From: a virus | DNA: 40,933 bases | Virus genome (UHGV): UHGV-0179541 | Reading direction: 5' to 3' (one strand) | Part shown: positions 1 through 40,933 of the stretch, in pieces | Position numbering within the stretch: position 1 is the stretch's first letter | Layout of the letters: each line of letters opens with the position of its first letter | Notes under the pieces: generated by a model | Told to the model about the DNA's origin: nothing | Seen by the model: the letters and a program-made list of their open reading frames with translations, nothing else | The model's database searches: none | Program-made: the position numbers and the translations under genes

Positions 1-762
1 TTACTACGCCATTGATAATACGCTTTTATATATTGAAGATGTAGAAAATAATAAACCATTAATCTAGCTAAAGTTGGATGCTTAAGAAATGCTTCATAAT
101 TCAGTAAGGCATTAGCATAATGGGAATAAAAGTACAGAGACTATCCCTATGGATGATAAATACTGTCCTTTTATTGCTACCCATAAATAATCACCATGCC
201 AATACTATCAAATTGATATTTGAAATGTGATCACTTGACTTTCTATACGTTATTTTATAACGGTTAATATATTTATAAAAACAACGGGTGTGCCATACGC
301 CCGTTTCAATACTTAACGCACATGTGTTTTGGTTTAGTCATCATCCAGTTATATGTATTTTAGCCAGGAACAGGTTAAACCTTTCCTATATAACTCAAAA
401 ATTGAAACCTTATTCTCATGTCATGCTTATATTCATTATTATCGTTATATAAAAAGGCAACCATAATGTTTAGCAAATTGGCACAAAGTAGCATAAAGGC
501 TATGTTTTAATTACAGGATGTTCAGTCATTTGAATGTATAACATTATAGCTAAACAAATCTAAAACGAAGTGAATAATTTATTGTTTTCACTAAATCTCA
601 TTTTGTTTAACATCCATTGAGATTCCTTGCTTTAAATTTTGTTTTATATAAGCAATCGTTTTAATTAATTTATTTTTTGAAGGGGTAATATACTCATATG
701 CAAAATAAAGAAATGAACATCCAAATGAACTATATTAAATACCGTGGGATAAGACATAACAA

Positions 763-1086
763 ATGAAGTGGATAGTAATTGACACGATAATTCAACCTTC
801 ATGCGGCATATCTTTTTCAGCCATATGGGGTAATATGAAAATGATCATCTGGTATCAATCTACTATATTTCTCCCTCCTGGCAGTATATTTACACCGGTT
901 AAATCTGGAATTATCCTTAAAGATAAAGAATATCCTATTACTATTTATAACATCGCACCATTCAACAAGGATTTATGGAGTCTACTCAAAAGCAGTCAAG
1001 AGTGTCCTCCAGGAGAAAGAAAAATAATAAATAAATGTTTGCATAATAGTTGCATTATAAAAATATGCCCATATGGGCTCAAGTAA
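763..1086 (+). CDS. iraM: IraM-like anti-adaptor protein, chromosomal flank outside the prophage
   Basis: 107-aa ORF in AT-rich flank next to the displaced icd fragment; N-terminus [12 protein letters not shown] recalled as IraM/YcgW, which neighbours e14 in E. coli K-12. Recall only, not searched. Confidence 0.5.
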
Positions 1087-1142
1087 AGGGTTTTATATAA
1101 ATATGCTCGATATGCTATTAATAATACCTACATAAATAAAAC

Positions 1143-1165
1143 AACGGGCGTGTTATACGCCCGTT
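1143..1165. terminator. Hairpin AACGGGCG-N7-CGCCCGTT, terminator-like, shared by iraM and the ancestral icd 3' end
   Basis: Perfect 8-bp stem read directly; T-rich tract follows on the minus strand; near-copy of the hairpin after the functional icd stop. Confidence 0.5.
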
Positions 1166-1188
1166 GCAATATTAAACACATGTAGTGA

Positions 1189-1353
1189 TTACATGTTCTT
1201 GATGATCGCATCACCAAATTCTGAACATTTCAGCAGTTTAGCGCCTTCCATCAGACGCTCGAAGTCATAGGTTACGGTCTTCGCATTGATTGCGCCTTCC
1301 ATACCTTTAACAATCAGGTCTGCGGCTTCAGTCCAGCCCATATGGCGTAACAT
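1189..1353 (-). pseudogene. icdC: icdC: displaced 3' fragment of icd (last 54 codons plus stop) at the prophage/chromosome junction
   Basis: About 165 bp homologous to 40541..40705; translates to [54 protein letters not shown], identical to the C-terminus of the icd ORF at the window end; homology stops at 1353. Confidence 0.85.
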
Positions 1354-1494
1354 TAGATTTAGAAAATTATTATATCCAATTGAATTAAAACAATTTTATA
1401 CTTAACGAACATCTAAACTTGTTTTTTTACCTTCACCATAACTCGCTGATTTTGTATAGTTTACGTAGCGTTTTGATAACCACTTTATGGCAAA

Positions 1495-1824
1495 ATGGAG
1501 GTTCGCTTGAAAACTTCTGTTCTTATCCAGAAATTAATGGAAATTGACAAAACTGTACTATTCGATGCGGACGTAGTGACCGGTGAGGAATGGTGGCCAA
1601 CCCCGATTTCTCGTGTTTATCACAATCCGCCACATACTTATGTAGAATTTTAAACAGGTGAACAATCTCAAAATGAATCTGACGAGCTAAGTGTTTATAG
1701 CGAATTACAAATTTGTGCACATCGAATGATGCAAATTAGAGATTTTGTGCAATCTAACGAGGGACTGAAACCTGAAAAAATTGTTTCGGAAATAAACATT
1801 CAAATTGAACGTATTAAAAAGTGA
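1495..1824 (+). pseudogene. Small reading frame interrupted by one in-frame TAA (1651..1653): 52 codons, stop, 56 codons
   Basis: Hand translation: MEVRLKTSVLIQKLMEIDKTVLFDADVVTGEEWWPTPISRVYHNPPHTYVEF, stop, TGEQSQNESDELSVYSELQICAHRMMQIRDFVQSNEGLKPEKIVSEINIQIERIKK; absent from the ORF track because each half is under 60 aa. Confidence 0.3.
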
Positions 1825-1889
1825 TGGCTGAAGCAATTCTGAAACACTAATTCATATTCTATGTTATTCATACCAATGTGGATTTAACT

Positions 1890-1929
1890 CCCACCAACCC
1901 ACCAACCCACCAACCCACCAACCCACCAA
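1890..1929. repeat. Tandem repeat (CCCACCAA) x5, 8-bp unit
   Basis: Read directly: five perfect head-to-tail copies, about 260 bp upstream of the DUF262 gene start. Confidence 0.9.
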
Positions 1930-2187
1930 CCATGATTGGGCGGCGCAAGAAACTAATATCAATTAAAACAGCAAGTTATCAGTCTAAACAGAACACCAAC
2001 GGGATGGAGGAGAGACAAAAAATATCCAATGAAACCGTAGCGCGTCAGCATTCAAAAGCGGGGTTTCTTATTTTTACTTCACCAGTAACAAATACACTGT
2101 ATCATAACTACATAAAAATGATTGTTCTGACTCAGATGAATTTCTTACTCTTGTGGAATGTCACTTAATGTTATTTATAGGTAAACA

Positions 2188-4077
2188 ATGAAATCCGAAA
2201 CGCTAACCATCCAGCAAATTTTCCAAAATCAACGACAATATCGTGTTCCATTCTATCAACGTGCCTACGTATGGACGCAACGAAACCAATGGTCAGCTTT
2301 GTTGGAGGATATCTTCGAAAAAGCACAGAGCCGACTTTCGGGAACAAAACCAACCCCTCATTTCCTCGGCGCGGTGGTGCTGGAACCTCAACTCAAAAAC
2401 AGCTTGTTAGGTGTAGATACCATACATATTATTGACGGCCAGCAACGTTTAACCACTCTTCAATATATTCTGGCATCCATTCGATTATCATTGCGTGCTA
2501 CAGGCCTTTCTGAACTGGAAGGGTTAGTATTGACTTGCTTGAAAAATACAAACGAAGCAACGATGAGAAATAAAAAGGTAGAATGCTTCAAACTGTGGCC
2601 AACTTTTCGAGATCAAACTCATTTTATTCAAAGTCTTAATGTTGATAATATTGACGATCTCCGTAATGTATTTTCTGATAGCTTCACGCAACATGGTACG
2701 TTACGTAAACATTTCAACCACCCGCCGTCACTAGAGGCATTATGGTTTTTTACTGAAGCCTTTATAAAATGGATTAAAATAGAAAAACACTCACCACAAG
2801 AAAATGCTGTAGCACTAATTGAGGCTGTCTTGACGGATCTGAAACTGGTAAGCATATTTCTCGAAGCTGAAGATGATGCCCAAATAATTTTTGAAACATT
2901 AAATGGGCGAGGAGCGGAACTTCATGCAACGGATCTTATTCGCAACTATATCTTTATGTGCGCTGAGCATGAAAATATTAATGCTATTGAATTATATGAA
3001 AATGAGTGGAAGATCTTTGAAGATAAATACTGGTCGGAAAAGCAACGCCGTGGACGTATTAATAAACCACGCATGGAGTGGCTTGTACATGCGACATTGC
3101 AATCAGAAAGGCAGCGTGAAATTGATCTGTCTCGCCTTTACAATGAGTATCGTGATTATGTAAGTAAGGACTTGCCTTCACAACGAGCAGATCTGCAAGT
3201 AAAGCGCCTCAAACAATATGCATCACAATATAAAGAATTGGTTGGTGGTTTTGGCACAACCCCCATCTCACACTTTAGACATCGCATCGCAGCCTATGAT
3301 GTGACGACACTCTATCCGCTTGCTTTGTTCATTTCGATAGCTAACATCGCCGATGATGAGAAAGCAGCCATGTATAATGATCTTGTCTCCTACGTAGTAC
3401 GAAGATCCGTATGTGGCCTGACGCCAAAGAATTACAACAATGTATTTATGAATGTATTGCGACACTTGTCTAAAACGGAAATTTCCAGTGTTGAGTTACG
3501 TAATATCCTCAATAGCTTAAATGGCGAAGCCTCACGTTGGCCTGGGGACTCAGAATTTCTCAACGCTTGCATCAATGCTCCACTTTATCCTGGCAGGCTC
3601 GACGCACCGAAAATGCGCTCAATGTTAACGGAACTTGAAAGAGAACTTTGTCGCCAAGTGAAGACAGAAAAGCCTGATGTTCCAAATCTTTCTAATCTCG
3701 ATATCGATCATCTTATGCCTCAAAGTTGGTATTCCTGTTGGCCTCTCGAAAATGGTCATATGGTGACAAATTCAGATGCTACGGTAATGAACCAAATTGT
3801 TCTGTCTGGAACCGATCTTACCCCTGAACAGCTACTGGTAAGGAAACGGCAACAAGCGATAGCTACGTTGGGAAATCTAACTTTGCTTAACCTTAGCGTA
3901 AACCGTTCCGTTCAGAATGCTGTATTTCTGAAAAAACGTGATGCTCTCATCGTCCATACCAATCTACGACTGAACATACCACTTATACTTAAGGATAAAT
4001 GGGATGAGAGTGAAATACTGGAGCGAGGTAAAAAGTTGGGGGAAATTGCATTGAAAGTATGGCCAAAATACGATTAA
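2188..4077 (+). CDS. DUF262/DUF1524 two-domain protein, GmrSD-family type IV (modification-dependent) restriction endonuclease-like
   Basis: N-terminal motifs VPFYQRAYVW and IIDGQQRLTTL (DUF262 / ParB-like signature DGQQR); C-terminal DIDHLMPQS region consistent with the DUF1524 His-Me finger; AT-richer than phage core. Confidence 0.75.
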   Translation: MKSETLTIQQIFQNQRQYRVPFYQRAYVWTQRNQWSALLEDIFEKAQSRLSGTKPTPHFLGAVVLEPQLKNSLLGVDTIHIIDGQQRLTTLQYILASIRLSLRATGLSELEGLVLTCLKNTNEATMRNKKVECFKLWPTFRDQTHFIQSLNVDNIDDLRNVFSDSFTQHGTLRKHFNHPPSLEALWFFTEAFIKWIKIEKHSPQENAVALIEAVLTDLKLVSIFLEAEDDAQIIFETLNGRGAELHATDLIRNYIFMCAEHENINAIELYENEWKIFEDKYWSEKQRRGRINKPRMEWLVHATLQSERQREIDLSRLYNEYRDYVSKDLPSQRADLQVKRLKQYASQYKELVGGFGTTPISHFRHRIAAYDVTTLYPLALFISIANIADDEKAAMYNDLVSYVVRRSVCGLTPKNYNNVFMNVLRHLSKTEISSVELRNILNSLNGEASRWPGDSEFLNACINAPLYPGRLDAPKMRSMLTELERELCRQVKTEKPDVPNLSNLDIDHLMPQSWYSCWPLENGHMVTNSDATVMNQIVLSGTDLTPEQLLVRKRQQAIATLGNLTLLNLSVNRSVQNAVFLKKRDALIVHTNLRLNIPLILKDKWDESEILERGKKLGEIALKVWPKYD

Positions 4078-4099
4078 TGCAATTAATAAAATGATTATA

Positions 4100-4123
4100 G
4101 CGGCCTTACATTAGTAAGGCCGC
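4100..4123. terminator. Hairpin GCGGCCTTA-CATTAG-TAAGGCCGC between convergent genes
   Basis: Perfect 9-bp stem immediately after the DUF262 gene stop; the truncated invertase frame terminates inside the loop. Confidence 0.6.
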
Positions 4124-4338
4124 AACTCACTATTAAATCCTTTAATTTGCATCAAGAACAGCACTGTCAGCCCTAGGCTCTCGGACTTTGTACCGCTTAT
4201 CTTGTCTTCAAAAATCAGCTCGCATCCTGCACAGTTAAACGCATTACGTTGTAGATCGATTTTCTGGTCATTTGTTGATACGCAAACATAGCCAATAAGC
4301 ATGGTAGCTCCCTCTGACAAAAGCAGGAATGATGCCAT
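4111..4338 (-). pseudogene. Truncated serine DNA invertase (Pin/Gin/Hin family), N-terminal 75 codons only
   Basis: MLIGYVCVSTNDQKIDLQRNAFNCAGCELIFEDKISGT matches the invertase N-terminus including the catalytic-serine region; frame ends after about 75 aa where a full invertase is about 190 aa. Confidence 0.75.
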
Positions 4339-4718
4339 TTTCTCGTTATTTCTGCATTTTCATAAACGTTGGTTTGGGAGAATTATCTCTGGCTGGCACT
4401 GCATCGGGTGTCATTGGTCTGAATGGGTATGTAACGATTCCGTTAATTATTTCAGGTTCCCGGAGAACACTGATTATTCAGTGGGGGCAGGCGAGATTTG
4501 GTGGGTCTGGTGGTGAAGATGCCGGATATCTTAATGATTTTCCTTTTGCCTTTCCGTCAGCATGTTATGGAATGATAGTTAGTCATGTGGGGCATACACC
4601 TTCAGGCGCAGGAATCCTGTCGGCTTCTGCAATTACATCAAATCAGTTCCGCGGTTTTTCAAGCATAGCGACTGCTGCAAATGCTGTATTAGGTCGTTAT
4701 ATCGCTATAGGGGGTTAA
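4329..4718 (+). CDS. Silent alternative tail-fibre C-terminal cassette (inverted orientation); ORF start not meaningful
   Basis: Shares the LIIQWG junction and 17-bp inverted repeat with the expressed tail-fibre gene; followed by its own Tfa gene. Confidence 0.5.
   Translation: MMPFSRYFCIFINVGLGELSLAGTASGVIGLNGYVTIPLIISGSRRTLIIQWGQARFGGSGGEDAGYLNDFPFAFPSACYGMIVSHVGHTPSGAGILSASAITSNQFRGFSSIATAANAVLGRYIAIGG
4470..4486. repeat. Left inverted repeat CTGATTATTCAGTGGGG of the tail-fibre inversion segment
   Basis: Exact reverse complement of 5768..5784. Confidence 0.8.
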
Positions 4719-4719
4719 T

Positions 4720-5157
4720 ATGTTTTATAGTCCATCATTAAACATTTTTGTGAATCCTGCGCTTAAGGATGATTACATTAATGCAAATTCATGGCCAGAT
4801 GATGCTCTGGCTGTCAGTGATGATGTTTATAATGAATTTGCAATCAATACGCCCCCATATGACAAAATTCGTGTTGCAGGAAAAAATGGATTACCCACAT
4901 GGGCACTAATACCTCCACCATCGCATGAAGAACTTATTCAACAGGCAGAATCAGAAAGGCAATTATTGCTTAATCAGGCCAACGAATACATGAACAGTAA
5001 ACAATGGCCCGGTAAAGCCGCTATTGGTCGTCTGAAAGACGAGGAACTGGCACTATATAATTTGTGGCTGGATTACCTGGACGCACTGGAACTGGTGGAT
5101 ACCTCCAGTGCTCCAGATATTGAATGGCCTACACCTCCGGTAACTCAGGCCAGCTAA
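4720..5157 (+). CDS. Tail fibre assembly protein (alternative cassette)
   Basis: 145 aa, Tfa-like C-terminus (DIEWPTPP), convergent with a second Tfa gene. Confidence 0.7.
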   Translation: MFYSPSLNIFVNPALKDDYINANSWPDDALAVSDDVYNEFAINTPPYDKIRVAGKNGLPTWALIPPPSHEELIQQAESERQLLLNQANEYMNSKQWPGKAAIGRLKDEELALYNLWLDYLDALELVDTSSAPDIEWPTPPVTQAS

Positions 5158-5554
5158 TCTCAGGAGCCGTCGAAGTGTCGACGGCTTTTACTTCTTTTTT
5201 GTAGTCCATCCAGGCGGATAGTTTTTCTTTATCTGTACTGCTGATATCACCAAGCATTAATTCCACTCGCCAGTCAGCTGTGACATTATCGGCATGAGCA
5301 AGTAACTGCATTCGCTGATTTTCAGCACGTGCGACATAATCAATCGCCGGAGATTTCAGTACCGGTAAACCATTTTCATCTGACGTGATTAATTTACCCC
5401 CTTCCTGCTGTCCGGCAATTAATTCATTGTATAAGTCTGTACTTATCTCAACAATGTCAGCAGGCATGTCGCTGTTTATACCATCAAAGAAAAAACCATT
5501 AGTCGATTTTGAGAAATAAATCATAGATATACCTATACACCGATTGCTACCCAA
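5129..5554 (-). CDS. Tail fibre assembly protein (expressed cassette)
   Basis: 141 aa, Tfa-like (EISWPELP), immediately downstream of the tail-fibre gene. Confidence 0.7.
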
Positions 5555-6189
5555 AAACAGGACCTTTCATATTTGACAATTTCTCCCTGAGATATACCGC
5601 CAACAATTATATAGAACTGTGATTTGGTGATATCAGAACAGTTCGCAATGCCCATTGCAGATATACCAGCCAACGACGTTGTATGTGGCACAGCCAACAG
5701 CGCAAGTGAACGATTTGGGAATGTTACCGGGTAAGTCACCGTATAGTTTGATGCTCCACTGACAATACCCCACTGAATAATCAGACCTGAAGGGAGTTTT
5801 TGAAAACCCGTTGATGAAAGTGAACTGGCAAACGCCGCCATATCCGGAATTTGGTTTTGCCCGTTACCTACATTCCGTTTTGCCGCTTCTCCCAAACCAA
5901 GGTTTTGAAGAGCCGTTTTCACCGTGCCGTCCGATTTGATATCGCCAAACGGATTTTTGCGACTTAACAGCAGCGCACGAAGCGCGGTAAGCAGCTGGTC
6001 ATGCCGCCCCTTCTCCAGGCTGGCACCGGATGCCTCCACCACGCTGCAGAGCTCTTCCTGCAACATGTCAAAGTAGTCATCATCCAGATCGGTGGCAGGC
6101 GTGCCGGTCTGGGGGTTACCACGGGTAAAACCGTTCTTACCCGCGCCGAACTTATCCTTCTGCGCGGTTTTCGTGTCTATACGATGCAT
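5533..6189 (-). CDS. Tail fibre protein (short, e14 Stf-like)
   Basis: 218 aa following the baseplate genes; C-terminal half begins at the inverted repeat. Confidence 0.65.
5768..5784. repeat. Right inverted repeat of the tail-fibre inversion segment (inside the tail-fibre gene)
   Basis: CCCCACTGAATAATCAG, reverse complement of 4470..4486; encodes LIIQWG in the tail-fibre frame. Confidence 0.8.
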
Positions 6190-6192
6190 GGA

Positions 6193-6777
6193 TTACTCCG
6201 GATATTTAAAAATTACGTAGGTATGCGACGGGCAGAGTTTGTTAAGCACACATTCGACAACTGTGTCGCCCCAGATACGCAGTGCGGAATCACAGGGATC
6301 GCCACATGTCATCCAGGTGGTGTTGGTGGCGGCTGGCATGTTGACCTGCCAGTAATACCGCCATTCAGGCGCGTTCACAGCGTCAGTACAGGCCGATGAG
6401 CAGGTGAACGTGCTTTTGTCGTATCGCGTGATGGTGGCATCTGGTCTGCCCAGGGCAGCAAGCTGTGCAAGATAAAAATCCTCGTTGATGCCGCCCGCCA
6501 GGTTAACCTTCGCATCCAGCCGTTGCTGACGCTGGCGAAGGGTCTGTGTCCCTGCGGGAATACATTCATCCGGCAGACCGCACAGACGCTCCCAGCGGTT
6601 TATCAGTTCAGTGGTGGTGCGCGGATCCAGCTCCCGCATCAGGGCATCCGCACGCTGATGAACGCGGGATAATGACGGTGCCGCACCGGCAATCGCCGGA
6701 TCGCTGGCTGACCACGCCGGACCGGGGGGCAACAGTGCCGACAACAGACGGATGTAATCATCGTTTGTCACGTCCAT
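6193..6777 (-). CDS. Baseplate protein, Mu gp48 / YmfQ-like (DUF2313)
   Basis: 194 aa; position and sequence consistent with the e14 YmfQ family. Confidence 0.6.
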
Positions 6778-7826
6778 GAAATCGTCCCCAGTACCGCCAG
6801 TTCATTTTTTGCAATGGAGATATTGTCTGCCGGTGCAAGCAACTGATGGCTGTATTCCCCGTTCGCACCGGAAATCGCCTCACTGATACGCGATACCTTC
6901 AGTTCTCCCTGCGGATAACCATCACGCAGCAGGAACGAACGCAACTCCGCGGTGATGGCAGCCCGTATTTCCGGTGTGTCCGGCGTCACACGGATATGAA
7001 AATCCACCGTATGTGCCACCGGCCTGAACACATACAAATCAGAGCCTGCCACCGGGGCCAGTGGCTCGATATGTTGTCTTGCCGCCGTTTCCGTTGATTC
7101 TTCCGGAATGGGATTAATCAGGTCACTGCTGGCTATCATCACACCGACAGTCCCCGTTCCCATCCAGTGTCGGTATGTCCATGCGCGGGTAATGCCGGGC
7201 ACTTCTTTAGCCCAGACGACATAGTCCCCGTCAGCCCCGCCCTGAGGCGTCCAGTAATACCGCTCAATGACGCGGGCGCGCCACGTTTCCAGCTCTTCAA
7301 TATCAAATCCACCTGTCAGGGTATCTGCCTCGCCGGAAGACGGCAGACCATTAACCGGCGTGACCAGGATTAATGACGTACCGTCGTCAGCGTTACCGAC
7401 CGCGCCTGCACTTGAGCAGGCGATCGGCACGCGCAGGACACCACCGGTGCTGGTTGCATCGGCAGTTGCCGTGTACTGAACCAGGTCATCGCGCTGAATA
7501 ACACTTCCGGCGGTCACCTTCAGGCCATCGCTGACACCTTCCCAGCGCATATACCCGCTGGCAGCCGTGGCCCCCTTGCGCGGACACCGTTTCATCGCAG
7601 CATGTCGCGCCAGCCAGGACTCATCGCACAGGTCAGGCAGCATGTTCATTGCCAGATAATCGATGTACCCGTAAACCGTATGCAGCGCCGCCGCATACAC
7701 CTTTGCCCGCACGTCTTCATCCATGCGCCGGAGCGTGTCGCTGACGTCCAGCCTGGCGAATAAATCGTTACGGAGCATACTGATATTTTCTGCCAGCGTC
7801 GGGCGCTGAAATTCACTGTCCGCCAT
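6768..7826 (-). CDS. Baseplate J-like protein (Mu gp47-like)
   Basis: 352 aa, conserved position in the Mu-type baseplate cluster. Confidence 0.65.
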
Positions 7827-8241
7827 GCGTTATCGCACTCCACAGATCATCAAAAGAAATCATTACCGGTCCGTCACGACGCCAGAGAGTGATACTGTTA
7901 CCCAGTTCATTAATCCCGGTGCGGCGGATATCCAGATCAATACGGGACACCACGCCGTCATCAATCATCCATTGCAGGCATTCGCGGATATACCCCCTTA
8001 CCGTCTGCACCAGTTGATTGGTCAGTTTGCTGCGCTGAAGCAGCCACAGTCGGGAGCCGTAACGGTCATTCTGTACCGCAGGCCAGGTATCCCCCCACCA
8101 TCCCATCGGGACGTCGGCATTGTCATCAGGCTCCGCCCGCCGCCAGGTAAACAGGGAAATCACCACGGCGCGGGTCAGCGGATCCAGCGGTGCGCTGGCG
8201 CAGGTGCGTTTACCGTTCACCGTCAGCCACAGTTCCATCAT
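7813..8241 (-). CDS. Baseplate protein, Mu gp46-like
   Basis: 142 aa, position between gp45-like and gp47-like genes. Confidence 0.55.
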   Translation of the reverse strand: MMELWLTVNGKRTCASAPLDPLTRAVVISLFTWRRAEPDDNADVPMGWWGDTWPAVQNDRYGSRLWLLQRSKLTNQLVQTVRGYIRECLQWMIDDGVVSRIDLDIRRTGINELGNSITLWRRDGPVMISFDDLWSAITHGGQ

Positions 8242-8786
8242 GCCTCCATCGCTTTATCAGGTTTGTCGGTGTTACTGCCCTGACCGTTCTCTCTGTGACG
8301 ATGCCCGTTATAGGCAAGCCGCATCGCTGACATGGTGGTGCCGCCGGAGTCGCACAGGTCTTTCACCTGTCCGGTCACTTCAAGGTCCATTTCAAAACGT
8401 GCTTTAGGTGAATTGCGAAACGTGATCGTTTTACCTGCACCGTCCACCACGATCCCCTCCCGGGTCAGCGTCACGGACTGCCCCTGATCGTCATAGACAG
8501 CCACCTCACCCGTCTGCAGCCCTTTCAGGCGGTAGCGCCGGTCCGACACCGTAACAACCACCGCATGAGAACGGTCGCCATCCGGAAACAACACCACCGC
8601 TTCCGCACCGCTGTTTGCCCTTGCGGTAAAACCGTAGGGTTCAAGATGTTCAACCCCGGCTTTGGGTTCACCGGCAATCAGGGACACATCCACGGTCTGA
8701 CATTTCGTGGCGGCACTGATGCTTTTCACCACCGCCCGCCCAATCAGGCCGAGGAGTTGTCGCTGTATGGTTTCAATCGCCTTCAT
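8238..8786 (-). CDS. Baseplate assembly / spike protein (Mu gp45-like)
   Basis: 182 aa, synteny. Confidence 0.55.
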   Translation of the reverse strand: MKAIETIQRQLLGLIGRAVVKSISAATKCQTVDVSLIAGEPKAGVEHLEPYGFTARANSGAEAVVLFPDGDRSHAVVVTVSDRRYRLKGLQTGEVAVYDDQGQSVTLTREGIVVDGAGKTITFRNSPKARFEMDLEVTGQVKDLCDSGGTTMSAMRLAYNGHRHRENGQGSNTDKPDKAMEA

Positions 8787-9865
8787 CAGAACGGGTCCTC
8801 CTGTACTCTGGCTTTTTTCTTTTTCCGCGCGCCGGGGGCTTCGGGTTCAGGCAGATAAGCATCAGGTGGGCCGACACGGATTTCCGTCAGGGTGCCATTC
8901 TGGTCCTGAGTAAACGTGACTTCCGAGACAAGCAGTTCGGTATTGTCGAAACCACAGACCGGATCGAAGACAATCACCCGCTGGTTGGGCTGCCACAGCG
9001 TACCGTTACCCTGTCGCCAGCCCTGCACCACATAGGTGGTTTCATCCGTCCGCGCCGCCCGTTGCCGGGCTTCAAAGTCAGCACGGGCAATACAGCCTGC
9101 CCCCGTGGCCTGCCCTGTCTGCCTGATATACATCGGACGGTAACGGGCAATAAATGCGTCCTCTGTGCGGGCCCGCAGCGCGGTGGTGGTGGCCTCACCG
9201 AAATCATCGTCGTTTCCGGCACGCTGCCCCGCCACCTGGTAAACTGAAAACCGCTCCCGGATACTCTTCTCCGTATCACAGGAAAGGATGTTTTCCCCAA
9301 GTACCAGCGCGGTATGTGCCCGCGTTGAGCCAATACCGCCAATCACCAGCCTGCCGTGCGGGTCGTCATAAGCCAGCGCCTGCTGCTGACCGAGTATTTT
9401 GTTGATTACCTCAATCACCGTTTCACCGTGATCAGGCTGGACATCAGGAATAACACCCGACGGCGCACCGCTGTTCACCACCTCAATGCCGAAAGGCGCA
9501 GCAAGCGCCTGCGCAATCTGTACCAGCGATCGTCCGTTAAACTGTGTCGGTTCGGCTGCACAGTCAATCAGGTCAGCGGTCAGACTGCGTCCGGCAATAC
9601 CGGTGCTGACCGAACGGGCATCGTAACGAACGGGCGTCGCCTCCACCCAGCCGGTGATCACCAGCTCATCACCAATCAGCACCTCCACTTTTGAACCGTT
9701 TTTAATGCGCGGCTGAAGCGTGGTGATACCCTCATCTCCCGGCCACTGGCGGGTGATCTCCACACTGAAATCCCGCGCCAGTCGTTCAACACCGGCACCG
9801 ATGCGCACCGATGTCCAGCCATTCCACTCCCGGCCATTTACCCGTAGCGTGACGTTATCGTTCAT
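8786..9865 (-). CDS. Baseplate hub / tail protein (Mu gp44-like)
   Basis: 359 aa, synteny after the DNA-circularisation-like gene. Confidence 0.55.
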   Translation of the reverse strand: MNDNVTLRVNGREWNGWTSVRIGAGVERLARDFSVEITRQWPGDEGITTLQPRIKNGSKVEVLIGDELVITGWVEATPVRYDARSVSTGIAGRSLTADLIDCAAEPTQFNGRSLVQIAQALAAPFGIEVVNSGAPSGVIPDVQPDHGETVIEVINKILGQQQALAYDDPHGRLVIGGIGSTRAHTALVLGENILSCDTEKSIRERFSVYQVAGQRAGNDDDFGEATTTALRARTEDAFIARYRPMYIRQTGQATGAGCIARADFEARQRAARTDETTYVVQGWRQGNGTLWQPNQRVIVFDPVCGFDNTELLVSEVTFTQDQNGTLTEIRVGPPDAYLPEPEAPGARKKKKARVQEDPF

Positions 9866-11232
9866 TGTACTGGCACCTTCAGAGGGATCACCGGCACAAA
9901 GCCGGGATGCGTAATGGCATTACGCCGGATAATGTCCGCGTCACGCGCCGCGTTATCAAACCAGGTCGCCGCCAGCACCAGCGCGGGTAAAACCTCATCC
10001 GGCGTGCGCTGAATGATCCGTGCAGACTGTTCAAGGCGCGTGTTGATATCCGCATTCAGATCTGCTTTCACCCGGCGCAGCGCCAGAAACAGCGCATCAC
10101 TGGTTGTACGGGACAACTCCTTATCAATTGCCGTATTCAGTGTGTCGCGAATGTCAGTCAGTTCTTCCCACGTCGGCAGATCAACCGTGTTTTTCACCGC
10201 CGGTGCATTGTTCAGTGCCGGATGCGTGACGGAAGGCCAGCCGGTGCTCTGCGCAGCTGTTGTTGCCTGCCCCACTGCGGCATTCTGCATCACCGCGGAA
10301 GTTGTTGGCGCAGGCAATCGGGTGACGGCATACGCCGCTTCGCTGATTGCGGTCGTACGAAGGGTGCTGGCAACCACGTTACGCTGCTGCGTCGCCGTGG
10401 CGGTGGTTTTACTGTCCGTTTTCCAGACGCCGCGCGGTTGCAGATCGCTGCCGAGGCTGACACCGGAAAGCGTTTTGATCATGGTGACCAGGTCGCTGGC
10501 GTTACCATAAAGGCGTTTCCCGGTACGCCACATTTTCTGCACCTGCTCAACGAAATTTTTGCCTGACGATGGCGGCGGCAGAAGTACCGAGATATCCCCC
10601 TGCAACAGCCTGGCGGCATCCGATACGGCAGAATCCACCACTTTCATCGCATCAGAAATATACCCAAGCATTGTGCCGGCATTACCGACGACGTCGTTCT
10701 GCACAAAATCTGCCACGCCATCGATACTGAAACCACTGAAACTGTCACTGATGCAGTCATCCAGTGCAGAACAGGATGACATCAGCGTCTGCGCCGTCGC
10801 CGCACCTGATGTGGGGTAAGAGAGTTCTCCCGCTTCGACAAACTTCAGGTCAAAGCGGACAATACGCCCTTCACTTTTCGATGTGCTGACCCGAACTTCC
10901 CCGTCAACACAGACTTTCAGCTCACCATATGTCGGGTGGACAAGCGTGCCGGGACCGGGTTTATTCAGCGCTTCAATCAGGCGATCGCGCTGGTCAAAGC
11001 AGTCATCTCCCACCACATAAGCTGTGATGGACGGGCGGAAAGTGACTTTTCCCAGATCTTCGGTATAGGGTTTGTCGCGGTTCGGATATTCGTGTGTTTC
11101 CACACGACGGCCGGTTCCCGCACTTTCTTCTTCAACCTTAAACGGCACACCTCGAAATGACGCATCCTGAAGCCTGTCTTTCCACGTCATATAAACTCCG
11201 TACATAAAAAATCCCACCGGAGTGGGACTCAT
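9862..11232 (-). CDS. Mu gp43-like tail protein (DNA circularisation N-terminal domain family)
   Basis: 456 aa; N-terminus W..RL.DASFRGVPF typical of this family; directly after the tape measure gene. Confidence 0.6.
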   Translation of the reverse strand: MSPTPVGFFMYGVYMTWKDRLQDASFRGVPFKVEEESAGTGRRVETHEYPNRDKPYTEDLGKVTFRPSITAYVVGDDCFDQRDRLIEALNKPGPGTLVHPTYGELKVCVDGEVRVSTSKSEGRIVRFDLKFVEAGELSYPTSGAATAQTLMSSCSALDDCISDSFSGFSIDGVADFVQNDVVGNAGTMLGYISDAMKVVDSAVSDAARLLQGDISVLLPPPSSGKNFVEQVQKMWRTGKRLYGNASDLVTMIKTLSGVSLGSDLQPRGVWKTDSKTTATATQQRNVVASTLRTTAISEAAYAVTRLPAPTTSAVMQNAAVGQATTAAQSTGWPSVTHPALNNAPAVKNTVDLPTWEELTDIRDTLNTAIDKELSRTTSDALFLALRRVKADLNADINTRLEQSARIIQRTPDEVLPALVLAATWFDNAARDADIIRRNAITHPGFVPVIPLKVPVQ

Positions 11233-11250
11233 TAACAGATTAATTTTTCA

Positions 11251-13086
11251 TTACCTGCCAAAGCGCGTATAGCCAACATCATGGCTGACATCAAAACCGC
11301 TGGATCGCGTTTCCATAACCCGCATACCCGGAGGCGAATTCACAAAAGAGACCTTGATCTCACCATCAACTTTTGGCGCAGTAGCTTTATTAATCATGAA
11401 GGGATTCGGGCCTGTGGCACCGGAGGCGTTGTTTGACTGAGCCAGATCTACCGCCGGATAAGGTGTGTATCCCCGTGCCGGTATTCCCGTCCCATAAGCA
11501 TCATAAGCACCCGCGCCCCACTGCGCAGAGTTAATGGCATCGACCGTGTCTCCGGAACTGTCGGTAAACCACTCAATAATTGGCTTCAGCTTGTCCCACA
11601 TATCCTGAAACCACTTAACAACCGGCCCCCAGTTATTGATCACCATCCCCAGCGGCGACCAGGCAAAAACTTTCTTAAGGAGTTCCCAGCCAGCCTCAAA
11701 ATAAGGACCAATGGTTTCCCAGAGCTTCTTGAAATAAGGTCCGACAACATCCCAGTTAGTGATAATTAATCCCGCAGCCAGGGCTATCGCCGTCGCAATC
11801 ATGCCAATCGGCGTCATCGACATGATCCTGCTGACAATGCTGATGGCACTGCCCACGCCCATCAATCCCAGTTTCAGAATCGCAAGACCGGCAGCAAGCC
11901 CGACGACGCCGCGAATAACCCAGGGATTTTCATCCGCAAACTTCGTGAATTTTTCCCCCAACTCCCCCAGCCATTGCGTGATATTTTTAGCGTCACCAGA
12001 AAATGCGCCGCCAATAGCTGCAAGACCGTTAGTTGCGGTCCCCGTCATTGCCTCCCACAGGTTGGACAGCGTACCAAGCTGTGCCTGAACACGTTTATTC
12101 AGGCTGGCCTGTTTATGCATCTTCTGCTGGATCTGATCGTAACCATCCTTTCCTTTATCGATCAGAGCATTGACCACCTGAAGGGTTTCGGCATCATCAC
12201 CAAATATTGCCTTAAGTACACCGGTTCGCTTAACGTCGGTCAGTTTTCGCAGCTTTGCCAGTTGCCTGAACATGTTATCAAGACCGCCAAAACTCCCTTT
12301 GCCATCAGTAAAATCGAGCTGTACCCCGAGTTTCTGGCGGGCCATGATTTTATTGACGTCCCTGATTTTCTTAACGCTTAATCCGGACTGGATAACTTTT
12401 CGCAGGGCATTACCTGCCGACTCCCCGTTCATCCCCATCTGATCCATCATGACACTGATGGGGGCAAGACTCTGTGCAGCCTGAAGACCGTCCTTATTCA
12501 CCATCTTCAGAACAGAGCTGGTTTTAGTGAAGAATGACAGCATGTTGGTGTCGTCAACGCCCAGATAAAACGCCTTCTGAATTGTGTCGAACAGCCCCAT
12601 CATGTCTTCTGAGGCCGTTCCGGTAGCATCCTGCATCTTTGCGGCAAACTCGGCAGCCGCTTCCGGTGTTTTTTTCAGTTGTACCGCAAGATAAGCTGTC
12701 GCTTTACCCACACCACCCAGAATGTTTTCTGCCGGGATCCCCTGACGCACCAGCATCTGCATCATGTTCTGGAAATCAGCCGTTGTACCGGGTAGCTGGT
12801 TACCCAGGCCAATAGCCAGTTTATTGATGTCCTGAAAGCTCTTTCCGACCTCACCGTTCGCATCCATCATGGCAACTTTCAGCCCGGTGGCGGCGTTTTC
12901 CTGATCGGCATAAGATTTCAGGGAAAGCGTCAGACCCGCAGCCAGTCCGCCACCAAGCGCCAGCCCACCCTGTGACGCTTCTTCCGCCTGGCGTTTAAAT
13001 CCCCGGATTTTCTTTTGCATTTTCGACAGCGCGGGAGAAAGCCTGTCGACACCGGTGATCAACGCCTTAAGCTCAAATTCAGCCAT
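11251..13086 (-). CDS. Tail tape measure protein
   Basis: 611 aa, Ala/Gly-rich with hydrophobic C-terminal segment, between chaperone and baseplate genes. Confidence 0.75.
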   Translation of the reverse strand: MAEFELKALITGVDRLSPALSKMQKKIRGFKRQAEEASQGGLALGGGLAAGLTLSLKSYADQENAATGLKVAMMDANGEVGKSFQDINKLAIGLGNQLPGTTADFQNMMQMLVRQGIPAENILGGVGKATAYLAVQLKKTPEAAAEFAAKMQDATGTASEDMMGLFDTIQKAFYLGVDDTNMLSFFTKTSSVLKMVNKDGLQAAQSLAPISVMMDQMGMNGESAGNALRKVIQSGLSVKKIRDVNKIMARQKLGVQLDFTDGKGSFGGLDNMFRQLAKLRKLTDVKRTGVLKAIFGDDAETLQVVNALIDKGKDGYDQIQQKMHKQASLNKRVQAQLGTLSNLWEAMTGTATNGLAAIGGAFSGDAKNITQWLGELGEKFTKFADENPWVIRGVVGLAAGLAILKLGLMGVGSAISIVSRIMSMTPIGMIATAIALAAGLIITNWDVVGPYFKKLWETIGPYFEAGWELLKKVFAWSPLGMVINNWGPVVKWFQDMWDKLKPIIEWFTDSSGDTVDAINSAQWGAGAYDAYGTGIPARGYTPYPAVDLAQSNNASGATGPNPFMINKATAPKVDGEIKVSFVNSPPGMRVMETRSSGFDVSHDVGYTRFGR

Positions 13087-13261
13087 GTGTGCGTTTCTCC
13101 TGCTCTATCCTGTTTGCCTGACTGACCAGCAAGGGAATTTCACTGATCGGCATATTCAGCAATTCGAAGGGATTAATGCGCCAGTAACTGGCGCAGTCAA
13201 AGAAGCGATCAGTGAGGTATTCAGCCGTCAGGCCTGGAGGAAAAAACCGGCCACAAGCCAC
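13079..13261 (-). CDS. -1 frame extension of the tail assembly chaperone (GT-like frameshift product)
   Basis: Open in the -1 frame from the U UUU UUC heptamer (plus 13240..13246) to just before the tape measure start; the -1 reading FFPPGLTAEY matches this ORF. Confidence 0.6.
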   Translation of the reverse strand: MACGRFFPPGLTAEYLTDRFFDCASYWRINPFELLNMPISEIPLLVSQANRIEQEKRTHG

Positions 13262-13497
13262 GCCGCTGCATTCAGGTCTGCCGGAGACATCTGGTCGACA
13301 GAGCTTTGCGGCACTTTCGCCAGCCGCACAATGTATTTCGACACCACATGCGCCAGAAGTCTGACGGATTCATCCTGATTCATCTGGTAGGGATACCCCA
13401 GCTCGCGGACATCCTTCCCGGTGGGTTCATCAAACTCCAGTACGGAGAGTGTCTCACCATGAGCGATAATCGGTTTCTTTAACTCAAGCTCTTTCAT
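13228..13497 (-). CDS. Tail assembly chaperone (Mu gp41-like)
   Basis: 89 aa between tube and tape measure genes; ends with slippery heptamer. Confidence 0.6.
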   Translation of the reverse strand: MKELELKKPIIAHGETLSVLEFDEPTGKDVRELGYPYQMNQDESVRLLAHVVSKYIVRLAKVPQSSVDQMSPADLNAAAWLVAGFFLQA

Positions 13498-13853
13498 TAC
13501 TGGTAATCCCCTTCTTCACCGTGGAACTCAAGATCAACCGTGCCTTCTTCGGCATTATGGTTCGCTTCTCCGTGCAGCCAGGCGGACGACAATACATAGA
13601 CCTGACCGTTCGCCAGCTCGGCAGTGATGGTCATCTCATCAGACGAGGTGATTTTGCTCACCGGAAAATTCTTCGGCACCTTGAAGGTCCCTTTGACATA
13701 AGGCGCACGGTGAGTTTCCTTGCGGTCCACTGAACCGTCCAGGCCGATGATGTCATCATTGACCGTCCTGTTCATGGGCACCTCAATGCCGCCGGTCAGC
13801 GATAGCTGCTGACCGTCAATTTTGAAATAACAGGTTCCCCCGATACGGGCCAT
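13497..13853 (-). CDS. Tail tube protein
   Basis: 118 aa directly after the sheath gene. Confidence 0.7.
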   Translation of the reverse strand: MARIGGTCYFKIDGQQLSLTGGIEVPMNRTVNDDIIGLDGSVDRKETHRAPYVKGTFKVPKNFPVSKITSSDEMTITAELANGQVYVLSSAWLHGEANHNAEEGTVDLEFHGEEGDYQ

Positions 13854-15349
13854 TATGCAGACTCCTCTGAATACTGAAGACGGAACTGGTTAACCACGGC
13901 AAAAACACGCAACTGGTTAACATAGTCAGGCGGGAACAGCGTGTTCAGGCGGTTCGGATCGCTGGCATCACGCTCCACAACCAGGTACTGCTTAAACAGT
14001 TCGTAGTTTTCCACGATCCCCGCACGCTCAAGCTGACGGTAGGTTGCCAGCAGTTCCCCTTTGATTACCGCCGGGGTGACAATCGCCTGACCGGGACCAA
14101 AACGGGTACCGTCGCTGGCAAGCTTGTGACGCCCGTACTTACTGGTAATGACGGATTTCAGTTTGCGCAGTACATACGCACTGGTATGCAGCGTCTCGCT
14201 GTCGAGGTAGCTGTTATCCGCAACCCCGTAAGCGTTTTTCCTGTACGTGGTGACATCACGCTGAATGCGCAGCACCCCGCTTTCGACATACGCCGTTGCC
14301 ACGCCATGAGACAGCAGGGTCTGCTGCTCGGTCATCGTGAACCGTTTCCCCTTCGGCGCAGGCAGCATACCCACCAGCTCACCGGTCTGCGTGGGACGTG
14401 CCGGATCGTTGCGGATAAACACCGCTGCGCGGGCGGTACGGCTTGCCGCCAGCTCGTCGGCAGGCGTCTGGGTCTCTTTTTCGTACCCCGCCAGGGTAAT
14501 GTGCTGCTGGTTAAACTGGTCACCTGCGGTCACCAGTTCTGACAGCGTGCCGATCTTTGCCGTATACACATGACCATACAGCTGACGCGCATAGCTCCAG
14601 CGACCGCTGGTATCGTTCATCTCGGTCACCAGCGTGTTAACGGAGGCCGTGTCGTTGAACGGCAGGCCGATATAATCAAACGGCTCATCCGCCATTGCAG
14701 CCACCGCGCCGGTGAGAACAGGAGAGCCCGTTCCGGCGGTCCCCGTCGCCACGGCAATCTGTACGCCCGCAGGCAGCACTTCGCCCCCACCAAAGCCGTA
14801 GTAATTGAGGCTGACAGGAATTTCATTCCCGCAAAGCCCCTTATGACGCGCGGTCAGTGTGACCACGCCAGCCGAAGATGAGGCCGTAAACGGCAGGGCC
14901 GGAACGGCATTGATGGCATCCTGGATACTGCTGGCAATCGTCGTGACGTTATCGCCGTTAGTCACCGGTGCCTGCACGCGGGTACGTCCCACATAAACAT
15001 TCACCGTGCCGGTTTCGGTTGCCGCCCCGGTCACCGTCAGCGTAACTGTTGCCGCCGCGCCCGTGGATTCAGGAACGGCAATTACATACAGTTCACCAAA
15101 CGGGTCGGTCTGGCGATAAGCCTCGACCATACGCGCCAGCTGACTTCCCGCACCACAAATCTGGCGTGCATAGTCTGCCGACGGCATCAGCACCAGACTG
15201 TTGGCAACAATCTCTGCACCGTTATTGGCATGACCAATCAGCAGCGATGCTCCGCTGTCCTGTGCAGTATTCGCCGCCTGGTTATCCATTTCCGCATAAA
15301 ACAGCGGAACCAGCGTATTCGACGGAATGGTGTTAAAGCTTATCGTCAT
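13853..15349 (-). CDS. Contractile tail sheath protein
   Basis: 498 aa, Mu gpL-like, followed by tube gene. Confidence 0.75.
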   Translation of the reverse strand: MTISFNTIPSNTLVPLFYAEMDNQAANTAQDSGASLLIGHANNGAEIVANSLVLMPSADYARQICGAGSQLARMVEAYRQTDPFGELYVIAVPESTGAAATVTLTVTGAATETGTVNVYVGRTRVQAPVTNGDNVTTIASSIQDAINAVPALPFTASSSAGVVTLTARHKGLCGNEIPVSLNYYGFGGGEVLPAGVQIAVATGTAGTGSPVLTGAVAAMADEPFDYIGLPFNDTASVNTLVTEMNDTSGRWSYARQLYGHVYTAKIGTLSELVTAGDQFNQQHITLAGYEKETQTPADELAASRTARAAVFIRNDPARPTQTGELVGMLPAPKGKRFTMTEQQTLLSHGVATAYVESGVLRIQRDVTTYRKNAYGVADNSYLDSETLHTSAYVLRKLKSVITSKYGRHKLASDGTRFGPGQAIVTPAVIKGELLATYRQLERAGIVENYELFKQYLVVERDASDPNRLNTLFPPDYVNQLRVFAVVNQFRLQYSEESA

Positions 15350-15503
15350 CGGTGTTCACCTTTTTATTCACGCGCCGGATATCACCCGCTGCTTCACGGC
15401 GCAGCCAGTAGTTGTTCTCGTCAACATTTCGCCCTTCGGCGGGCAAAAGGTCACCGCGGGCAGGGTCAGGAACTGACCGCCCTTTAACAGGTTTGACAAA
15501 CAT
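15333..15503 (-). CDS. Small protein, possibly Mu gp38-like (DUF2635)
   Basis: Hand-translated 56-aa ORF MFVKPVKGRSVPDPARGDLLPAEGRNVDENNYWLRREAAGDIRRVNKKVNTDDDKL overlapping the sheath start; below the track cutoff. Confidence 0.4.
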   Translation of the reverse strand: MFVKPVKGRSVPDPARGDLLPAEGRNVDENNYWLRREAAGDIRRVNKKVNTDDDKL

Positions 15504-15511
15504 GAGGATCC

Positions 15512-16072
15512 TCAGGAAGGAAGGGTTATTTCGGTGTGATGTTCGATATCGCCGTCAGGCCCGTTACCGGGCTCGAGATAATCAACATCAATCGCCAGCG
15601 TTTGCAGTTCATCCAGACTGTTCAGATCATCCTGCTGGCGGGTATCGTCTTCAGTCAGCTCGCTGATGACCGAAAAATCGAACTGATAAATCAGCTCATG
15701 ACGATTCAGATCCAGCAGCGTGCCGCCGTCATAGGTAATCGGGTTACCGCACGCTTCCGGGTTCCAGCCCAGCAGGGCCTTAAAGAGCATCTGCCGGACA
15801 TCGTCCACCACATCATACGAGGCAAACTGACCGCGCTCATCACGCCCGTTACTCAGTATGACAACCACGGAGAAGCCCTCTTTCAGCTCCTGCCAGTAGT
15901 CGGTCTGGCTTTTGTTTTCTCCCGGAGAGTCATCACCCGGTACCACATACGCCGCCGGGAGTCTCAGCTTTCCGACCTCCGGCAGATTTTTGAACTGTGC
16001 CGCGCCTGCCACCCGATTTTCAAAATACGGGCAGCGGGCACGCAGCGCAGCAATAACAGGCGTCAGTTTCAT
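15512..16072 (-). CDS. Tail completion / neck protein (Mu gp37-like)
   Basis: 186 aa, position between head-closure and sheath genes. Confidence 0.45.
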   Translation of the reverse strand: MKLTPVIAALRARCPYFENRVAGAAQFKNLPEVGKLRLPAAYVVPGDDSPGENKSQTDYWQELKEGFSVVVILSNGRDERGQFASYDVVDDVRQMLFKALLGWNPEACGNPITYDGGTLLDLNRHELIYQFDFSVISELTEDDTRQQDDLNSLDELQTLAIDVDYLEPGNGPDGDIEHHTEITLPS

Positions 16073-16575
16073 CTGTGTCGTCGCTCCGGCTTCAGTGATT
16101 TACGCAATTCCCGCGCCAGAAAATAGCGTGTCCAGCTGCGGTTCTTTTCAAGAGTTTCCACCATAAAGTTATTACGTGGAGCCAGTCGCCAGCCGCTGCC
16201 ACCGGATGCACCACGATGATGGCTGCGACGACGCTTTGCCCCTCGCCTCACGCCATAGAACAGAAAAGCCGGATAAAAATCACCGGTGATACGGCGGTTT
16301 CCCTCTCCATTACGCTGGTTAGGGGCTATACGTGCCATAAAACCAGGGCGATGTTTACTTGCTCTGGGTACCATGTAACCAATCGAACGAGCCAGGCGTC
16401 CGGTCTGATAACCGGGGTTTTCACCCGGTGCCGACCGCGCACGGCGCATCACCAGCCGACGGGCATCACGCATATGACGCTGACCAATCGTGACAAACGC
16501 CCGCCTGACACGGGCGCGGTTAAAGCGCATCTCCGCGGGCTGCTGAAAATCAACGTGCAAAAAGGAAGTCGTCAT
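16069..16575 (-). CDS. Virion morphogenesis / tail attachment protein (HK97 gp10-like)
   Basis: 168 aa, basic, synteny. Confidence 0.4.
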   Translation of the reverse strand: MTTSFLHVDFQQPAEMRFNRARVRRAFVTIGQRHMRDARRLVMRRARSAPGENPGYQTGRLARSIGYMVPRASKHRPGFMARIAPNQRNGEGNRRITGDFYPAFLFYGVRRGAKRRRSHHRGASGGSGWRLAPRNNFMVETLEKNRSWTRYFLARELRKSLKPERRHR

Positions 16576-16960
16576 TGTTGCCTCCGTGACTCTGCCTACA
16601 TTCGCCCAGCTCCGTACACTCCAGCAGCAGAAAGCGCCGCGCCCCGTTCAGATCGCGCTGACGTTTCACCCGGTACACACTGTCACCGCAGACCACCTCA
16701 TAATCAGCGGTGATCCCCCGGCGGTAACGAATGGTGATGTAATGGGTGATGGCGTCCCCGGTCTGCGCGGTTTCCTGCCAGGTGGTGGCACTGGTCTGGA
16801 TAACCTTCGCCCATGTCCGGAACGTAACCGGGTATTGAGGCTCCACGCCAAAGTTATCCGCGGGCATATCCACCCGCAGGCGGATCAGGACGCGTTTATT
16901 CAGTTCACCGGGGTCCGGCAGAATGTAGGTTGCGCTGGTCTGCGCCTGACGAATTTTCAT
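16550..16960 (-). CDS. Head closure / head-tail adaptor protein
   Basis: 136 aa, synteny downstream of the connector gene. Confidence 0.45.
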   Translation of the reverse strand: MKIRQAQTSATYILPDPGELNKRVLIRLRVDMPADNFGVEPQYPVTFRTWAKVIQTSATTWQETAQTGDAITHYITIRYRRGITADYEVVCGDSVYRVKRQRDLNGARRFLLLECTELGECRQSHGGNNDDFLFAR

Positions 16961-17280
16961 TGCGGAAAGTACCTGTACGGGCCGACAAGCCAGCCAAAAC
17001 TCTGCGGCATGTCGAGTTTCTCCACTTCCGTAACCGACGAGCGGTTTTCGTAAAAATGGCTGATAAGCATCAGCATCCCCAGACGAATATCATCCGGCAG
17101 GTGCAGCCCGTCCGGATCGCTGTCCGGAATGGTTTCATCCGGAGCATAGAGCTTCCGGTTCAGATACGTTTCCGTCCGCTTTTGCGCCGCACAGGCCAGC
17201 AGTTGCAGATGGCGGTCATCAGCATCGAAATCCTCATCCAGCCGGAGTTGGGCTTTAATCTCTTCCATTGTCAGAAGCAT
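16957..17280 (-). CDS. Head-tail connector protein (gp6-like)
   Basis: 107 aa directly after capsid-associated genes. Confidence 0.5.
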   Translation of the reverse strand: MLLTMEEIKAQLRLDEDFDADDRHLQLLACAAQKRTETYLNRKLYAPDETIPDSDPDGLHLPDDIRLGMLMLISHFYENRSSVTEVEKLDMPQSFGWLVGPYRYFPQ

Positions 17281-17282
17281 AC

Positions 17283-17483
17283 TCAGCCCTCTTTACTGGT
17301 CGTGGCTTTTTTCTCTTTTGTCGCTTTACTGCTTTTTGCACTGGTTCCGCGCTCTGCTAACCCGGCCTGAAGTGCAATCTCCTGCACCCGGGCAGGAAGC
17401 GCCCCGTCGTCATACTCACCGGCCCGAATGACCTCAACACGCATACCGTCCGGTGACCATTTCAGATCTTGTTTCAGGATCAT
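17283..17483 (-). CDS. Small hypothetical protein downstream of the major capsid gene
   Basis: 66 aa, Lys/Ser-rich tail. Confidence 0.35.
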   Translation of the reverse strand: MILKQDLKWSPDGMRVEVIRAGEYDDGALPARVQEIALQAGLAERGTSAKSSKATKEKKATTSKEG

Positions 17484-17532
17484 GATTCTTCACCCGTCAG
17501 AACAGGGGGCGCGGTTCCACGCCCCTGAGTGA

Positions 17533-18738
17533 TTACGCCGCTGCAATCTTCAGCAGTTTGATGGCCTGCGAATCGACCAGCATCCCGCCGGTGCGCTTGG
17601 TGGTATAAAAACCGACAAACGGTTTATTGGTGTACGGGTCACGCAGAATGCGGGTGCCGATACGGTCAACGATGGTGTAACCCCGTTTGAAGTTACCAAA
17701 TGCAATGGCTTTCGCATCAGCGGCGATATCCGGCATCTGTTCGTTTTCAGCGATACCGTAACCCGCCAGAGAGGACGGCTGCCCCAGTTCCAGCCCCGGA
17801 CGCCACAGATAGTTACCCTCGGTGTCTTTCAGCAGACGGATGGCAAACAGGCTGTTGTTGTTCATCATGAACTTCGCGCCAGTGCGGTGTGCCTTACGCA
17901 GCGTGTAAATCAGTTTGATAATGGCGTCTGCGGTCACCGCGGTCGCTTCGCCGGATACAATATGCTGAAGTTTGCCGAACGCCCGGACCTTGTCGGTTTC
18001 ATCAGTGGATTCATACGCCAGGAACCCTTTCGGCTTCTTGGTGCCATCGCCTGAGGTAAAGGCAATTTCTTCCTGTTCGGCAAATTCGGTTGCCAGCTCG
18101 CTGTTGATCCAGGCCTCCACGTTGAAGAAGGCATCGTCCAGCATTTTCTGGGTAGCCTGCGGGTTGCCGTAAATTTCCCCCATGAGAGGTTCAATCAGCT
18201 CCAGTCTGGAGGTGGCAGTCTGGGATCGCGTATCCGTTTCCCCCACCCATCCGGAAGCCGTACCGCCCAGATTCACCAGTTTTTTGTAGTCGGAACCGCC
18301 AACGGTGATCACCGTGGCTTCCTGACGCATCACCACTTCATCTTTCAGCAGGTTAAGAATGTTGCGATCCAGTTCTTCCGGCACGGCGTAGCCACCGTCT
18401 TCATCGGTACCCACCTGCAATGCCTTACGCTCCAGATCGCGCAGACCGTCTTCACGGCCTTTACGCAGGAAGCCCACAAACGCCTCTTTATGCTCGGTGG
18501 CCAGTTTATTTTGCGCTCCACCAGCCGGACGTTTCAGCTCAAGCAGCTCTTTTTCAAGGTCGCTTTTGAGATTTTCCAGCTCGCTGAGTTTCCCGTTCAG
18601 GGTTTCCACCTGCCCGGCAAGTTTGCCTTTTTCCTGCTCAATCGCATCCACGCGCTTGTCGTTCTTTGCCTTGAAGTCGTCAAACTTCTGCTGCAGCTCC
18701 TGCGCGACCTGTTCCACATCTTTAATATCAACCGCCAT
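17533..18738 (-). CDS. Major capsid protein, HK97 family
   Basis: 401 aa with N-terminal coiled-coil delta-domain-like region; follows the prohead protease. Confidence 0.8.
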   Translation of the reverse strand: MAVDIKDVEQVAQELQQKFDDFKAKNDKRVDAIEQEKGKLAGQVETLNGKLSELENLKSDLEKELLELKRPAGGAQNKLATEHKEAFVGFLRKGREDGLRDLERKALQVGTDEDGGYAVPEELDRNILNLLKDEVVMRQEATVITVGGSDYKKLVNLGGTASGWVGETDTRSQTATSRLELIEPLMGEIYGNPQATQKMLDDAFFNVEAWINSELATEFAEQEEIAFTSGDGTKKPKGFLAYESTDETDKVRAFGKLQHIVSGEATAVTADAIIKLIYTLRKAHRTGAKFMMNNNSLFAIRLLKDTEGNYLWRPGLELGQPSSLAGYGIAENEQMPDIAADAKAIAFGNFKRGYTIVDRIGTRILRDPYTNKPFVGFYTTKRTGGMLVDSQAIKLLKIAAA

Positions 18739-18752
18739 CGTATTTCTCCTGA

Positions 18753-19439
18753 TTAGAAGTTCAGATTTTTCAGTGCATTCAGTGCAGAGCCCACATCCTC
18801 AGCGTCGCGCAGGGACAGTGCGCCATAGCCCCCGGCCATGAATGCTTTGGCCTGGGTACGGGAGAGTCCGACATCACGCAGGACTCTTTCGATTTTTTTC
18901 TGTTCGGGGATTTCCCCGCGGGCCAGCGCGTTCTTGACGTCGCTGATCCGCGCCTCGTCGTTAGACGGAAACGTCACCAGACTGACTTCCCAGAGGTCGA
19001 TTTCTTTCAACAGAAAGGCTTCTTTGCTCCGGTCGTATTCCCAGTCTTTCAGGACGTACCCAATAGAAAGGCCGGTTAACGAACCGGCCTTCATGTGTGC
19101 ATGTGCGCGTTTTGCGAGGGGATCATCATCAATAAGCAACCGTCCCCTGACGTAAAGTCCGACATCGTCTTCCTTCATTTCAGTGTAAACACCGATGGGT
19201 TCATCCATGCGGTGCTGCCAGAGCAGCGCAGGTAACGCTTTTCTGTCACTCCACGCCCGCAGGGAAGCAGCAAATGCCCCGGACATCACCACATCATCGT
19301 GGCTGTCCTTTACACCAAAGACGGAGCCATACCCTTCAAACTCACCGGAGTCACTGACAGATTTCAGACTCAGCGGTACATCAAGACGTTGTTTCGTCTG
19401 CATTGGCGTTATCCTTCTGCTTACCGGCTTTACTGCCAT
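18753..19439 (-). CDS. Prohead protease, HK97 family
   Basis: 228 aa between portal and capsid genes. Confidence 0.75.
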   Translation of the reverse strand: MAVKPVSRRITPMQTKQRLDVPLSLKSVSDSGEFEGYGSVFGVKDSHDDVVMSGAFAASLRAWSDRKALPALLWQHRMDEPIGVYTEMKEDDVGLYVRGRLLIDDDPLAKRAHAHMKAGSLTGLSIGYVLKDWEYDRSKEAFLLKEIDLWEVSLVTFPSNDEARISDVKNALARGEIPEQKKIERVLRDVGLSRTQAKAFMAGGYGALSLRDAEDVGSALNALKNLNF

Positions 19440-20622
19440 CGGAGGGTTTCGTGGTCATGTTCATCGGTGTGAGATAGACATCCCCACCGGGACGCGGATT
19501 CATATCTTCCAGGTCGCGGCAGTCATTGGGAGAGTAAATTCCCCAGTTAATCCCGGTGGCGTAGGCTTCAAAACGGGACTTCATATCCCCGCGCAGTAAC
19601 GCCCCGGCGTTAAATTTGGCGTAATAAACGCCCTGCTTACTTTTTCGTACCAGTCCGGTGTTGATCCGCTGCTCAATGCGGGTCAGATACGGCACCAGTG
19701 AATAGTTGATAAATCCCAGCCCCAGTTCTTCGATATTGTTGAAGGTGGCACGATCGGTGTTCTGCACCATGTGCAATGGCACACGGAACAGACGACAGAT
19801 TTCTTCAAGCTGAAACTTGCGGGTTTCCAGGAACTGGCTGTCCTCGGCGTTCAGCGCCATCGACTTCCAGTCCAGCCCCATCTCAAGGATCATCGGGCGG
19901 TGAGCATTGCCAAGCCCGGTGTGACGCTCCTCAAAATCTTTCTTCAGGCGCTCATAAGCCTGATCTGACAGCGTCTGCTCTGTACGCAACACACCCGACG
20001 TCACCGCGCCATTGCTGAACAGTCTGGCCCCGTGCTCTTCGGTCGCAGCTGCCAGCGATATTGCCTCGCGGGCATAGGCGATGGGATTCAGCCCCACCAG
20101 TCCGTCCAGCGTCAGCGTACGCACATGCCAGATATCCTCCTGGCTCAGTACATCCGTGGAGCCATCCGGGAATGTGACCTGATAGATCGGCTCCCAGCTA
20201 CTGTTAAGCTTCGGTACCACACAGCCGGGATCGACGGGCAGCAGTTCAGCCACTTCGCCAAATGCTTTCACTTTGTAGGCGTAAAAGTTTCCCCGCAGGC
20301 ACAGACAGGTGACCACCAGCTCCCAGAACTCCTGCGGCGTCATATAGCCATTGGGATGCGTGGAGATCAGCTTATGCAGACGTTCGCCAGTGGCTCTCTG
20401 CTTCAGGCTGCCGTTCAGGTGATACAGGTTGCAGGGCAACATCCCGACCGACTCCGCCAGCACCCTGACACAGGAAAAAACCGCCGTCAGTCGCATGGCC
20501 CGCTGGCTGCTGATCTGCTTTCCGGTATAGGTGTCGTAGGACAACCCGATAGCATCCGCCAGCTCTGCTGGCGTGGTCACCGGTGCGTCACTTTTTCGTT
20601 GAAATAATCCCGAAAAGAACAC
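19381..20622 (-). CDS. Portal protein, HK97 family
   Basis: 413 aa after the large terminase. Confidence 0.75.
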   Translation of the reverse strand: MFFSGLFQRKSDAPVTTPAELADAIGLSYDTYTGKQISSQRAMRLTAVFSCVRVLAESVGMLPCNLYHLNGSLKQRATGERLHKLISTHPNGYMTPQEFWELVVTCLCLRGNFYAYKVKAFGEVAELLPVDPGCVVPKLNSSWEPIYQVTFPDGSTDVLSQEDIWHVRTLTLDGLVGLNPIAYAREAISLAAATEEHGARLFSNGAVTSGVLRTEQTLSDQAYERLKKDFEERHTGLGNAHRPMILEMGLDWKSMALNAEDSQFLETRKFQLEEICRLFRVPLHMVQNTDRATFNNIEELGLGFINYSLVPYLTRIEQRINTGLVRKSKQGVYYAKFNAGALLRGDMKSRFEAYATGINWGIYSPNDCRDLEDMNPRPGGDVYLTPMNMTTKPSDGSKAGKQKDNANADETTS

Positions 20623-20804
20623 TATTTACCTCCGCCGACAGACGACTGTGTACGGTCGAGATATCGCGCCACCAGCCACGACCAGAACAGGCACAGCGCC
20701 CCGGCAACAACAAAACCCGCCGGGGGATAAATCAGCCAGGCACCATATGCCAGCAAAAGCGCACCCAGCACGCCCACCAGAGGCGCGAGAATCAGCATGA
20801 TCAT
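20622..20804 (-). CDS. Small hydrophobic protein
   Basis: 60 aa, almost entirely hydrophobic, between terminase and portal. Confidence 0.35.
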
Positions 20805-20815
20805 AATTACCTCAG

Positions 20816-22549
20816 TTAAAGCGAGCGGATCCCGTAGGACTCAATGTGGTCAGACAGCGTGTCTTCTTTCTCGTACAGCATGGCTCTGCCAACCGCCATA
20901 ATCAGCGCAACTGCACCGTCAATTTTGTTTTCCGCCTGCTCTTTGACGGGTTTCACCACATCATCGTTACCCGGCATGTTTTTGCCGACCACGTTGCCGA
21001 TACACCAGGTCATGATGGGATTGCCGTCATGATGAAAACGTCCCGATTCAATCGCTGCTTCCAGCTCTTTCATCGGATCGGACATATTGGTGAAGTTCTG
21101 GACGATAGTGACGGGATTCAGGTCTTCATCAGCAAGGTCATGTGAGAGCCCGGTCGCCCCGAAGGGGTCGATGGGTGACTCGCTGACCGGGCTGATTTTG
21201 TTCGCCGCTTTGGCCTCTTCGAGGATGTAGCGATAATCCACCTCTGCACCATCGGTAACGGTCAGGACGCCCATTTCCACCCATTTCTGAAAGCGTTCGG
21301 CGGTCCGGCGATCTTCATTTTTCTCGACGCTGTACACCGTGTCATACGGTACCCAGAAACGCGGGGCCACACTGTAGTAATGCGTTTTACCGTCAATCTC
21401 GCGGGTATAAAGTCGCGCCATGCTGTTCATATCCAGCTTACGCGCCAGGTCAAAGGCCAGAATGCACGGCTGCCCCTCGAACTGCTCAAGGGTAAGTGAT
21501 TTATCCTCGCAGCTCTGCCAGCTCACCAGGTTGAAATACGCCGAACGCGCCGACACCCAGATATTGAGGTGTTTTGTTTTAAAGACGTTTGCCAGACGGG
21601 CGTTATTTTTCGCACGCTGTTGCTGACTTAACAAAAACTCACGGTAAACCGACACCCCAATATTTGGATTGGCTTTTTCCAGCACCTGCGGGTCGGTCCA
21701 TTCGTCACCTTCGTCAACGGTATAGATGATCCCGAACAGTTCATCGTTGGGTACCGAGCCGTTGAGCATCTCGATAACTTCCCGCCGCTTGTCGTAGCAC
21801 GGCCCCTCAATGTTGTACCCGGCAGTAGTAATGGCCCACATCAGTGGCTGACGTCGCGCCCCCATCCCGGTAAGCATCGTGGTGTAAAGCGCATCGGTGG
21901 CGTGCTCGTGATATTCATCCACCACCGCACAGTGGGGTGATGATCCATCACCGGGGTTACCGATCAGCGGTTCAAACCGCGCGCCATCCTCCGGACGATT
22001 CATGTTTGAGGCGTTAACCTCAATCCCGAACGCTTCCGTAAGCATGGGTGTGCGTTTACACATCAGTCGCGCCGGACGAAAGACTTCCCACGCCTGTTTC
22101 TCTGTCGTGGCACCGGAATACACTTCCGCGCCAAACTCGTTATCACAGGCAAAACAATACAGGGCGACACCGGCAGAGATTGCCGATTTGCCGTTCTTAC
22201 GGGGGATTTCGGTATACACCTCCCGGAAGCGGCGCAGCCGGGACCCTTTATTGACCCAGCCAAACGCACAGCAGATCACAAAGAGCTGCCACGGCTCCAG
22301 CGTGATGGGCATCCTCTTGAATGCCCACTCACCCTTGGTGTGCGGCAACAGCTGAATAAATTTGGCGGCCCGTTCAGCCAGGTCCTTGTCGAAGCGGTAA
22401 CGAAACGACTTACTTTTTTCCGCCATCAGGTCATCAAGATGGCGCTGGCAGGCCTGAATCACAAACTGGCAGGCAACAATCTTTCCGCGCACGACATCCC
22501 GGGCATACTGATTTGCAGCATTTACGTTGGGGTAAGATTTCCGGCTCAT
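20816..22549 (-). CDS. Terminase large subunit
   Basis: 577 aa following the small-subunit gene; size and position. Confidence 0.8.
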
Positions 22550-23049
22550 GATTCGATAATTTTCAGAAACGGGTTAGTGGCTTTCTTCTGCCCCGCCAGG
22601 CCAATCAGACGCTGGCGGCTGCTGGGGTCGAGTCCGAGCATTGCCCCCGTACTGCTCATCTCGGACTCCTGTTCTTTTTTGGCGGTCAGCTCCGGATTTT
22701 TGACCATGCCGCCCATTGCACCGGTGATGGTGTTGCCCTGTCTGGCAATATTTTTCACAGCACGTCGCCAGAACTCATAGGCCACGCACCACCGCTCAAG
22801 CACTGCGAGGTCAGTCACGCACAGCAGGCCCTGACCGCAGAGTTCTTTGGTTGTCAGTTGCCACATGATCGTGGCGAGAGGGAGCTCTTCTTCAGCGAAC
22901 CACTCCGGTGGCTCAACACCTTTGATGGGCGTAAAAACAGGTTCATCTTTATTCAGGGCTCGCTTGCCGGGGTTTCCGGCCAGCGCCTTGCGCGCCGTTG
23001 GCTTGGGGCGACGCCCGGAACGCCCCGCCGTTCCAGCCATATGCGGCAC
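22546..23049 (-). CDS. Terminase small subunit
   Basis: 167 aa, overlaps the large subunit start. Confidence 0.7.
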
Positions 23050-23166
23050 TCCTGGTTAAATTTCATTTTTCGCGGGTATAAAAAAACGATGGGGCGGGCA
23101 GTCCGGAAGGCGCGCGGTTGCAAAGATTCGACCTCCCCCTCCCCTGGCTGATGATGACATCAATTC

Positions 23167-23517
23167 TCACCTGAACCGCTCACGCGCGGTCTTCACTGCG
23201 TGACACGACCAGCACAGACTCTCAAGGTTGCTGTCTTCATCAGTGCCGCCGTGAGCCTTCGCCTTGAGGTGGTCCACGCAGGACGCTTGCTTCACAACTC
23301 CCTGCCGAAGATGGTTCTGACATAACCCTTTGTCGCGCTTTAGTATCCGCTCCCGGATGACTTCCCACTTTGTTCCATATCCGCGCTGCTGCCGTGATTG
23401 ACCTGGCTTGTAGGATTTCCAGCCCTCACCTTTATGATTTTCGCAGTAGCCTGACGGATCTGTAGTGGTAGAACGGCAGCCGCGAACACGGCAGGCTTTT
23501 GGGATTCGTGGCGGCAT
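23167..23517 (-). CDS. HNH endonuclease (terminase-associated)
   Basis: 116 aa with Cys/His clusters (CxxC...HxxxH) upstream of the terminase genes. Confidence 0.7.
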   Translation of the reverse strand: MPPRIPKACRVRGCRSTTTDPSGYCENHKGEGWKSYKPGQSRQQRGYGTKWEVIRERILKRDKGLCQNHLRQGVVKQASCVDHLKAKAHGGTDEDSNLESLCWSCHAVKTARERFR

Positions 23518-23588
23518 ATGGAAAACTCCGGATAGAAATTATGATAGAAACCATGTTATTTAATAGCGTTTCAATCCGTTAAGTAACA

Positions 23589-24005
23589 ATGGTTATGCTC
23601 GTAAAGGACGCCCTGATGACAAATAACTACATGAATGATTTCCTCAAATACTCACAGCCATATGTTCCAAAGGACTACAATCTTGCAAATGAATTTCATA
23701 GACGCCTTATATGCTGGATAAATGATTTTCACCGTGAACTTGAAGAAGAGTATGAGGTAGGAGGACAACTAGCTAGCTTTGGTAAAAACATTGAATTTCA
23801 TTTCACAGACATAAGCTACTGGAATCCATCATTAATTTCTTTCATTGGTACTCTGGAGGATGGCAGTCCTGTAGAACTTGTTCAGCATGTATCTCAAATA
23901 AATGTCCTGCTAATCCGAAAAAAACGCTTATGCTTAGAGACCCCTAAAAGACCGATTGGGTTTGCTGATTGGGGTGAATACGACTCCTTTAAAGGAGATA
24001 ATTGA
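23589..24005 (+). CDS. Hypothetical protein, AT-rich opposite-strand moron
   Basis: 138 aa on the opposite strand to all neighbours, with its own downstream hairpin. Confidence 0.5.
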   Translation: MVMLVKDALMTNNYMNDFLKYSQPYVPKDYNLANEFHRRLICWINDFHRELEEEYEVGGQLASFGKNIEFHFTDISYWNPSLISFIGTLEDGSPVELVQHVSQINVLLIRKKRLCLETPKRPIGFADWGEYDSFKGDN

Positions 24006-24012
24006 TAACTTT

Positions 24013-24037
24013 ATTGCGGGCGATAATTGCCCGCAAT
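24013..24037 (+). terminator. Hairpin ATTGCGGGC-GATAATT-GCCCGCAAT after the moron gene
   Basis: Perfect 9-bp stem read directly. Confidence 0.55.
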
Positions 24038-24047
24038 CTCGTTTGCC

Positions 24048-24266
24048 TCATAACTGGCTAATACAGTTGCGCTGTACTGCTTTGTTATGTGCCAGAATAT
24101 CCCGCTTCGTAAGCTTATCCAGCACTTCAATGTCCTGACCTGTGAGGTAGATGATTCTTACCCAGTCACAGGCCGTGTCCGTTACTTCAGGTTTTGCGGG
24201 TAAAGTTTTCGCGCAACTCACGGTCAACATCGTCATCAGGTAGATGATTAACAGTCTGCTGTACAT
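24048..24266 (-). CDS. o-spanin (Rz1-like outer-membrane lipoprotein)
   Basis: 72 aa with lipobox LTVSC; partly overlaps the i-spanin gene. Confidence 0.6.
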   Translation of the reverse strand: MYSRLLIIYLMTMLTVSCAKTLPAKPEVTDTACDWVRIIYLTGQDIEVLDKLTKRDILAHNKAVQRNCISQL

Positions 24267-24456
24267 CCCAGGCTCCTTTTGTTGTCTCTACCCTACGTTC
24301 TGCAACGGCTTCAGTAGCAGCTGCACGTTCTTCAGTGCGTTGCTGGTCCGCTTTTGTTTCTGCGATACTTGTACCGCGTGATTTACCCAGACCAAAAGCA
24401 CCTGCAATTGCAGCCAGCACAGCAACAACCAGGCCGATAATCATTTCAAGTCCCAT
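24187..24456 (-). CDS. i-spanin (Rz-like)
   Basis: N-terminal TM helix then charged periplasmic domain; start refined to the internal ATG with a GAGG ribosome-binding site. Confidence 0.55.
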   Translation of the reverse strand: MGLEMIIGLVVAVLAAIAGAFGLGKSRGTSIAETKADQQRTEERAAATEAVAERRVETTKGAWDVQQTVNHLPDDDVDRELRENFTRKT

Positions 24457-24463
24457 AGTGACC

Positions 24464-25078
24464 TCATACCAGTGCGGCTTTTGCTTTGGCGTAACGTTCA
24501 CGGCGGTCTTTAATGCCATTCTGTCCGCCGTTAATAATCTGCGTTACACGTTCCACGTCACCCGAATACATCAAGCAACCGCGTAACGTGAAGTACCACG
24601 CCGCCGAACGGGCCGCATGTCGCTCCTGCGTTAGCAATTCTGGTGTACTGACAAGGTCAAGTTTCAGCGCCGCACCACATTTGGTGTAGTTCTCACGGCC
24701 AGTAATTTGAAGCAGGCCACGACCGCGATATTTCCAGCCGTCACCCTGGCTGTTATTCCCCATGCGGTCACCGTAAACCAGATTGGCTATTTGCGGCTGG
24801 TGAGCGACCTGTTTACCATCGACACGCCCCAGCATTTCGCACTGGTACGGCGTCAGACGCTTACCAAAGGTTTTCTTCAGCCCTTCAACCGAGTAGTTAA
24901 AACTCTCTGCCAGCGAAGTAAATCCTGCAGACTCATGCCCGACTTGTGCAATGAACATGGCCTGATCATTAACTGCTGTAATACCAAACTCTTTCATTGC
25001 CGCATCAATGTGCGGAAACCAGCGTGCAGAAACATCGGCGCTGATACCAGCCGCCTGCTGAAATTGTGATTGGTTCAT
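24464..25078 (-). CDS. Endolysin, glycoside hydrolase family 19 (chitinase-like) lysozyme
   Basis: 204 aa with YRGRGLLQITGRENY motif. Confidence 0.75.
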   Translation of the reverse strand: MNQSQFQQAAGISADVSARWFPHIDAAMKEFGITAVNDQAMFIAQVGHESAGFTSLAESFNYSVEGLKKTFGKRLTPYQCEMLGRVDGKQVAHQPQIANLVYGDRMGNNSQGDGWKYRGRGLLQITGRENYTKCGAALKLDLVSTPELLTQERHAARSAAWYFTLRGCLMYSGDVERVTQIINGGQNGIKDRRERYAKAKAALV

Positions 25079-25359
25079 TAGTGCCTCAGATGGTCAACCA
25101 GACGTGCCACATTGCCTCTGACGGCGACCAGCACGGACAGGAAAATAATGTTGGCCACGATAGTGGCCCACGATGAATAAGGGTAGATACCGCACAGATA
25201 CGCCAGCGGTACGGCGCTATAAATGACCGTAAGCAGCCACGCTAAGCGAGATATCCACGGTCGATGTCTGGAGTCGCCACGACGATAAAACATCAGAGTA
25301 ATAACAACACAAGCACATAACAGCGCATTTATAGTTGCTGTCGGGTCATTTAGCTCCAC
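25078..25359 (-). CDS. Small membrane protein in the lysis cassette (holin or antiholin-like)
   Basis: 93 aa, two or three hydrophobic helices, between holin and endolysin. Confidence 0.45.
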   Translation of the reverse strand: MELNDPTATINALLCACVVITLMFYRRGDSRHRPWISRLAWLLTVIYSAVPLAYLCGIYPYSSWATIVANIIFLSVLVAVRGNVARLVDHLRH

Positions 25360-25732
25360 CTGAACCTCCCCGGCGCGTTATGAGCGCCACCAGCGAGCCG
25401 ATATCCTGATTATTCAGGAACGTCAGGATTTTAACGGCTAAAGCAGAGACGATTACGGCACCAATAGCATCCAGAGGTTTATCACTGTATCCGGTCAAGT
25501 TCGCCAGCTTGGAGCCAACCAACCCAGAGCAAAGGATCCCGGCAATATATGACACGATAAAATATGCTAGTCGGCGCGATGCACTCAGATCTGCTGCTGT
25601 TGCTATGTAGAATACAGCCCCTGCAAATGCGCCAAATACAACGCCGTAATCAGTTCCGGTCAGCAGTCCATAAATACTAGCGCCCGTTAGGGCTCCACCA
25701 GCTAACCCTGTGCCGGAAATCGGATCGGACAT
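25346..25732 (-). CDS. Holin
   Basis: Gly/Ala-rich TM helices; start refined to the internal ATG preceded by AGAGGTGG. Confidence 0.55.
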   Translation of the reverse strand: MSDPISGTGLAGGALTGASIYGLLTGTDYGVVFGAFAGAVFYIATAADLSASRRLAYFIVSYIAGILCSGLVGSKLANLTGYSDKPLDAIGAVIVSALAVKILTFLNNQDIGSLVALITRRGGSGGAK

Positions 25733-25840
25733 TAGCCACCTCTTATTGCAGTGAGTCCTCTCAGAAATAGAAATGAGAGGAATAAAAAAGGCCACCATTT
25801 GGCAGCCATAGAATTGATGTAATTATAACTAATTCATTAA

Positions 25841-26647
25841 CTATTTCTTAATGATGCTATTTAACATTTCTAATGCAAAAAGCAACATGGAGCTAATAAA
25901 ATACAATATAACCGCACTGGCAATCGCTCCAATTATAGCCTGGACACTCCAGTGAAAGTAATTTTTACCATTAATAACAAACTTAACACTAGGAAACAAA
26001 AAGTCGATAAGCTTAATTATTAATGGAATAGCAAAGCTCCATAAGTTCGAAAACAAAATAAAGATACAAATAAATGATAAAGCAAATGCACCATCGATTG
26101 ATAGTTTTGGCGCCAGTTTTGAGGCTGTCCATAAGCTAAGCAAAAAGCCAACTGTCACACCTGAAATCTGGATACTTAACATAGTCCAAGCTGTTCTAAA
26201 AAATCTAAATTTATTTTTGCACTTGTTAAGTAAATCCTGAATCGTAATCCATAACGAGTCAACCCACTCATTATCTTCCGATGCTACAATCATTGTGCTG
26301 CTATTTGAATTCCTCTCATCAATTCGTAGCTCCATCCAAGATCCATTCATCCTGTTAGACTGTCGACTTTGATAAGTTTCAATAGTAAAAATTATTTGAT
26401 CAATCCTAGTGGCCTGTCTAAAGTATTTCACAAGCTCACCGATAGAATCAACTTTATACCCCTTACCATCGAACAAAATAAAAAAAACACATTGAGCACA
26501 AACTTCCCTACTTTCCTTTTGAGCTTGCTCATTCATTTTAACGCAGCGTTCGACAATTGCCGTGCTTAAGCTAATCAAGCTATCTTCATTTATAGAAACA
26601 CCTGAAATATTCTTGCTTCTGTAAAAATATGACACTTTCGATTCCAC
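25841..26647 (-). CDS. AT-rich moron: protein with soluble N-terminal domain and C-terminal multi-helix membrane domain
   Basis: 268 aa; hydrophobic helices in the last ~110 residues; low GC versus flanking lysis and Q genes. Confidence 0.55.
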   Translation of the reverse strand: MESKVSYFYRSKNISGVSINEDSLISLSTAIVERCVKMNEQAQKESREVCAQCVFFILFDGKGYKVDSIGELVKYFRQATRIDQIIFTIETYQSRQSNRMNGSWMELRIDERNSNSSTMIVASEDNEWVDSLWITIQDLLNKCKNKFRFFRTAWTMLSIQISGVTVGFLLSLWTASKLAPKLSIDGAFALSFICIFILFSNLWSFAIPLIIKLIDFLFPSVKFVINGKNYFHWSVQAIIGAIASAVILYFISSMLLFALEMLNSIIKK

Positions 26648-26844
26648 TCCGCACCAGTCTCGATTTAGCGCAGGTTAACATAACCACTTCATTGGTAGAA
26701 GAAAAGAACTCTTCTTGTCAGAAAGCTACTGTGATATCCCTAAACCTGCAGATGATACAGAACAAAATTTAAGCATCAATTGTAGGCGATTTTAAATTCA
26801 CTTTACAGTTTAGGCTGCCAATTGGCAGCCGATTGAAGCAGAAA

Positions 26845-27114
26845 TCAATGAGTGCTCATCGATGAATTTTTTTCAGCGCCAATCTCACTCAAAAAAGCAA
26901 AACCTTTTGACGTTATCTCATTAGCAATCAATCCACCTTCGGCAGATTTGCTTCGTATAACATCGATAAAACCTATATCAGCAAGATCTGAAATAGCAAA
27001 GTTAACCTCTTTTGCTGAGAGATGAGGTAATGATGCAGCCTGAATTCTAGAATCCTTTGGCTGCAATTCATTCACTCGACGTAGTATTTCAAGATGGATA
27101 GAGGTCAGTTTCAT
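26845..27114 (-). CDS. AT-rich moron: small soluble protein, possibly DNA-binding
   Basis: 89 aa, strong ribosome-binding site (CAGGAG), first gene after the late terminator. Confidence 0.5.
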   Translation of the reverse strand: MKLTSIHLEILRRVNELQPKDSRIQAASLPHLSAKEVNFAISDLADIGFIDVIRSKSAEGGLIANEITSKGFAFLSEIGAEKNSSMSTH

Positions 27115-27196
27115 AATGTTCTCCTGTTTTTAATGTTGTTTTACAGAAAACATTATAACACATTGATTTTGATGTAGATTGAATAGAAAAAAACCA

Positions 27197-27221
27197 TAAA
27201 AAAACCTCGCAATAGCGAGGT
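27197..27221 (-). terminator. Rho-independent terminator (tR'-like), downstream of the putative late promoter
   Basis: Minus-strand hairpin ACCTCGC-TATT-GCGAGGT followed by a run of 7 T. Confidence 0.75.
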
Positions 27222-27268
27222 CGTAAAAATTCTTCAACGATAGATACACAAGCCCCATCGTTGAGAAA

Positions 27269-27297
27269 ATCTTATCCATATTTTTTGAAAAATACAA
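27269..27297 (-). promoter_or_regulatory. Putative late promoter pR'-like (TTGTAT-17-TAAGAT)
   Basis: Sigma70-like hexamers read on the minus strand between the Q stop and the terminator. Confidence 0.45.
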
Positions 27298-27328
27298 GTA
27301 TTATGTCATTATCTTCGGCGAAAATCGC

Positions 27329-28081
27329 TTATCTCGTCACCCTTCTCAATTGTGCTTCAGCGTAAGCTTCCTCCTGCCAGCACTTTGTAACCAGTTTATC
27401 AATGACATCTGCATATCCTTTGTACCACTGATAATCCGTCAGGTCTGGTACCAGCTTCTGGACATGAAGCCGCGCCAGTGTGGTTGGTAAACGGCTAAAC
27501 CGGTTTCCACTGCAACGCCCACAAATCTTATAAACAGGCGTGCCATGAAGCCGGGTTCTTTTTTCATCCAGGACAATACCTTTACCCTTACACCCTCTGC
27601 ACGCGGTGCTGACTTCTCCCTTACCATGGCAATGCTGACATAGTTCCTTCACCCACTCTTCCTTGATAACAGATTCCCCGCTTCTGGAGTGTTTCACCAC
27701 TTCGCGCAATACATTATGAAATCCAGTACCAGCACAATGCTCACAGCGAGCCTTACTTGCCGCAGACCTGGAATAATCAGCAAAGGCAAAATTCACAAGG
27801 TAAGGGATGATCTGTAACCGGGTTTCTTCACTCAATTTGTTCAATGTCGGGTTATCCAGTGCCATCGCGTAATTGAGCAGACCTTCAATCGCAAACTGAG
27901 GATCCTGAACACCAACTTTTGCCAGGAATAAGGCAAACCCAAGCGGTGCTTTCGACTGCACCATCCCCTGCGCAGCCATCACATCCGTAATCGTTAAACC
28001 ACCTGAGCCTGTCGCCGGTGCGTCATCGCTCAATTTTGGAGATTTTGGGGAGTAATATTTTGGTAAGGCTTCAAGGTTCAT
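27329..28081 (-). CDS. Q: Late antiterminator Q (zinc-finger type)
   Basis: CxxC...CxxC clusters; start refined to the ATG after GGAGAA, just past the upstream gene stop. Confidence 0.65.
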   Translation of the reverse strand: MNLEALPKYYSPKSPKLSDDAPATGSGGLTITDVMAAQGMVQSKAPLGFALFLAKVGVQDPQFAIEGLLNYAMALDNPTLNKLSEETRLQIIPYLVNFAFADYSRSAASKARCEHCAGTGFHNVLREVVKHSRSGESVIKEEWVKELCQHCHGKGEVSTACRGCKGKGIVLDEKRTRLHGTPVYKICGRCSGNRFSRLPTTLARLHVQKLVPDLTDYQWYKGYADVIDKLVTKCWQEEAYAEAQLRRVTR

Positions 28082-28094
28082 GCTCGTTCTCCAC

Positions 28095-29090
28095 TTACGC
28101 CAGCACGCCAATTGCCAGCGCACGATCGATAAAACGAAATATCAGCTCCAACTGGGAGCCATACTTTTCTTCAAATGCCACGGTATCCGCATGCAGATCG
28201 TCGTGATGCTTTCTGCACAAAGGCAACACAAAGAGGTCATGCGCTTTTGTACCCATTCCCCCCTGACCGTGGCCTATCAGGTGGTGGGGATCATCAGCAA
28301 GCTTTCCACAACATGCACACGGCTGTGTCTTAACCCAGCGCGTGTACTTTTCATTAACCCAACGGCGACGTTTGGGGCGTAACATAAAAGACTCCGGCGA
28401 CTCCGGATCCACTTCCAGCGACAGCACCTTTTTCGCTTTATCCTGGATGATGCTGGTGGCAGGAACCGAAGGAACAAGGTCACTTTCCCGGGTGACAGAC
28501 GGCACAATAGGCTTCGGTAATCTCAGTGCCTTACGGGCTGCACTTTCCGGTAAGGCATCCGCCAGGTCATTACGAACCAGCCACCAGCACAGTTCCGGCA
28601 TTGTCACAACGTGACTATCATCAAAACCGAGATCACGGCGCACAACAGACAACACCCAGCGGGCACAGTTATCCGTTGCCATTGATTCCAGCCGTTCCGT
28701 GAACTGATCGCGCAGCTGGTTATCGCAGTGCCAACACAGACGGATTGCGCCCGGAGCGTGTCGCATTGTGGTCATGTTCTCGCTGTGCCAGTCGGAATGA
28801 GGCCACTGACAGCCCTTTTCACGAAGTAACCAGCTTTCAAGACATTCCACGCCACCAGCACGACGGATCACTGCCTCATTGCGGAACACGGCCCGAACGG
28901 CAGGATCATCCGCCAGCGGTTGTGATGCCGCGGGAACGGCACCACTGGCGAAAGATGAATAACGCTCCGGCTCAGGCTCCAGCAGGACACGCCCCTGCAT
29001 AAACAGGGGCATCAGCTCTGAACCGGGCCTGAACAATACGATCCCCATACGCGGGGCAATTTCAGGGGTCAGTAGTGCTCTCACGGTCAC
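28095..29090 (-). CDS. DUF968-like protein (nin-region, YdfU-like)
   Basis: 331 aa, C-terminal CxxC and CRKHHDDLH motif; recall-based family assignment. Confidence 0.45.
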   Translation of the reverse strand: MTVRALLTPEIAPRMGIVLFRPGSELMPLFMQGRVLLEPEPERYSSFASGAVPAASQPLADDPAVRAVFRNEAVIRRAGGVECLESWLLREKGCQWPHSDWHSENMTTMRHAPGAIRLCWHCDNQLRDQFTERLESMATDNCARWVLSVVRRDLGFDDSHVVTMPELCWWLVRNDLADALPESAARKALRLPKPIVPSVTRESDLVPSVPATSIIQDKAKKVLSLEVDPESPESFMLRPKRRRWVNEKYTRWVKTQPCACCGKLADDPHHLIGHGQGGMGTKAHDLFVLPLCRKHHDDLHADTVAFEEKYGSQLELIFRFIDRALAIGVLA

Positions 29091-29091
29091 C

Positions 29092-29889
29092 TCAATGAAC
29101 GGTATCGAGCAGCTTTAACAGCTCAGGGAATCGGGATTCGAAGAAATGCGGCTGCGTCTCGCGCGGATTTGCGGGACTGGTGATGTTCTTGCCGAACATG
29201 CAGCCTTTCGCTGTCAGCGACCAGAATTTTTTGATGTTGTTAATCGCGGTACGGCTGTATCGTTCGCGTTGTTCAACGATCCCCAGCTTCACCATCTGGT
29301 GATATGCCTGATTAGCCGTCAGGCGGATACCATACTGCTTCAGCAGTGCACTCAGTGACAGCGTAGGACGGCTTGAGCCATCGAGTGCATCAGCAGGAGC
29401 ATCAATGGCATAGCGCGGTGCCAGATTCGGTAAGCCAACAGCCTCCTGAAGTTTCTGACAGGCTCCAAGCACTGATGAGTTAGACAGGTTTAATTCCCGG
29501 CGCATAAAGTCCAGCAGAATCACACCAGCCTGCATCTTGTCAGCAGCCTGCCCGGATAATTTTTCCGGTGCGCTGGTTACCATATCGAAAGTACGGATCA
29601 CCTTCAGATGGAATGACGGGCTGATCCACATTGCATAGGCATACACTAGTTCTTTGCAGACATACGTCCCCTGGTTATTTCCGCCACGAATAACGTTAAC
29701 TGGCTCTATATTGGCCGAGTTGCAAATCTGCAACTCGCTTATTAAACGTTCAGTTTGCTCATTGCGGAGCCAGAATGCAGGCTTATGCTTATCCAGAGAA
29801 CCAGCAGCCCTGTGCAGATCGTTCAGGCTGTAACGACCATAAGCATCACGACGAACTTCAATACCATCAATGACCATCAGATTATTCAT
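29092..29889 (-). CDS. KilA-N-type DNA-binding domain protein (putative antirepressor)
   Basis: 265 aa, N-terminal region resembles KilA-N family; recall-based. Confidence 0.45.
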   Translation of the reverse strand: MNNLMVIDGIEVRRDAYGRYSLNDLHRAAGSLDKHKPAFWLRNEQTERLISELQICNSANIEPVNVIRGGNNQGTYVCKELVYAYAMWISPSFHLKVIRTFDMVTSAPEKLSGQAADKMQAGVILLDFMRRELNLSNSSVLGACQKLQEAVGLPNLAPRYAIDAPADALDGSSRPTLSLSALLKQYGIRLTANQAYHQMVKLGIVEQRERYSRTAINNIKKFWSLTAKGCMFGKNITSPANPRETQPHFFESRFPELLKLLDTVH

Positions 29890-29908
29890 ACTTCGTTTCT
29901 CCTCTTAA

Positions 29909-30298
29909 TCAGGCGGCTGCACCCGCCGGTTTCTCGTACTTACTGATAGTGATCTCGACCTTCCCTTCCGGGATAACCGGTCCCCACTCCACCAGCATTC
30001 TTTTCACCTGACTGTCGTCTTCCCACACATCCGCGTGGGTCAGGGCGTCAAACAGCGCCTTGTTATAGTTGTCTAGATCGCGGATCCGGTTATCCGGCGG
30101 AAACAACACGATCTCCACTGAAGCAGGTGCCGACGTTGGTTTTGGCAGACGACGTAACTGCTCAACTATTGCTGCACACGCCGCGCTCTGGAATTTGCGC
30201 CCCGCCGCGCTTATCAGGCTCTTACCTGCAAACGCCCCTTTGTTGGGGTGTCGCCAGTACGTGTTCACGCTGGGCGGAAAAGGCAGAATCAGCTTCAT
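29909..30298 (-). CDS. rusA: RusA-like Holliday junction resolvase
   Basis: 129 aa beginning MKLILPFPPSVNTYW, typical RusA N-terminus. Confidence 0.7.
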   Translation of the reverse strand: MKLILPFPPSVNTYWRHPNKGAFAGKSLISAAGRKFQSAACAAIVEQLRRLPKPTSAPASVEIVLFPPDNRIRDLDNYNKALFDALTHADVWEDDSQVKRMLVEWGPVIPEGKVEITISKYEKPAGAAA

Positions 30299-30621
30299 AC
30301 TTTCATGCCCCTCTCATGTAACCAGTGGGTCGCACGCAGCCTGGCGTTTTCCTCACCGGCAAGCAGTGCGCGGATAATCCCGACCGCCTCGCTGTCGTCG
30401 TCCTTGACCGCGGTATGAAGCGTTATCCCCCGGGCCACGCCACGCTTTATCGTGATGACGCCTTTTTTCTCCAGTGCGCGAAGATGCTCTACCGCTGCAT
30501 TCACCGAACGATATCCCAGCATGGTTGCCACCTCCTGATTGGTTGGCGGGAAGCCCCGTTCTTTCTGGTAAGAAATCAGCATATCCAGCACCTGCTGCTG
30601 GCATTGAGTTAATGTCGTCAT
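30295..30621 (-). CDS. LexA-N-like winged-helix DNA-binding protein
   Basis: 108 aa; helix-turn-helix region resembling the LexA DNA-binding domain; no peptidase domain. Confidence 0.4.
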   Translation of the reverse strand: MTTLTQCQQQVLDMLISYQKERGFPPTNQEVATMLGYRSVNAAVEHLRALEKKGVITIKRGVARGITLHTAVKDDDSEAVGIIRALLAGEENARLRATHWLHERGMKV

Positions 30622-31271
30622 GCCGCCATCTCCATGACCAGTTTTTCCGCCTGCAGGCGAACCTGCGCCAGAAACGCCTCACCACATGCCTCAAGTTCAT
30701 CGCGCCCAATGTAGCTGATTGCCGCTCCCTTCCAGGTCTTGTCGAAAACAGCAATAGCACCAGCGAAGAAAGCGCCTGTCGGCACCTGCTTCTCATCCTT
30801 CGGGATAAACCAGGCAGGCAGTTCAAAACCAATACGCCCGCGAATAAAAGCAATATGGTCCGCATCTTCCGGCCACCACACTTCGCTGGTGGCAGCTTTG
30901 ATCAGGAAAACATAGCGCCCACCCTTATCACGCATGGCACTGGCATGTTTCATGATGTAACGCATGCCGGTGATGTATTGCCCCTCATGCTGACTGGCGC
31001 GGCTGTATGGGGGATTACCAAAGGCAGCACCTTTAAGCTCCGCAAGACGTTCTGACCAGTCATGCGCCAGCGCGTTGTCTTCCGCCGTGTAATACGCAGC
31101 GCATTTGGCGTTATCACCGTCAGTAAACAGATCCAGAACAAACGGGCCAAACAGGGTGTTAATTCCCCAGAAAATGTTGTCCGGTGTGCGCCACTGATCG
31201 CCCACTTCCTTCAGTTCATGGGCTGGTTTGTTCCGCAGTTCCACCAGCGCCTGGCAATATTTATTACTCAT
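30618..31271 (-). CDS. Phage N6-adenine DNA methyltransferase (Dam-like, orphan)
   Basis: NPPY catalytic motif (GNPPYS); start at ATG overlapping the upstream stop (TAATG); no adjacent restriction gene. Confidence 0.7.
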   Translation of the reverse strand: MSNKYCQALVELRNKPAHELKEVGDQWRTPDNIFWGINTLFGPFVLDLFTDGDNAKCAAYYTAEDNALAHDWSERLAELKGAAFGNPPYSRASQHEGQYITGMRYIMKHASAMRDKGGRYVFLIKAATSEVWWPEDADHIAFIRGRIGFELPAWFIPKDEKQVPTGAFFAGAIAVFDKTWKGAAISYIGRDELEACGEAFLAQVRLQAEKLVMEMAA

Positions 31272-31765
31272 TAAGCCCCCACGTAATTCCCTGACAGATA
31301 CCACTCTTCACCCGATGCAGCGCGCTTGCTGCTTTTCCGTAAGCACCGCTCACGACGCGCCAGAAAATTGTTTCGTTCTGGCTGGGAGTGGCTTTCACGG
31401 AATGCCGCCATCCACACCGTTGCAGCACGACGGTATAAGTCCCTGGACTCCAGTTCTTCAGCCTGGCGGATCAGGCACAAAATCACCCGCGGGTCGTTAG
31501 TGCCGACATAGAAATTGCGCACAGGTCTGGTTTCACGAACTGGTTGTGGTTCCGGCTCCTGCGCTCTCTCAGTCAGGCGCGGGAAATGTCTGCGTGTATC
31601 TCCTTCACAACGGTGAGCCACACGCCCACTCTGACGTAACTTGCTTGCTGACTGCAGAACGCGCTGCCGTGAGTAACCGGCAAAAGCATCCGCAATGTCT
31701 CCGGAAGTACAGCCCGGATGGGCTTCAATGAATTTCTGAACGTCATTTAACAGACTCATGATCAC
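31271..31765 (-). CDS. Hypothetical early protein downstream of the replication gene
   Basis: 164 aa, basic, translationally coupled to neighbours. Confidence 0.4.
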   Translation of the reverse strand: MIMSLLNDVQKFIEAHPGCTSGDIADAFAGYSRQRVLQSASKLRQSGRVAHRCEGDTRRHFPRLTERAQEPEPQPVRETRPVRNFYVGTNDPRVILCLIRQAEELESRDLYRRAATVWMAAFRESHSQPERNNFLARRERCLRKSSKRAASGEEWYLSGNYVGA

Positions 31766-32703
31766 CCCCTAAATCCTGCCGGGATCTGGCTGTAGTCCAC
31801 ATTGTCGTAACTGGCTTTGAAGTACGGGTCTTCACGTTTTTCTGTGTGCGTGCTGACGGACGGCGATAAGCGCAGGAAAAGCTCATCCCATTTTTCCCGC
31901 AACTTCGACGGGCTGAGCACGTTACGGCACCAGAACGGATCGCGGCTGACGCGGCTGTACATCTCGCAGATTTGTTTGTGAGTACGACCATCCTGCACAC
32001 ACATCAGGCGAATTTCGTTTGCCCAGGCTGTCCAGTTCGGTTCTTTGGGACGAATCACCTCGCCGTCACATTCGGCGGCCTGCTCGTACAGGGCGATGAT
32101 TTTTTTCCAGAGCCACTGTGCGCAGGTCAAATCATCCTGCGTTCCCCACTGACGCTTTTTAGGGCTGAATACAACCGCATCAGGATGGCGAGTTAAAAAA
32201 TCCTGTTCATCCGTCTGCGTGTCCGGTTGCGAAGCGTCCGGACGAGAAGTTTTTTTATCTGACGGATCATGTTTTGATTTTACTGACGGATCCCCGCCAG
32301 ATTCTGACGGGTGAAAACCCGCTTTTTTGCCAGATTTCGACGCATCAAATTTTGACGGGTCAGATTTTGATGCGTCAGATTTTGACGGGTCAGAATCTGA
32401 CAGTTGAGAAAATGCCGCTGCCTGAAGCTTCGCAACGTTAAGCTGATAAACATTCGACGCATTGCGGTTACCCTGGCGACGCGCCTTACGCGTTAACCAG
32501 CCTTCTGCTTCCAGCCGTGCGATAGCCGTTCTGACGGTACTCATCCCCGCGCCAATCTGGCGGGCAATGGTTTCAATTGATGGCCAGCACACACCTTCGT
32601 CATTACTGAAATCAGCCAGGCGGGCCATAATTGCCACGCTGGATAATTTCATGCCTGACGCAGCGCAACCATCCCATACATAGCCGGTTAATTTAGTGCT
32701 CAT
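31762..32703 (-). CDS. Replication initiation protein (O-like, N-terminal winged HTH, repetitive linker)
   Basis: 313 aa; HTH region; internal DPSKSDASKSDPSKFDASKSG repeats encoded by the iteron array. Confidence 0.6.
   Translation of the reverse strand: MSTKLTGYVWDGCAASGMKLSSVAIMARLADFSNDEGVCWPSIETIARQIGAGMSTVRTAIARLEAEGWLTRKARRQGNRNASNVYQLNVAKLQAAAFSQLSDSDPSKSDASKSDPSKFDASKSGKKAGFHPSESGGDPSVKSKHDPSDKKTSRPDASQPDTQTDEQDFLTRHPDAVVFSPKKRQWGTQDDLTCAQWLWKKIIALYEQAAECDGEVIRPKEPNWTAWANEIRLMCVQDGRTHKQICEMYSRVSRDPFWCRNVLSPSKLREKWDELFLRLSPSVSTHTEKREDPYFKASYDNVDYSQIPAGFRG
32255..32405. repeat. Iteron-like direct repeats (consensus near TCAGATTTTGACGGG) inside the replication gene, putative origin
   Basis: At least six related copies read directly. 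Confidence 0.6.
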
Positions 32704-32712
32704 GACCGACCT

Positions 32713-33051
32713 CTATTTCCCTGAATTTACGACGAAACTGTTCGAGCGGGCTGAAGCACTCATGCTCATAGCCTTCACGGAGGTAGATAACCCGTTGTGT
32801 TTCCGGCTCCCAACGAATGACTCTGACGGGCACTCCGTAGTGATCTTTGAACCAGCGGTTAACTTGTCGCAAAGGACTGTCTCCTTCTGCCGGTTGAAAT
32901 CACCCACAGCCCACTCTGCAAAGCTGTGGGTTACAATTTCCCTGTCACCTGGTACATTCACTGCATAGCAATATTCCACCTTCGCTTTTCCACCCGGTAC
33001 AGGAAGCGCAATCAGTTGCGAGCGACGGTAGTGTGTTGTTAAACTGTTCAT
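32713..33051 (-). CDS. Hypothetical ORF between cII-like and replication genes (may be non-coding)
   Basis: Track ORF only; contains a 9-bp inverted repeat ACCCACAGC-N12-GCTGTGGGT at about 32902..32931. Confidence 0.25.
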
Positions 33052-33617
33052 GCGTTAGTTTCTCCACAACCAGAAGCAATCGACGCCACGACGCCCGGAG
33101 CTGCACACTCGCGGGCGTCATTACTTTCTGAAATGCAAAAAATTTTGTAGACAAGTGCTGCATGCTCCTGCAGCTTCGAAATTGAGAGATACAGCTCGTC
33201 GTTAATTGCTGTCTTCTCATGCGGTTCCACTACACCATCTTCGATTGCTGAACGAATCTGTTTTGAATAACTGCCGATCTGTTCAATGACTTCCAGCAGA
33301 CGCTGGTTAATATCGGCGTTGTCCACATCCTCGACGTCAGGAAGAGACACAAAGACGCCATTTGCAGACTGCGCCACAGCATCAGCAATGAAGTGAGTGC
33401 CACCAGCACGCTGTAAAACCATTGCCCATCCCAGCGGGAAAATCTGATCGCCATCTGCACGAAGGCGGTTGAATAAAGCGTTTTCTGTTACATCGAGCCA
33501 GTCAGCCGCTTCAGCGTAACCACCCGGCAACGCCGCGATAGTTTTTCTGACAGCTTTCACGTACCACTCAGGCTGTTTTTCTATTTTCCAGTGATGCTTA
33601 CCCACGATTAGCCTCAT
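33048..33617 (-). CDS. CII-like regulatory protein (CP76-family-like)
   Basis: 189 aa immediately downstream of cro; recall-based family assignment. Confidence 0.4.
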
Positions 33618-33648
33618 CGTTCTGTGGTTAAAAATTGAAAGTGTTCTG

Positions 33649-33849
33649 CTAATCTTTCGGATAGATATCCGGTCTTAAGTCAGATTTCGTAATTGCACCT
33701 GACGTGCATTGCTCAAGTTTTTTAGCCAGCACAAAACTGGCTTTTTTATAGCCATTGAAAACCAGCCGTAAGTAGCCAGGTGTTGAGCCAACTTTTCCGG
33801 CCAACTCGCCCTGCTGTTCTTTGGTTAAAGAGTCCCAATACGCTTTCAT
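33649..33849 (-). CDS. cro: Cro-like HTH repressor
   Basis: 66-aa frame MKAYWDSLTKEQQGELAGKVGSTPGYLRLVFNGYKK..., divergent from cI; AGGT ribosome-binding site. Confidence 0.6.
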   Translation of the reverse strand: MKAYWDSLTKEQQGELAGKVGSTPGYLRLVFNGYKKASFVLAKKLEQCTSGAITKSDLRPDIYPKD

Positions 33850-33852
33850 ACA

Positions 33853-33924
33853 ATATGTACCTCCGGTGTACATATTACATGATTGAAATGAACCTTCAAG
33901 ATACTTGTACCTTAACGGTACAAG
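33853..33924. promoter_or_regulatory. Immunity operators: ATATGTAC-N7-GTACATAT (33853..33875) and CTTGTACC-TTAAC-GGTACAAG (33904..33924) in the cro/cI intergenic region
   Basis: Two palindromes sharing a TGTAC core, read directly. Confidence 0.6.
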
Positions 33925-33939
33925 GGTTTTAATTTCGTT

Positions 33940-34614
33940 ATGAAAACAATCCATGACATCCGGCGGTCTAACGCCAGAAAACTGAGAGATGGTGTTGGCG
34001 GGAATTCTTCCTTTGCCACTATGATTGATCGCGAGCCAACCCAGACCAGCAGGTTTATGGGAGATGGTGCTACTAAAAATATCGGTGACAGCATGGCACG
34101 ACACATCGAAAAATGTTTCGACCTGCCTGTCGGATGGCTCGATCAAGAACACCAGACAACGAACATCACAAAAAAACCTGATGTTTCAATCACTAATAAA
34201 CAAATCACATTAGTCCCTGTCATATCATGGGTACAGGCCGGAGCATGGAAAGAAGTTGGATATTCTGAGGTTGATTTGAGCACAGCAGAAACGTATCCCT
34301 GCCCTGTCCCCTGTGGGGAAATGACTTATATCTTGCGGGTGATAGGTGATTCAATGATTGATGAGTACCGCCCGGGAGACATGATTTTTGTCGATCCTGA
34401 AGTACCTGCCTGCCACGGTGACGACGTTATTGCATTGATGCACGATACAGGTGAAACCACCTTCAAAAGGTTGATAGAAGATGGGACACAGCGTTATCTC
34501 AAAGCGTTAAACCCAAACTGGCCTGAGCCTTACATTAAGATCAACGGTAATTGCTCTATAATTGGTACAGTGATTTTCTCAGGAAAACCAAGAAGATACA
34601 AAATCAAAGCCTAA
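33940..34614 (+). CDS. cI: CI-type repressor (HTH plus S24 LexA-like peptidase domain)
   Basis: 224 aa; C-terminal S24-like region (GDSM, IGTVIFSGK); divergent from cro. Confidence 0.75.
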   Translation: MKTIHDIRRSNARKLRDGVGGNSSFATMIDREPTQTSRFMGDGATKNIGDSMARHIEKCFDLPVGWLDQEHQTTNITKKPDVSITNKQITLVPVISWVQAGAWKEVGYSEVDLSTAETYPCPVPCGEMTYILRVIGDSMIDEYRPGDMIFVDPEVPACHGDDVIALMHDTGETTFKRLIEDGTQRYLKALNPNWPEPYIKINGNCSIIGTVIFSGKPRRYKIKA

Positions 34615-34626
34615 TCAATGTTTATG

Positions 34627-34650
34627 AACCTGCTTCGGCAGGTTTTTTTA
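34627..34650 (+). terminator. Rho-independent terminator after cI
   Basis: AACCTGC-TTCG-GCAGGTT followed by a T run. Confidence 0.75.
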
Positions 34651-34653
34651 TAC

Positions 34654-34681
34654 TTGACAGTGTACCTTTGAGATACATAAT
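34654..34681 (+). promoter_or_regulatory. Near-consensus sigma70 promoter TTGACA-16-CATAAT with TGTACC operator-like half-sites (pL-like)
   Basis: Hexamers read directly; GTGTACC and ATGTACC flank the -10 element. Confidence 0.55.
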
Positions 34682-34788
34682 GTACCCAAGAGAAACAACA
34701 AACAGGCAGGACGCCCACGAAGTAGCCCGCCCGGTACGTACGAAGACCGGGATGATTCGTTAGCGGATGATTTCAGTGGAGAGAATAG

Positions 34789-35097
34789 ATGAATGAGCAG
34801 GATTTGAAGCATGTGATCGCATTGTTGCTGGAAGACGCTAAACGTTTGCAGCAGATAGAGCCAAATGCAGGCACTGAGGCCCGTATTTTGTTAGCAAAAC
34901 AGGCATTAAAGACTTGCGGGGCGCAAGACCCTGATCGAACCAAGTTCATGAATTTCATGGCTAACACGATCACCCCCCTGCCATGCAATGGAGAGAGGGT
35001 GAGCCGTGTTTATCACGACACAATGGTTAAGGCATTAAGAATCGAGCTTGATGGGCTTAGGCGTAAGATCGTGATGAACAAAATCGTTGCCAACTAA
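34789..35097 (+). CDS. Hypothetical early-left protein
   Basis: 102 aa, GGAG ribosome-binding site, first gene after the pL-like promoter. Confidence 0.5.
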   Translation: MNEQDLKHVIALLLEDAKRLQQIEPNAGTEARILLAKQALKTCGAQDPDRTKFMNFMANTITPLPCNGERVSRVYHDTMVKALRIELDGLRRKIVMNKIVAN

Positions 35098-35412
35098 GGA
35101 AGCAGACGGAAGTAAGCATGCGCTTTGTTCAAATTTGCAGACAAATATATTTGCGTCAACACCAGCACTGTTAGCAATGGAAAAAGTTTGATCAAGGATT
35201 TGTTGGCAGTTCATTGTGCTTTTGAGGATATATCCCTCTGGAATCAGTCTGCAGCAGCTATCGTCAGACTCTTTGATTGTTTTCTGGTACAGAAAGTTAA
35301 GCATTAATTCTTCAAATTTTTTGGTCTGTTCGGCTGTTGCTTCAAACAGACGAACGTGAACATAAAACTGGTTCATTAGGTTTCCTTGCTGGCTGTGTGA
35401 GAACTCCAGCAT
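35035..35412 (-). CDS. Hypothetical AT-rich ORF, start uncertain
   Basis: Track ORF in an AT-rich stretch between the immunity region and xis; no recognisable motif. Confidence 0.3.
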   Translation of the reverse strand: MLEFSHSQQGNLMNQFYVHVRLFEATAEQTKKFEELMLNFLYQKTIKESDDSCCRLIPEGYILKSTMNCQQILDQTFSIANSAGVDANIFVCKFEQSACLLPSASLVGNDFVHHDLTPKPIKLDS

Positions 35413-35680
35413 ACCACCGAGCCTGAAGTGGTGAAAAGACAGGCAATAGTTTCATTGCTGTGTGTAGTCTTGGCGGTACCAGCTTGTACACTTGCTTCCG
35501 GCTGGTACCGTCCTTTTTACAAAACAGAGAAGAGCATCACCGGACGACGGGCTCATAACCCAATCCATCCGGGCGGCAGTCACCGCAGGTGTTCTTCTCT
35601 GTTTTGTGGAGAAACTAACCGACCTTGCAGGGTCGATATGCTGAGACTAAGCAGTTAGTGAAGTAATAAGGTGATCGCAT

Positions 35681-35926
35681 ATGCTTCAAATGTTAACTCT
35701 TGAAGAATGGGCTACTGAAAAATACAGAAGCAATCCTCCAAGCGTGTCCACATTGCGTCGTTATGCTAAGCAGAATTTATTTTGCCCACCGGCCATGAAA
35801 CAAGGTCGGTTATGGCGAGTGCGTGAGGACGCCGAATTAGTTGGGGAGTTGGTAACGCCAATAATTAAGAAAAATGACTCATTACTTTTGCAACGGATTT
35901 TGAGTGATGGCAGCCAGACCGCGTAA
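35681..35926 (+). CDS. xis: Excisionase-like protein
   Basis: 81 aa overlapping the integrase start, the usual xis position. Confidence 0.55.
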   Translation: MLQMLTLEEWATEKYRSNPPSVSTLRRYAKQNLFCPPAMKQGRLWRVREDAELVGELVTPIIKKNDSLLLQRILSDGSQTA

Positions 35927-37034
35927 GAATAATGTTTCAGTCCCTAACTTATATCCGCTTTATAGTAGGAAGGTAAATAAAGTCTATTGGCGGTATAAGC
36001 ATCCAGTAACAGGAAAATTCCATGCTTTGGGAACAAACGAAGCTGAAGCTATCGCTATTGCCACTGAGGCCAACACTCGCCTGGCTGAACAAAGAACCCG
36101 GCAGATTCTGGCTATCAGTGACAGGATCGCAACCAGCAAAGGAAAGGCTATCACAACGTCAACCTGGTTAGATCGCTATCAAGCGATCCAGGATGACAGG
36201 CTTAAAAGTGGTGATATAAGACTCAACACCTATAAGCAAAAAGCTAAACCAGTATCCTTGCTCAGAGAACGAGCAGGAATGAAGTTGATCTCAGCCGTTG
36301 ATGTAAGAGATATAGCACAATTGCTTGACGAGTATATCGCTGCCGGGCAGCCGAGAATGGCGCAAGTCGTAAGGTCTGTATTGATCGATGTATTTAAGGA
36401 AGCACAGCATTATGGCGAAGTTCCGCCAGGGTATAACCCTGCTCTTGCGACGAAGCAACCCAGACGGAAAATTACCCGTCAACGCCTCAGCCTGGAAGAA
36501 TGGCAAAAAATATTCGATATCGCAGACGCCACTCATCGTTATATGGGAAATGCCATGCTCCTAGCTTTGGTCACTGGGCAGCGTTTGGGAGATATATCCA
36601 AAATGAAATTTAGTGATATTTGGGAGGATCATCTTCACGTCATTCAGGAAAAGACTGGAAGCAAAATCGCTATCCCTCTTTCTCTACGTTTGAATGCTAT
36701 CAATTGGAGCCTACGAGATGTAGTAGCTCGCTGCCGTGACTACGCAGTGAGCCCATACTTGGTGCATTTTTTCCGTTCAACCTCACAAGCAGAACGTGGT
36801 GCACAGGTTAAATCCAATACATTGACGATGAATTTTAGTAAAGCAAGGGATTTAGCAGGGATTGACTGGGGGGATGGCTCACCTGCCACATTCCATGAAC
36901 AAAGGTCTTTATCTGAACGCCTGTACAAAGAACAGGGGTTAGATACGCAAAAATTACTTGGTCATAAAACACAACAGCAGACCGATCGTTACCATGATGA
37001 TCGAGGCAAAGGATGGAGCAAAGTAGCATTGTGA
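35904..37034 (+). CDS. int: Tyrosine integrase (phage integrase family, icd-specific e14 / phage-21 type)
   Basis: 376 aa; C-terminal catalytic region ending HKTQQQTDRYHDDRG; prophage sits in icd. Confidence 0.85.
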   Translation: MMAARPRKNNVSVPNLYPLYSRKVNKVYWRYKHPVTGKFHALGTNEAEAIAIATEANTRLAEQRTRQILAISDRIATSKGKAITTSTWLDRYQAIQDDRLKSGDIRLNTYKQKAKPVSLLRERAGMKLISAVDVRDIAQLLDEYIAAGQPRMAQVVRSVLIDVFKEAQHYGEVPPGYNPALATKQPRRKITRQRLSLEEWQKIFDIADATHRYMGNAMLLALVTGQRLGDISKMKFSDIWEDHLHVIQEKTGSKIAIPLSLRLNAINWSLRDVVARCRDYAVSPYLVHFFRSTSQAERGAQVKSNTLTMNFSKARDLAGIDWGDGSPATFHEQRSLSERLYKEQGLDTQKLLGHKTQQQTDRYHDDRGKGWSKVAL

Positions 37035-37390
37035 AAATTTAAGCGTCTCAACGCCCCGTTGAATTTCTCAACATGCTTGAAAAAGAAACAAGCAGCCCGT
37101 TTTAAGTGAAAAAGGGACGCGTTTATATGTCAAAGAAATATGTTGATCAATAAAAGCTAAACTTCCAACTTGAGTGTTAAGTCGTATCAGGCTATAAGTC
37201 AAACGTATCGTAAGTAAATTCAATAACAGCCATTGATTATTGTGATGAACTCCATAATTTTAAAGAACACTCCAACCTCGATGTACTACTATTATTTCTT
37301 GATAATGAAGCGAAAGCTTAATCCTAACGAAACGTCTTGGACAGCTTAGTAGATTCATGATATACATTAAATCTCAAAAAAGGAAACAAT

Positions 37391-38350
37391 ATGGAAAGCT
37401 ATACTTTTGAATTGAAAGGAAATGTATTTGGCTTTTTTCAACGCAATGGTGAGGATTGTTTTTTATACATTAACACTGGTTTATTCCCTAAAGTAACCTA
37501 CTACCAATGGAGTCATTGGCAACGAGGAAAGGATAACTATAATGAAACATATCCTGATGCAATAAAAACAGATGAAATAGCAAAGGCGATTGGTTATTTT
37601 TCTTGGAATCAATGCTTTGATCGTTGTCCATACCAACCTATAGTTATCAGTTTATCTAAAAAAACAGAAGCAGGAATATTCTACCCTAGAATGAATAGAG
37701 GAGAACCAAAACTATATAACCAACAAATAGCGGAGGCACGAATCCTTGATGAAGTAAGGTCTTTTAATAATATATGTGATTCATTAAATGAATTATTTAA
37801 CTATATAGATCCTGATACTGGTAATTTGAGTTGTTTTGGTAATAAAATCAGAGAAATATTAATTATTGCATGTACTGAGGTTGAATACTTACTTCACAAT
37901 TTTCTTACAGATAATGGTTACACTGTTAACAACAATAGATTTAGTACTAACGATTATGTTAAATCTCTTGGTTTGCTGAAATTAGATGGGTATTCTACGA
38001 GGCTCGTTTACTATCCATATTTGCAAGAGTGGTGCCCATTTAGTGGTTGGGATGAATCTAAACCAACTACTAGTTTGACTTGGTATGACGCATATAATGC
38101 AGTTAAGCATAATCGCGGAACAAACAAGCAAAAGGCATCTCTTAACGCTGTAATAAATGCAGTAGCTGCCATTCATATTTTACTCGTAGCTCAATATGGG
38201 AGTGAGATATTTAATAGCCCGATGCACTCTAATTTCTCAAGCATTTTTAATACAACGAAATATCCTTCTTTCTTAGCAAATGATCTTCAGTGCCCAACAA
38301 TGAATCATGATCAAATCCTATGGGATAAAAAGTCATATTTATTTTCATAA
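37391..38350 (+). CDS. Hypothetical cargo protein, 319 aa, Trp/Tyr/Cys-rich, AT-rich (candidate single-gene defence or Abi protein)
   Basis: Strong ribosome-binding site (AAAGGAAACAAT ATG); AT-rich by eye; between int and the att site; no family recognised. Confidence 0.55.
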   Translation: MESYTFELKGNVFGFFQRNGEDCFLYINTGLFPKVTYYQWSHWQRGKDNYNETYPDAIKTDEIAKAIGYFSWNQCFDRCPYQPIVISLSKKTEAGIFYPRMNRGEPKLYNQQIAEARILDEVRSFNNICDSLNELFNYIDPDTGNLSCFGNKIREILIIACTEVEYLLHNFLTDNGYTVNNNRFSTNDYVKSLGLLKLDGYSTRLVYYPYLQEWCPFSGWDESKPTTSLTWYDAYNAVKHNRGTNKQKASLNAVINAVAAIHILLVAQYGSEIFNSPMHSNFSSIFNTTKYPSFLANDLQCPTMNHDQILWDKKSYLFS

Positions 38351-38472
38351 AAAATTGAAAACACCTTAGCCCGCTTCTGGCACGGAGTGGATAGAAAGCA
38401 AGGCATAAGTAAGTTATTAATTTAAGTTCTTCAAGAAAGTGCCCACTCTATATATTTGATGTCTTAACAGAT

Positions 38473-38510
38473 TAATATGTAGGTGTCTTTATAGCGACAC
38501 CTACATATTA
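38473..38510. terminator. Long perfect hairpin (15-bp stem TAATATGTAGGTGTC, 8-nt loop) between convergent cargo genes
   Basis: Read directly; T run follows on the plus strand. Confidence 0.6.
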
Positions 38511-38513
38511 ATT

Positions 38514-39533
38514 TCAATTATTTTTTTTATCAATTATATGACCACTGTTAGTGCCATAATACTTACCAGAAGCAACACCTTGCTTATAAAAATCATTCAA
38601 TACTTTTATTAGCAATCGTGCATCTGATGCATCTTTTATTACTAGCCTACCATTTTTTTCCTCTAACTTAGCACCTTCGAATATATTTAACGTTTCTTGA
38701 TATTTTATTATTATGTCAGGACTTAAATTTTCGTGGTTCTTTTTTTGAGCTATGCTCGCAATAGTTCGCTGAAGTGTTTTATTAGTTAAAATAACCTCTT
38801 CCAGAATTTTTATATTATCTATAATAGAAGCATCAGAAATAACCTTTAACACACTTCTTGCATTTTCCACAAATTCTTTTTCGATCCCGATAATTTGTTC
38901 AAACCCCAATTTCGATACAATATAAATCTTGTTATTTTTAAAGATAAAATCTATTTTTTTGTCAAAACTCACTGTCTGCATCGGAACGACTTTCATTGTA
39001 GCACTATTAACATCAAAGATAGCCTGCATTTTTTGAAAGGTATTCAATGGAGTATCTGTTGCCACCTTAGATTTTGTTAGCTTCCTATAAATGGTAAAAC
39101 CATCATCTTGTGTAGATATTTTTAAACAAAAAGCCAATATATCAGACTTAACTTCCTCTAGACTCTTTAATATATTTATTCCTGAGCCTTTATTTATTTT
39201 TTCTAATACTTTCCTGAATTCAAGGTCTTCAATATTTGCATAACCATAAATAGCGTCAGTCCCATCATCAGAAATCACTGAGTAGTCATGATACTCTAAT
39301 TCGTTGTTGCCTACCATTTTGTTTAATGTATCCAATGACCCAGTTTTAAAAAAATCCACCATTTTTTTGTCAAGACTCACCTTATAGATATCAAATATAA
39401 ATCTGTTTTCTGATGAGACTGAAGAATCTTTATTAATTTTCTTTGTTATCAAATAACATTTCATCGAAAATGTATTCGAGTGATAAAGATTCATTAGTGA
39501 ATTTAAAATACCTTTAATGTCTATTTCCGTCAT
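38514..39533 (-). CDS. Soluble 339-aa cargo protein, second gene of the two-gene operon (Kiwa KwaB-like by layout only)
   Basis: Start ATG overlaps the upstream stop (TAATG); Lys/Asn/Ile-rich, no TM segment; very AT-rich. Confidence 0.55.
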   Translation of the reverse strand: MTEIDIKGILNSLMNLYHSNTFSMKCYLITKKINKDSSVSSENRFIFDIYKVSLDKKMVDFFKTGSLDTLNKMVGNNELEYHDYSVISDDGTDAIYGYANIEDLEFRKVLEKINKGSGINILKSLEEVKSDILAFCLKISTQDDGFTIYRKLTKSKVATDTPLNTFQKMQAIFDVNSATMKVVPMQTVSFDKKIDFIFKNNKIYIVSKLGFEQIIGIEKEFVENARSVLKVISDASIIDNIKILEEVILTNKTLQRTIASIAQKKNHENLSPDIIIKYQETLNIFEGAKLEEKNGRLVIKDASDARLLIKVLNDFYKQGVASGKYYGTNSGHIIDKKNN

Positions 39534-40153
39534 TATTCTAATTCCTGATATTTAGCATAGAAGAGTTTGTAACCAATCTTTTGAATTTTGATACTGTCAT
39601 CTTCGTCCAAATATTTATTCGAACAAATTATCATTCCTTTCTTTTTTTGGCCGCCACTATTTATATACTCAATGCTGTAAAGTGAGTACTTTATAGCTAA
39701 AGTTGGATTTATAAGAATCATTGATGAGTTAGAATAAATAAGAAATGTAACCAGTAGCAGAATAGCTAAAGAAAATACACTCATGGGGTCAGAAAGATCT
39801 TGAAAAAGAAATGGCAGAAGATATGTAAAAAGATAACTTATAGATTCACTGTTTTTATTTTCTATGTCGACTATTTTTACAAAATCCCCATCATTATCAA
39901 TGCGTCTTTCCATATTTGATAATAAGAATATTAAACCAACAATACCAAAAACGACAAGAAGAAATATAATCGTAACCGCACCAAAATTTTCAATGTATAA
40001 TATTAATGCCTTCTTGTTCACCCCCCCCCAGTTGAGGTAATCTTTTTTCTTGTATAGTTGATTTACGGTCATAATTAAAAACAAAGGCATGTAAGACACC
40101 AAAAATAGTGTCAACCTTGCTCCTATTTTTAACTCTTCTTTTCGTGATGACAT
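39533..40153 (-). CDS. Four-helix membrane protein, first gene of the two-gene operon (Kiwa KwaA-like by layout only)
   Basis: Hydrophobic helices at roughly aa 20-37, 63-86, 111-125 and 131-148 of the track ORF; probable ATG start at 40153 after GAGG; contains the G9 tract. Confidence 0.55.
   Translation of the reverse strand: MSSRKEELKIGARLTLFLVSYMPLFLIMTVNQLYKKKDYLNWGGVNKKALILYIENFGAVTIIFLLVVFGIVGLIFLLSNMERRIDNDGDFVKIVDIENKNSESISYLFTYLLPFLFQDLSDPMSVFSLAILLLVTFLIYSNSSMILINPTLAIKYSLYSIEYINSGGQKKKGMIICSNKYLDEDDSIKIQKIGYKLFYAKYQELE
40021..40029. repeat. Homopolymer tract, 9 C on plus strand (G9 in the membrane-protein coding strand)
   Basis: Read directly; encodes WGGV. Confidence 0.9.
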
Positions 40154-40438
40154 AGTTCCAAAACCTCGAATCAACGCTTTCTTAGGTACTGATAACTGTA
40201 CCTAGTTTAACCTATAATATCTATGCAACATATTGATATATTGGTTAAAATTCCTTCTTTGATATCCCCTTACTTTCCCATTGATCAGTATGAAAAAACG
40301 TGAGCAATGTCCGTTATTGGCACTGAACGGACCTAAATATTAACGAGCATCCACCTGAAATGATCATAAAAAACTGAGGTATGCCTAATTGGAACTAGGT
40401 AATAGGGCTACCCTCTGAACATCCAAACTACTAGGGGG

Positions 40439-40471
40439 TTTTGATAACTTGTTTTGATAAAATTTTGATAA
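40439..40471. repeat. Three direct repeats of TTTTGATAA near the att site; candidate integrase arm-type sites
   Basis: Copies at 40439, 40452 and 40463; the same TTTTGATAACC motif recurs at 1471..1481 near the other end. Confidence 0.4.
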
Positions 40472-40494
40472 CCGTTAGCAGCCTAACAAAAAAC

Positions 40495-40517
40495 AACGGG
40501 AGCGTTACGCTCCCGTT
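40495..40517 (-). terminator. Rho-independent terminator of icd (AACGGGAGCG-TTAC-GCTCCCGTT)
   Basis: Hairpin immediately after the icd stop, followed by a T run on the minus strand. Confidence 0.75.
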
Positions 40518-40540
40518 AATAAATTTAACAAACAACGGCA

Positions 40541-40933
40541 TTACATGTTTTTGATGATTGCGTCGCCAAACTCGCTACATTTCAGCAGTTTAGCACCTTC
40601 CATCAGACGTTCAAAATCGTAAGTTACGGTCTTGGCGTTGATCGCGCCTTCCATACCTTTAACAATTAAATCAGCCGCTTCGGTCCAACCCATGTGGCGT
40701 AACATCATCTCAGCGGAGAGAATAATAGAGCCAGGGTTTACTTTGTCCTGACCGGCGTATTTCGGCGCAGTACCGTGGGTGGCTTCAAACAGGGCGCATT
40801 CGTCACCGATGTTTGCTCCAGGGGCGATACCGATACCGCCAACCTGCGCTGCCAGAGCGTCAGAAATGTAGTCACCGTTCAGGTTCATACAGGCGATAAC
40901 ATCATATTCAGCCGGACGCAGCAGGATCTGTTG
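40541..40933 (-). CDS. icd: Isocitrate dehydrogenase, 3' portion (gene continues beyond the window)
   Basis: C-terminal sequence [38 protein letters not shown]; ORF open to the window edge. Confidence 0.9.

Follow-up and report, generated by a model that had tools for sequence, protein, structure and literature searches.

Two probably separate accessory modules in the Q-to-holin slot of an Escherichia coli lambdoid prophage, one encoding a candidate membrane exclusion protein

The replicon studied here is an E. coli lambdoid prophage whose Q-to-holin slot holds AT-rich accessory cargo: a gene for a soluble protein of 89 amino acids (aa) and, behind it, a gene for an inner-membrane protein of 264 aa. 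We are highly confident that these are two separate accessory modules stacked in the slot and that neither is a lysis gene. The explanation that best accounts for the locus as a whole, and that we consider rather probable, is a stack of two morons in which the membrane protein would serve as an exclusion or abortive-infection factor. Module 1 would comprise the 89-aa protein, of winged-helix type, with its own extended -10 motif and a strong ribosome-binding site, and module 2 would comprise the 264-aa inner-membrane protein, ending in an intrinsic terminator. By analogy with other morons, each module would have a promoter of its own active in the lysogen, with Q-modified read-through added after induction.

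All coordinates refer to the 40,933-nucleotide stretch of viral DNA that was analyzed (UHGV-0179541), called the window below. On its minus strand the order is Q, a promoter-like region, an intrinsic terminator, the 89-aa open reading frame (ORF), a palindrome, the membrane-protein ORF, a second terminator, and the holin. The upstream boundary of the slot is the Q antiterminator gene (27329..28081, minus strand, 250 aa by PGAP), which matched PF03589 (E 4.8e-53) and phrog_127 (E 1.1e-107) and is annotated by PGAP in the 100%-identical record NZ_CP042969. The downstream boundary is the first holin gene (25346..25732, minus strand, 128 aa, PF16931), and downstream of the cargo lie two holin-family genes, a GH19 endolysin gene, and Rz/Rz1. 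The cargo genes are oriented like the lysis and head genes and lie 3' of Q, the late promoter, and tR'. An earlier, sequence-only reading had described genes for proteins of 89 and 268 aa downstream of pR'-like and tR'-like signals and upstream of the holin; both ORFs are present on the minus strand, the smaller at 27114..26845 and the larger, called mechanically as 268 aa, at 26647..25841, and gene order, strand, the motif scan, and the Q and holin matches all agree with that placement. The description of the two genes as AT-rich also holds, with a GC content of 38.1% for the 89-aa gene and 34.5% for the 264-aa gene against 48.5% for the whole window and 51% for the flanking holin and endolysin genes, and the Q, holin, and endolysin genes, at 48 to 52%, lie above both.

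The slot had been likened to the one in which Stx phages carry their toxin genes. Indeed, both its position and its backbone are homologous to those of the stx2 slot of phiSTEC1575-Stx2k (OQ243220). The two share a backbone of PerC, methyltransferase, LexA-like, RusA, KilA-N, DUF968, and Q genes, are about 86% identical over the 3' end of Q and the late-promoter segment, and have the same Q-holin cargo slot. In the Stx2k phage that slot, behind the same PerC-to-Q backbone, contains tRNAs and stx2, whereas the window cargo is unrelated, has neither tRNAs nor toxin, and encodes a small soluble protein and a membrane protein. Still other cargo is found in prophages that share the holin pair and the GH19 endolysin; it encodes a 261-aa protein (locus L016), an 85-aa protein (L017 and L018), or a DUF5677 protein (L019). 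The 261-aa protein of L016, the 85-aa protein of L017, and the TrmB-like protein of the Stx2k phage showed no similarity to the window proteins. The suspicion that the slot varies among related prophages was thus borne out by the unrelated cargo of L016 to L019.

These features recall the "morons" of lambdoid phages (Juhala/Hendrix), in the definition quoted in PMC2629481. The cargo occupies a position between genes that is filled differently in related phages, it deviates in base composition, and it has promoter-like motifs and an end terminator of its own, the promoter of the 264-aa gene being weak and the palindrome hairpin having no T-run. It thus resembles lambdoid morons in its own promoter-like and terminator motifs, its differing composition, and the high turnover of the slot, but it differs from them in stacking two unrelated morons with a T-less terminator hairpin at their joint. 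Independent expression of the cargo is suggested by its motifs.

The late-promoter-like region (27269..27309, minus strand) lies just past the Q stop codon and is recognized at the level of motifs, as ATGACA-18-AAAAAT by scan, with promoter-like hexamers at 27309..27280, and as TTGTAT-17-TAAGAT by eye. The segment 27199..27330 is kept at 81 to 89% identity beside Q genes in about 680 E. coli genomes, and the conserved late-promoter block stops at the tR'-like intrinsic terminator (27203..27222, minus strand), in which GACCTCGC-TATT-GCGAGGTT is followed by T7; this element was found by terminator scan and has an RNA fold of -13.8 kcal/mol (z -3.0). Because both cargo genes are downstream of this conserved segment, Q read-through into both would be expected by analogy. 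Expression under Q control had been proposed for the two genes, and their location past the late promoter and terminator favors it; however, each gene also has a promoter-like signal of its own, so that expression would not be under Q alone. Promoter-like sites were no more frequent in the cargo region than in shuffled sequence in the motif scan, and a search of Rfam gave no match above gathering scores.

The first cargo gene (26845..27114, minus strand) matched phrog_32916 with an E value of 2.9e-61. Its ATG is preceded at 6 nt by an AGGAG ribosome-binding site and at 38 nt by the extended -10 motif TGTTATAAT (27152..27160, minus strand), which lies 3' of the terminator. An inverted repeat (27161..27108) overlaps this motif and the start codon. 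The 89-aa product had been called soluble, and it has no hydrophobic segment, its maximum 19-residue Kyte-Doolittle score being 0.99. Sub-threshold matches were obtained to DUF2513, HTH_45, Lrs14, and MarR. The match to DUF2513 (PF10711) scored 21.8 bits, below the Pfam gathering cutoff of 29.6, and a homologue from Klebsiella scored 17.5 bits; in a profile search against solved structures the best match was MarR (E of about 0.3), and the AlphaFold2 single-sequence model reached a pLDDT of 54, too low for use. The resemblance to these small winged-helix regulators lies in the pattern L-x2-L-x3-G-[FY]-I ... T-x-K-G-x-x-F-L, which the 89-aa protein and its Klebsiella homologues share, although its matches all fall under the curated thresholds. 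The protein is probably a small winged-helix DNA-binding protein. The homologues, 79 aa long and 37 to 39% identical to it, come from two Klebsiella phages, in each of which the gene is the sole one between Q and holin. The layout of the slot there matches that of the window in its succession of terminator, TGnTAnAAT motif, ribosome-binding site, gene, and terminator, with TGGTAAAAT standing where the 89-aa gene has its extended -10 motif.

The second cargo gene (25841..26635, minus strand) was delimited by family alignment and characterized further by AlphaFold2 modeling and dN/dS. Alignments of the family begin with M-[SA]-x-Y-x-R, which corresponds to a GTG at 26635, and PGAP likewise annotates 795 nt, so the product is of 264 aa and not of the 268 aa first assigned to it. 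The C-terminal multi-helix membrane domain that had been proposed was recovered as three long helices (residues 149 to 177, 183 to 213, and 226 to 263). The protein models confidently (AlphaFold2 pLDDT 94.1, pTM 0.84) as a predicted N-terminal cytoplasmic alpha/beta domain of about residues 1 to 138 followed by three transmembrane helices. Its family contains 230 clusters (formed at 50% identity and matched at an E of 1e-3 or less); nearly all are about 260 aa long, and their alignment begins at residue 1. Near-invariant residues of the family are D7, R54, D56, and E79 in the N-terminal domain and Q156, N197, W199, and P215 in the membrane domain. The dN/dS ratio is 0.13 in both halves of the gene, and the sequence comparison indicates that the gene is real and under purifying selection. 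Diversifying selection on the N-terminal domain, where identity is lower, was considered and rejected on the same values: with dN/dS equal in the two halves and dS differing fourfold, the lower N-terminal identity points to a recombination mosaic. Homology to two other prophage loci, L003 and L011, runs from about 55 nt upstream of the GTG into the holin. A weak sigma-70-like site, TTGATG-16-TATCAT (26752..26779, minus strand; 9 of 12 matches in the scan), lies upstream of the gene. In L003 and L011 the motif TGTTATGCT stands about 50 nt 5' of the homologous start; at the corresponding place the window reads TGTTAACCT.

By these searches the 264-aa protein belongs to an uncharacterized family. 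It had no match in Pfam, NCBIfam, or PADLOC, and for the two cargo proteins together, Pfam, NCBIfam, PHROG, and PADLOC returned only PHROGs of unknown function and the sub-threshold winged-helix matches. Nothing recurred when Pfam and PADLOC were searched with 90 members of the family, and longer relatives (277 to 337 aa, some of them N-terminally extended) had no Pfam domain. A sequence profile search of the family against solved structures gave no match, Foldseek comparison of the model with PDB and BFVD gave none at an E of 1e-3 or less, and tblastn of the protein against 50,697 phage records likewise gave none. In a literature search, the protein accessions and PHROG ids were nowhere mentioned.

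Between the two genes, 14 nt past the 89-aa stop codon, lies the perfect palindrome GGCTGCCAATTGGCAGCC (26813..26830), which has no T-run. It had been reported as a 16-bp element; its perfection and its place between the ORFs stand, but its length is 18 bp. Folded in its context, the hairpin that it forms reaches -18 kcal/mol (z -3.6). No other perfect palindrome of the window is as long, but significance of the palindrome by itself was rejected, as 29 of 200 shuffled windows held a perfect palindrome of at least 18 bp. A second hairpin, the intrinsic terminator GGCTGCC-AAAT-GGTGGCC followed by T6 (25790..25807, minus strand; terminator scan), separates the 264-aa gene from the holin. The palindrome matches it at 16 of 19 positions (84%, over 25789..25807), and two such hairpin matches were found in none of 100 shuffles. 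The same terminator hairpin stands 3' of the 264-aa homologues in L003 and L011, and it also closes the unrelated 261-aa cargo gene of L016. The palindrome is best read as apparently copied from the terminator hairpin of the slot, less the T-run, and as marking the joint of the modules, with an operator role only putative. The terminator-type hairpin of module 1 would have lost its T-run where module 2 was attached, leaving the palindrome. With a common terminator hairpin found across unrelated genes, the locus shows the Q-holin (Shiga toxin) slot exchanging cargo, and the T-less copy would be the mark of the joining point of two cargos.

As to function, we tentatively propose that the 264-aa protein is a putative stand-alone phage-exclusion or abortive-infection protein acting at the membrane, a role that we hold to be possible, if well short of probable. 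Its cytoplasmic domain would sense an infection cue, and the three-helix membrane domain, probably oligomeric, would compromise the inner membrane or block entry. The family is patchily distributed, with members in enterobacterial prophages and in bacteria of soil and sediment alike, and occurs in prophage hotspot slots. Directly adjoining its members are, among others, HigB/HigA-type toxin-antitoxin genes (L020), AbiEi/AbiEii (L025 and L027), a CAP12/Pycsar-type TIR protein (L023), and a Panacea antitoxin (L056), and in metagenomic loci there are scattered matches to type IIG restriction-modification, AbiEii, SoFic, and dCTPase; this tally of defense neighbors has no baseline and does not amount to a claim of enrichment. 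Many other neighbors are housekeeping genes (HSP90, AICARFT, malic enzyme, NADH-antiporter subunits). Neither window protein matched PADLOC-DB 2.0.0 at an E of 1 or less, and across the 90 family members four unrelated PADLOC models were hit, once each, at E values of 1e-4 to 8e-3.

Precedents for prophage membrane exclusion and abortive-infection proteins are lambda RexB, T4 Imm, P22 SieA, and lactococcal AbiZ. AbiZ is described, in work cited in PMC11364771, as a membrane protein that acts on the lysis clock, and the 264-aa gene for its part adjoins the holin. Like these four, the 264-aa protein is an inner-membrane protein of a mobile element; it is the product of a small module or a lone gene, and the lysogen probably expresses it. 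It differs from them in having a conserved cytoplasmic alpha/beta domain of 140 aa and no partner protein, and neither by sequence nor by profile does it resemble any PADLOC model, those of RexAB and the Abi families included. More specifically, and as a suggestion that leaves ample room for doubt, it may represent a new single-gene antiphage family in which a putative TBP-like or AdoMetDC-like sensor domain would gate a three-helix effector and which would spread among lambdoid prophages by recombination at the terminator hairpin common to the Q-holin slot. If true, this would be a compact single-gene defense family without detectable relatives among known systems; its structure is modeled with confidence, and 41 E. 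coli strains with sequenced genomes could serve to test it. Should no phenotype appear, the cargo would be an ordinary prophage moron pair of no assigned function.

An unlikely but reasonable alternative is lysogenic conversion, in which the cargo would benefit the host outside phage defense, for example in envelope stress tolerance, or in colonization or virulence of poultry-associated E. coli. The Q-holin slot holds virulence cargo such as stx elsewhere, many of the carriers were isolated from poultry or belong to APEC O78, and the 264-aa family is also found among ordinary chromosomal genes. However, the host bias may be clonal only, animal virulence is irrelevant in the soil, sediment, and groundwater metagenomes in which the family also occurs, and the repeated adjacency to toxin-antitoxin and Abi genes suits defense better.

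We also regard it as improbable that the two genes form one system, with the 89-aa protein as a regulator or antitoxin-like partner of a 264-aa effector and the palindrome as its operator. Of 5,426 complete E. coli genomes, 41 carry at least one of the genes, and every one of these has both, as do all 12 viral contigs on which either gene occurs. However, the E. coli cassette is at least 99.5% identical everywhere, so this co-occurrence could reflect one recent lineage and not independent events. An 18-bp perfect palindrome has the classic shape of an operator for a dimeric helix-turn-helix (HTH) protein, and the 89-aa protein is weakly winged-helix-like; small HTH regulators are, moreover, common upstream of defense genes. 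Against this, the palindrome precedes the 264-aa start by about 180 nt, closely resembles the terminator hairpin behind unrelated cargo, and is of a length not rare by chance. None of the more divergent members of the 264-aa family is preceded by the 89-aa gene: those of Citrobacter/Hafnia-type and other prophages follow an N6_N4 methyltransferase gene or a 66-aa ORF, three Q families and two types of holin are represented among these prophages, and members in environmental bacteria stand alone. In 80 metagenomic loci no Pfam family occurred in more than 2 of 150 neighboring ORFs. The Klebsiella homologues of the 89-aa protein, in turn, have no membrane-protein neighbor. The functional pair that had been envisaged was thus not supported, as divergent homologues of each gene occur without the other in prophages, Klebsiella phages, and metagenomic loci, and the co-occurrence that would be looked for in a regulator-effector or toxin-antitoxin system is limited to the near-identical E. 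coli cassette.

Least likely of the three roles first proposed, and in our judgment very improbable, is that of a lysis-timing accessory (antiholin-like or holin-modulating) traveling with the holin genes: the 264-aa protein is multi-pass in the inner membrane, its gene is directly 5' of the holin in all prophage contexts found, with two holin families, and L003 and L011 have inherited the 3' half of the gene together with the terminator and the holin, at about 90 to 95% identity, but the protein matched no Pfam or PHROG holin or lysis family, and members from Moraxellaceae, a deltaproteobacterial metagenome-assembled genome, and the 80 metagenomic loci have no adjoining lysis genes. We know of no holin or antiholin that resembles a 264-aa protein with a 140-aa cytoplasmic domain. 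A core lysis component is excluded on the same grounds, namely, the nonphage loci of homologues, the lack of a lysis-family match, and the prophages L016 to L019, which keep the holin pair and the endolysin and have unrelated genes where the window has the 264-aa gene.

The window, a lambdoid prophage of E. coli, has all of the relevant genes on its minus strand. In the direction of transcription, the DUF968 gene comes first and is followed by the Q antiterminator gene (28081..27329; PF03589, E 4.8e-53), an AT-rich spacer of 214 nt, an ORF of 89 amino acids (27114..26845), a 209-nt spacer that contains a palindrome, a membrane-protein ORF running from a GTG start at 26635 to 25841, a spacer of 108 nt, and the lysis genes, comprising two holin-family genes (PF16931 and PF05449), a GH19 endolysin, and Rz/Rz1. 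The GC content is 38.1% for the 89-aa gene and 34.5% for the membrane-protein gene, compared with 48.5% for the window and about 51% for the lysis genes. Gene order and GC content agree with the sequence-only reading, which had placed an AT-rich two-gene cargo between the late terminator and the holin. The holin-family tandem (25078..25732) has a 14-nt overlap; the PF16931 gene (128 aa) is followed by the PF05449 3TM holin (93 aa) and then by the GH19 (chitinase-like) endolysin.

The Q-to-holin interval is filled differently in other E. coli prophages that share the holin pair and GH19 endolysin (86 to 93% identity). One (L016) encodes a 261-aa protein and two (L017 and L018) an 85-aa protein, all unrelated to the window cargo, and a fourth (L019) encodes a DUF5677 protein. 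The cargo had also been said to occupy the position of the stx genes, and this was borne out by phage phiSTEC1575-Stx2k, which shares the same backbone (PerC, methyltransferase, LexA-like, RusA, KilA-N, DUF968, and Q) but at the equivalent site carries three tRNAs and stx2AB in place of the 89-aa and 264-aa genes. Because slot content varies among related prophages, the cargo qualifies as a moron by the comparative definition that PMC2629481 quotes. These genes are prophage morons, a known kind of feature, of which this member is new and uncharacterized. The 1.7-kb stretch around the cargo shows 100% identity to the chromosome of strain CFSAN061769, and of 5,426 complete E. coli genomes, 41 carry it with 99% identity or more. 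Many of these 41 are poultry isolates (chicken, duck, Gallus gallus) or APEC O78 strains. At one carrier locus (L002, NZ_CP162303, strain XB2; 5001..7400), the prophage around the cassette has decayed. Deletion of Q has brought a frameshifted methyltransferase pseudogene up against the late-promoter spacer, and the HNH and tail genes are reduced to fragments, yet the two cargo genes are intact, as are the lysis genes.

A motif scan of the post-Q spacer found promoter-like hexamers (27309..27280), and motif matching placed an intrinsic terminator, an 8-bp stem followed by T7, at 27222..27203. In some 680 E. coli genomes, the block 27199..27330 recurs beside Q genes at 81 to 89% identity; its conservation ends at the terminator, so the cargo starts exactly past a tR'-like terminator. 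Further motif matches are a perfect extended -10 motif, TGTTATAAT (27160..27152), downstream of that terminator, an AGGAG ribosome-binding site 6 nt 5' of the ATG of the 89-aa gene, and a second intrinsic terminator, with T6, 3' of the 264-aa gene (25807..25790). Judging from these motifs, the cargo genes would be expressed from their own promoters in the lysogen, with additional Q read-through after induction. An inverted repeat (27161..27146 and 27123..27108) overlaps the -10 motif and start codon of the 89-aa gene, and autoregulation by the 89-aa protein through this repeat is a possible, if speculative, arrangement. That protein is computed to be soluble, and the only relatives found were Klebsiella phage proteins. 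Its matches to the winged-helix families DUF2513 (21.8 bits against a cutoff of 29.6), HTH_45, Lrs14, and MarR (E of 0.3, three-sequence profile) are all below threshold; they are consistent with one another and suggest that it is probably a small winged-helix protein. A structure model built from its single sequence had a confidence too low for use (pLDDT 54).

In E. coli genomes and 12 IMG/VR contigs, each cargo gene is always accompanied by the other, and the cassette is at least 99.5% identical wherever present and therefore represents one lineage. In other prophages of enterobacteria, which between them have three Q families and two types of holin, the gene directly upstream of the holin encodes a homologue of the 264-aa protein (77%, 79%, and 51% identity) and is itself preceded by an N6_N4 methyltransferase gene or a 66-aa ORF. 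The 89-aa protein in turn has 79-aa homologues (37 to 39% identity) in Klebsiella phages ST405-OXA48phi1.2 and vB_VIPKPNMC05, where they stand alone between Q and the holin in a layout that matches the window: terminator, TGGTAAAAT, ribosome-binding site, gene, and terminator. At 80 metagenomic loci, the ORFs closest to the family gene were called, two per side, giving 150 neighbors; every Pfam family was found at most twice among them, so the 264-aa family is a stand-alone single-gene module. The two genes, described earlier as a moron pair, are thus not an obligate pair, since divergent homologues of either gene occur without the other. A regulator-effector pair formed by the two genes is improbable, and the anatomical reading of two independent, non-lysis morons is very probably correct.

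The perfect palindrome described between the genes is present, but it spans 18 bp rather than 16, GGCTGCCAATTGGCAGCC (26813..26830), and lies 14 nt past the stop codon of the 89-aa gene. It folds as a strong hairpin, with no T-run after it. A perfect palindrome of at least 18 bp also appeared in 29 of 200 window shuffles and is unremarkable alone. The palindrome matches the terminator hairpin 3' of the 264-aa gene (AGGCCACCATTTGGCAGCC, plus strand) at 16 of 19 positions, and two such hairpin matches were seen in 0 of 100 shuffles. A near-identical hairpin, GGCTGCCA-N2-3-TGGYGGCC plus a T-run, ends the cargo in the window (25790..25807), in L016 (4656..4748), and in two prophage loci with a 264-aa homologue, L003 (6832..6940) and L011; it ends the homologous gene in L003 and L011 and the unrelated 261-aa cargo in L016. 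The window and L003/L011 become homologous about 55 nt 5' of GTG 26635 and remain so across the terminator and into the holin. On the simplest reading, the palindrome would be the terminator hairpin of the 89-aa moron, at a module joint, and the 264-aa module, with its own hairpin copy, would have been joined on just downstream. The shared hairpin may act as a short conserved recombination boundary for cargo swapping. The palindrome may instead be an operator, although nothing specific favors that reading.

An exhaustive profile search (clusters at 50% identity, E<=1e-3) gave 230 clusters for the 264-aa family, 126 of them at E below 1e-30. Nearly all members have a length of about 260 aa, and their alignments start at residue 1. 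The family N terminus, M-[SA]-x-Y-x-R, corresponds to GTG 26635, and the PGAP start is identical, so the product is 264 aa; the 268 aa of the sequence-only reading was the mechanical maximum ORF. A 231-aa form in phrog_30208 and P0003 arises because the N-terminal part of the Hafnia/Citrobacter copy is interrupted by an in-frame stop. In that prophage type (L011, 5880..6000), callers report 231 aa from an internal Met, and the phrog_30208 profile of 231 positions is this truncated form. Near-invariant residues are D7, R54, D56, G59, E79, and W124 in the N-terminal domain and Q156, F188, N197, W199, P215, and F219 in the membrane part. Between the window gene (25841..26635, minus strand) and its 77% homologue (L003, 6037..6831), dN/dS is 0.13 in both halves, and dS is 1.48 in the N-terminal domain versus 0.36 in the membrane half; these values mark the gene as a mosaic produced by intragenic recombination and subject to purifying selection. 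The more recent shared ancestry with L003 runs on past the membrane half into the terminator and then the holin.

An AlphaFold2 model from a 90-sequence alignment (pLDDT 94.1, pTM 0.84) has an alpha/beta domain at residues 1 to 138, followed by a basic stretch, KCKNKFRFFR, and three long helices (149-177, 183-213, and 226-263). The multihelix C-terminal membrane domain proposed earlier is recovered, with hydropathy marking 183-213 and 226-263 as transmembrane and 149-177 falling under the cutoff (KD > 1.5). The charge distribution predicts a cytoplasmic N-terminal domain. No Pfam, NCBIfam, or PADLOC profile matched the protein, a PDB sequence search gave no match, and Foldseek of the model against PDB and BFVD returned nothing significant; the homology and fold searches proposed earlier thus yielded no library match.

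Nine non-phage loci were viewed one by one (two genome contigs and seven contig look-ups). A Gp49/HTH_37 (HigBA-type) pair precedes the family gene in a Moraxellaceae MAG (L020), AbiEi/AbiEii precede it at L025 and L027, a CAP12/Pycsar-type TIR-domain protein lies downstream at L023, and a Panacea-domain antitoxin adjoins it at L056; the remaining four have metabolic or uncharacterized neighbors. Defense-type proteins among the 150 metagenomic neighbors include a type IIG restriction-modification enzyme, AbiEii, SoFic, and two dCTPase-model matches; resolvases also occurred, and other neighbors include HSP90, purine biosynthesis genes, and transporters. The pattern is that of an accessory-island gene and, taken as raw counts rather than as enrichment over a baseline, leans toward defense. 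We tentatively suggest, as the leading possibility, that the membrane protein has a defense or exclusion role exerted at the membrane. Some other lysogen fitness function is unlikely, and lysis modulation, an earlier candidate, is highly improbable; neither cargo gene belongs to the lysis cassette. The locus matters chiefly for offering a clean candidate single-gene membrane defense protein and for illustrating how cargo is exchanged within the stx slot.

A DUF6173 gene (23589..24005; 38% GC) lies on the opposite, plus strand between the Rz/Rz1 and HNH-terminase genes, with an ORF of 138 aa (129 aa by PGAP). Related prophages have a GrlR-family gene, a YfbU-family gene, or small hypothetical genes at this position, and the site is a second variable cargo slot. 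Tai defense systems have been reported upstream of the packaging module in phi80-like phages (PMC11364771), and the DUF6173 slot is likewise upstream of the packaging module.

What the first reader, a model, noticed from the sequence alone, without database searches (positions are those of the whole stretch)
32255..32405. Iteron array embedded in the replication initiator gene
At least six direct repeats related to TCAGATTTTGACGGG lie inside the O-like gene. They encode the repetitive DPSKSD linker and mirror lambda ori inside O. No separate helicase-loader gene (P or DnaC-like) is obvious downstream; the 164-aa gene that follows is too small to be one.
Basis: partly seen in the sequence, partly recalled or inferred. 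Interest (0 to 1): 0.35.

Follow-up and report, generated by a model that had tools for sequence, protein, structure and literature searches.

The report
Phage origin repeats inside initiator gene
The 15-bp repeats inside this E. coli prophage's replication-initiator gene are conserved as DNA, not just as protein, so they are very probably the phage's replication origin; the phage has no helicase-loader gene, and its initiator ends in the same short tail as the host protein DnaT, which suggests a testable way it borrows the host loader.

Summary
Six strong and two weaker copies of a 15-bp unit lie at 32258-32409, inside a 313-aa gene for a lambda-O-like initiator (31762-32703, minus strand). 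The prophage is e14/SfII/SfIV-like. Each unit holds a 14-bp dyad, TCTGAC-NN-GTCA(A/G)A.

Three results show selection on the DNA itself:
- Across 67 distinct homologues, pairwise codon identity at conserved residues is 0.42 in the N-terminal winged-helix domain but 0.84 in the repeat-coding linker (p = 1e-14).
- Homologues with Ile instead of Arg58 in the predicted recognition helix have both half-sites changed symmetrically, to TCTGAA-CG-TTCAGA.
- The N-domain and repeats are inherited together, while the C-domain is swapped.

The layout parallels ori-lambda and the phi80 gene 15 origin, and the C-domain is homologous to that of lambda O. I therefore read the array as the origin. This is an inference; replication was not tested.

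No P, DnaC or DnaB homologue exists in the window or in phage SfII. This "O-only" module type is described in the literature as not understood. The initiator's last residues (SQIPAGFRG) match the conserved tail of host DnaT and of Rac YdaU. This suggests that it recruits the host DnaB-DnaC complex. That hypothesis is untested, and earlier agents of this scan reached it too.

The parts
31762..32703 (-). Replication initiator gene, 313 aa, lambda-O-like (phrog_391 'replication initiation O-like'). It comprises an N-terminal winged helix, a disordered linker, a lambda-O-type C-domain and a C-terminal tail.
   Evidence: ORF list. Pfam HTH_36, E = 4e-11. phrog_391, E = 8e-135. BLASTP to lambda O, E = 7e-26. 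AlphaFold2 model.
32410..32703 (-). N-terminal winged-helix DNA-binding domain (aa 1-98). The predicted recognition helix is aa 54-66 and contains Arg58. The wing is aa 70-88.
   Evidence: AF2 secondary structure, with block pLDDT of 82-89. Foldseek hits are all MarR/ArsR-type wHTH proteins. Residue 58 co-varies with the half-site base.
32336..32409 (.). Five abutting 15-bp iterons, R0-R4. Each holds a 14-bp dyad TCTGAC-NN-RTCARA: R0 32396-32409, R1 32381-32394, R2 32366-32379, R3 32351-32364, R4 32336-32349.
   Evidence: Codons here are almost invariant across 67 homologues.
32303..32316 (.). Sixth full iteron, R5 (TTTCACCCGTCAGA on the coding strand). An 18-bp spacer with A6 and T4 runs (32317-32335) separates it from the tandem block.
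   Evidence: It scores 20.6 bits with a matrix that was not trained on it, and has 1-2 mismatches to the dyad pattern.
32258..32295 (.). Two degenerate iteron-like copies, R6 (32282-32295) and R7 (32258-32271), of the form GATCCGTCAG. Each carries a GATC site, at 32289 and 32265. This is the most conserved part of the element.
   Evidence: In the codon alignment GAT is 67/67, CCG 65/67, TCA 57/57 and GTA 65/65. GATCCRTYA is present once to three times in all 67 homologues and twice in 50.
32248..32286 (.). Moderately A/T-rich, strand-asymmetric stretch overlapping R6-R7 and ending in an A7 run. It is about 72% A+T by my own count of the printed bases. It is the candidate unwinding region.
   Evidence: Sequence. 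G+C dips to 0.42-0.45 here, against about 0.55 in the rest of the gene. Its role is inferred by analogy with the A/T-rich region beside the lambda iterons (own knowledge).
31864..32187 (-). C-terminal domain (aa 173-280), homologous to the C-domains of lambda O and phi80 gp15. In lambda this is the P-interacting half (own knowledge).
   Evidence: BLASTP 31-37% identity, E = 7e-26 and 8e-25. pLDDT is mostly above 90.
31765..31821 (-). C-terminal tail (aa 295-313, ...FKASYDNVDYSQIPAGFRG). The last 9 residues match the last 9 of E. coli DnaT at 8 of 9 positions.
   Evidence: BLASTP. hhalign profile-profile comparison aligns only these 18 columns, P = 2.9e-5. The tail is conserved in DnaT orthologues and in Rac YdaU.
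31271..31765 (-). 164-aa downstream gene, YfdN-like: an N-terminal wHTH plus a PerC/ANR-like C-terminal half. It is a regulator, not a helicase loader.
   Evidence: Pfam PerC, E = 2.7e-7. NCBIfam ANR_neg_reg. phrog_1324 'transcriptional activator'. It is absent after the initiator in L003 and L004.
30618..31304 (-). Phage Dam-family DNA adenine methyltransferase gene. A methyltransferase gene follows the initiator in most related modules.
   Evidence: Pfam Dam, E = 6e-45. Among 75 ORFs downstream of 48 tail-bearing initiators there are 44 methyltransferase-family matches.

Best explanation
The array is the replication origin of an 'O-only' lambdoid prophage, and it lies inside the gene for its own initiator.

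Shown here:
- The DNA of the linker region, not just its peptide, is under strong purifying selection.
- It consists of abutting 15-bp units, each with a 14-bp dyad. These are followed by a highly conserved, A/T-richer core with two GATC-bearing degenerate copies.
- It is inherited as one block with the N-terminal winged-helix domain.
- Its half-site sequence changes together with a residue in that domain's predicted recognition helix.

Inferred:
- Dimers of the N-domain bind the dyads and build an O-some-like nucleoprotein complex.
- The adjacent A/T-rich core is destabilised.
- The helicase is loaded there.

Because the phage has no P, DnaC or DnaB gene, the helicase must be the host's. The initiator's lambda-O-type C-domain is followed by a flexible tail ending IPAGFRG. 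The same motif ends host DnaT and Rac YdaU, and both of those genes sit next to a DnaC-type loader gene. I propose that the tail brings in the host DnaB-DnaC complex, or another primosome component. This last step is hypothesis only.
For: 1. Repeats are real and unique to this spot.

2. Synonymous-site test on 67 distinct homologues from many enterobacterial genera. At columns with a conserved residue, mean pairwise codon identity is 0.42 in the N-domain (71 columns), 0.84 in the linker (38 columns) and 0.54 after it (21 columns). Mann-Whitney p = 1e-14 for linker against N-domain. With 4- and 6-fold degenerate residues only, the values are 0.36 against 0.80, p = 2e-10.

3. The variable position of the pentapeptide (P/A/T/G/R/H...) is the codon spanning the dyad's central spacer. 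In one subgroup this codon is CGT/CAT/TAT/TGT, so the amino acid changes while the third base T stays fixed.

4. Co-variation. The 62 sequences with Arg58 have C..G or C..A at dyad positions 6 and 9 in 146 of 236 units, and A..T in 1 of 236. The four sequences with Ile58 have A..T in 10 of 10 units, giving the perfect palindrome TCTGAACGTTCAGA. Residue 58 lies in the predicted recognition helix.

5. Modularity. Many of the 80 related loci match only residues 1 to about 137-185. Examples such as phiNP and YeP3 continue with a different C-domain.

6. The position and the C-domain parallel lambda O/ori-lambda and phi80 gp15 with its four annotated gp15 sites.

7. SfII and SfIV are viable phages carrying this module at 97-98% identity, and SfII has no loader gene. 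PMC12315714 reports that 34 of 314 lambdoid phages have only an O homologue and that their replication is 'not yet understood'.

8. Tail. It is identical at 8 of 9 residues to the DnaT C-terminus. (I/V)PxGFRG is kept in DnaT orthologues down to 40-50% identity, while the roughly 25 preceding residues vary. It is also present in YdaU, which is followed by the DnaC homologue YdaV, and in a DUF1376-DnaT-CTD protein followed by a DnaC homologue. Among the 80 loci, 0 of 48 tail-bearing initiators have a P-type loader, against 6 of 32 without the tail (Fisher p = 0.003).
Against: - No experiment or read-depth profile shows that replication starts here.
- The A/T-rich stretch is modest (about 72% over 39 bp) compared with classical unwinding elements.
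- The Arg/Ile co-variation probably reflects a single evolutionary event in one clade.
- Units abut at 15 bp (about 1.4 helical turns), so not all may be occupied at once.
- For the tail: 24 of 32 initiators without the tail also lack any loader in the 3 kb fetched, and two intact tail-less initiators are followed by DnaC-type genes. The tail is therefore neither necessary for loaderless replication nor universal with DnaC.
- The loci are phylogenetically related, so the Fisher test overstates independence.
- The 2026 preprimosome paper favours the DnaT N-terminal domain as the DnaB/DnaC recruiter and assigns no role to the tail.
- No binding partner was tested.
Confidence: 0.78

Rival explanations
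1. The repeats are only a repetitive, flexible Ser/Asp/Lys/Pro peptide linker generated by in-frame duplication. The DNA has no cis-acting role.
For: The region is predicted to be disordered (pLDDT below 50 for aa 103-160). All copies are in one reading frame. Copy number varies among near-identical alleles of 303, 313, 318 and 323 aa, as in simple tandem repeats.
Against: Synonymous sites are almost frozen here (0.84 against 0.42 in the flanking domain) across 67 homologues whose N-domains are saturated at silent sites. Amino acids change while specific bases stay fixed. The units are dyad-symmetric and co-vary with the DNA-binding domain.
Confidence: 0.03
2. The DNA element is functional and bound by the initiator, but it is not the origin. 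It could be an autoregulatory operator or roadblock inside the gene. Alternatively the constraint could come from an overlapping small ORF or RNA: 55-aa and 60-aa ORFs run through the repeats in other frames.
For: Alternative-frame ORFs exist at 32274-32441 (+) and 32280-32462 (-). Iteron-binding initiators commonly autoregulate (own knowledge of iteron plasmids). No direct evidence of initiation at this site was obtained.
Against: The same-strand alternative ORF (32280-32462, minus strand) ends at the conserved GTAAAA, before the most conserved core (my reading of the bases). The variable positions fall on the dyad centre, which fits a protein-binding site and not a second reading frame. The position is homologous to the proven origins of lambda and phi80. 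No other iteron-like cluster exists in the window to serve as an origin.
Confidence: 0.12
3. The origin reading is right, but helicase loading does not go through a tail-DnaC contact. The tail may engage PriA or PriB, so that a restart-type primosome assembles on an opened origin or R-loop. The lambda-O-type C-domain may contact DnaB or DnaA directly. Or growth may rely mainly on recombination-dependent replication.
For: DnaT acts within the PriA-PriB-DnaT preprimosome, and its CTD docks on PriA. Many loaderless initiators lack the tail (24 of 32). Zheng et al. link one O-only phage (LLS) to RecBCD/Chi-dependent growth.
Against: Tail-bearing proteins sit immediately upstream of DnaC-type genes in three independent contexts: dnaT-dnaC, ydaU-ydaV, and loci L108 and L069. 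The tail is never seen with a P-type loader in this sample.
Confidence: 0.25

Closest known systems
Bacteriophage lambda ori-lambda with O and P
   Same: The origin consists of dyad-symmetric iterons inside the initiator gene, in the DNA that encodes the interdomain linker (lambda codons 117-145; here 100-150). A/T-richer DNA follows in the direction of transcription. The C-domain is homologous (31% identity, E = 7e-26). The gene lies in the pR operon after cro and cII.
   Different: The N-terminal domain is HTH_36-type, not Phage_rep_O. The units are 15 bp and abut, with 6 full and 2 degenerate copies, whereas lambda has four annotated 18-bp sites 20-24 bp apart. There is no P gene. The C-terminus ends IPAGFRG instead of lambda's ...NTDWIYGVDL.
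Phage phi80 gene 15 / gene 14 replication module
   Same: Four annotated gp15 binding sites lie inside gene 15 at a comparable position. The C-domain is 37% identical to this protein. One homologue of this family is even named 'Replication protein 15' by a source.
   Different: phi80 has a different N-domain and different iterons (a TTCCCGAAAACGGGAA type, about 21-bp spacing). It also has a P-like partner, gp14.
O-only replication modules of lambdoid phages (phage LLS; 34 of 314 phages; Zheng, Casjens, Davidson, Amundsen and Smith 2025, PMC12315714)
   Same: The replication module consists of one O homologue and no helicase or loader. SfII and SfIV-type phages fit this description.
   Different: That paper gives no origin anatomy and no mechanism. 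It states that none of these phages has been studied experimentally. Whether this phage is in its list of 34 was not checked.
E. coli DnaT (primosomal protein i) and the dnaT-dnaC operon
   Same: The extreme C-terminal motif (I/V)PxGFRG follows a variable spacer. The tail-bearing protein acts upstream of a DnaC-type loader.
   Different: There is no DnaT N-terminal domain and no DnaT ssDNA-binding CTD; hhalign aligns only the 18 tail columns. This protein binds a specific duplex origin through a winged helix. The public annotation 'primosomal protein' overstates the relationship.
Rac prophage YdaU-YdaV and related DUF1376 initiators
   Same: The phage replication protein ends ...PDSAIPPGFRG. 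The L108 relative has a DnaT-like CTD as well as the tail.
   Different: The N-terminal domain is different (DUF1376). These modules carry their own DnaC homologue, whereas the module studied here has none.
Iteron origins of plasmids and of phage-plasmid P1 (oriR)
   Same: There are tandem initiator-binding repeats next to an A/T-rich region that contains GATC sites (own knowledge for P1 and oriC). Array copy number is variable.
   Different: Those iterons lie outside the rep gene, and helicase recruitment uses DnaA or direct Rep-DnaB contacts. No DnaA box was recognised here by eye, and none was searched for systematically.

Membership tests
Lambda-type origin embedded in the initiator gene (ori-lambda / phi80 ori class) | Multiple initiator-binding repeats located inside the initiator's own coding sequence, between the N- and C-domains | tested here: met
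   Six full and two degenerate copies lie at 32258-32409, which is codons 99-149 of 313. Lambda sites lie at codons 117-145, and phi80 sites lie inside gene 15.
Lambda-type origin embedded in the initiator gene (ori-lambda / phi80 ori class) | Repeats have internal dyad symmetry and are specific to the cognate N-terminal domain | tested here: met
   The dyad is TCTGAC-NN-GTCARA. The N-domain and repeats are inherited as a block. There is a symmetric half-site change with Arg58 to Ile. Physical binding was not tested.
Lambda-type origin embedded in the initiator gene (ori-lambda / phi80 ori class) | The DNA sequence is selected independently of the encoded peptide | tested here: met
   Codon identity is 0.84 in the linker against 0.42 in the N-domain, p = 1e-14.
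Lambda-type origin embedded in the initiator gene (ori-lambda / phi80 ori class) | An A/T-rich unwinding region adjoins the repeats | tested here: inconclusive
   Positions 32248-32286 are about 72% A+T with A-runs (my count), and G+C falls to 0.42-0.45 against about 0.55. This is weaker than classical unwinding elements.
Lambda-type origin embedded in the initiator gene (ori-lambda / phi80 ori class) | Supports initiation of replication in cis | not testable with these tools
Lambda O protein family in the strict sense (Pfam Phage_rep_O N-domain plus a P partner) | N-terminal Phage_rep_O (PF04492) domain | tested here: not met
   Pfam finds HTH_36, GntR-like and MarR-like winged helices only. 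BLASTP to lambda O and phi80 gp15 aligns only the linker and C-domain.
Lambda O protein family in the strict sense (Pfam Phage_rep_O N-domain plus a P partner) | C-terminal domain homologous to lambda O | tested here: met
   E = 7e-26 to lambda O residues 180-268. tblastn shows 36% identity over aa 131-275.
Lambda O protein family in the strict sense (Pfam Phage_rep_O N-domain plus a P partner) | Adjacent P-type helicase-loader gene | tested here: not met
   There is no P or gp14 hit in the window and none annotated in SfII.
O-only lambdoid replication modules (PMC12315714) | Module encodes an O homologue and no helicase or helicase loader | tested here: met
   Pfam scans of 75 ORFs downstream of 48 tail-bearing homologues gave no loader or helicase family; tblastn found one DnaC-type gene, at L069, that the ORF list had missed.
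DnaT (PF17948, primosomal protein i) | DnaT ssDNA-binding C-terminal domain (residues about 84-153) and the N-terminal oligomerisation domain | tested here: not met
   No Pfam or NCBIfam DnaT hit. hhalign of the C-half profile against a DnaT profile aligns only the last 18 columns; the global alignment has probability 1.5%.
DnaT (PF17948, primosomal protein i) | Extreme C-terminal (I/V)PxGFRG tail | tested here: met
   SQIPAGFRG against SQIPPGFRG. The motif is invariant in DnaT orthologues.

The most novel reading that the evidence does not exclude
The C-terminal peptide (I/V)PxGFRG is a portable docking motif for the DnaC-type loader (DnaB6-DnaC6). In DnaT it would be the still-unidentified contact through which the PriA-PriB-DnaT preprimosome hands over the helicase. 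O-only temperate phages of Enterobacterales would have attached the same peptide to unrelated initiator C-domains, so that they can load the host helicase at their own in-gene origins without encoding a loader.
Probability: 0.35. Interest if true: 0.8.

Novelty: new variant of a known kind. Interest (0 to 1): 0.5.

Why it matters
Placing an origin inside the initiator gene is the classical lambda arrangement, so the array itself is an expected kind of element. Here it comes with an unusually clean computational signature: frozen silent sites, and half-sites that co-vary with the predicted recognition helix.

The interest lies in the context. This is one of the 'O-only' lambdoid modules. Specialists have recently flagged these as common (about 11% of lambdoid phages), unstudied and not understood (PMC12315714). 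Knowing the origin and the DNA-binding specificity gives a minimal replicon to clone.

The DnaT-like tail turns two open questions into simple peptide-deletion and binding experiments in E. coli K-12:
- How do loaderless phages load DnaB?
- How does the DnaT preprimosome recruit DnaB-DnaC? The 2024-2026 papers read here state that this is unknown.

The point is not new within this scan, because earlier agents reached the same reading on sister prophages.

Tried and rejected
- DnaT homology of the whole C-half. Public records call the protein 'primosomal protein (I)'. Pfam, NCBIfam and hhalign show that only the last ~18 residues resemble DnaT, so this is rejected.
- PDB sequence search and Foldseek against PDB. 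These gave only generic winged-helix hits for the N-domain and nothing informative for the C-domain.
- The 164-aa gene as a cryptic loader. It is PerC/ANR-like with a wHTH and is absent from related modules, so this is rejected.
- A loader elsewhere in the prophage. tblastn with five queries found nothing.
- A degenerate DNA pattern search for the tail in viral contigs.
- The genome search at class and order level for DnaT. The sampling was too sparse; family level worked. For loci whose match lay on the minus strand, my script read the wrong strand, so only the plus-strand DnaT loci were used.
- The methyltransferase link. A methyltransferase gene follows the initiator in most loci, but of four different families. 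I do not infer a dedicated Dam-origin circuit from it.
- The SfIV and SfI genome papers say nothing about the origin or the loader.
- Structure prediction of a tail-DnaC complex was not possible with the single-chain tool.
Full report
**Context.** The window is an e14/SfV-like prophage of E. coli. Earlier notes on this genome place it in icd. Region 31200-33700 is 97-98% identical to the isolated phages SfII and SfIV and to several Escherichia phages. On the minus strand the gene order is cro-like, cII/YmfL-like, a 112-aa ORF, a DUF4222 ORF, the 313-aa initiator (31762-32703), a 164-aa PerC-like gene, Dam, a LexA-like gene, RusA, an antirepressor and DUF968.

- Tandem Repeats Finder gives a 15-bp period with 4.3 copies and a 30-bp super-period. 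The repeat finder shows the same families and internal inverted repeats.
- A weight matrix from five tandem copies finds every hit of 16 bits or more in the 40.9-kb window inside 32294-32403. This includes an untrained sixth copy at 20.6 bits. The best score elsewhere is 14.5.
- The dyad pattern TCTGACNNRTCARA with up to 2 mismatches occurs 23 times, against 9.5 +/- 3.9 in shuffles. Twelve hits, and all those with 0-1 mismatch, fall in 32258-32409.
- On the coding strand the units are in frame and encode SD-PSKSD-ASKSD-PSKFD-ASKSG ... HPSESGGDPSVKSKHDPSD.

**The protein.**
- Pfam finds an HTH_36 winged helix at aa 23-70.
- PHROGs places the whole protein in phrog_391, 'replication initiation O-like'.
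- Residues 175-275 are homologous to the C-domains of lambda O (E = 7e-26) and phi80 gp15 (E = 8e-25).
- An AlphaFold2 model built on 54 homologues gives four regions:
  - a winged helix at aa 1-98, with the recognition helix at 54-66;
  - a disordered linker at aa 103-160;
  - a confident helical C-domain at aa 162-279;
  - a low-confidence tail.
- Foldseek matches only MarR/ArsR-type winged helices.

**Is the DNA itself selected?** I fetched 80 related loci from species-representative genomes and codon-aligned 67 distinct homologues.
- At columns with a conserved amino acid, silent sites in the N-domain are essentially randomised. Mean pairwise codon identity is 0.42 there.
- In the linker it is 0.84. 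Many codons are invariant: TCA 65/67, AAA 53/53, TCT 54/54, TTT 62/62, GAA 60/60, GAT 67/67, GTA 65/65 and TGT 52/52.
- It falls back to 0.54 after residue 162. Mann-Whitney p = 1e-14.
- The same sequences serve as their own control, so shared ancestry does not explain the contrast.
- The variable residue of the pentapeptide lies on the dyad's central spacer. In one subgroup that codon reads CGT, CAT, TAT or TGT, so the amino acid differs while the third base stays fixed.

This excludes the 'mere peptide linker' reading.

**What binds it?** Each 15-bp unit contains a 14-bp dyad.
- In 62 homologues with Arg at position 58, dyad positions 6 and 9 are C..G or C..A, and A..T occurs in 1 of 236 units.
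- In four homologues with Ile58 (Entomohabitans, two Rahnella, Tatumella) all ten units read TCTGAA-CG-TTCAGA.
- A symmetric change in every unit, together with a change in the predicted recognition helix, is what a dimeric winged helix reading its own iterons would produce.
- It is probably a single evolutionary event, so I treat it as supportive, not as proof.
- Independently, the N-domain and the repeat block travel together. Many of the 80 loci match only residues 1 to about 137-185. Examples such as phiNP and YeP3 continue with a different C-domain.

This mirrors the lambdoid rule that origin specificity resides in the N-terminal half of O (own knowledge).

**Anatomy.**
- Five abutting units, R0-R4, lie at 32336-32409.
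- An 18-bp spacer with A6 and T4 runs follows, then R5 at 32303-32316.
- Next comes the most conserved part, GGGGATCCGTCAGTAAAATCAAAACATGATCCGTCAGATAAAAAAA. It contains two degenerate copies with invariant GATC sites and is about 72% A+T.
- GATCCRTYA occurs in all 67 homologues and twice in 50. It persists even where the tandem units are of another type.
- Near-identical alleles of 303, 313, 318 and 323 aa differ by whole 15-bp units.

**Comparison with known origins.** The lambda iterons are annotated at O codons 117-145. The four phi80 gp15 sites lie inside gene 15. The position, the dyad symmetry, the following A/T-richer DNA and the homologous C-domain make this a lambda-class origin. It differs in having another N-domain family and a tighter repeat geometry. 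I found no paper that describes this origin; the SfIV and SfI genome papers do not mention it.

**The missing loader.**
- No homologue of lambda P, phi80 gp14, DnaC, YdaV or DnaB exists in the window, and none is annotated in the SfII genome.
- The 164-aa gene is a wHTH-PerC-like regulator and is absent from related modules.
- Zheng et al. [quoted passage not shown]

**A lead on the loader problem.**
- The last nine residues, SQIPAGFRG, match the last nine of E. coli DnaT, SQIPPGFRG.
- Profile-profile alignment confirms that only this tail is shared, not the DnaT CTD.
- The motif (I/V)PxGFRG is invariant at the C-terminus of DnaT orthologues, even in copies 40-50% identical from small (about 1 Mb) genomes, while the preceding ~25 residues drift.
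- It also ends Rac YdaU, whose neighbour YdaV is a DnaC homologue.
- It ends a DUF1376-DnaT-CTD protein that is followed by a DnaC homologue.
- It ends initiators with at least three different C-domains.
- Among the 80 loci, none of the 48 tail-bearing initiators has a P-type loader, one has a DnaC-type gene, and 47 have none. Six of the 32 without the tail have P (Fisher p = 0.003, not corrected for phylogeny).
- The restart literature read here says that how DnaT recruits DnaB-DnaC is unknown, and it assigns no role to residues 154-179.

I therefore propose that the tail recruits the host DnaB-DnaC complex. The caveats are:
- 24 tail-less initiators are also loaderless within the DNA fetched.
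- Two tail-less initiators have DnaC-type neighbours.
- PriA or PriB remain possible partners.
- Nothing was tested physically.

**Earlier agents.** Earlier agents of this scan reached the same two conclusions on sister prophages. I found the tail match, before reading those notes, and I do not count them as evidence.

**Verdict.**
- The element is a new variant of a known kind: a lambda-class in-gene origin belonging to a loaderless module.
- Confidence that the DNA is a selected cis element is about 0.95.
- Confidence that it is the initiator-bound origin is about 0.8.
- Confidence that the tail recruits the DnaC-type loader is about 0.35-0.5.

Noticed in passing
window 32258-32295 (GATC at 32265 and 32289); Dam gene 30618-31304: Two GATCCGTCA motifs in the origin core are the most conserved bases of the whole element. 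They persist even in homologues whose tandem iterons are of another type. A DNA methyltransferase gene of one of four different families follows the initiator in most related modules. A role for Dam/SeqA-type control of the origin is possible but unsupported.
   Followed up: partly
L138:2620-3477 (E. coli K-12 Rac prophage ydaU) and L138:3484-4230 (ydaV): YdaU ends ...RQVNTVSLPDSAIPPGFRG, almost the same as DnaT's ...RDVNTVSEPDSQIPPGFRG. It is followed by the DnaC homologue YdaV, which mirrors the host dnaT-dnaC operon.
   Followed up: partly
L108:1498-2331 (-) and L108:755-1495 (-): In an enterobacterial prophage, a 277-aa protein has a DUF1376-like N-terminus, a DnaT-CTD-like domain (46% identity to DnaT 76-179) and the IPPGFRG tail. 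It sits directly upstream of a DnaC homologue. This looks like a phage counterpart of dnaT-dnaC.
   Followed up: no
L005, L015-L021, L034, L044, L052, L059, L063, L065-L068, L071, L080-L082 (initiators of 335-374 aa): A second group shares the N-domain and iterons but has a longer C-terminus ending in Gln/Ala/Glu-rich sequences (for example ...QRGNQGEAA), without the GFRG tail. No loader was found in the 3 kb fetched downstream. These may use another solution to the loader problem.
   Followed up: no
L064:3001-3903 and the DnaC-like gene at L064:3908-4630: One tail-less homologue ends ...GGTDDDFI, which is reminiscent of the acidic SSB C-terminal tip (own knowledge). It is followed by a DnaC homologue.
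   Followed up: no
window 32693-32872 (-) and 32713-33051 (-): Just upstream of the initiator, a 59-aa DUF4222 ORF (Pfam E = 9e-19) overlaps the last ~53 codons of the 112-aa YmfM-like ORF (phrog_1170) in another frame of the same strand. A 63-aa PHROG family matches only the first 63 residues of the longer ORF. Which reading is expressed is unclear.
   Followed up: no
proteins P0126, P0129, P0130, P0136, P0139 (alleles of the window gene): Near-identical alleles differ by whole 15-bp units (303, 313, 318 and 323 aa). Some have lost most of the array by repeat-to-repeat deletion (287 and 274 aa) and may be origin-defective cryptic copies.
   Followed up: partly
protein P0158 (329 aa): An E. 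coli allele has the same C-domain and tail but a different end to the N-domain and a different repeat peptide (VDPSNI/DPSTVDPSNF). It is probably another origin-specificity type on the same C-terminal half.
   Followed up: no

Follow-up and report, generated by a model that had tools for sequence, protein, structure and literature searches.

In the immunity region of phage lambda, cI and cro are divergent, and the 17-bp operators that lie between the two genes are repeated and have two-fold symmetry. A further set of operators is located at pL, the promoter next beyond cI. The lambda repressor responds to SOS, carries an S24 self-cleavage domain and is made from a leaderless cI mRNA. Shigella phage SfV and the K-12 prophage e14 (cI/cohE and cro/croE) carry the same immunity module as the DNA described here, at 95-99% DNA identity. 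In the SfV record (U82619.2), both of the OR sites reported below fall within an annotated 'putative operator region', and neither the SfV nor the e14 record defines the motif or the OL site. Further along, in the early-left operon, the small RNAs sRNA-17, STnc100, PasD and DicF are found with the immunity region on one side and yfdP or xis on the other, and the ends of the 193-nt sRNA-17 of E. coli K1 RS218 have been mapped by RACE (Sun et al. 2020).

The window, that is the whole stretch of 40,933 nucleotides that was analysed (UHGV virus genome UHGV-0179541), is an e14/SfV-type lambdoid E. coli prophage inserted in icd. Unlike K-12 e14, which is defective, it is a full-length prophage with Kiwa cargo. 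Its immunity module is present at 1437 places in 1324 E. coli genomes, about a quarter of the complete genomes (1324/5426). The operator set is of the standard lambdoid OR/OL design, sharing with lambda all of the features given above, and differs from it in having two OR sites 50 bp apart rather than three adjacent ones, a single strong OL site that has no more than one weak neighbour, TGTAC as the half-site, and no N gene. The repressor, YmfK/CohE, is 100% identical to K-12 YmfK; it joins a LexA-like self-cleavage domain of the S24 type to an N-domain that is a divergent helix-turn-helix, and a Pfam search of the N-domain found no helix-turn-helix. Pfam matches of the Cro-like YmfT are weak and sub-threshold (YdaS_toxin 25.1 bits, cut-off 30; HTH_3 16.9 bits, cut-off 23). 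As a whole, the region (Table 1) is very probably explained by OR/OL operators for CI together with a separate hairpin that is what remains of an sRNA terminator.

Table 1. Features of the immunity region and the early-left operon, in window coordinates (a point stands in the strand column for the operator sites).
Feature	Position	Strand	Evidence
cro-like gene (ymfT), 66 aa	33649..33849	-	ORF listing; annotated cro in SfV, ymfT in E. coli
OR cro-proximal site (site 1), TGTAC-CTCCGGT-GTACA, TGTACCTCCGGTGTACA, perfect	33856-33872	.	motif search
OR cI-proximal site (site 2), TGTAC-CTTAACG-GTACA, TGTACCTTAACGGTACA, perfect	33906-33922	.	motif search
cI-type repressor (ymfK/cohE), 224 aa, C-terminal S24 self-cleavage domain	33940..34614	+	Pfam Peptidase_S24, 1.5e-26
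Intrinsic terminator after cI	34626..34652	+	terminator scan; annotated terminator in SfV and Ayreon
Early-left promoter (pL equivalent), TTGACA-16-CATAAT, 11/12 matches	34654..34681	+	promoter scan; annotated promoter in phage Ayreon
OL1 operator, TGTAC-CTTTGAG-ATACA, 9/10	34661..34677	.	motif search
Possible weak second OL site (uncertain), TGTAC-CCAAGAG-AAACA, 8/10	34681..34697	.	motif search at up to 2 mismatches
Conserved structured leader RNA of the pL transcript	34698..34760	+	13 phages, 7 genera
ymfJ, first pL-operon gene	34789..35097	+	ORF listing
ymfI, convergent with ymfJ, 63-nt overlap	35035..35376	-	ORF listing
Conserved single-stranded segment ATTGCTGTGTGTAGTCTTG, 5' of the hairpin	35454..35472	+	kept in relatives with a different stem
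Predicted intrinsic-terminator hairpin (the inverted repeat of the earlier note)	35472..35518	+	fold, relatives, sRNA mapping in a relative
Long conserved hairpin, 25-nt arms, early-left leader	35519..35607	+	compensatory changes in ST64B and LLS
xis	35681..35926	+	Pfam Exc, 7.6e-12
int (intE-like)	35904..37034	+	ORF listing

The sites between the divergent cI and cro genes are repeated and two-fold symmetric, and overlap the cro ribosome-binding site and the inferred promoters. Both are perfect copies of TGTAC-N7-GTACA with the same geometry, which extends the earlier note's remark that the two cro/cI operators share a TGTAC core. The perfect arms of OR site 1 reach AATATGTAC/GTACATATT (33852-33876), its spacer holds, on the - strand, the GGAGG that serves as Shine-Dalgarno sequence of cro, and its right half-site is ATACA in SfV and Ayreon. 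OR site 2 has the arms CTTGTACC/GGTACAAG (33904-33924) and overlaps the inferred -35 of the cI promoter (TTGTAC, 33905-33910) and the spacer behind it, the -10 being TTTAAT (33928-33933). The promoter hexamers at OR are read from the sequence, both OR promoters falling below the threshold of the promoter scan. The K-12 OR is identical to that of the window over 106 nt, and the ymfK mRNA is leaderless in K-12 (PMC4681348).

CI most likely binds 17-bp operators of the form TGTAC-N7-(G/A)TACA as a dimer, and the same sites are probably bound by YmfT; the searchable literature yielded no binding, footprint, reporter or published binding-site data for YmfK/CohE, and the operators are accordingly assigned by comparison. 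A paper on cross-talk between prophage repressors deals with Rac, not with e14. As the cro-proximal operator would cover the -10/+1 of the inferred cro promoter as well as the cro ribosome-binding site, repressor bound there is predicted to shut off the early-right operon. The cI-proximal site, centred at about -26, overlies both the -35 and the spacer of the promoter of the leaderless cI mRNA, and CI should thus repress its own gene; activation like that at lambda OR2 is not expected.

The motif recurs at the early-left promoter beyond cI, where OL1 fills the spacer between TTGACA (34654-34659) and CATAAT (34676-34681) and takes in the first 2 nt of the -10. OL1 is conserved in K-12 e14, SfV and Ayreon, and its ATACA half-site is that of OR site 1 in SfV and Ayreon. 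TGTACC half-sites had been noticed earlier as flanking the -10 of this promoter, and both copies are there, at 34661 and 34681. The second of these begins a candidate site centred 20 bp from OL1, whose left half-site is TGTAT in Ayreon; given this alteration and a match at noise level (13 observed against 12.2 expected at 2 mismatches), the candidate was set aside as uncertain. Heteroimmune relatives offer a parallel, each having its own OR motif again at the promoter that follows the repressor gene (ATGTAGGATAnCCAACAT in L005, TTGC..CGCAA in L004 and ST64B). Together with the 9/10 match inside the post-cI promoter, this argues for the earlier proposal that the CI regulon includes the early-left operon. 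CI on OL1 would exclude RNA polymerase from pL, and cleavage of CI after DNA damage would release the early-left and early-right operons together; in K-12, ymfJ (pL) and ymfM (pR) share late SOS induction kinetics. For the e14/SfV/Stx2c-phage immunity group, in which YmfK/CohE controls the SOS-inducible division inhibitor YmfM, this would define the operator explicitly as TGTAC-N7-(G/A)TACA and map its OR and OL positions.

With up to 1 mismatch to TGTAC-N7-GTACA, 3 matches were counted in the 40.9-kb window against 0.70 expected, all of them within 822 bp in the immunity region. With up to 2 mismatches, the 13 matches found in place of 12.2 expected show that this level is noise, and even so there is no match within 35400-35700. 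GTAC itself is dense in this part of the window (7.6 per kb in 33600-35700, 2.8 per kb window-wide), and 6 of its 16 copies in 33600-35700 belong to OR/OL sites.

The motif was also compared across repressors, and computed in this way it co-varies with the DNA-binding domain. The N-domain of CI is 48-59% identical to those of the Pseudomonas phages CF60a and LESphi3 and of a Vibrio phage, the value varying with the comparison made; the helix region IDREPTQ-SR is retained in both Pseudomonas phages and differs at two residues in the Vibrio phage. In the Pseudomonas phages, two perfect TGTAC-N7-GTACA sites are separated by 51 bp, and the spacer of site 1 contains CCTCC; the Vibrio phage has one perfect and one degenerate site. 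Where the DNA-binding domain is unrelated, the motif is absent. Related CI DNA-binding domains thus go with the same motif and the same two-site layout, which supports TGTAC-N7-(G/A)TACA as the operator of this CI family. A search of the 3.2-kb loci of the Pseudomonas and Vibrio relatives for an OL-type site found none.

The inverted repeat upstream of xis, with TTGTACA in its 17-nt spacer, had been described as a perfect 9-bp repeat; it is in fact perfect over 10 bp, CGGTACCAGC at 35474-35483 and GCTGGTACCG at 35501-35510. About 18 separate perfect 9-bp inverted repeats are contained in the window, so that such a repeat is not special in itself. On the transcribed strand it forms a G+C-rich stem-loop directly before a U-tract, with an RNA stem of 12 bp (GGCGGUACCAGC/GCUGGUACCGUC, one G-U pair), a loop of 17 nt and a U5 tract at 35514-35518. 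The predicted fold has 13 pairs ahead of the U5, with a whole-segment energy of -26.3 kcal/mol (z = -3.6). Structure rather than sequence is kept among relatives: variants stay paired only as + strand RNA, through G-U pairs, the second DicF-like locus L009 has compensatory stem changes (CATCAG/CTGATG instead of TACCAG/CTGGTA), and Salmonella ST64B and phage LLS have unrelated stems at the same position, the T-run being constant throughout. The repeat is accordingly read as an intrinsic terminator hairpin and not as an operator. The terminator scan, which admits loops of 3-8 nt, did not list it. A loop of 17 nt is large for an intrinsic terminator.

The earlier note had instead taken the repeat for a CI site, and in that form GGTACCAGC-N17-GCTGGTACC, or the GGTAC-N6-GTACA within it, which is the closest operator-like reading, would be a third site through which CI directly controls xis and int. 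The repeat has three GTAC cores in a GTAC-enriched region and lies upstream of xis, and in K-12 intE and xisE are co-regulated with CI-controlled genes. Against this reading, the spacing of the repeat is N6, or N25 between GTAC cores 25 nt apart, against an N7 that is invariant from E. coli to Vibrio. K-12 e14, with an identical CI, has a different hairpin loop that lacks TTGTACA, whereas in the L005 phage, whose repressor has no detectable DNA-binding-domain similarity and whose operators are unrelated, the hairpin is almost identical, TTGTACA included. The numbers of loci differ as well: the hairpin element was counted 3611 times, across 2777 E. coli genomes, and the immunity module 1437 times. 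Computed in these ways, the hairpin is independent of the repressor. ST64B and LLS carry other hairpins instead, and RACE and primer data from a relative, taken up below, put the 3' end of an sRNA at the repeat. A third CI site is therefore extremely improbable, and the GTAC common to the operators and to 35474-35510 is coincidental.

The repeat could also be recognized as DNA by another protein, be it a second regulator, a recombination protein or a host factor, without an RNA hairpin being involved. The palindromic pair is perfect over 10 bp and is conserved at thousands of loci, which would suit such a site, and a Reg-Seq study reports a site for YhaJ close to where the ymfH-xisE-intE unit of K-12 is predicted to start. 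Against this, variants stay paired through G-U pairs on the + strand only, which in a DNA palindrome read on the other strand would turn into A-C mismatches; the stem has compensatory changes in L009 and is completely replaced in ST64B and LLS, with the T-run always retained; and the mapped sRNA 3' end falls at the repeat. A protein-binding site is thus very unlikely, and the terminator hairpin is the reading followed here. The case cautions against over-reading such repeats, as a GTAC palindrome near xis appears to be a leftover prophage sRNA terminator rather than a regulatory DNA site.

At its 3' end, sRNA-17 has a hairpin and U-tract nearly identical to those of the window, and its full-length primer set ends ...GTACACTTGCTTCCGGCTGGTACCGCTCTTTT, which places the 3' end at this hairpin (Sun et al. 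2020). The terminal hairpins of the STnc100 and DicF models align with the hairpin as well. In relatives, an sRNA of ~190-200 nt (sRNA-17, which is STnc100-like and at its 3' end DicF-like), encoded where the early-left operon begins, would end in this hairpin. By this comparison the hairpin of the window is the 3' remnant of an STnc100/sRNA-17/DicF-like sRNA gene, from which ~165 bp of the sRNA body have been deleted, leaving the leader module fused directly to xis-int. In contrast to the described sRNAs, no Rfam family was found in the whole window at gathering thresholds. STnc100 (RF02076, cut-off 47 bits) has no match in the window and reaches 43.4, 39.5 and 29.2 bits in relatives, all sub-threshold, its model ending at this hairpin. 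For DicF (RF00039, cut-off 48 bits), the window scores 19.1 bits and K-12 e14 28.5 bits, with a range of 19-28 bits for the hairpin across the window and relatives, and the true DicF in G001 reaches 72.5 bits. The sRNA module is also carried by phages with quite different repressors.

DicF itself is excised from a longer operon transcript, and by analogy the remnant at 35454-35518 might still work as a short DicF-like sRNA, released by processing of the pL transcript, with the segment AUUGCUGUGUGUAGUCUUG as its seed and the hairpin as both terminator and Hfq site. Such a function would fit the conservation of the segment 5' of the hairpin where the stem differs: it is kept, with a substitution or two, in ST64B and related Salmonella phages, and also in LLS and, with one substitution, in L009. 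The DicF match, too, is full-length if weak. That score is nevertheless far under the cut-off, and the sRNA body and start are deleted in the window, making a working short sRNA rather improbable here. Deletion of sRNA-17 raised yfdP by 2^6.6 and yfdR by 2^4.1 (Sun et al. 2020). Read-through from the inserted resistance cassette could account in part for the rise in yfdP.

With the hairpin taken as a remnant terminator, xis and int are still probably within the CI regulon. As xis-int follow the leader module directly, their expression is most likely by read-through from pL, and CI control would be indirect. The earlier claim that the regulon reaches the recombination genes thus probably holds by way of pL transcription, and fails as to a third operator. 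Expression data for K-12 e14 group intE and xisE with ymfJ and ymfT-M.

The mechanism proposed so far is standard lambdoid biology, and any wider interest lies in the unexplained leader RNA behind pL. This leader has a closing helix, a small hairpin, an invariant 22-nt core and a covarying hairpin, and compensatory changes are seen at 9 of 13 predicted pairs (13 phages of 7 genera). It carries two GTACs that are not conserved, and a model built from the 13 leaders finds a single copy in the window. Its position (~10 nt past the inferred pL start), its size (about 60-70 nt), and its location upstream of terminators in phages with no N gene seen resemble those of the put RNA of HK022, a factor-independent antiterminator that lies directly behind pL. 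It differs from put in having a closed three-way architecture and not two open stems, and in being present once per genome, with none in the right operon. Homology to put was considered and rejected, there being no sequence or model similarity to putL/putR and no match to the 13-leader model in HK022. It is tentatively suggested, as a doubtful reading, that the ~63-nt leader could be a new cis-acting, protein-independent antiterminator, put-like but unrelated. An antiterminating leader would carry RNA polymerase through the terminator at 35472-35518 and the structured leader beyond it into xis-int; in relatives, the genes downstream of it would be yfdP and onward.

The window carries a lambdoid prophage of the e14/SfV type, integrated in icd, whose repressor and the YmfK protein of E. 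coli K-12 e14 are 100% identical. The arrangement is lambda-like, with cI between the divergent cro promoter and, past the cI terminator, an early-left promoter (pL) directed towards xis and int. As ymfJ and ymfI converge and overlap (63 nt, 35035-35097), pL transcription is antisense to ymfI.

Immunity and recombination region of the prophage (window positions)
Feature	Position	Strand
cII-like ymfL	33048-33617	-
cro-like ymfT	33649-33849	-
OR site 1 (cro-proximal operator)	33856-33872	
OR site 2 (cI-proximal operator)	33906-33922	
cI-like ymfK/cohE, S24 self-cleavage domain	33940-34614	+
terminator after cI	34626-34652	+
promoter TTGACA-16-CATAAT (pL)	34654-34681	+
ymfJ	34789-35097	+
ymfI, convergent with ymfJ	35035-35376	-
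xis	35681-35926	+
int	35904-37034	+

The two cro/cI palindromes with a common TGTAC core described in the earlier note are present, and TGTAC-N7-GTACA is exact in both. Allowing one mismatch, this motif has three matches in 40.9 kb (0.70 expected), the third being TGTACCTTTGAGATACA at 34661-34677 (OL1), exactly within the spacer of the post-cI promoter. The pair of TGTACC half-sites reported at this promoter corresponds to the left halves of OL1 and of a weaker site at 34681-34697; the first stands, but the second has two mismatches and is at noise level (13 matches, 12.2 expected). In SfV and Ayreon, phages with the same immunity module as the window, OR site 1 has the right half-site ATACA, the same variant as in the window pL site. 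Three lines of evidence from sequence comparison argue that the cro/cI palindromes and the pL site are real repressor operators, and they would form an ordinary OR/OL set. This set is worth recording because the motif is without annotation; the SfV record is limited to a "putative operator region", and a literature search found no published direct binding data for YmfK/CohE.

With residues 1-93 of CI as the query, tblastn matched Pseudomonas phages CF60a and LESphi3 and one Vibrio phage (55-59% identity); over the aligned first 97 residues, these CIs are 48-49% identical to the window CI. The IDREPTQ-SR stretch is retained in CF60a and LESphi3, and two of its residues differ in the Vibrio phage. 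CF60a and LESphi3 each carry a perfect pair of TGTAC-N7-GTACA sites, 51 bp apart; as in the window, CCTCC (the cro Shine-Dalgarno complement) lies in the spacer of the first. In the Vibrio phage, one site is perfect and the other degenerate. The remaining cI-cro intergenic DNA of these phages is unrelated to that of the window. The operator loci are L016:1416-1483, L018:1416-1483 and L017:1467-1483 (P. aeruginosa CF60a, LESphi3; Vibrio anguillarum phage). Thus, with the e14-type CI DNA-binding domain and TGTAC-N7-GTACA found together in the P. aeruginosa and V. anguillarum phages, one e14-type repressor-operator specificity appears to span three bacterial genera. Heteroimmune relatives repeat their own OR motif at the promoter that follows the terminator of the repressor gene (ATGTAGGATAnCCAACAT in the L005 prophage, TTGC..CGCAA in L004 and ST64B), which points to a general architecture. 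The HK022 pL region (L027:4330-4385, - strand) has the GTAC-containing repeats ATGTACTATTGGTACTTTACAT and AAGTACATCA, and GTAC cores may be common in operators among lambdoid immunity types.

The K-12 OR is identical to that of the window across 106 nt, and dRNA-seq shows the K-12 e14 ymfK mRNA to be leaderless (PMC4681348), placing the cI transcript start at about 33940. Given this start, the cI-proximal operator, centred near -26, covers the -35 and the spacer, a position that may be read as autorepression. ymfJ (pL) and ymfM (pR operon) show late SOS induction with near-identical kinetics (PMC11002266). The leaderless mRNA and the SOS kinetics both fit the operator reading. CI dimers at both OR sites and OL1 would close both early promoters, and SOS-triggered CI self-cleavage would open them together. 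The pL transcript would then run through a structured leader, ymfJ, ymfI antisense, a terminator hairpin and the 35519-35607 hairpin into xis-int. As xis and int are in the same K-12 expression module as ymfJ and ymfT-M, the proposed CI regulon probably does include the recombination genes, but through pL transcription and not via a third operator.

A conserved structured RNA lies directly after the pL start (34698-34760, +). Across 13 phages from seven genera (Escherichia, Shigella, Salmonella, Yersinia, Klebsiella, Pantoea and Pectobacterium), its 22-nt core, AGGCAGGACGCCCACGAAGTAG(C)C, does not vary, and its closing helix and hairpin covary, with compensatory changes in 9 of 13 predicted pairs. 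It is single-copy and has no Rfam family; its covariance model did not match HK022 put. The leader RNA is a candidate for a role in antitermination or processing; a put-like role may be hypothesised, since it sits ahead of terminators in phages in which no N gene was seen. C4 antisense RNA and IsrK matches above Rfam cut-offs were found in the early-right region of SfV (L001:410-598) and the L005 prophage (1632-1820, -). As the Rfam search of the window gave no match at all, it seems to be without this antirepressor-control module.

The inverted repeat upstream of xis, previously taken for a CI-related site, is present and perfect over 10 bp (35474-35483 and 35501-35510), but as a CI site it failed every test. 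No operator-like match with up to two mismatches occurs in 35400-35700. The closest reading of the repeat as an operator, GGTAC-N6-GTACA, was rejected because the operators keep an N7 spacing in phages from E. coli through to Vibrio. The repeat forms the 5' border of a ~175-bp element (35470-35645). Among complete E. coli genomes, this element occurs at 3611 places in 2777, and the immunity module at 1437 places in 1324. K-12 e14 has an identical CI, yet its hairpin loop differs and is without TTGTACA. In L005, with an unrelated repressor DNA-binding domain and different operators, the hairpin, including TTGTACA, is almost identical to that of the window. DicF has GGCGGTATCAG in place of the window hairpin's GGCGGTACCAG. 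The GTAC content of the repeat is coincidental.

The third "site" is instead most likely a terminator, and its variation obeys RNA rules. The variants CAGC/CAGT and CCGTC/CCGCC/CCGCT keep pairing via G-U pairs on the + strand only, and at a second DicF-like locus (L009) CATCAG/CTGATG replaces TACCAG/CTGGTA, giving two compensatory pairs. Salmonella ST64B and phage LLS have wholly different stems at the same position, and CTTTTT follows the stem in every case compared. In relatives, this hairpin is where the Rfam STnc100 model ends (scores of 43.4, 39.5 and 29.2 bits, against a cut-off of 47), and the hairpin itself gives a weak full-length match to the DicF model (19-28 bits, cut-off 48). In an mEp460-like prophage, the 193-nt sRNA-17 has RACE-mapped ends and was confirmed by Northern blot (Sun et al. 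2020, PMC7719688); its full-length primers run from GTTGTGGTGAATGCG... to ...GTACACTTGCTTCCGGCTGGTACCGCTCTTTT, placing its 3' end at this hairpin. Deletion of sRNA-17 raised downstream transcripts (yfdP 2^6.6, yfdR 2^4.1; PMC7719688), as would be expected of terminator removal, with the caveat of read-through from the inserted cassette. Relative to K-12 e14, SfV and others, ~165 bp of the sRNA body is absent from the window, where only the last ~65 nt remain. The element usually precedes yfdP and is joined directly to xis in the e14 lineage, hence the hairpin's apparent place "upstream of xis".

The missing ~165 bp (about 35441-35453 in the window; counterpart L003:4861-5082 in K-12 e14) encodes the STnc100-like sRNA body. 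The K-12 annotation makes it the protein gene ymfH, and other genomes list it as a frameshifted hypothetical protein, a pattern suggesting that an RNA gene has been misannotated. Immediately 5' of the hairpin, ATTGCTGTGTGTAGTCTTG (35454-35472, +) is conserved in relatives with a replaced terminator stem (ST64B, 1-2 substitutions; LLS; L009, one substitution) and resembles an sRNA seed or a segment bound by Hfq. In Qin, which carries true DicF (L007:1440-1500), and in L009 (1545-1600), GGTGAATGCGGCTAAGCGCACG, with which an STnc100-like body begins at its 5' end, comes immediately after the terminator; DicF-like hairpins thus seem to alternate with STnc100-like bodies as tandem modules. Adjoining the terminator on its 3' side is a long hairpin with 25-nt arms (35519-35607, +); its conservation extends over E. 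coli, Salmonella ST64B and phage LLS, and some of the changes among them are compensatory. The RNA 35456-35660 as a whole has a fold z of -7.6, and the long hairpin may be an RNase III/processing site or a structural element in the early-left operon leader.

Follow-up and report, generated by a model that had tools for sequence, protein, structure and literature searches.

A mobile single-gene prophage cargo with a predicted HEPN-like fold, found next to Kiwa: a candidate abortive-infection effector

Catalytic HEPN ribonucleases are metal-independent endoribonucleases, usually dimers with a composite active site. The toxins of HEPN-MNT (HepT-MntA) pairs are about 130 residues long and carry the motif R-x4-H-x-Y; they are neutralised by the cognate MNT enzyme, which AMPylates the Tyr. 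AbiV, ApeA (Gao_Ape), Tha and DS-11 are defence genes that encode single HEPN proteins. Another solo HEPN Abi protein is HepS (STM14_3211) of the Salmonella prophage Gifsy-1, whose resting tetramer is inactive; it is activated by a phage tail-tip protein and then cleaves tRNA anticodon loops (Nature 2026, PMC13043305).

A survey of 2013 (PMC3710099) described the features by which HEPN domains may be recognised: a conserved acidic residue in helix 2, inserts between helices 2 and 3, and an Rx4-6H motif with the catalytic His at the end of helix 3. According to the same survey, catalysis is lacking in some HEPN domains whose motif is incomplete, and some are substrate-binding modules of nucleotidyltransferases; families that lack the Arg and retain the His were proposed to be active, with other conserved basic residues compensating for the loss (PMC3710099).

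The protein analysed here, 319 residues long, is identical to RefSeq WP_050489393.1. In Table S10 of the machine-learning study DefensePredictor (Science 2026, PMC13092281) this accession appears as a "Predicted novel defense gene" without remote homologue or domain assignment. Its mean log-odds score is 12.04 (range 9.24-14.79, strict cutoff 4), the predictor making use of gene context, which here includes Kiwa (PMC13092281). Table S4 of that study also flags an Enterobacter homologue and two short members of the family, and no family member was found in the accessible portions of the tables of cloned and validated systems (S6-S8). Of the predictions that were tested, 45% were validated, and the rate rose with the score (PMC13092281). 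In the papers searched, WP_050489393.1 and five homologue accessions are not mentioned in the main text; the sole trace lies in the DefensePredictor supplementary tables.

The gene and its locus in an e14-like prophage

The window, i.e. the whole stretch of DNA that was analysed (40,933 nucleotides of the virus genome UHGV-0179541), carries the gene near one end. The features of the locus are as follows.

35904..37034, left neighbour: lambda-type integrase gene (Pfam Arm-DNA-bind_1, 1e-37; Phage_integrase, 8e-18)
37170-37198: weak candidate promoter seen by eye, TTGAGT-17-TATAAG
37338..37366, + strand: weak candidate promoter seen by eye, TGGACA-17 nt-TATACA
37380..37385, + strand: ribosome-binding site AAGGAA (from sequence), 5 nt before the ATG
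37391..38350, + strand: gene of the 319-residue protein
38471..38530, + strand: terminator-like hairpin with a T-rich tail (from fold energy and sequence)
38514..39533, convergent with the 319-residue gene: kwaB (PADLOC, 1e-121)
39533..40174, convergent with the 319-residue gene: kwaA (PADLOC, 2e-95)

The ORF listing gives 37391..38350 as a complete frame with an ATG start and a TAA stop, and in four complete Escherichia coli genomes it is annotated as the CDS of a hypothetical protein. The original prediction of an AT-rich gene with an AT-rich upstream region and a ribosome-binding site of its own was borne out: the GC content is 0.329 in the gene (GC3, 0.247) and 0.337 in the 356-bp upstream spacer, compared with 0.454 in int and 0.485 in the whole window. 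Pairwise dN/dS values of 0.07-0.12 were obtained against homologues of 61-72% identity, for which synonymous sites are near saturation while the direction of selection is clear. This is a real gene under purifying selection.

A promoter scan of the 356-bp spacer yielded no sigma-70-like site meeting the criteria applied. The candidate at 37338..37366 lies below these criteria, is not conserved at other loci and is given with low confidence. On the downstream side, the hairpin that had been reported as a 15-bp structure (38473..38510) is indeed real and perfect; its extent proved slightly larger, with perfect 17-nt arms (38471-38487 and 38496-38512) around an 8-nt loop. It folds with -25.5 kcal/mol, which corresponds to z = -11 relative to 200 shuffled sequences, none of which folded as well. 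The hairpin begins 121 nt past the stop codon of the 319-residue gene and abuts the stop codon of kwaB. Since the U-rich tail is present on the + strand only, the hairpin looks like the terminator of the transcript of the 319-residue gene. Given the two weak candidates upstream, a promoter of the gene's own is plausible. A search of positions 34500-40933 against Rfam detected nothing near the gene; the matches comprised a sub-threshold one to STnc150 near icd and two at chance level.

The two-gene operon to the right is a Kiwa system, beyond which lies the 3' end of icd. An identical locus is present in E. coli CFSAN061769, where the surrounding genes are annotated as xisE, intE, ymfK, ymfL and ymfT, which identifies the element as an e14-like lambdoid prophage. 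With int on the left and the icd 3' end past Kiwa, the 319-residue gene thus occupies the int-att cargo slot of this prophage. The exact protein was found in 899 blocks of the assembly collection and in only 4 of 5,426 complete E. coli genomes.

It had also been suggested that the gene might belong to the neighbouring operon, either as its third component or by regulating it. It adjoins kwaB in convergent orientation, low GC content is common to both (0.29-0.33), and Kiwa is next door in every E. coli locus carrying the exact allele. However, these loci represent one prophage variant and are therefore not independent observations. Complete genomes also show the 319-residue ORF intact beside a damaged Kiwa: of the four, which form a small and in part clonal sample, at least three have a kwaA that is truncated or carries a frameshift, and in two genomes kwaB is split as well. 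Published work on Kiwa describes it as sufficient with two genes and reports that split kwaB genes occur naturally; the 319-residue gene lies on the opposite strand, behind a strong hairpin. Moreover, homologues of 61-72% identity occupy quite different slots. Among 64 loci with a homologue match (tblastn), kwaA and kwaB were present only at the same E. coli icd locus and absent from the 63 others, and the Kiwa models had no match among 110 proteins encoded next to homologues at 10 diverse loci. The proposal is thus largely refuted, and a role within Kiwa must be considered extremely improbable. The PADLOC and Pfam Kiwa models matched the two neighbouring genes only, so the protein was likewise rejected as a homologue of KwaA (a membrane protein) or KwaB (DUF4868).

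A single gene in prophage hotspots and defence islands

A word-indexed search identified 625 homologues (E <= 1e-3), all named "hypothetical protein" and none with a precomputed Pfam domain. The term "orphan", which had been applied to the gene, holds in the sense that it is unannotated, and does not hold in the sense of lacking relatives. An exhaustive profile search extended the family to 2,996 clusters (50% identity), of which 861 had E <= 1e-30. Homologues are distributed among Enterobacterales, Vibrionaceae, Pseudomonas, Acinetobacter, Alphaproteobacteria, Bacteroidota, Verrucomicrobiota, Collinsella and Bacillus; the family is common in Acinetobacter baumannii.

The 319-residue protein matched no model of Pfam, NCBIfam or PADLOC-DB v2 (5,027 models, E up to 1). 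Its only profile match was PHROG phrog_19461 (E = 1.1e-30, residues 127-273), which has no functional annotation, so that membership is uninformative on function. Pfam searches gave nothing significant for 115 distant members (one match to HEPN_RiboL-PSP had E = 0.066) and no match for 8 very divergent short members, and profile searches of the PDB with full-length and core-only alignments (E up to 10) gave no match. The family is therefore unnamed and uncharacterised, with no Pfam, NCBIfam or PADLOC model, domain assignment or solved structure.

Homologues occur singly in four or more further prophage cargo slots and in defence islands; the prophage slots that they occupy include three of P2-like phages and the int-att slot of lambdoid prophages. 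In P2-like elements the homologue was found (i) after int and a gene for an OLD-family nuclease in a Yersinia ruckeri prophage (the old/tin slot of P2), (ii) between cos and the portal gene in the viable Salmonella phage SEN8, (iii) between a tail-fibre gene and gpU in a Serratia prophage (the Z/fun slot of P2), and (iv) between gpV and gpS, on the opposite strand, in prophages of Citrobacter and E. coli. In P2 itself this last slot is occupied by orf30. Kinship with orf30 was considered and rejected: a tblastn search of 50,697 phage records matched SEN8 only, and not P2. Citrobacter farmeri and Enterobacter have lambdoid prophages at icd in which the homologue lies between a gene for a SRAP-domain protein and umuDC-like genes.

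Outside prophages, an A. baumannii island carries the homologue after a SoFic-type Fic protein gene, followed downstream by either an SNF2/DUF4391/methyltransferase module or CRISPR-Cas I-F. The homologue adjoins a TIR-TM protein in Oceanobacter and a PIN_12 protein in Pseudomonas; its neighbours are DUF2971, DUF4365 and AAA_16 proteins in Collinsella, and RES-domain and STAND-like NTPase proteins in Bacillus. Some loci have housekeeping neighbours only, with no defence neighbour. The prophage slots and defence islands, together with the DefensePredictor listing, agree with the earlier assignment of the gene as non-core prophage cargo in a defence hotspot.

No neighbour family recurred among the 110 neighbour proteins of the 10 diverse loci. 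Similarity at the DNA level to loci in other genera extends from 10-30 nt before the ATG to the stop codon, which means that the loci have in common the ORF and its ribosome-binding site. Among the loci compared, neither a promoter nor a terminator is conserved along with the ORF, and the hairpin of the window lies outside the common DNA. The independent single-gene unit that had been proposed from the window is thus what is found elsewhere: the gene moves by itself between hotspots in prophages and defence islands, with no partner gene.

Two further explanations have to be weighed against this distribution. The gene could be a selfish toxin of the addiction type, or serve the prophage in some other way, e.g. 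by manipulating the host, without acting primarily against phages. A HEPN-like fold is of the toxin type, the association with mobile elements is strict, and the gene is kept in degraded prophages. On the other hand, homology does not reach beyond the ribosome-binding site on one side and the stop codon on the other, and no antitoxin, be it ORF, RNA or neighbour, is conserved next to the gene. The conserved adjacent antitoxin gene that defines type II toxin-antitoxin systems was absent, given that the loci share neither flanks nor a recurrent neighbour, and a hidden antitoxin or small RNA was rejected since flanking DNA is not conserved between loci. The slots are, moreover, the ones used for old, tin and Z/fun in P2 and for defence systems in other phages, and the DefensePredictor score is high. 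We therefore consider this explanation unlikely.

Alternatively, the gene may aid the infection of its own carrier phage, as a counter-defence or lifecycle accessory that, for example, degrades host defence RNAs. Its presence in the viable phage SEN8 and its gpS-gpV position inside the late region would fit such a role. In that slot, however, the gene runs opposite to the late operon, as is typical of cargo expressed in the lysogen; homologues also occur in non-phage defence islands beside CRISPR-Cas, SoFic and TIR genes, and no PHROGs family of known function was matched. This makes a role in the carrier's own infection decidedly improbable.

Predicted fold and conserved motif

An AlphaFold model built on 52 homologues (pLDDT 90.3, pTM 0.89), together with the alignments, divided the protein into the following parts.

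37391..37654, + strand: variable alpha/beta domain at the N-terminus, ending near residue 88 and made up of four strands, two helices and one further strand, a proposed sensor or regulatory module
37667..37702, + strand: Arg-rich linker P-G-x-Y-Y-P-R100-I-x-R103, residues 93-104 (from alignments)
37727..38206, + strand: HEPN-like helical core, residues 113-272 (helix 1, 117-138; helix 2, 151-174; insert, 175-229; helix 3, 230-240; helix 4, 251-269)
37877..37885, + strand: E163-V-E165, part of C-T-E-V-E in helix 2, where HEPN domains have their conserved acidic residue
38093..38116, + strand: Y-N-x-x-K-H-x-R motif at the place of Rx4-6H, with Tyr for Arg (from alignments)

The N-terminal domain is the least conserved part of the protein and is absent from core-only relatives of 180-250 residues. 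Among close enterobacterial homologues its dN/dS is about 0.09, so it is not diversifying there. The conserved core comprises residues from about 90 to 310 and is built round a four-helix domain, helices 2 and 3 of which are separated in the model by an insert of 55 residues. The best structural matches of the model are the HEPN partners of MNT enzymes (PDB 8xdj, 8xeh, 5yep and 7ae2). As judged from the model, the C-terminal two-thirds of the protein thus have a HEPN-like fold, which at the fold level places the protein in the HEPN superfamily. A fold search on the predicted structure, one of the checks that the original prediction had named, thus returned HEPN-like matches, and the sequence-family searches gave no functional name.

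The gene had further been described as having no assignable motif, and this can no longer be maintained. A canonical Rx4-6H is present nowhere in the 319 residues, but a conserved motif of catalytic type is found at its place. In the family, helix 3 ends with W-Y-x-A-Y235-N236-x-V-K239-H240-[ND]-R242, in which Y235, K239 and H240 are invariant in all close (52/52), distant (115/115) and core-only (10/10) sequences; N236 is retained in 110 and R242 in 108 of the 115 distant ones. H240 occupies the exact place of the HEPN catalytic His, bracketed by K239 and R242, and the polar residue that usually follows the Arg position is kept as Asn. The conserved acidic residue expected in helix 2 of HEPN domains is represented by E163 (helix 151-174), invariant in the same three sets (52/52, 115/115 and 10/10), with E165 conserved in 110/115. 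In the linker, R100 and R103 were found in 108 and 111 of the 115 distant representatives, respectively, and both are strongly conserved in the closer set. It is possible that R100, R103 and R154 assist the constellation formed by E163 and Y235-N-x-x-K239-H240-x-R242.

Based on the similarity of fold and the position of the motif, the family is probably a non-canonical, catalytic variant of HEPN. The canonical Arg is always Tyr, so RNase activity is not guaranteed. A defence or conflict protein whose HEPN-like domain is not an RNase should thus be considered, in which the Y/K/H/R/E site binds or processes a nucleotide or phosphorylated ligand, or acts on DNA. Apart from having Tyr for Arg, the site has an invariant Lys before the His; some HEPN domains bind substrate for nucleotidyltransferases, and the partners of MNT enzymes are the best structural matches. 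In addition, one homologue in Pseudomonas protegens is located directly after DuOB, DUF488, mSLOG and DUF4326 genes, nucleotide-handling in look, although this arrangement did not recur in other loci. What the family has kept, however, are precisely the residues tied to HEPN RNase chemistry (the His, the following Asn and the helix-2 Glu), and activity has been proposed for HEPN families that lack the Arg but retain the His along with basic residues that compensate (PMC3710099). A non-RNase activity therefore appears doubtful, albeit worth weighing alongside RNA cleavage.

Comparison with described HEPN proteins delimits the family further. Relative to the HEPN-MNT toxins, the order of Tyr and Arg round the His is swapped (Y-x4-H-x-R), no nucleotidyltransferase gene is a conserved neighbour, and a 55-residue insert and flanking modules are present. 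Tyr-Asn-x-x-Lys-His-x-Arg can be read as the mirror image of the R-x4-H-x-Y of these toxins. Nor does the 319-residue protein match any model of PADLOC, which should include AbiV, ApeA, Tha and DS-11 where they have been modelled, or any HEPN family of Pfam. In AbiV-type domains the His has been lost and the basic residue retained (PMC3710099); the present family does the opposite.

The closest parallel is HepS. Both are single genes without a partner or inhibitor gene, carried as accessory cargo of lambdoid prophages, and both have a HEPN-type fold, predicted in our case. In contrast to HepS, which has a canonical Rx4-6H and whose analysed homologues are shorter than 250 residues, the protein has 319 residues and lacks that motif. 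At the level of sequence, HepS is an analogue and not a detectable homologue.

Candidate function in phage defence

Our preferred explanation, to which we assign a probability of roughly one half, is that the gene encodes a self-contained HEPN-like abortive-infection effector, carried as prophage cargo independently of Kiwa; from the fold, the motif and the contexts we infer RNase chemistry, auto-inhibition, a phage trigger and a defence phenotype. The protein would consist of two modules, a fast-diverging N-terminal alpha/beta domain and the conserved HEPN-like core, and would work like the solo HEPN defence proteins HepS, Tha and ApeA. Made constitutively in the lysogen, it may be held in check by its N-terminal domain, or through its oligomeric state, until an infecting phage switches it on; the proposed logic, off by default and activated by a phage component, is that of HepS. 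Once active, the protein could cut RNA of the cell, be it tRNA, rRNA or mRNA, in a metal-independent manner by means of the site formed by Y-N-x-x-K-H-x-R and the Glu, whereupon translation would stop and the infection would be aborted, with no contribution from Kiwa. Several points weigh against this explanation: Tyr stands where the Arg is expected, several homologues have housekeeping genes on either side and no defence neighbour, DefensePredictor was borne out for 45% of its tested predictions and draws on a context that includes Kiwa, and the N-terminal domain is not diversifying among close enterobacterial homologues.

Mechanistically, such a protein would be of a known kind, namely a solo prophage HEPN effector, equipped with a rewired motif and a new N-terminal module. 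A bolder version of this proposal, which we put forward only tentatively and regard as rather doubtful, is that the protein is the founding member of a new, widespread family of single-protein immune effectors (about 3,000 clusters when grouped at 50% identity, in bacteria ranging from Proteobacteria to Actinobacteria and Firmicutes). The HEPN-derived site, rewired to Tyr-Asn-x-x-Lys-His-x-Arg plus Glu, would in this case perform a variant of RNA cleavage or other nucleotide or nucleic-acid chemistry, gated by a previously unseen, swappable phage-sensing N-terminal domain.

Should the defence function be confirmed, a large and wholly unannotated family would be added to the anti-phage genes, and models of it could be built, so that its members are annotated in prophages of the P2-like and lambdoid types as well as in defence islands, those of A. 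baumannii among them. The constant replacement of Arg by Tyr would then make the family a natural experiment on the extent to which the active site of HEPN domains tolerates rewiring, and the gene would represent another solo sensor-effector that prophages move between cargo slots. The e14-like prophage of the window carries three separate defence-type cargos, with GmrSD at one end and Kiwa together with the 319-residue gene at the other.

Core-only relatives and two Pseudomonas loci

Relatives of the 319-aa HEPN-like protein that comprise only its core (180–250 aa), i.e. without the N-terminal domain, were found at loci L029, L031, L032, L033, L043 and L065 of other genomes, as well as in DefensePredictor Table S4. 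Their hosts are Collinsella (about 30 loci), Bacillus, Bacteroidota and Verrucomicrobiota, and residues N145, E163, Y235, N236, K239, H240 and R242 are retained in these shorter proteins.

In Pseudomonas protegens (L068, 6246..8966) genes with DuOB, DUF488 and mSLOG/DUF4326 domains are followed directly by the homologue gene on the same strand, and neighbouring genes are separated by no more than a few bases. This gene row looks like an operon and may represent a multi-gene variant of the system; the same arrangement was not found in the other homologue loci examined. In Pseudomonas sp. NPDC086251 (L026, 9804..10992) the homologue appears to be split into two ORFs (150 and 183 aa), and is probably a pseudogene.

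The Kiwa operon and adjacent intergenic stretches

Three features lie downstream of the gene:

38351..38470, spacer of 120 nt, from the stop codon of the 319-aa gene to the terminator hairpin
38514..40174, minus strand, Kiwa operon, intact in the window
40333..40528, plus strand, Rfam match below threshold (STnc150, an Hfq-binding sRNA)

The KwaA protein of the window is 213 aa long, its gene starts with TTG, and kwaA and kwaB overlap by one base. Several genomes that share this locus (L001, L072, L073, L076) have a truncated kwaA of 126 aa and a kwaB broken into pieces of 135 and 193 aa; insertion sequences are also present in the prophage of these genomes. Such forms may be decayed or 'split' variants of Kiwa.

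The spacer contains a locally GC-richer stretch, ccttagcccgcttctggcacggagtgg, in which no ORF was found and for which the Rfam scan gave no match. DNA comparison between loci found no similarity to the spacer at the homologue loci. The STnc150 match, placed between kwaA and the 3' end of icd, has a bit score of 31, where the gathering score is 60, and an E-value of 1e-3.

ORFs before xis/int and the opposite prophage end

A pair of overlapping ORFs, one on each strand, lies at 34789..35412, between the repressor region and xis/int; both are without a Pfam match:

34789..35097, plus strand, ORF of 102 aa
35035..35412, minus strand, ORF of 125 aa, ymfI-like in the annotated genome

At the prophage end away from the 319-aa gene, one further gene was observed:

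2188..4077, plus strand, GmrSD-type (type IV) restriction enzyme of 629 aa

Its product matches Pfam GmrSD_N (1e-33) and GmrSD_C (4e-19). The gene is housed in the AT-rich region of that end, adjoined by tail-fibre and tail-fibre-assembly genes, and defence cargo is therefore present at both ends of the prophage.

Follow-up and report, generated by a model that had tools for sequence, protein, structure and literature searches.

A very probable Kiwa anti-phage operon, intact and integrase-proximal, in an e14-like prophage

Introduction

In prophage e14 of Escherichia coli K-12, the slot between icd and intE contains ymfD, ymfE and the phage-exclusion gene lit. Its product, the peptidase Lit, acts abortively by cleaving EF-Tu.

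The reference Kiwa systems come from E. coli O55:H7 RM12579 and from ECOR strains, and their structures are available as PDB 9mrg, 9mrr, 9mrx, 9mtn, 9nyu and 9o0i; about half of the Kiwa loci lie on mobile elements, prophages included, and prophage-borne Kiwa is reported to be common (PMC11785009).

The window analysed here is a whole stretch of 40,933 nucleotides, virus genome UHGV-0179541. A sequence-only reading had placed in its int-proximal slot, equated with the lit slot of e14, a two-gene cargo with the Kiwa KwaA/KwaB layout. The slot agrees with that of K-12, and the Kiwa layout was confirmed by sequence profiles, fold and gene order. We conclude that kwaA-kwaB is very probably an intact Kiwa anti-phage operon, carried as a low-GC moron next to the integrase in an e14-like prophage that has inserted into icd. 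Kiwa itself and prophage-borne Kiwa have already been described, and the finding is a known system in a known kind of place.

Results

The cargo slot and its prophage

The kwaA-kwaB pair was located between int and the 3' end of icd, in a region with the following features:

35907..37034, plus strand: intE, e14-type tyrosine integrase, from the RefSeq annotation of a 99.9% identical locus; it bounds the cargo slot on one side
37391..38350, plus strand: ORF319, AT-rich convergent cargo gene of 319 aa, outside Kiwa, unannotated, tentatively HEPN-like
38469..38514: candidate terminator-like hairpin with a 19-bp stem, between the convergent kwaB and ORF319, by consensus match only
38514..39533, minus strand: kwaB, Kiwa soluble subunit of 339 aa with an ATG start, predicted to bind DNA, assigned by profiles and fold
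39531..39535, minus strand: TAATG overlap of the kwaA stop and the kwaB start, read from the sequence
39533..40153, minus strand: kwaA, the membrane subunit of Kiwa, of 206 aa with a probable ATG start at 40153, assigned by profiles and hydropathy
40021..40029, minus strand: kwaA G9 homopolymer, codons TGG GGG GGG GTG (W-G-G-V), in frame
40494-40518: icd terminator hairpin, a terminator-like site
40540-40705: attachment region, the phage-supplied replacement icd 3' end
40541..40933, minus strand: icd 3' end, continuing past the window edge, by RefSeq annotation

The icd 3' end is duplicated (40540-40705 against 1188-1353, 85% identity), so the window covers the whole prophage. The opposite prophage end, the mcrA slot, encodes a GmrSD type IV restriction enzyme.

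The pair is, as had been judged by eye, much more AT-rich than the phage core: GC content is 0.305 for kwaA and 0.294 for kwaB (29-31%), against about 55% for the core (0.549 for window positions 6-25 kb), and 0.454 for int. ORF319 has a GC content as low as that of kwaA and kwaB. A scan for terminator-like sites, together with the sequence, located the 38469..38514 hairpin directly after the kwaB stop. The proposed two-gene cargo operon holds for kwaA-kwaB; the slot additionally contains the unrelated ORF319, which that proposal did not mention.

Operon structure

The TAA stop of kwaA and the ATG start of kwaB overlap at base 39533 (GAATAATGACG), which bears out the coupling of the two minus-strand genes through TAATG. 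The order, kwaA then kwaB on the same strand, was identical in all relatives examined. Both ORFs are full length here, with all family-invariant residues and an in-frame G9-T-G allele.

The mechanical ORF of the first gene (39533..40174, minus strand) encodes 213 aa from a TTG at 40174, the size given by the sequence-only reading. That ORF exists; the start of kwaA is nevertheless likely to be the ATG at 40153, giving 206 aa, since this is the RefSeq start, public gene calls are of 206 aa and the PADLOC alignment begins there.

Identification of KwaA

KwaA matched the PADLOC model PDLC00212 (E=2.3e-95, model positions 2-204 of 205) and 12 further PADLOC KwaA sub-models. In precomputed annotations, Pfam PF28043 (KwaA) is assigned to identical as well as to related copies. 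Compared with KwaA in the PDB, the single sequence gave 7e-10, and a family profile aligned residues 14-190 with residues 9-180 of 195 of the solved KwaA 9mrg_A (E=1.3e-7).

Kyte-Doolittle hydropathy, computed for the protein itself and for an alignment of 42 family members, showed strong hydrophobic segments at residues 11-32, 48-81 and 119-147 (206-aa numbering); this pattern and a weaker segment are conserved across the 42 homologues. The weaker segment, at about 103-118, falls at the TM3 position of the solved KwaA, with which the alignment is colinear and which has four TM helices. Three of the four hydrophobic helices proposed earlier are thus strong and the fourth is weaker; a four-TM topology is acceptable, resting partly on homology. 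The alignment is also colinear over ICL1 and the C-terminus, which suggests that these regions may form a cytoplasmic beta-barrel.

Identification of KwaB

KwaB matched PADLOC PDLC00223 (E=1.3e-121, model positions 2-338 of 339) and, over residues 130-316, Pfam PF16162 (KwaB/DUF4868) with 55.3 bits, well over the gathering score (26.3). No TM-like segment was found in its 339 aa (maximum KD19 1.15), in agreement with the earlier description of the second protein as soluble.

A single-sequence phmmer search with KwaB returned no KwaB match in the PDB and was not sufficient to establish the link, which required a 21-sequence profile (KwaB 9mrx_K, E=2e-6) and a fold search. An AF2 model (pLDDT 78.6) matched 9mrx_D, 9mtn and 9nyu with E values from 6e-13 to 2e-10, TM scores of 0.54-0.63 over 340-353 columns and a best probability of 1.00 over the full length; beyond these KwaB structures the PDB gave no significant match, the next coming at E 0.018. 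The modelled architecture, an N-terminal Rossmann-like alpha/beta domain followed by a C-terminal DUF4868 domain, is that of the solved structures. Family membership of both proteins rests on the profiles and the fold.

Identity to the solved KwaB is about 14-15%, and residue mapping at this level is unreliable. With this reservation, two of the six published DNA contacts (N134, R142, R167, D169, K187 and R233) are kept at the aligned position: D169 may correspond to the invariant D190 and R233 to the K/R column 255. N134 would map to the invariant K150, K187 would adjoin the invariant K207, and R142 and R167 would map to T158 and S188. The published interface residues (KwaB P100/N101/Q103 and Y157; KwaA H156 and Y181) were not conserved in this mapping, itself unreliable at such identity.

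A divergent sub-family

The NCBIfam models gave scores under their equivalog cut-offs: 85.9 bits for KwaA with NF041622 (cut-off 100 bits) and 50.3 bits for KwaB with NF041623 (cut-off 200 bits). Both models are meant for proteins closely equivalent to the reference Kiwa, and the low scores mark a divergent sub-family that is still a member of Kiwa. Scores with PDLC00212 and PDLC00223, PADLOC models built by 2023, far exceed those of the remaining PADLOC KwaA/KwaB sub-models, which suggests that the pair forms a distinct Kiwa sub-family.

Members of this sub-family in Klebsiella, Salmonella and Vibrio keep the gene order and the overlapping kwaA/kwaB ends, and every one of them lies on a mobile element. 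Where KwaA and KwaB are compared over one set of taxa, KwaA is 50-65% and KwaB 33-37% identical: KwaA is well conserved, while KwaB diverges fast.

The kwaA G-tract and the state of the operon

The G9 run in kwaA is the sole run of G or C of 7 or more in the window. Relatives read TGG GGA GGT/GGA/GGG at the tract, with a longest G run of 4; the G9 run is specific to E. coli and arose by synonymous GGA/GGT to GGG changes in that lineage only. Among 21 other loci the tract alleles were G9TG, G12, G10 and G7AGG; the G10 and G12 alleles are frameshifted and are common in public assemblies.

The operon could be Kiwa by descent and yet, in this lineage, a passenger that is silent or in decay and does not protect the lysogen. 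The exact intact KwaA was present in 430 collection blocks and a frameshift remnant in 222. In about one third of the indexed occurrences kwaA is frameshifted, and kwaB is often broken too, many of the frameshifted copies carrying independent kwaB lesions; selection to keep the operon in E. coli is thus not strong. The cargo was found in 4 of 5,426 complete E. coli genomes, with kwaA broken in three of the four; none of these four is ECOR8, ECOR12, ECOR49 or D9, the strains with experimentally tested Kiwa. A promoter scan yielded 20 sites against 18 +/- 4 expected, with no convincing sigma-70 promoter upstream of kwaA. Against decay in the present copy stand its full-length ORFs, its invariant residues and its in-frame tract, as well as the recurrence of the intact allele in eleven other loci with 0-2 substitutions. 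We consider a passenger without function unlikely here.

Alternatively, the tract could be a contingency locus at which slipped-strand mispairing toggles Kiwa ON and OFF. A G9 run within a gene of 30% GC, built by synonymous changes confined to E. coli, would fit such phase variation. Uninterrupted tracts of either length, G10 or G12, are seen in copies that have the kwaB 38960 deletion and in copies that lack it, which indicates that the tracts changed repeatedly. However, the window has an interrupted allele, G9-T-G, which is the same in 12 loci, and no in-frame uninterrupted G11 allele was seen in a look-up that retrieved only the exact protein of the window or the remnant. The variable lineage gathers kwaB lesions, which resembles decay more than reversible switching, and the differences between G10 and G12 could be homopolymer assembly errors. 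A metagenome scan for unbiased tract alleles gave two loci, too few for allele frequencies. Phase variation at homopolymers is not known as a trait of E. coli, which also counts against this explanation, and we regard it as decidedly improbable.

The convergent neighbour ORF319

ORF319 is a widespread, unannotated, tentatively HEPN-like protein that is independent of Kiwa and turns up by itself in accessory slots of prophages. Its family comprises at least 625 sequence clusters. ORF319 and 55 homologues gave no match to Pfam, NCBIfam or PADLOC models, HEPN, Abi and defence families included, and the sole family match was phrog_19461, of unknown function. Neither a profile search of the PDB nor Foldseek against the PDB returned a significant match.

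The canonical Rx4-6H motif is absent from ORF319, in which no invariant R precedes an H by that distance; conservation is concentrated in Y235-N236-x-x-K239-H240-x-R242, all named positions being invariant. ORF319 thus differs from the HEPN toxins and Abi proteins in having Y-N-x-x-K-H-x-R in place of Rx4-6H and in its additional N- and C-terminal beta-rich parts. No sequence-profile link was found to the HEPN-MNT toxins (5yep, 7ae2, 8xdj), to AbiV 9bj5 or to the Csm6 HEPN domain and, unlike the HEPN-MNT toxins, ORF319 has no adjacent MNT antitoxin gene.

That ORF319 acts as a functional partner or effector in a three-gene variant of Kiwa is very improbable. The kwaA-kwaB-ORF319 trio is invariant in 21 of 21 E. 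coli icd loci examined, and its members are equally low in GC. Nonetheless, ORF319 is on the opposite strand beyond a hairpin and remains intact where kwaA and kwaB are broken. No homologue of ORF319 lies close to the near relatives of this Kiwa (65-83% identity) in Klebsiella, Salmonella and Vibrio, and P2-like prophages, other icd prophages and an Acinetobacter island have homologues but no Kiwa. A third Kiwa component was rejected on these last two observations.

In the P2-like prophages the homologues are located in the gpS/gpV slot, which we take to be that of P2 orf30. The survey of Rousset et al. 2022 covered the P2 gpA-gpQ hotspot and not the gpS/gpV slot (PMC9122126). Tentatively, ORF319 could be the first recognised member of an unnamed single-gene family, borne by prophages, that acts in exclusion or abortive infection and combines a HEPN-like core with Y-N-x-x-K-H-x-R as a non-canonical active site, although we think this the less probable outcome. 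If it is true, the e14-like prophage has three defence modules, GmrSD, Kiwa and ORF319.

Discussion

The fallback offered by the sequence-only reading, an undescribed membrane-anchored two-gene module that is Kiwa-like merely in gene order and sizes, can be dismissed with near certainty: KwaB is far diverged from the characterised protein, with no phmmer match in the PDB, and both NCBIfam equivalog models were matched below their cut-offs, but the PADLOC models span both proteins end to end (KwaA 1e-95, KwaB 1e-121), Pfam KwaB is above threshold, RefSeq labels the second protein KwaB-like, and the profile and fold matches lead exclusively to the solved KwaA and KwaB.

Reading the pair as Kiwa, we infer its anti-phage function, expression in the lysogen and phage range from the characterised system, which is also the source of the steps proposed here (PMC11785009). 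KwaA would cross the inner membrane with four TM helices, carry a beta-barrel on the cytoplasmic side and tetramerise, and the tetramer would recruit KwaB dimers into a membrane-spanning supercomplex. The trigger would be a perturbation of the membrane at a site of phage attachment or DNA ejection, or by a conjugative pilus. In the activated complex, KwaB would bind incoming DNA via its DUF4868 domain, and this binding may stall replication and block late transcription. The infected cell would survive, as expected if Kiwa is not abortive infection, and DNA mimics such as lambda Gam could inhibit the system. The prophage would benefit in that the operon may shield the lysogen against competing phages.

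The recognition of Kiwa at this locus is correct but ordinary and has very little general consequence. It adds a further example of prophages packing attachment-site-proximal slots with anti-phage cargo, here Kiwa in the lit slot and GmrSD in the mcrA slot. The pair is under-annotated: the RefSeq product name for KwaA of this sub-family is 'hypothetical', and the NCBIfam equivalogs miss both proteins. Literature searches on the RefSeq accessions of KwaA, KwaB and ORF319 found no paper, and searches on Kiwa combined with e14/icd or with phase variation found nothing relevant. Being far from the structurally characterised Kiwa, and having a conserved KwaA beside a fast-diverging KwaB, the sub-family is a useful comparator for learning what is essential in the DNA channel and at the KwaA-KwaB interface, and the G10 and G12 frameshift alleles are natural, ready-made kwaA knock-outs. 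ORF319 is the only element here with the potential to yield something new.

Comparison with known systems

With the reference Kiwa, the locus shares a two-gene kwaA-kwaB operon on a mobile element, a four-TM KwaA of about 200 aa in which TM4 is followed by a conserved NPTLA-type segment, and a KwaB of about 320-340 aa with a two-domain fold that includes DUF4868. It differs in the length of KwaB (315 aa in the reference, 339 aa here), and the similarity of KwaA is recognisable mainly in the C-terminal two thirds.

The relatives in Gammaproteobacteria have proteins of equal size, low GC and a KwaA that is 61-83% identical. Their KwaB is 66-75% identical in Klebsiella and Salmonella and about 34-37% identical in more distant taxa, for example Aeromonas. 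The surroundings differ: the Klebsiella relative lies in a proA-linked island that also encodes BstA and a nuclease resembling Cap4, the Salmonella relative in the Q-to-lysis moron slot of a lambdoid prophage and the Vibrio relative in an integron-like cassette array. In all three, kwaA lacks the G-tract and ORF319 is not a neighbour.

The e14 prophage of K-12 occupies the identical chromosomal position and has its integrase/excisionase module in common with the present prophage, whereas the genes of its cargo slot are wholly unlike those found here. In both prophages the slot contains a phage-exclusion gene, Lit in K-12 and Kiwa here; Lit is abortive, whereas Kiwa is a non-abortive membrane and DNA-binding system.

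Organization of the kwaA-kwaB operon

The features of the window that are considered here are the following:

2188..4077, plus strand: gene for a GmrSD-family type IV (modification-dependent) restriction enzyme, 629 aa (Pfam GmrSD_N and GmrSD_C; PADLOC mREase_IV)
35907..37034, plus strand: intE, one flank of the kwaA-kwaB pair
37391..38350, plus strand: ORF319, 319 aa, AT-rich (GC 0.329), convergent with kwaB
38469..38514, unstranded: hairpin with a perfect 19-bp stem, between ORF319 and kwaB and abutting the kwaB stop
38514..39533, minus strand: kwaB, ORF of 339 aa with an ATG start
39533..40174, minus strand: kwaA, ORF of 213 aa from a TTG, or of 206 aa from the ATG at 40153
40021-40029, minus strand: G9 run in kwaA (codons TGG GGG GGG GTG)
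40541.., minus strand: 3' end of icd, the other flank of the kwaA-kwaB pair

The two minus-strand ORFs were found exactly where the sequence-only reading had placed them, base 39533 being common to the kwaA stop codon TAA and the kwaB ATG (GAATAATGACG). Their AT-richness, previously judged by eye, was borne out by GC contents of 0.305 (kwaA) and 0.294 (kwaB); the corresponding values are 0.549 in the phage core (6-25 kb) and 0.454 in the integrase gene. The 213-aa ORF reported for the upstream protein does run from the TTG at 40174, but the start itself is likely to be the ATG at 40153, which is the one chosen by RefSeq and public gene calls and the point at which the PADLOC model alignment begins. 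Hydropathy analysis of KwaA, for the single sequence and for the average of 42 homologues, revealed three strong hydrophobic segments and a fourth, weaker segment where the solved KwaA has its TM3, which is compatible with the four helices described earlier; no hydrophobic segment was detected by hydropathy in the 339 aa of KwaB, as expected for the soluble protein proposed.

KwaA and KwaB are Kiwa components

The sequence-only reading had suggested Kiwa for this gene pair, with an undescribed membrane-anchored two-gene module as the fallback. PADLOC models were matched end to end by KwaB (PDLC00223, E=1.3e-121, model 2-338 of 339) and by KwaA (PDLC00212, E=2.3e-95, model 2-204 of 205); nine more KwaB sub-models and 12 more KwaA sub-models matched more weakly. 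KwaB passed Pfam PF16162 (KwaB/DUF4868), scoring 55.3 bits where the gathering threshold is 26.3, and precomputed annotation places the newer PF28043 (KwaA) on identical and related KwaA copies. A 21-sequence KwaB profile matched the solved KwaB 9mrx_K (E=2e-6), and a 42-sequence KwaA profile was colinear with the solved KwaA 9mrg_A (14-190 against 9-180 of 195, E=1.3e-7). For the AlphaFold model of the 339-aa KwaB (pLDDT 78.6), the only significant PDB matches were six KwaB chains (9mrx, 9mtn, 9nyu; E 6e-13 to 2e-10, probability 1.00, TM 0.54-0.63, full length), the next match having E=0.018. These results identify both proteins as Kiwa components. An undescribed two-gene module is ruled out: the pair belongs to a known system, and PADLOC models already cover its sub-family.

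RefSeq names the 339-aa protein "Kiwa anti-phage protein KwaB-like domain-containing protein", and KwaA is still "hypothetical". The NCBIfam equivalog cut-offs were missed by both proteins (KwaA, 85.9 against 100 bits; KwaB, 50.3 against 200 bits), which explains the weaker RefSeq naming and indicates that the pair belongs to a divergent Kiwa sub-family; the identity of KwaB to the solved KwaB is only about 15%.

Prophage setting and distribution of the operon

The neighbours at a 99.9% identical RefSeq locus are xisE, intE, ymfI, ymfK, ymfT and ymfL, and the prophage is therefore of the e14 type. In K-12 e14 the equivalent slot is occupied by ymfD, ymfE and lit, as had been remarked for lit. 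The icd 3' end is duplicated at 1188-1353 (166 bp, 85% identical), so that the window takes in the entire prophage of about 39.5 kb. The 629-aa ORF matched PADLOC mREase_IV over its full length (E=0); its gene adjoins iraM at the opposite prophage end, the position of mcrA in e14, and defence cargo is thus present at both ends.

Of 5,426 complete E. coli genomes, 4 carry the 3.5-kb cargo in full; in a larger assembly collection, 430 blocks index the exact KwaA. The order icd / kwaA kwaB / ORF319 / intE xisE was common to the 18 E. coli loci retrieved with the exact KwaA or its truncated remnant. Close relatives (KwaA 79-83% and KwaB 66-75% identical) are found in other mobile contexts: a proA-linked island that also holds BstA and a Cap4-like nuclease in Klebsiella, and the Q-to-lysis moron slot of a lambdoid prophage in Salmonella; a more distant Vibrio relative lies in an integron-like cassette array. 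Kiwa has been reported in 1,713 E. coli genomes, roughly half of its dereplicated loci being carried by mobile elements, some 200 of which are prophages (PMC11785009); prophage-borne Kiwa is therefore ordinary. Both the system and this kind of location are known.

In Vibrio campbellii (loci L036 and L037) a Kiwa pair of the sub-family stands in an apparent chromosomal integron cassette array, with an integron-type integrase near rplT and many small acetyltransferase and toxin-antitoxin cassettes, which suggests mobility of Kiwa as an integron cassette.

Variation of the kwaA G-tract and loss of Kiwa

The G9 tract, within a gene of about 30% GC, is the window's sole G/C run of at least 7. In relatives the same W-G-G is encoded by TGG GGA GGT/GGA/GGG, where no G run exceeds 4; the tract is therefore derived and specific to the E. 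coli lineage. Alleles were compared across the window and 21 other loci. The in-frame 11-nt G9-T-G allele was present in 10 loci and in the window, whose own kwaA is intact; an uninterrupted G12 was found in five loci, G10 in six and G7AGG in one. The last three alleles shift the frame of kwaA and leave a 126-aa remnant, indexed in 222 blocks against 430 for the intact KwaA.

Single-base deletions in the A8 (38528) and A7 (38960) runs of kwaB recur in the uninterrupted-tract lineage, giving fragments of 193 and 131-135 aa; other loci carry further lesions (fragments of 149+131, 53+282 and 262 aa). The loci with kwaB lesions are L003, L018, L020, L021, L024 and L026-L028. G10 and G12 were each found with and without the kwaB deletion that turns A7 into A6 at 38960. 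Unless some of these differences stem from assembly errors, it follows that the homopolymers have changed repeatedly. Kiwa is being lost repeatedly in this lineage. The variation of the tract could be due to slippage-driven inactivation, assembly error or phase variation. True phase variation of Kiwa is quite improbable; the several different kwaB lesions in the same lineage look more like decay than reversible switching.

An IS3 insertion beside xis/int was another feature of the uninterrupted-tract lineage.

ORF319, a neighbouring cargo gene

The hairpin between ORF319 and kwaB is likely to be a bidirectional terminator or an insulator between the two cargo genes. Homologues of ORF319 fall into at least 625 clusters, all unnamed; no Pfam, NCBIfam or PADLOC match was obtained for ORF319 and 55 relatives, and the sole match was phrog_19461, where function is not assigned. 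The AF2 model is confident and its helical core appears to resemble HEPN domains, with an invariant Y-N-x-x-K-H-x-R cluster in the family replacing Rx4-6H.

ORF319 as a component of Kiwa was rejected, as the Kiwa relatives in Klebsiella, Salmonella and Vibrio lack it and its homologues occur alone. In P2-like prophages these homologues fill accessory slots, between gpV and gpS (E. coli, Citrobacter) or next to int and an OLD-family nuclease (Yersinia); one stands at the end of an icd prophage of Citrobacter, and another belongs to a defence island of Acinetobacter that has Fic, an SNF2 helicase and CRISPR-Cas nearby. ORF319 is intact (319 aa) at every E. coli locus with a broken Kiwa. Our preferred guess is a HEPN-like protein that would act as a single-gene system, in exclusion or in abortive infection. 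That it is a defence gene and at the same time undescribed is possible, if rather doubtful; as a candidate undescribed single-gene defence/Abi protein, it is the only lead here towards something new.

Comparison with characterised Kiwa

The characterised KwaA is a four-TM protein with a beta-barrel built from an intracellular loop and the C-terminus; it tetramerises and binds KwaB dimers in a fence-like membrane supercomplex, activated where phage attaches or ejects DNA. KwaB DUF4868 binds DNA, so that replication is stalled and late transcription blocked without killing of the cell; the system needs both genes and is inhibited by lambda Gam (PMC11785009). By analogy, KwaA tetramers of the window would assemble with KwaB dimers into a membrane supercomplex triggered at sites of phage attachment or DNA ejection, and KwaB would bind DNA through DUF4868, stalling replication and blocking late transcription while the cell survives. 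Family membership and architecture are established for the window pair; the steps of the mechanism are carried over by homology.

Within the sub-family (Vibrio, Aeromonas and similar taxa) identities are 50-65% for KwaA against 33-37% for KwaB, and a word-indexed search returned 175 KwaA relatives against 26 for KwaB. Evolution thus seems to be much faster in the soluble, DNA-binding subunit than in the membrane sensor. At about 15% identity, residue mapping is only suggestive: among the six published KwaB DNA contacts, D169 maps to the invariant D190 of the window family, R233 to the K/R column 255, and N134 and K187 on or beside the invariant basic residues R149/K150 and K207, while R142 and R167 are not conserved at the mapped positions. 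The published KwaA-KwaB interface residues, mapped with the same reservation, are not conserved in the window pair. Tentatively, these mappings fit an interface that co-evolved in a sub-family separate from the characterised Kiwa.

What the first reader, a model, noticed from the sequence alone, without database searches (positions are those of the whole stretch)
40021..40029. G9 homopolymer tract inside the membrane gene: possible phase-variable switch
A run of nine G on the coding strand lies near codon 50 of the membrane protein, encoding WGGV. Tracts of this length are prone to slipped-strand mispairing. A one-base change would truncate the protein after the first helix and, through coupling, probably silence the downstream gene. 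This would give reversible ON/OFF control of a potentially costly system.
Basis: seen in the sequence. Interest (0 to 1): 0.65.

Follow-up and report, generated by a model that had tools for sequence, protein, structure and literature searches.

The report
Hypermutable poly-G tract in Kiwa kwaA
A run of nine G's inside the membrane-sensor gene (kwaA) of a prophage-borne Kiwa anti-phage system gains and loses bases among natural E. coli isolates, switching the gene between intact and truncated forms as in known phase-variable defence genes, but rapid reversible switching within one clone has not been shown.

Summary
Window 40021-40029 is C9 on the + strand, which is G9 on the coding strand of a 206-aa membrane protein. 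It encodes W-G-G-V at codons 42-45 (49-52 from the alternative TTG start).

- **The genes.** The gene is kwaA and the overlapping downstream gene is kwaB, together the Kiwa defence system. They lie at the icd end of an e14-like prophage.
- **Tract variation.** Across 29 independent copies the tract reads G8TG, G9TG, G10TG, G10, G11, G12 or G7AG2. Every kwaA truncation found maps to the tract.
- **Speed relative to flanks.** One 3.17-kb haplotype with no other differences carries G8, G9 and G10. A second, apart from one private SNP in two copies, does the same.
- **A longer allele.** A T>G change fuses the run into G11. That allele is mostly out of frame (about 110 of 155 contigs). In the out-of-frame copies read here, two of its three haplotypes also carry kwaB lesions.
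- **Not a family trait.** Eleven other lineages encode W-G-G with mixed Gly codons. Only Shewanella profunda has an independent, frameshifted G9 at the same motif.

Verdict: this is a real hypermutable ON/OFF mutational switch. It resembles the pglX G-tract of Streptomyces Pgl. Within-clone reversibility, phenotype and selection are untested.

The parts
40021..40029 (-). G9 homopolymer on the kwaA coding strand (W-G-G-V codons). It is the site of +/-1 and +/-2 length changes in natural isolates.
   Evidence: for the sequence. for G8, G9 and G10 with TG in related loci.
40019..40020 (-). The T-G that follows the run and interrupts it (part of the GTG Val codon). A T>G change at 40020 fuses the run into G11, encoding W-G-G-G. 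GTG 40019-40021 is also the start codon that gene callers use for the 162-aa product of frameshifted alleles.
39533..40153 (-). kwaA, 206 aa from the ATG (an alternative TTG start lies at 40174). It is the Kiwa membrane protein, and hydropathy shows three hydrophobic segments at about residues 10-30, 48-83 and 120-149. The W-G-G motif at residues 42-44 lies between the first two segments, which corresponds to ECL1 of the four-TM topology in the published structure.
   Evidence: PADLOC PDLC00212 at 2.3e-95. PF28043 is precomputed for the identical protein. Hydropathy. Topology from PMC11785009.
38514..39533 (-). kwaB, 339 aa with the DUF4868/KwaB domain. Its ATG overlaps the kwaA TAA stop by one base (TAATG). 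An AGGA lies 9 nt upstream of the ATG.
   Evidence: PADLOC PDLC00223 at 1.3e-121. Pfam PF16162 at 55.3 bits against a cut-off of 26.3. Junction sequence.
40175..40540 (-). Intergenic region between the icd stop and kwaA. It contains the icd terminator hairpin (40494-40518) and presumably the Kiwa promoter. No promoter was identified with confidence.
   Evidence: Promoter-like hits were no more frequent than in shuffles.
40541..40933 (-). 3' end of icd (isocitrate dehydrogenase). It marks the chromosomal junction of the e14-like prophage that carries Kiwa.
   Evidence: ORF. (RefSeq annotation of identical loci: icd, intE, xisE, ymfK).
38469..38514 (+). 19-bp inverted repeat between the convergent kwaB and orf319. 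It is probably a bidirectional terminator.

Best explanation
The G9 run is a real hypermutable homopolymer in kwaA, the membrane-sensor gene of a prophage-encoded Kiwa (KwaA-KwaB) defence system. Slipped-strand mispairing during replication adds or removes one G, occasionally two. G9-TG, or G11 in the T>G derivative, gives full-length KwaA. Any length not equal to these modulo 3 stops translation within 0-13 codons of the tract, after TM1. KwaA builds the membrane supercomplex that activates KwaB, so out-of-frame cells should lack Kiwa defence against phages and conjugating plasmids. Expansions and contractions both occur at lengths 8-12, so an OFF allele can return to ON by the same mechanism. 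In effect the tract is a heritable, bidirectional ON/OFF mutational switch, like a contingency locus.

Shown here: the tract, the truncations, recurrent independent length changes in nature in both directions, and a higher OFF fraction for the longer tract.

Inferred: slippage as the mechanism, loss of defence when kwaA is out of frame, any polar or coupling effect on kwaB, and actual OFF-to-ON reversion.

Open: whether switching is fast enough and selected enough to count as true phase variation.
For: (1) Identity. KwaA matches PADLOC at 2.3e-95 and KwaB at 1.3e-121. Pfam KwaB scores above its gathering threshold. The genes lie in operon order with a TAATG overlap.

(2) DNA of 29 independent copies: G8TG in 4, G9TG in 6, G10TG in 7, G10 in 6, G11 in 1, G12 in 4, and G7AG2 in 1. 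Every truncated kwaA examined is broken at the tract.

(3) Haplotype A is identical over 3.17 kb and carries G8, G9 and G10. Haplotype B does the same apart from one private SNP in two copies. One icd background holds all three lengths (L016, L005, L006). That makes at least 8 independent indels at an 11-nt block, against about 10 variable substitution sites in the other roughly 3,160 bp.

(4) Lengths are reproducible across unrelated projects and platforms. G10 appears in AP027477.1 and three other assemblies. G12 appears in CP042969.1 and an ENA metagenome scaffold. G8 and G10 with TG appear in 11 different SRA or GenBank samples. This argues against artefact.

(5) Protein census by contig. 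The G9TG allele gives about 235 full-length against 21 of the 162-aa product. The G11 allele gives about 45 full-length against about 110 truncated. N-terminal stubs for +1 (28 contigs), -1 (10 and 5) and -2 (6) are all present.

(6) In a less biased sample taken through the neighbouring orf319, 18 of 24 loci were scored ON and 5 of 24 tract-OFF. The 18 counts places collapsed by similar neighbouring proteins, whose tracts were not read.

(7) Precedent. A G8 tract in pglX switches Streptomyces Pgl at 1e-2 to 1e-4 (PMC4365076). KwaA is needed to build the KwaAB supercomplex, and interface mutants abolish defence (PMC11785009).
Against: - No read-level data were available, so within-culture heterogeneity and switching rate are unknown.
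- No OFF-to-ON transition was demonstrated phylogenetically. All observed states can be explained by one-way steps away from the in-frame length.
- The tract is not conserved. Eleven other W-G-G-encoding KwaA lineages, including the 79-83% identical ones, use mixed Gly codons with a longest G run of 4.
- GGG makes up 17% of the other Gly codons in the island, so a GGG-GGG pair can arise by chance.
- Two of the three haplotypes seen among out-of-frame G11-derived copies also carry kwaB nonsense or frameshift lesions, which means permanent loss.
- E. coli has efficient mismatch repair, so rates may be well below those of classical contingency loci (own knowledge).
- Contig counts are not phylogenetically independent.
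Confidence: 0.62

Rival explanations
1. The tract is a non-adaptive mutational hotspot. It arose by chance, through two synonymous changes to GGG at a conserved W-G-G motif, and simply makes this Kiwa allele prone to recurrent, effectively one-way pseudogenisation. The ON/OFF polymorphism would then be decay in progress, not a used or selected switch.
For: The tract is absent from all close and distant homologues except one. GGG codons are not rare enough to need selection (7 of 41 elsewhere). About 70% of G11-allele contigs are out of frame, and two of its three haplotypes seen among out-of-frame copies carry extra kwaB lesions. L014 has a G>A inside an out-of-frame tract. The locus is also lost by other routes, such as the insertion in L061 and the split kwaB in the Salmonella copy L052. 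The Shewanella profunda copy is also frameshifted.
Against: All 11 out-of-frame G8TG and G10TG loci keep an intact, unmutated kwaB and identical flanks. That fits very recent or reversible events. Both +1 and -1 steps occur at similar frequency, so reversion is mechanistically as likely as inactivation. The G9TG allele remains about 92% in frame despite recurrent slippage, which suggests purifying selection, reversion, or both.
Confidence: 0.3
2. The length differences are sequencing or assembly artefacts at a difficult homopolymer, and the real tract is always in frame.
For: L003 and L004 (CP104613, CP104598) also differ at three A/T homopolymers. One of these, the -1 in the 8-nt run at 38521-38528, is unique to them, so their G12 call is less trustworthy. 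L013 is an error-ridden assembly.
Against: The same non-reference lengths recur in independent projects and technologies and track haplotypes. G10 is shared by four assemblies that also share kwaB lesions by descent. G12 appears in a finished genome and in an unrelated metagenome scaffold. A/T runs of 7-8 nt in the same 3 kb show only 2 indel events against at least 8 at the G tract. The kwaB decay in out-of-frame lineages is expected only if kwaA really is inactive.
Confidence: 0.03
3. Out-of-frame alleles are not truly OFF. Transcriptional slippage, ribosomal frameshifting on the G run, or reinitiation at the GTG just after the run (in G8TG the new TGA stop overlaps it as GTGA) could restore enough KwaA, or a split KwaA, for the system to keep working. 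The tract would then tune the level or form of KwaA instead of switching it.
For: In G8TG alleles the stop and the GTG overlap as G-TG-A. Gene callers find a 162-aa ORF covering TM2 to the C-terminus. A homopolymer of 8 or more G's is formally a slippery site (own knowledge).
Against: There are no expression data. TM1 takes part in both KwaA tetramer interfaces in the solved structure (PMC11785009), so a protein lacking TM1 is unlikely to assemble. The kwaB decay in out-of-frame G11-derived lineages implies loss of function. Efficient transcriptional slippage is documented mainly for A/T runs (own knowledge).
Confidence: 0.05

Closest known systems
G-tract phase variation of pglX in the Streptomyces coelicolor Pgl (BREX-type) phage defence system (Sumby & Smith 2003, as cited in PMC4365076)
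   Same: A run of G's (8 in pglX) lies inside the coding sequence of an essential component of a non-CRISPR phage defence system whose restriction does not depend on DNA cleavage. Expansion or contraction by one base inactivates defence. Contractions and expansions were both observed.
   Different: The proteins and mechanisms are unrelated (methyltransferase against membrane sensor). Pgl switching rates of 1e-2 to 1e-4 and the phenotype were measured, whereas here only natural polymorphism is shown. The Streptomyces genome is GC-rich, so G runs are common there. Here the run sits in a 31%-GC island.
Phase-variable restriction-modification systems (phasevarions): simple-sequence repeats in Type III mod and Type I hsd genes of Haemophilus, Neisseria, Helicobacter and Campylobacter
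   Same: Repeat slippage inside a defence gene gives stochastic, heritable ON/OFF states, interpreted as bet-hedging between phage protection and DNA uptake or cost (own knowledge; PMC6789123 and PMC12707154 were listed but not read).
   Different: Those organisms carry many such loci and several lack full MutSLH repair. Their tracts are conserved across strains and species. E. coli has very few SSR contingency loci, and this tract is confined to one Kiwa allele.
Canonical Kiwa (E. coli O55:H7 RM12579, ECOR8/12/49; PMC11785009; PDB 9mrg, 9mrr, 9mrx, 9o0i)
   Same: It is a two-gene kwaA-kwaB operon, often on prophages or islands. The published KwaA has four TM helices plus a cytoplasmic beta-barrel, and the window KwaA shows a compatible hydropathy profile. 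KwaB carries DUF4868.
   Different: This is a divergent subtype. The solved KwaA aligns only over the C-terminal half at E 1e-9, and KwaB has no PDB sequence hit at E 1e-3. The NCBIfam equivalog models score below their cut-offs (86 against 100, and 50 against 200). No homopolymer switch has been reported for any Kiwa; no paper in the searched library links KwaA with phase variation.
Contingency loci in coliphages T2 and T4 (agt, rIIA homopolymers; bioRxiv 10.1101/2025.10.21.683753)
   Same: Short mononucleotide runs in phage-borne genes replicated in E. coli give frameshift mutants at about 1e-3 to 1e-4. These revert 1e3 to 1e4 times faster than point mutants and are used in the defence and counter-defence contest.
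   Different: Those are A runs in lytic phage genomes copied by phage polymerases. Here a G run lies in a prophage copied by the host replisome under host mismatch repair, and it affects a defence gene, not a counter-defence gene.

Membership tests
Kiwa defence system | KwaA: small multi-pass membrane protein matching KwaA profiles | tested here: met
   PADLOC PDLC00212 at 2.3e-95 over the full length. PF28043 KwaA is precomputed on the identical protein. Hydropathy shows three hydrophobic segments at about residues 10-30, 48-83 and 120-149. The NCBIfam equivalog NF041622 scores 86 bits, below its cut-off of 100, so this is a divergent subtype.
Kiwa defence system | KwaB: DUF4868-domain protein | tested here: met
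   PADLOC PDLC00223 at 1.3e-121. Pfam PF16162 scores 55.3 bits against a cut-off of 26.3. NCBIfam NF041623 scores 50 bits, below its cut-off of 200.
Kiwa defence system | kwaA immediately upstream of kwaB on the same strand, as one operon | tested here: met
   kwaA 39533-40153(-) and kwaB 38514-39533(-) share a TAATG stop/start overlap.
Kiwa defence system | Protects against phage infection or conjugation | not testable with these tools
   This has been shown only for other Kiwa operons (PMC11785009). This subtype was found in 4 of 5,426 complete E. coli genomes, none of them a strain tested in that paper.
Simple-sequence-repeat contingency (phase-variable) locus | Mononucleotide tract of about 7 or more inside the ORF, where a length change shifts the frame | tested here: met
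   G9 lies at codons 42-45. A -1 change gives 44 aa and a +1 change gives 54 aa.
Simple-sequence-repeat contingency (phase-variable) locus | Tract length differs among otherwise near-identical strains, in both directions and recurrently | tested here: met
   G8, G9 and G10 occur on each of two 3.17-kb haplotypes, one with no other differences and one with a private SNP in two copies, and in one icd background. G10, G11 and G12 occur on the derivative allele. This implies at least 8 independent events.
Simple-sequence-repeat contingency (phase-variable) locus | High-frequency, reversible switching within a clonal population | not testable with these tools
   This needs read-level or culture data. 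No OFF-to-ON event could be inferred from the loci available.
Simple-sequence-repeat contingency (phase-variable) locus | Tract maintained by selection (conserved in orthologues, or enriched beyond codon-usage expectation) | tested here: not met
   Eleven other W-G-G-encoding KwaA lineages have a longest G run of 4, including the homologues at 79-83% identity. GGG is 7 of 41 other Gly codons. The one other case, Shewanella profunda with G9, is frameshifted.
Simple-sequence-repeat contingency (phase-variable) locus | ON and OFF genotypes give different phenotypes | not tested
   This is inferred from the requirement for KwaA-KwaB assembly (PMC11785009). The kwaB decay in out-of-frame lineages is consistent with loss of function.

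The most novel reading that the evidence does not exclude
The tract is a true contingency locus carried by a temperate phage. It gives E. coli lysogens stochastic, reversible ON/OFF expression of Kiwa, trading protection from superinfecting phages against openness to plasmids or the membrane cost of the system. The conserved W-G-G (TGG GGN GGN) motif of KwaA acts as a recurrent seed for such switches, with independent origins in E. coli/Citrobacter and in Shewanella. This would be the first repeat-mediated phase variation described for Kiwa, and a rare SSR contingency locus in mismatch-repair-proficient Enterobacteriaceae.
Probability: 0.3. Interest if true: 0.7.

Novelty: new member of a known kind. 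Interest (0 to 1): 0.55.

Why it matters
Defence-system surveys such as PADLOC and DefenseFinder score presence or absence of genes. Here roughly a fifth to a third of the copies of one Kiwa allele are silently out of frame at a single homopolymer, so presence does not mean activity. If switching is fast and reversible, it is a natural example of bet-hedging in a non-restriction defence system in E. coli. It would bear on phage-therapy escape, plasmid uptake and the cost of immunity, and simple reporter and amplicon assays could test it directly. If switching is not reversible in practice, the locus still shows how a synonymous codon choice at a conserved Gly-Gly motif shortens the evolutionary life of a defence gene.

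Tried and rejected
- A gapped-pattern scan for the tract flanks found nothing in genome contigs or viral contigs and only two loci in metagenome contigs. The allele is rare outside E. coli isolate data.
- E. coli genomes megablast gave only 4 of 5,426 genomes, too few for a census. I therefore used exact-protein look-ups of the truncated products and of designed N-terminal stubs.
The in-frame G11 DNA was reached through the neighbouring orf319 instead.
- L013 is a heavily error-laden assembly (30 gaps in 3 kb) and was discarded.
- L003 and L004 carry extra A/T-homopolymer indels, so their G12 call was down-weighted.
- The promoter scan of the kwaA upstream region was uninformative, with hits no more frequent than in shuffles.
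- In-frame +/-3 variants (G6TG, G12TG, G8, G14) are absent from the collection.
- I considered whether truncated 163-164-aa products in the Klebsiella/Enterobacter homologue cluster meant the same tract there. The one N-terminal frameshift stub available from a sister Klebsiella/Kluyvera cluster (P0174) back-translates to TGG GGA GGT and appears to be shifted at an upstream A run, and Kluyvera DNA reads TGG GGA GGT. So the tract is probably not shared, though DNA of the truncated copies themselves was not fetched.
- Structure prediction was not run because the topology question is answered by the published KwaA structure.

Full report
**1. The observation**

Window 40021-40029 is C9 on the + strand, so G9 on the - strand. 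It lies in the - strand ORF 39533..40174. The coding strand reads AAC TGG GGG GGG GTG AAC, which is N-W-G-G-V-N.

Counted from the ATG at 40153, which RefSeq annotates as a 206-aa protein, they are codons 42-45.

It is the only G or C run longer than 6 in the window. Window-wide shuffles expect 0.18 such runs, and 14 of 100 shuffles give at least one. In the 31%-GC island that carries it, a mononucleotide model expects about 5e-4.

The run is followed by T-G, so one T>G substitution would create an in-frame G11.

**2. What the genes are**

- The membrane protein matches KwaA (PADLOC PDLC00212, 2.3e-95).
- The downstream 339-aa protein matches KwaB (PDLC00223, 1.3e-121; Pfam PF16162 at 55 bits against a cut-off of 26).
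- The kwaA TAA stop overlaps the kwaB ATG as TAATG. An AGGA lies 9 nt upstream of that ATG.
- The pair sits between the 3' end of icd and a convergent 319-aa ORF of unknown function, followed by intE/xisE of an e14-like prophage.

This is a divergent Kiwa subtype. The NCBIfam equivalog models score below their cut-offs. The solved KwaA (9mrg) aligns only at E 1e-9, and KwaB has no PDB sequence match.

According to PMC11785009:
- KwaA has four TM helices and forms tetramers that bind KwaB dimers in a membrane supercomplex.
- KwaA senses membrane disturbance caused by phage or pilus.
- KwaB then binds incoming DNA.
- Interface mutants lose defence.
- The system also reduces conjugation and is not abortive.

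The W-G-G motif lies between the first two hydrophobic segments, which corresponds to extracellular loop 1 of that topology.

**3.

*Complete genomes.* Only 4 of 5,426 complete E. coli genomes carry this locus, and even these differ. One has T-G9-T-G, like the window. Three have T-G12, which is frame +1, and there PGAP annotates only a 126-aa C-terminal fragment.

*Protein census.* Exact-protein look-ups in the large assembly collection widened the sample.

| Allele | Full-length contigs | Truncated contigs |
|---|---|---|
| W-G-G-V (G9TG) | about 235 | 21 (162-aa product starting at the GTG after the run) |
| W-G-G-G (G11) | about 45 | about 110 (126-aa product or another-frame product) |

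N-terminal stubs predicted for the +1, -1 and -2 states are present in 28, 10+5 and 6 contigs. In-frame +/-3 variants are absent.

*DNA.* The 29 independent copies read as follows.

| Tract | Copies |
|---|---|
| G8TG | 4 |
| G9TG | 6 |
| G10TG | 7 |
| G10 | 6 |
| G11 | 1 (plus 4 similar contigs) |
| G12 | 4 |
| G7AG2 | 1 |

Every kwaA truncation maps to the tract.

**4. Independence and authenticity of the changes**

An alignment of 3.17 kb around the tract shows two W-G-G-V haplotypes that differ by one SNP. Each carries G8, G9 and G10. The W-G-G-G allele occurs on three haplotypes with G12, G10, and both G10 and G12.

The chromosomal icd flank defines 8 host backgrounds. One background holds G8TG, G9TG and G10TG. 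Another holds G9TG and G12.

This requires at least 8 independent indels in an 11-nt block. The remaining roughly 3,160 bp shows about 10 variable substitution sites, and the A/T runs of 7 nt or more show 2 indel events (two further indels lie in shorter contexts).

Non-reference lengths recur in unrelated projects and platforms and follow haplotypes. G10 is shared by four assemblies that also share kwaB lesions. G12 appears in a finished genome and in a metagenome scaffold. Assembly artefact is therefore very unlikely, apart from the doubtful L003 and L004 assemblies, which have other homopolymer indels.

**5. Switch or decay?**

*Evidence for a switch.*
- Both expansions and contractions occur, so reversion is mechanistically as likely as inactivation.
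- All 11 out-of-frame G8TG and G10TG loci keep an intact kwaB and identical flanks.
- The G9TG allele stays about 92% in frame.

*Evidence for decay.*
- About 70% of G11-allele contigs are out of frame.
- Among its out-of-frame copies, two of the three haplotypes carry additional kwaB lesions: a nonsense mutation at 38747 and a -1 in the 7-nt run at 38954-38960.
- One copy has a G>A inside an out-of-frame tract (L014).
- The tract is not a family trait. W-G-G is conserved in the subfamily, but 11 other lineages encode it with mixed Gly codons. These include the homologues at 79-83% identity, which read TGG GGT GGA GTG, TGG GGA GGA ATG and TGG GGA GGT ATG.
- GGG makes up 17% of the other Gly codons in the island, so chance origin is plausible.

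One independent case exists. Shewanella profunda DSM 15900 has a G9 at the same motif in a 60%-identical kwaA, and it is out of frame.

**6. Mechanism, with shown and inferred steps separated**

Shown:
- The tract exists as described.
- Out-of-frame lengths truncate KwaA after TM1.
- Length changes recur in both directions in nature.
- The longer, uninterrupted tract is out of frame more often.

Inferred:
- Replication slippage is the cause.
- Defence is lost when kwaA is out of frame, from the published need for KwaA-KwaB assembly.
- Some reduction of kwaB expression follows, either from loss of coupling or from polarity across the roughly 460 nt (+1 alleles) to 490 nt (-1 alleles) left untranslated. 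kwaB has its own AGGA, so silencing need not be complete.
- OFF alleles can revert.

Unknown: the rate, the cost and the selective value.

**7. Comparison with known systems**

The closest analogue is the G8 tract in pglX of Streptomyces Pgl/BREX, which switches defence at 1e-2 to 1e-4 (PMC4365076). Phase-variable restriction-modification genes are the broader class. Contingency homopolymers have recently been described in coliphages T2 and T4.

No paper in the searched library connects Kiwa with phase variation.

I file this as a new member of a known kind: a homopolymer-controlled defence gene. It is new for Kiwa and unusual for E. coli. Membership in the strict class of phase-variable loci is not established, because reversibility and rate are untested and tract conservation was tested and not met.

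**8. Verdict**

- Interest is moderate at 0.55. The natural ON/OFF polymorphism is real, directly testable and relevant to how defence-system content is read from genomes. However, the allele is rare, and adaptive, reversible switching remains unproven.

Noticed in passing
window 37391-38350 (+): A 319-aa ORF lies convergent with kwaB, between Kiwa and intE. It has no Pfam, PADLOC or NCBIfam hit and matches only PHROG 19461 (unknown function, 1e-30). It is present in every copy of the island seen, and the exact protein is listed in 899 index blocks. It is a candidate accessory or defence gene.
   Followed up: partly
L046 1620-1635 (Shewanella profunda DSM 15900, NZ_JAKILG010000002.1): An independent G9 run lies at the same W-G-G motif of a 60%-identical kwaA, and it is out of frame (G7 or G10 would be in frame). 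This is either convergent tract formation or a second case of decay.
   Followed up: partly
window 40019-40022 region, in G8TG alleles (L016, L018, L020, L024): After a -1 slip the new TGA stop overlaps the GTG as G-TG-A. This stop/start overlap could allow reinitiation, giving a 44-aa TM1 peptide plus a 162-aa KwaA lacking TM1. This is speculative.
   Followed up: no
window 38747; 38954-38960; 38521-38528 (kwaB): In G11-derived out-of-frame lineages kwaB carries its own lesions. These are a C>T nonsense mutation giving a 262-aa product (L009, L014), a -1 in a 7-nt A/T run giving a 193-aa product (L003, L004, L007, L012, L015), and a -1 in the 8-nt run (L003, L004 only, possibly a sequencing error).
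   Followed up: partly
L014 (GCA_002100045.1), tract position: A G>A substitution inside the run (GGGGGGGAGG) interrupts the homopolymer while it is out of frame. This would fix the OFF state.
   Followed up: no
L061 4784-6960 (GCA_033843505.1): Only the 3' 660 nt of the Kiwa region remains here. The rest is replaced by an insertion encoding a 542-aa RVT_1 (group II intron-like reverse transcriptase) protein and a 246-aa ORF.
   Followed up: partly
L052 3121-4141 (Salmonella enterica GCA_004156995.1): A 79%-identical Kiwa without any G tract has kwaB split into 62 and 282 aa. Kiwa loci therefore also decay by routes unrelated to the tract.
   Followed up: no
L001 550-2521; L003/L058-L060 about 150-1312: In several strains an IS3-family element sits beside or inside xis-int and most of the prophage is gone. 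In L058-L060 (L058 is the same record as L003) a GmrSD_C-domain gene lies beyond it. This leaves Kiwa and orf319 as a remnant island next to icd.
   Followed up: no
window 38469-38514 (+): A 19-bp inverted repeat lies exactly between the convergent kwaB and orf319 stops. It is probably a bidirectional terminator.
   Followed up: no

Follow-up and report, generated by a model that had tools for sequence, protein, structure and literature searches.

Candidate integrase arm-type repeats and the strand-exchange block of an e14-type prophage in the Escherichia coli icd gene

The stretch of DNA analysed here (40,933 nt, referred to below as the window) very probably carries, from position 1354 to position 40694, a prophage of about 39.35 kb in the 3' end of the Escherichia coli icd gene, which combines an SfV/SfII-like myovirus structural module with the int-xis-attP module of e14 and integrates by means of a lambda-type integrase and its arm words. 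The word TTTTGATAA, repeated beside both prophage ends, is supported as the arm-type site of this integrase by its conservation in e14, its positions in phage 21, its occurrence in about 75 related loci and its co-variation with the integrase arm-binding domain, in agreement with what the earlier note had proposed for these repeats. Judged from sequence comparison, strand exchange must have been confined to an 11-bp block, TGGCGTAACAT, which corresponds to the icd codons Met-Leu-Arg-His. The comparison fixes the prophage bounds to the base (attL core 40695–40705, attR core 1343–1353, unit length 39,352 bp, icd intact). The element is the e14 integration module, already known, on an apparently complete relative of the e14 remnant of K-12; with the module identified as that of e14, the finding leaves the knowledge of site-specific recombination unchanged.

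The whole window is E. coli DNA, with 100% identity to strain CFSAN061769. The structural module of the prophage is that of an SfII/SfI/SfV-like myovirus (97–98% identity), and all parts look intact. The tyrosine integrase, encoded on the plus strand at 35904..37034, has a lambda-type arm-binding N-domain (PF09003, 1.2e-37) and a tyrosine recombinase catalytic domain (PF00589, 8.4e-18) and is of the e14 IntE type. It differs from the K-12 e14 integrase in 8 of 376 residues (97.9% identity), none of them before residue 149, which bears out the suspected link to phage 21 and e14. The excisionase gene overlaps int on its upstream side (35681..35926, plus strand; PF07825, phrog_629), and its product differs from the e14 excisionase in three of 81 residues. 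The features of the icd-integrating e14/phage 21 group that were tested are all present here: Int together with Xis, insertion into the 3' end of icd, the junction and the positions of the arm words. Integration of e14, with its intE and xisE genes, into icd is credited to Hill, Gray and Brody 1989 in the account given in PMC6379469, and icd has been termed a well-known prophage site (PMC10111431).

The icd gene lies on the minus strand and runs from beyond 40933 to a stop codon at 40541. Insertion of e14 into icd with a phage-supplied gene tail is textbook knowledge. In the window, the host icd coding sequence, which runs off the end (40706..40933, minus strand), is continued by a 3' end of 54 codons and a stop (40541..40705, minus strand), and a second 3' end, icdC, is found at 1189..1353 (minus strand). 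Both 165-nt tails are translated into one and the same peptide of 54 residues; their 25 nucleotide differences, among 165 positions, affect 22 codons and are always synonymous, just as the earlier note had described identical peptides with synonymous divergence. One of the copies had also been taken to be phage-supplied, and alignment with an unoccupied allele confirms this and tells which. In BL21 the site is empty and iraM directly follows icd. Window positions 1–1353, where iraM (763–1086) lies beyond icdC, differ from the empty BL21 locus at two of 1353 nucleotides; icdC itself is identical to BL21, and many E. coli icd genes without an insertion match it at 100%. The functional icd departs from BL21 at 25 positions, all of them inside 40541–40694, and 40706–40933 is identical to the empty site. 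Therefore the tail now fused to icd came with the phage, and icdC is the displaced native tail. At both ends the homology extends past the icd stop codon into a terminator hairpin. A phage-supplied intrinsic terminator for the rebuilt icd (40494..40518, minus strand) consists of an 11-pair stem followed by a T run and is homologous to the native icd terminator, a hairpin that now stands downstream of icdC (1141..1167, minus strand).

Direct repeats of TTTTGATAA stand near both ends of the prophage, where they had been reported. Three tandem copies, the putative arm-type integrase sites of the int-proximal arm, occupy 40439..40471 (plus strand; copies at 40439, 40452 and 40463) and lie 102, 89 and 78 nt outside the icd stop codon. 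A single candidate site of the int-distal arm, at 1471..1481 (plus strand), shares 11 nt, TTTTGATAACC, with the copy at 40463. This single site begins 118 nt beyond the junction and the triple begins 266 bp from it; the whole attP span is 393 bp (40439–40705 plus 1354–1479). The 40.9-kb window contains exactly four copies of TTTTGATAA, all on the plus strand, as compared with 0.71 expected, and four or more were seen in 0 of 100 shuffles. From the triple repeat to the core, no additional degenerate arm site shows conservation.

Phage 21 (OL657228.1, M61865), a free phage whose attP is uninterrupted, has the word TTTTGGGGAA three times outside the icd terminator and once beyond the junction, and its GenBank record annotates the triple as attP subsites with the consensus YYTTCCCCAAAA. 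Alignment with its attP, to which the earlier note had pointed, gives offsets from the icd stop of -102, -89, -77 and +283, as against -102, -89, -78 and +282 here. The two elements share attB in icd, the 165-nt tail, the Met-Met junction, an IHF-like motif and a geometry that agrees within 1–2 bp, with the single arm site 118–119 bp beyond the junction and a span of about 393–395 bp. In contrast, phage 21 has TTTTGGGGAA in place of TTTTGATAA, its Int is about 60% identical and has other residues in the arm-binding domain, its attB identity ends one base earlier (...GCAGCA/G, the slash marking where it ends), and its int gene is directly beside the arm sites, with no cargo in between. In 1997 Wang, Yang and Campbell reportedly delimited the phage 21 attP to 366–418 bp, with the outermost repeated dodecamers and 209 bp of icd homology.

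The arm words were surveyed in 80 relatives of the integrase (53–98% identity), from one-genome-per-species contigs that range from Escherichia to Proteus, Xenorhabdus, Pectobacterium and Erwinia. In 72 of the 80 loci, int has an icd 3' end beside it. Words were scored in 71 of these 72, and in 69 of the 71 a tandem array of two to four words, usually three, stands at -102/-89/-78. In a set of 35 distinct e14-type loci, conservation reaches at least 90% in each column of the word, as opposed to 30–50% for flanks and spacers. The words fall into the classes TTTTGATAA, TTTTGGGGAA, TTTTGCAGAA and TTTTACTGA, which track the integrase clade and have identical offsets, and there are class-specific residues in the Int N-domain (e.g., RPRKNN...YPLYSRKVNKVYWRY versus RPR[ST]HK...YCKLDKRTGKVYWQY). 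Variant words, TTTTGCTAA/TTTTGCAAA, occur in three loci (L018, L034 and L036) of the set L006–L085, in each of which the place compared is about 125 nt beyond the icd stop. Stacks of prophages that belong to different integrase classes are found at icd in Providencia, Proteus and Morganella (L031, L037, L058, L064 and L082). The internal junctions of tandem prophages are hybrid, with the triple of one class, the icd tail and the single word of the neighbour at +283/284 (e.g., L058, 6923–7317).

A protein other than Int might read these words. Excisionase, if it has co-evolved with Int, is one candidate: it is encoded beside int and would also co-vary with the word, and lambda Xis binds tandem direct repeats. 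We consider Xis sites unlikely because the words are present on both arms, because the triple next to int resembles lambda P'1–P'3, and because the equivalent words of phage 21 are annotated attP subsites; in addition, the class-specific substitutions fall in the arm-binding domain of Int. Wang et al. are said to have found in 1997 that Xis-independent integration of phage 21 in vitro requires the outermost repeats, which likewise counts against Xis. It is very improbable that the repeats are binding sites for IHF and not for the integrase. TTGATA does fit the TTGATW half of the reverse-complemented IHF consensus, and repeats 2 and 3 together make one full consensus match (TAAAATTTTGATA at 40458), but the word, while keeping its positions, changes from one integrase clade to the next (GATAA, GGGGA, GCAGA, ACTGA), whereas IHF is a conserved host protein. 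Moreover, TTTTGGGGAA contains no IHF half-site, and a separate IHF-like motif that is invariant among the classes adjoins the single site. The co-variation of the word with the integrase therefore rules out, in our judgement, both IHF and a local-cargo role as the reader of the words. There is hardly any probability that the repeats serve to regulate the neighbouring Kiwa cargo or have arisen by chance: they are indeed upstream of kwaA, about 265 bp from its start and on the opposite side, but the same repeats are seen at the same offsets in cargo-free relatives with int ending about 20 bp away, a fourth copy is present at the other prophage end, and the shuffles never reached four copies. If the repeats are integrase arm-type sites, as we believe, Int would be expected to bind these words physically.

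The place of strand exchange can be read from the two icd tails. The crossover had been predicted to lie in one of two blocks of identity, of which the 23-bp block, GCGCCTTCCATACCTTTAACAAT, is indeed present (40644–40666, identical to 1292–1314). The other block, at the inner boundary, exists as well, but its length had been understated: it is one base longer and comprises 11 bp. Its copy at the int-proximal junction (40695..40705; attL by the lambda convention) follows the last difference between phage and host at 40694. At the int-distal junction (1343..1353; attR) identity to the host stops after 1353, and phage DNA (TAGATTT...) begins at 1354. Since the sequence is phage-type up to 40694 and host-type up to 1353, it is this boundary block, of the two in the prediction, within which the strands must have been exchanged. 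Exchange in the 23-bp block has almost no probability, even though this is the longest perfect identity between the icd copies; an identical run of at least 23 nt arises in 41% of codon-order shuffles. We exclude the 23-bp block because, in the icd-fused copy, seven phage-type differences (40667–40694) separate it from the junction and the host DNA, and because icdC is identical to BL21 over the matching stretch. The same Met-Met junction (...CAT/CAT, the slash marking the junction) in about 70 related loci from many genera also argues for the 11-bp block. The conserved form of this junction in icd, ...CGYARCAT/CAT (Leu-Met/Met), is found here, in K-12 e14 and in the phage 21 attP.

The Leu codon inside the 11-bp block is polymorphic, being TAA here (TGGCG-TAA-CAT) and CAG in K-12 e14 and phage 21 (TGGCG-CAG-CAT). 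The polymorphism did not reduce the region of exchange to less than 11 bp: in each lysogen examined, the two ends agree in their variant. In E. coli EECO1006, both ends of a 21-type prophage (L093) have TAA, although the reference attP of phage 21 has CAG. The polymorphic codon in the exchange block could act as a filter for compatibility with the host allele. The L093 prophage also has sitABCD and iss aboard.

The int-distal arm contains an IHF-like site at 1439..1451 (minus strand), recognized by its match to the consensus: TAACTCGCTGATT, the reverse complement of WATCAANNNNTTR, with one mismatch. Its distance from the single arm site is about 20 bp, in the direction of the core. The IHF-like motif YAANNNNTTGATW is found in the same place in eight int-distal arms that cannot otherwise be aligned, and the match is perfect in six of them. 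No consensus IHF site was detected in the 225 bp between the triple repeat and the core, and none with up to one mismatch inside the 209 bp of icd homology. IHF may be used at attP.

Integration can be pictured as follows. The attP brings a synonymous icd tail of 165 nt with its own terminator, and recombination at TGGCGTAACAT leaves icd intact and displaces the native tail as icdC. Int would act as a heterobivalent recombinase of the lambda type, with its N-domain on TTTTGATAA and its core-binding and catalytic domains at the 11-bp block. The triple words would have to sit beyond the icd tail and the terminator, hence 266 bp from the junction; the int-side arm of attP is unusually long because a working replacement for both has to be carried. 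On the far arm, the single word 118 bp from the junction is preceded by the IHF-like putative bend site. Bending of the DNA would bring the arm-bound Int to the core, where strands would be exchanged with the identical icd sequence. Excision by Int and Xis would restore the native icd allele, and the expected products are an attP junction in which CCAACCCATGTGGCGTAACAT is joined to TAGATTTAGAAAATT and a restored attB in which CAGCCCATATGGCGTAACAT is joined to CATCTCAGCGG. DNA bending and cleavage at particular positions within the 11 bp are inferred parts of this scheme, and the prophage may still be able to excise.

The lambda attP (P1, P2/P'1–P'3, with the IHF sites H1, H2 and H') has a similar plan, including a heterobivalent integrase whose arm-binding domain belongs to the same Pfam family, three arm sites in tandem on the int side, one or more arm sites and an IHF-type motif on the other arm, and xis upstream of int. 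Unlike lambda, the phage inserts here into a protein-coding gene and has to supply it with a new tail. Its int-side arm sites are therefore about 225–266 bp from the core (about 50–85 bp in lambda), and attP is about 390 bp long as compared with about 240 bp. Furthermore, only one arm site is detectable on the far arm, and all four words have the same orientation.

The defective prophage e14 of K-12 has the same icd target, the phage-supplied 165-nt tail and terminator, and three identical int-proximal copies of TTTTGATAA. Its int-distal flank cannot be aligned with the window, yet GTTTTGATAACCA is kept within this otherwise diverged arm, at an equal distance from the junction. Both elements have defence cargo at both ends, although the genes are not the same: lit and mcrA in e14, Kiwa and GmrSD here. 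Other differences are that e14 is a 15-kb remnant, as opposed to the full length of 39,352 bp here with an SfII/SfI/SfV-like module, that the Leu codon of the core is CAG in K-12 e14 and TAA here, and that the phage-borne icd tails differ at 19 of 165 positions. This divergence of the tails, despite integrases that are 98% identical, suggests exchange between phage and host copies of icd.

The int gene and the repeats are 3.4 kb apart owing to inserted cargo, which does not belong to the att site; most relatives have about 20 bp between the end of int and the repeats. The cargo (37391..40174) comprises an ORF on the plus strand (37391–38350) and the genes for KwaB (38514–39533) and KwaA (39533–40174) on the minus strand. 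The 319-aa product of the ORF corresponds to phrog_19461 and has no match in Pfam or PADLOC. Cargo seems to enter repeatedly at this place, between int and the arm repeats. Defence cargo is present at both prophage ends, as Kiwa with the ORF (37391–40174) and as the GmrSD region (2188–4338). In the latter, a GmrSD-type IV restriction enzyme (2188–4077) adjoins a truncated pin invertase (4111–4338), at the place where K-12 e14 has mcrA.

A free attP of the e14 type was sought in IMG/VR and among phage records, and none was recovered. No phage record spans the junction of the reconstructed e14-type attP; the best match, vB_EcoM-689R6, is a prophage record with host flank. The gapped junction pattern had seven matches in IMG/VR, five by chance and two (L086 and L088) with a full attP-like arrangement. 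These two may be junctions of tandem prophages, because the available sequence ends about 1.1 kb from them and contains no neighbouring int.

A tentative generalization, to which we give somewhat less than an even chance, is that the icd-targeting integrases of Enterobacterales comprise at least four arm-site specificities (TTTTGATAA, TTTTGGGGAA, TTTTGCAGAA and TTTTACTGA) that share one attB and a rigid attP geometry, with specificity residing in a few N-domain residues, which would let prophages stack at icd without cross-excision; the possible Leu-codon filter is a separate part of this view. To our knowledge, the pair of phage 21 and e14 specificities is the only one in the literature. A full-text literature search on the arm words returned unrelated papers only, and one on the arm-type sites of phage 21 at icd yielded just a general review. 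The family-wide view of at least four word classes at one attB is mildly new and stands outside the finding itself. With its single attB, fixed geometry and words that switch by clade, the survey may help the engineering of orthogonal integrases and the annotation of prophage ends.

A third, degenerate copy of the icd terminator region was noticed at 278–325 of the window, with 85% identity over 48 nt to the native terminator (1139–1186). It is situated about 860 bp beyond icdC, on the far side of iraM, in host flanking DNA that is present in BL21 too. A search beside it for icd coding homology, as would mark a fossil att site, revealed none, the homology being to the terminator only. This copy may be the relic of an older icd insertion that brought iraM.
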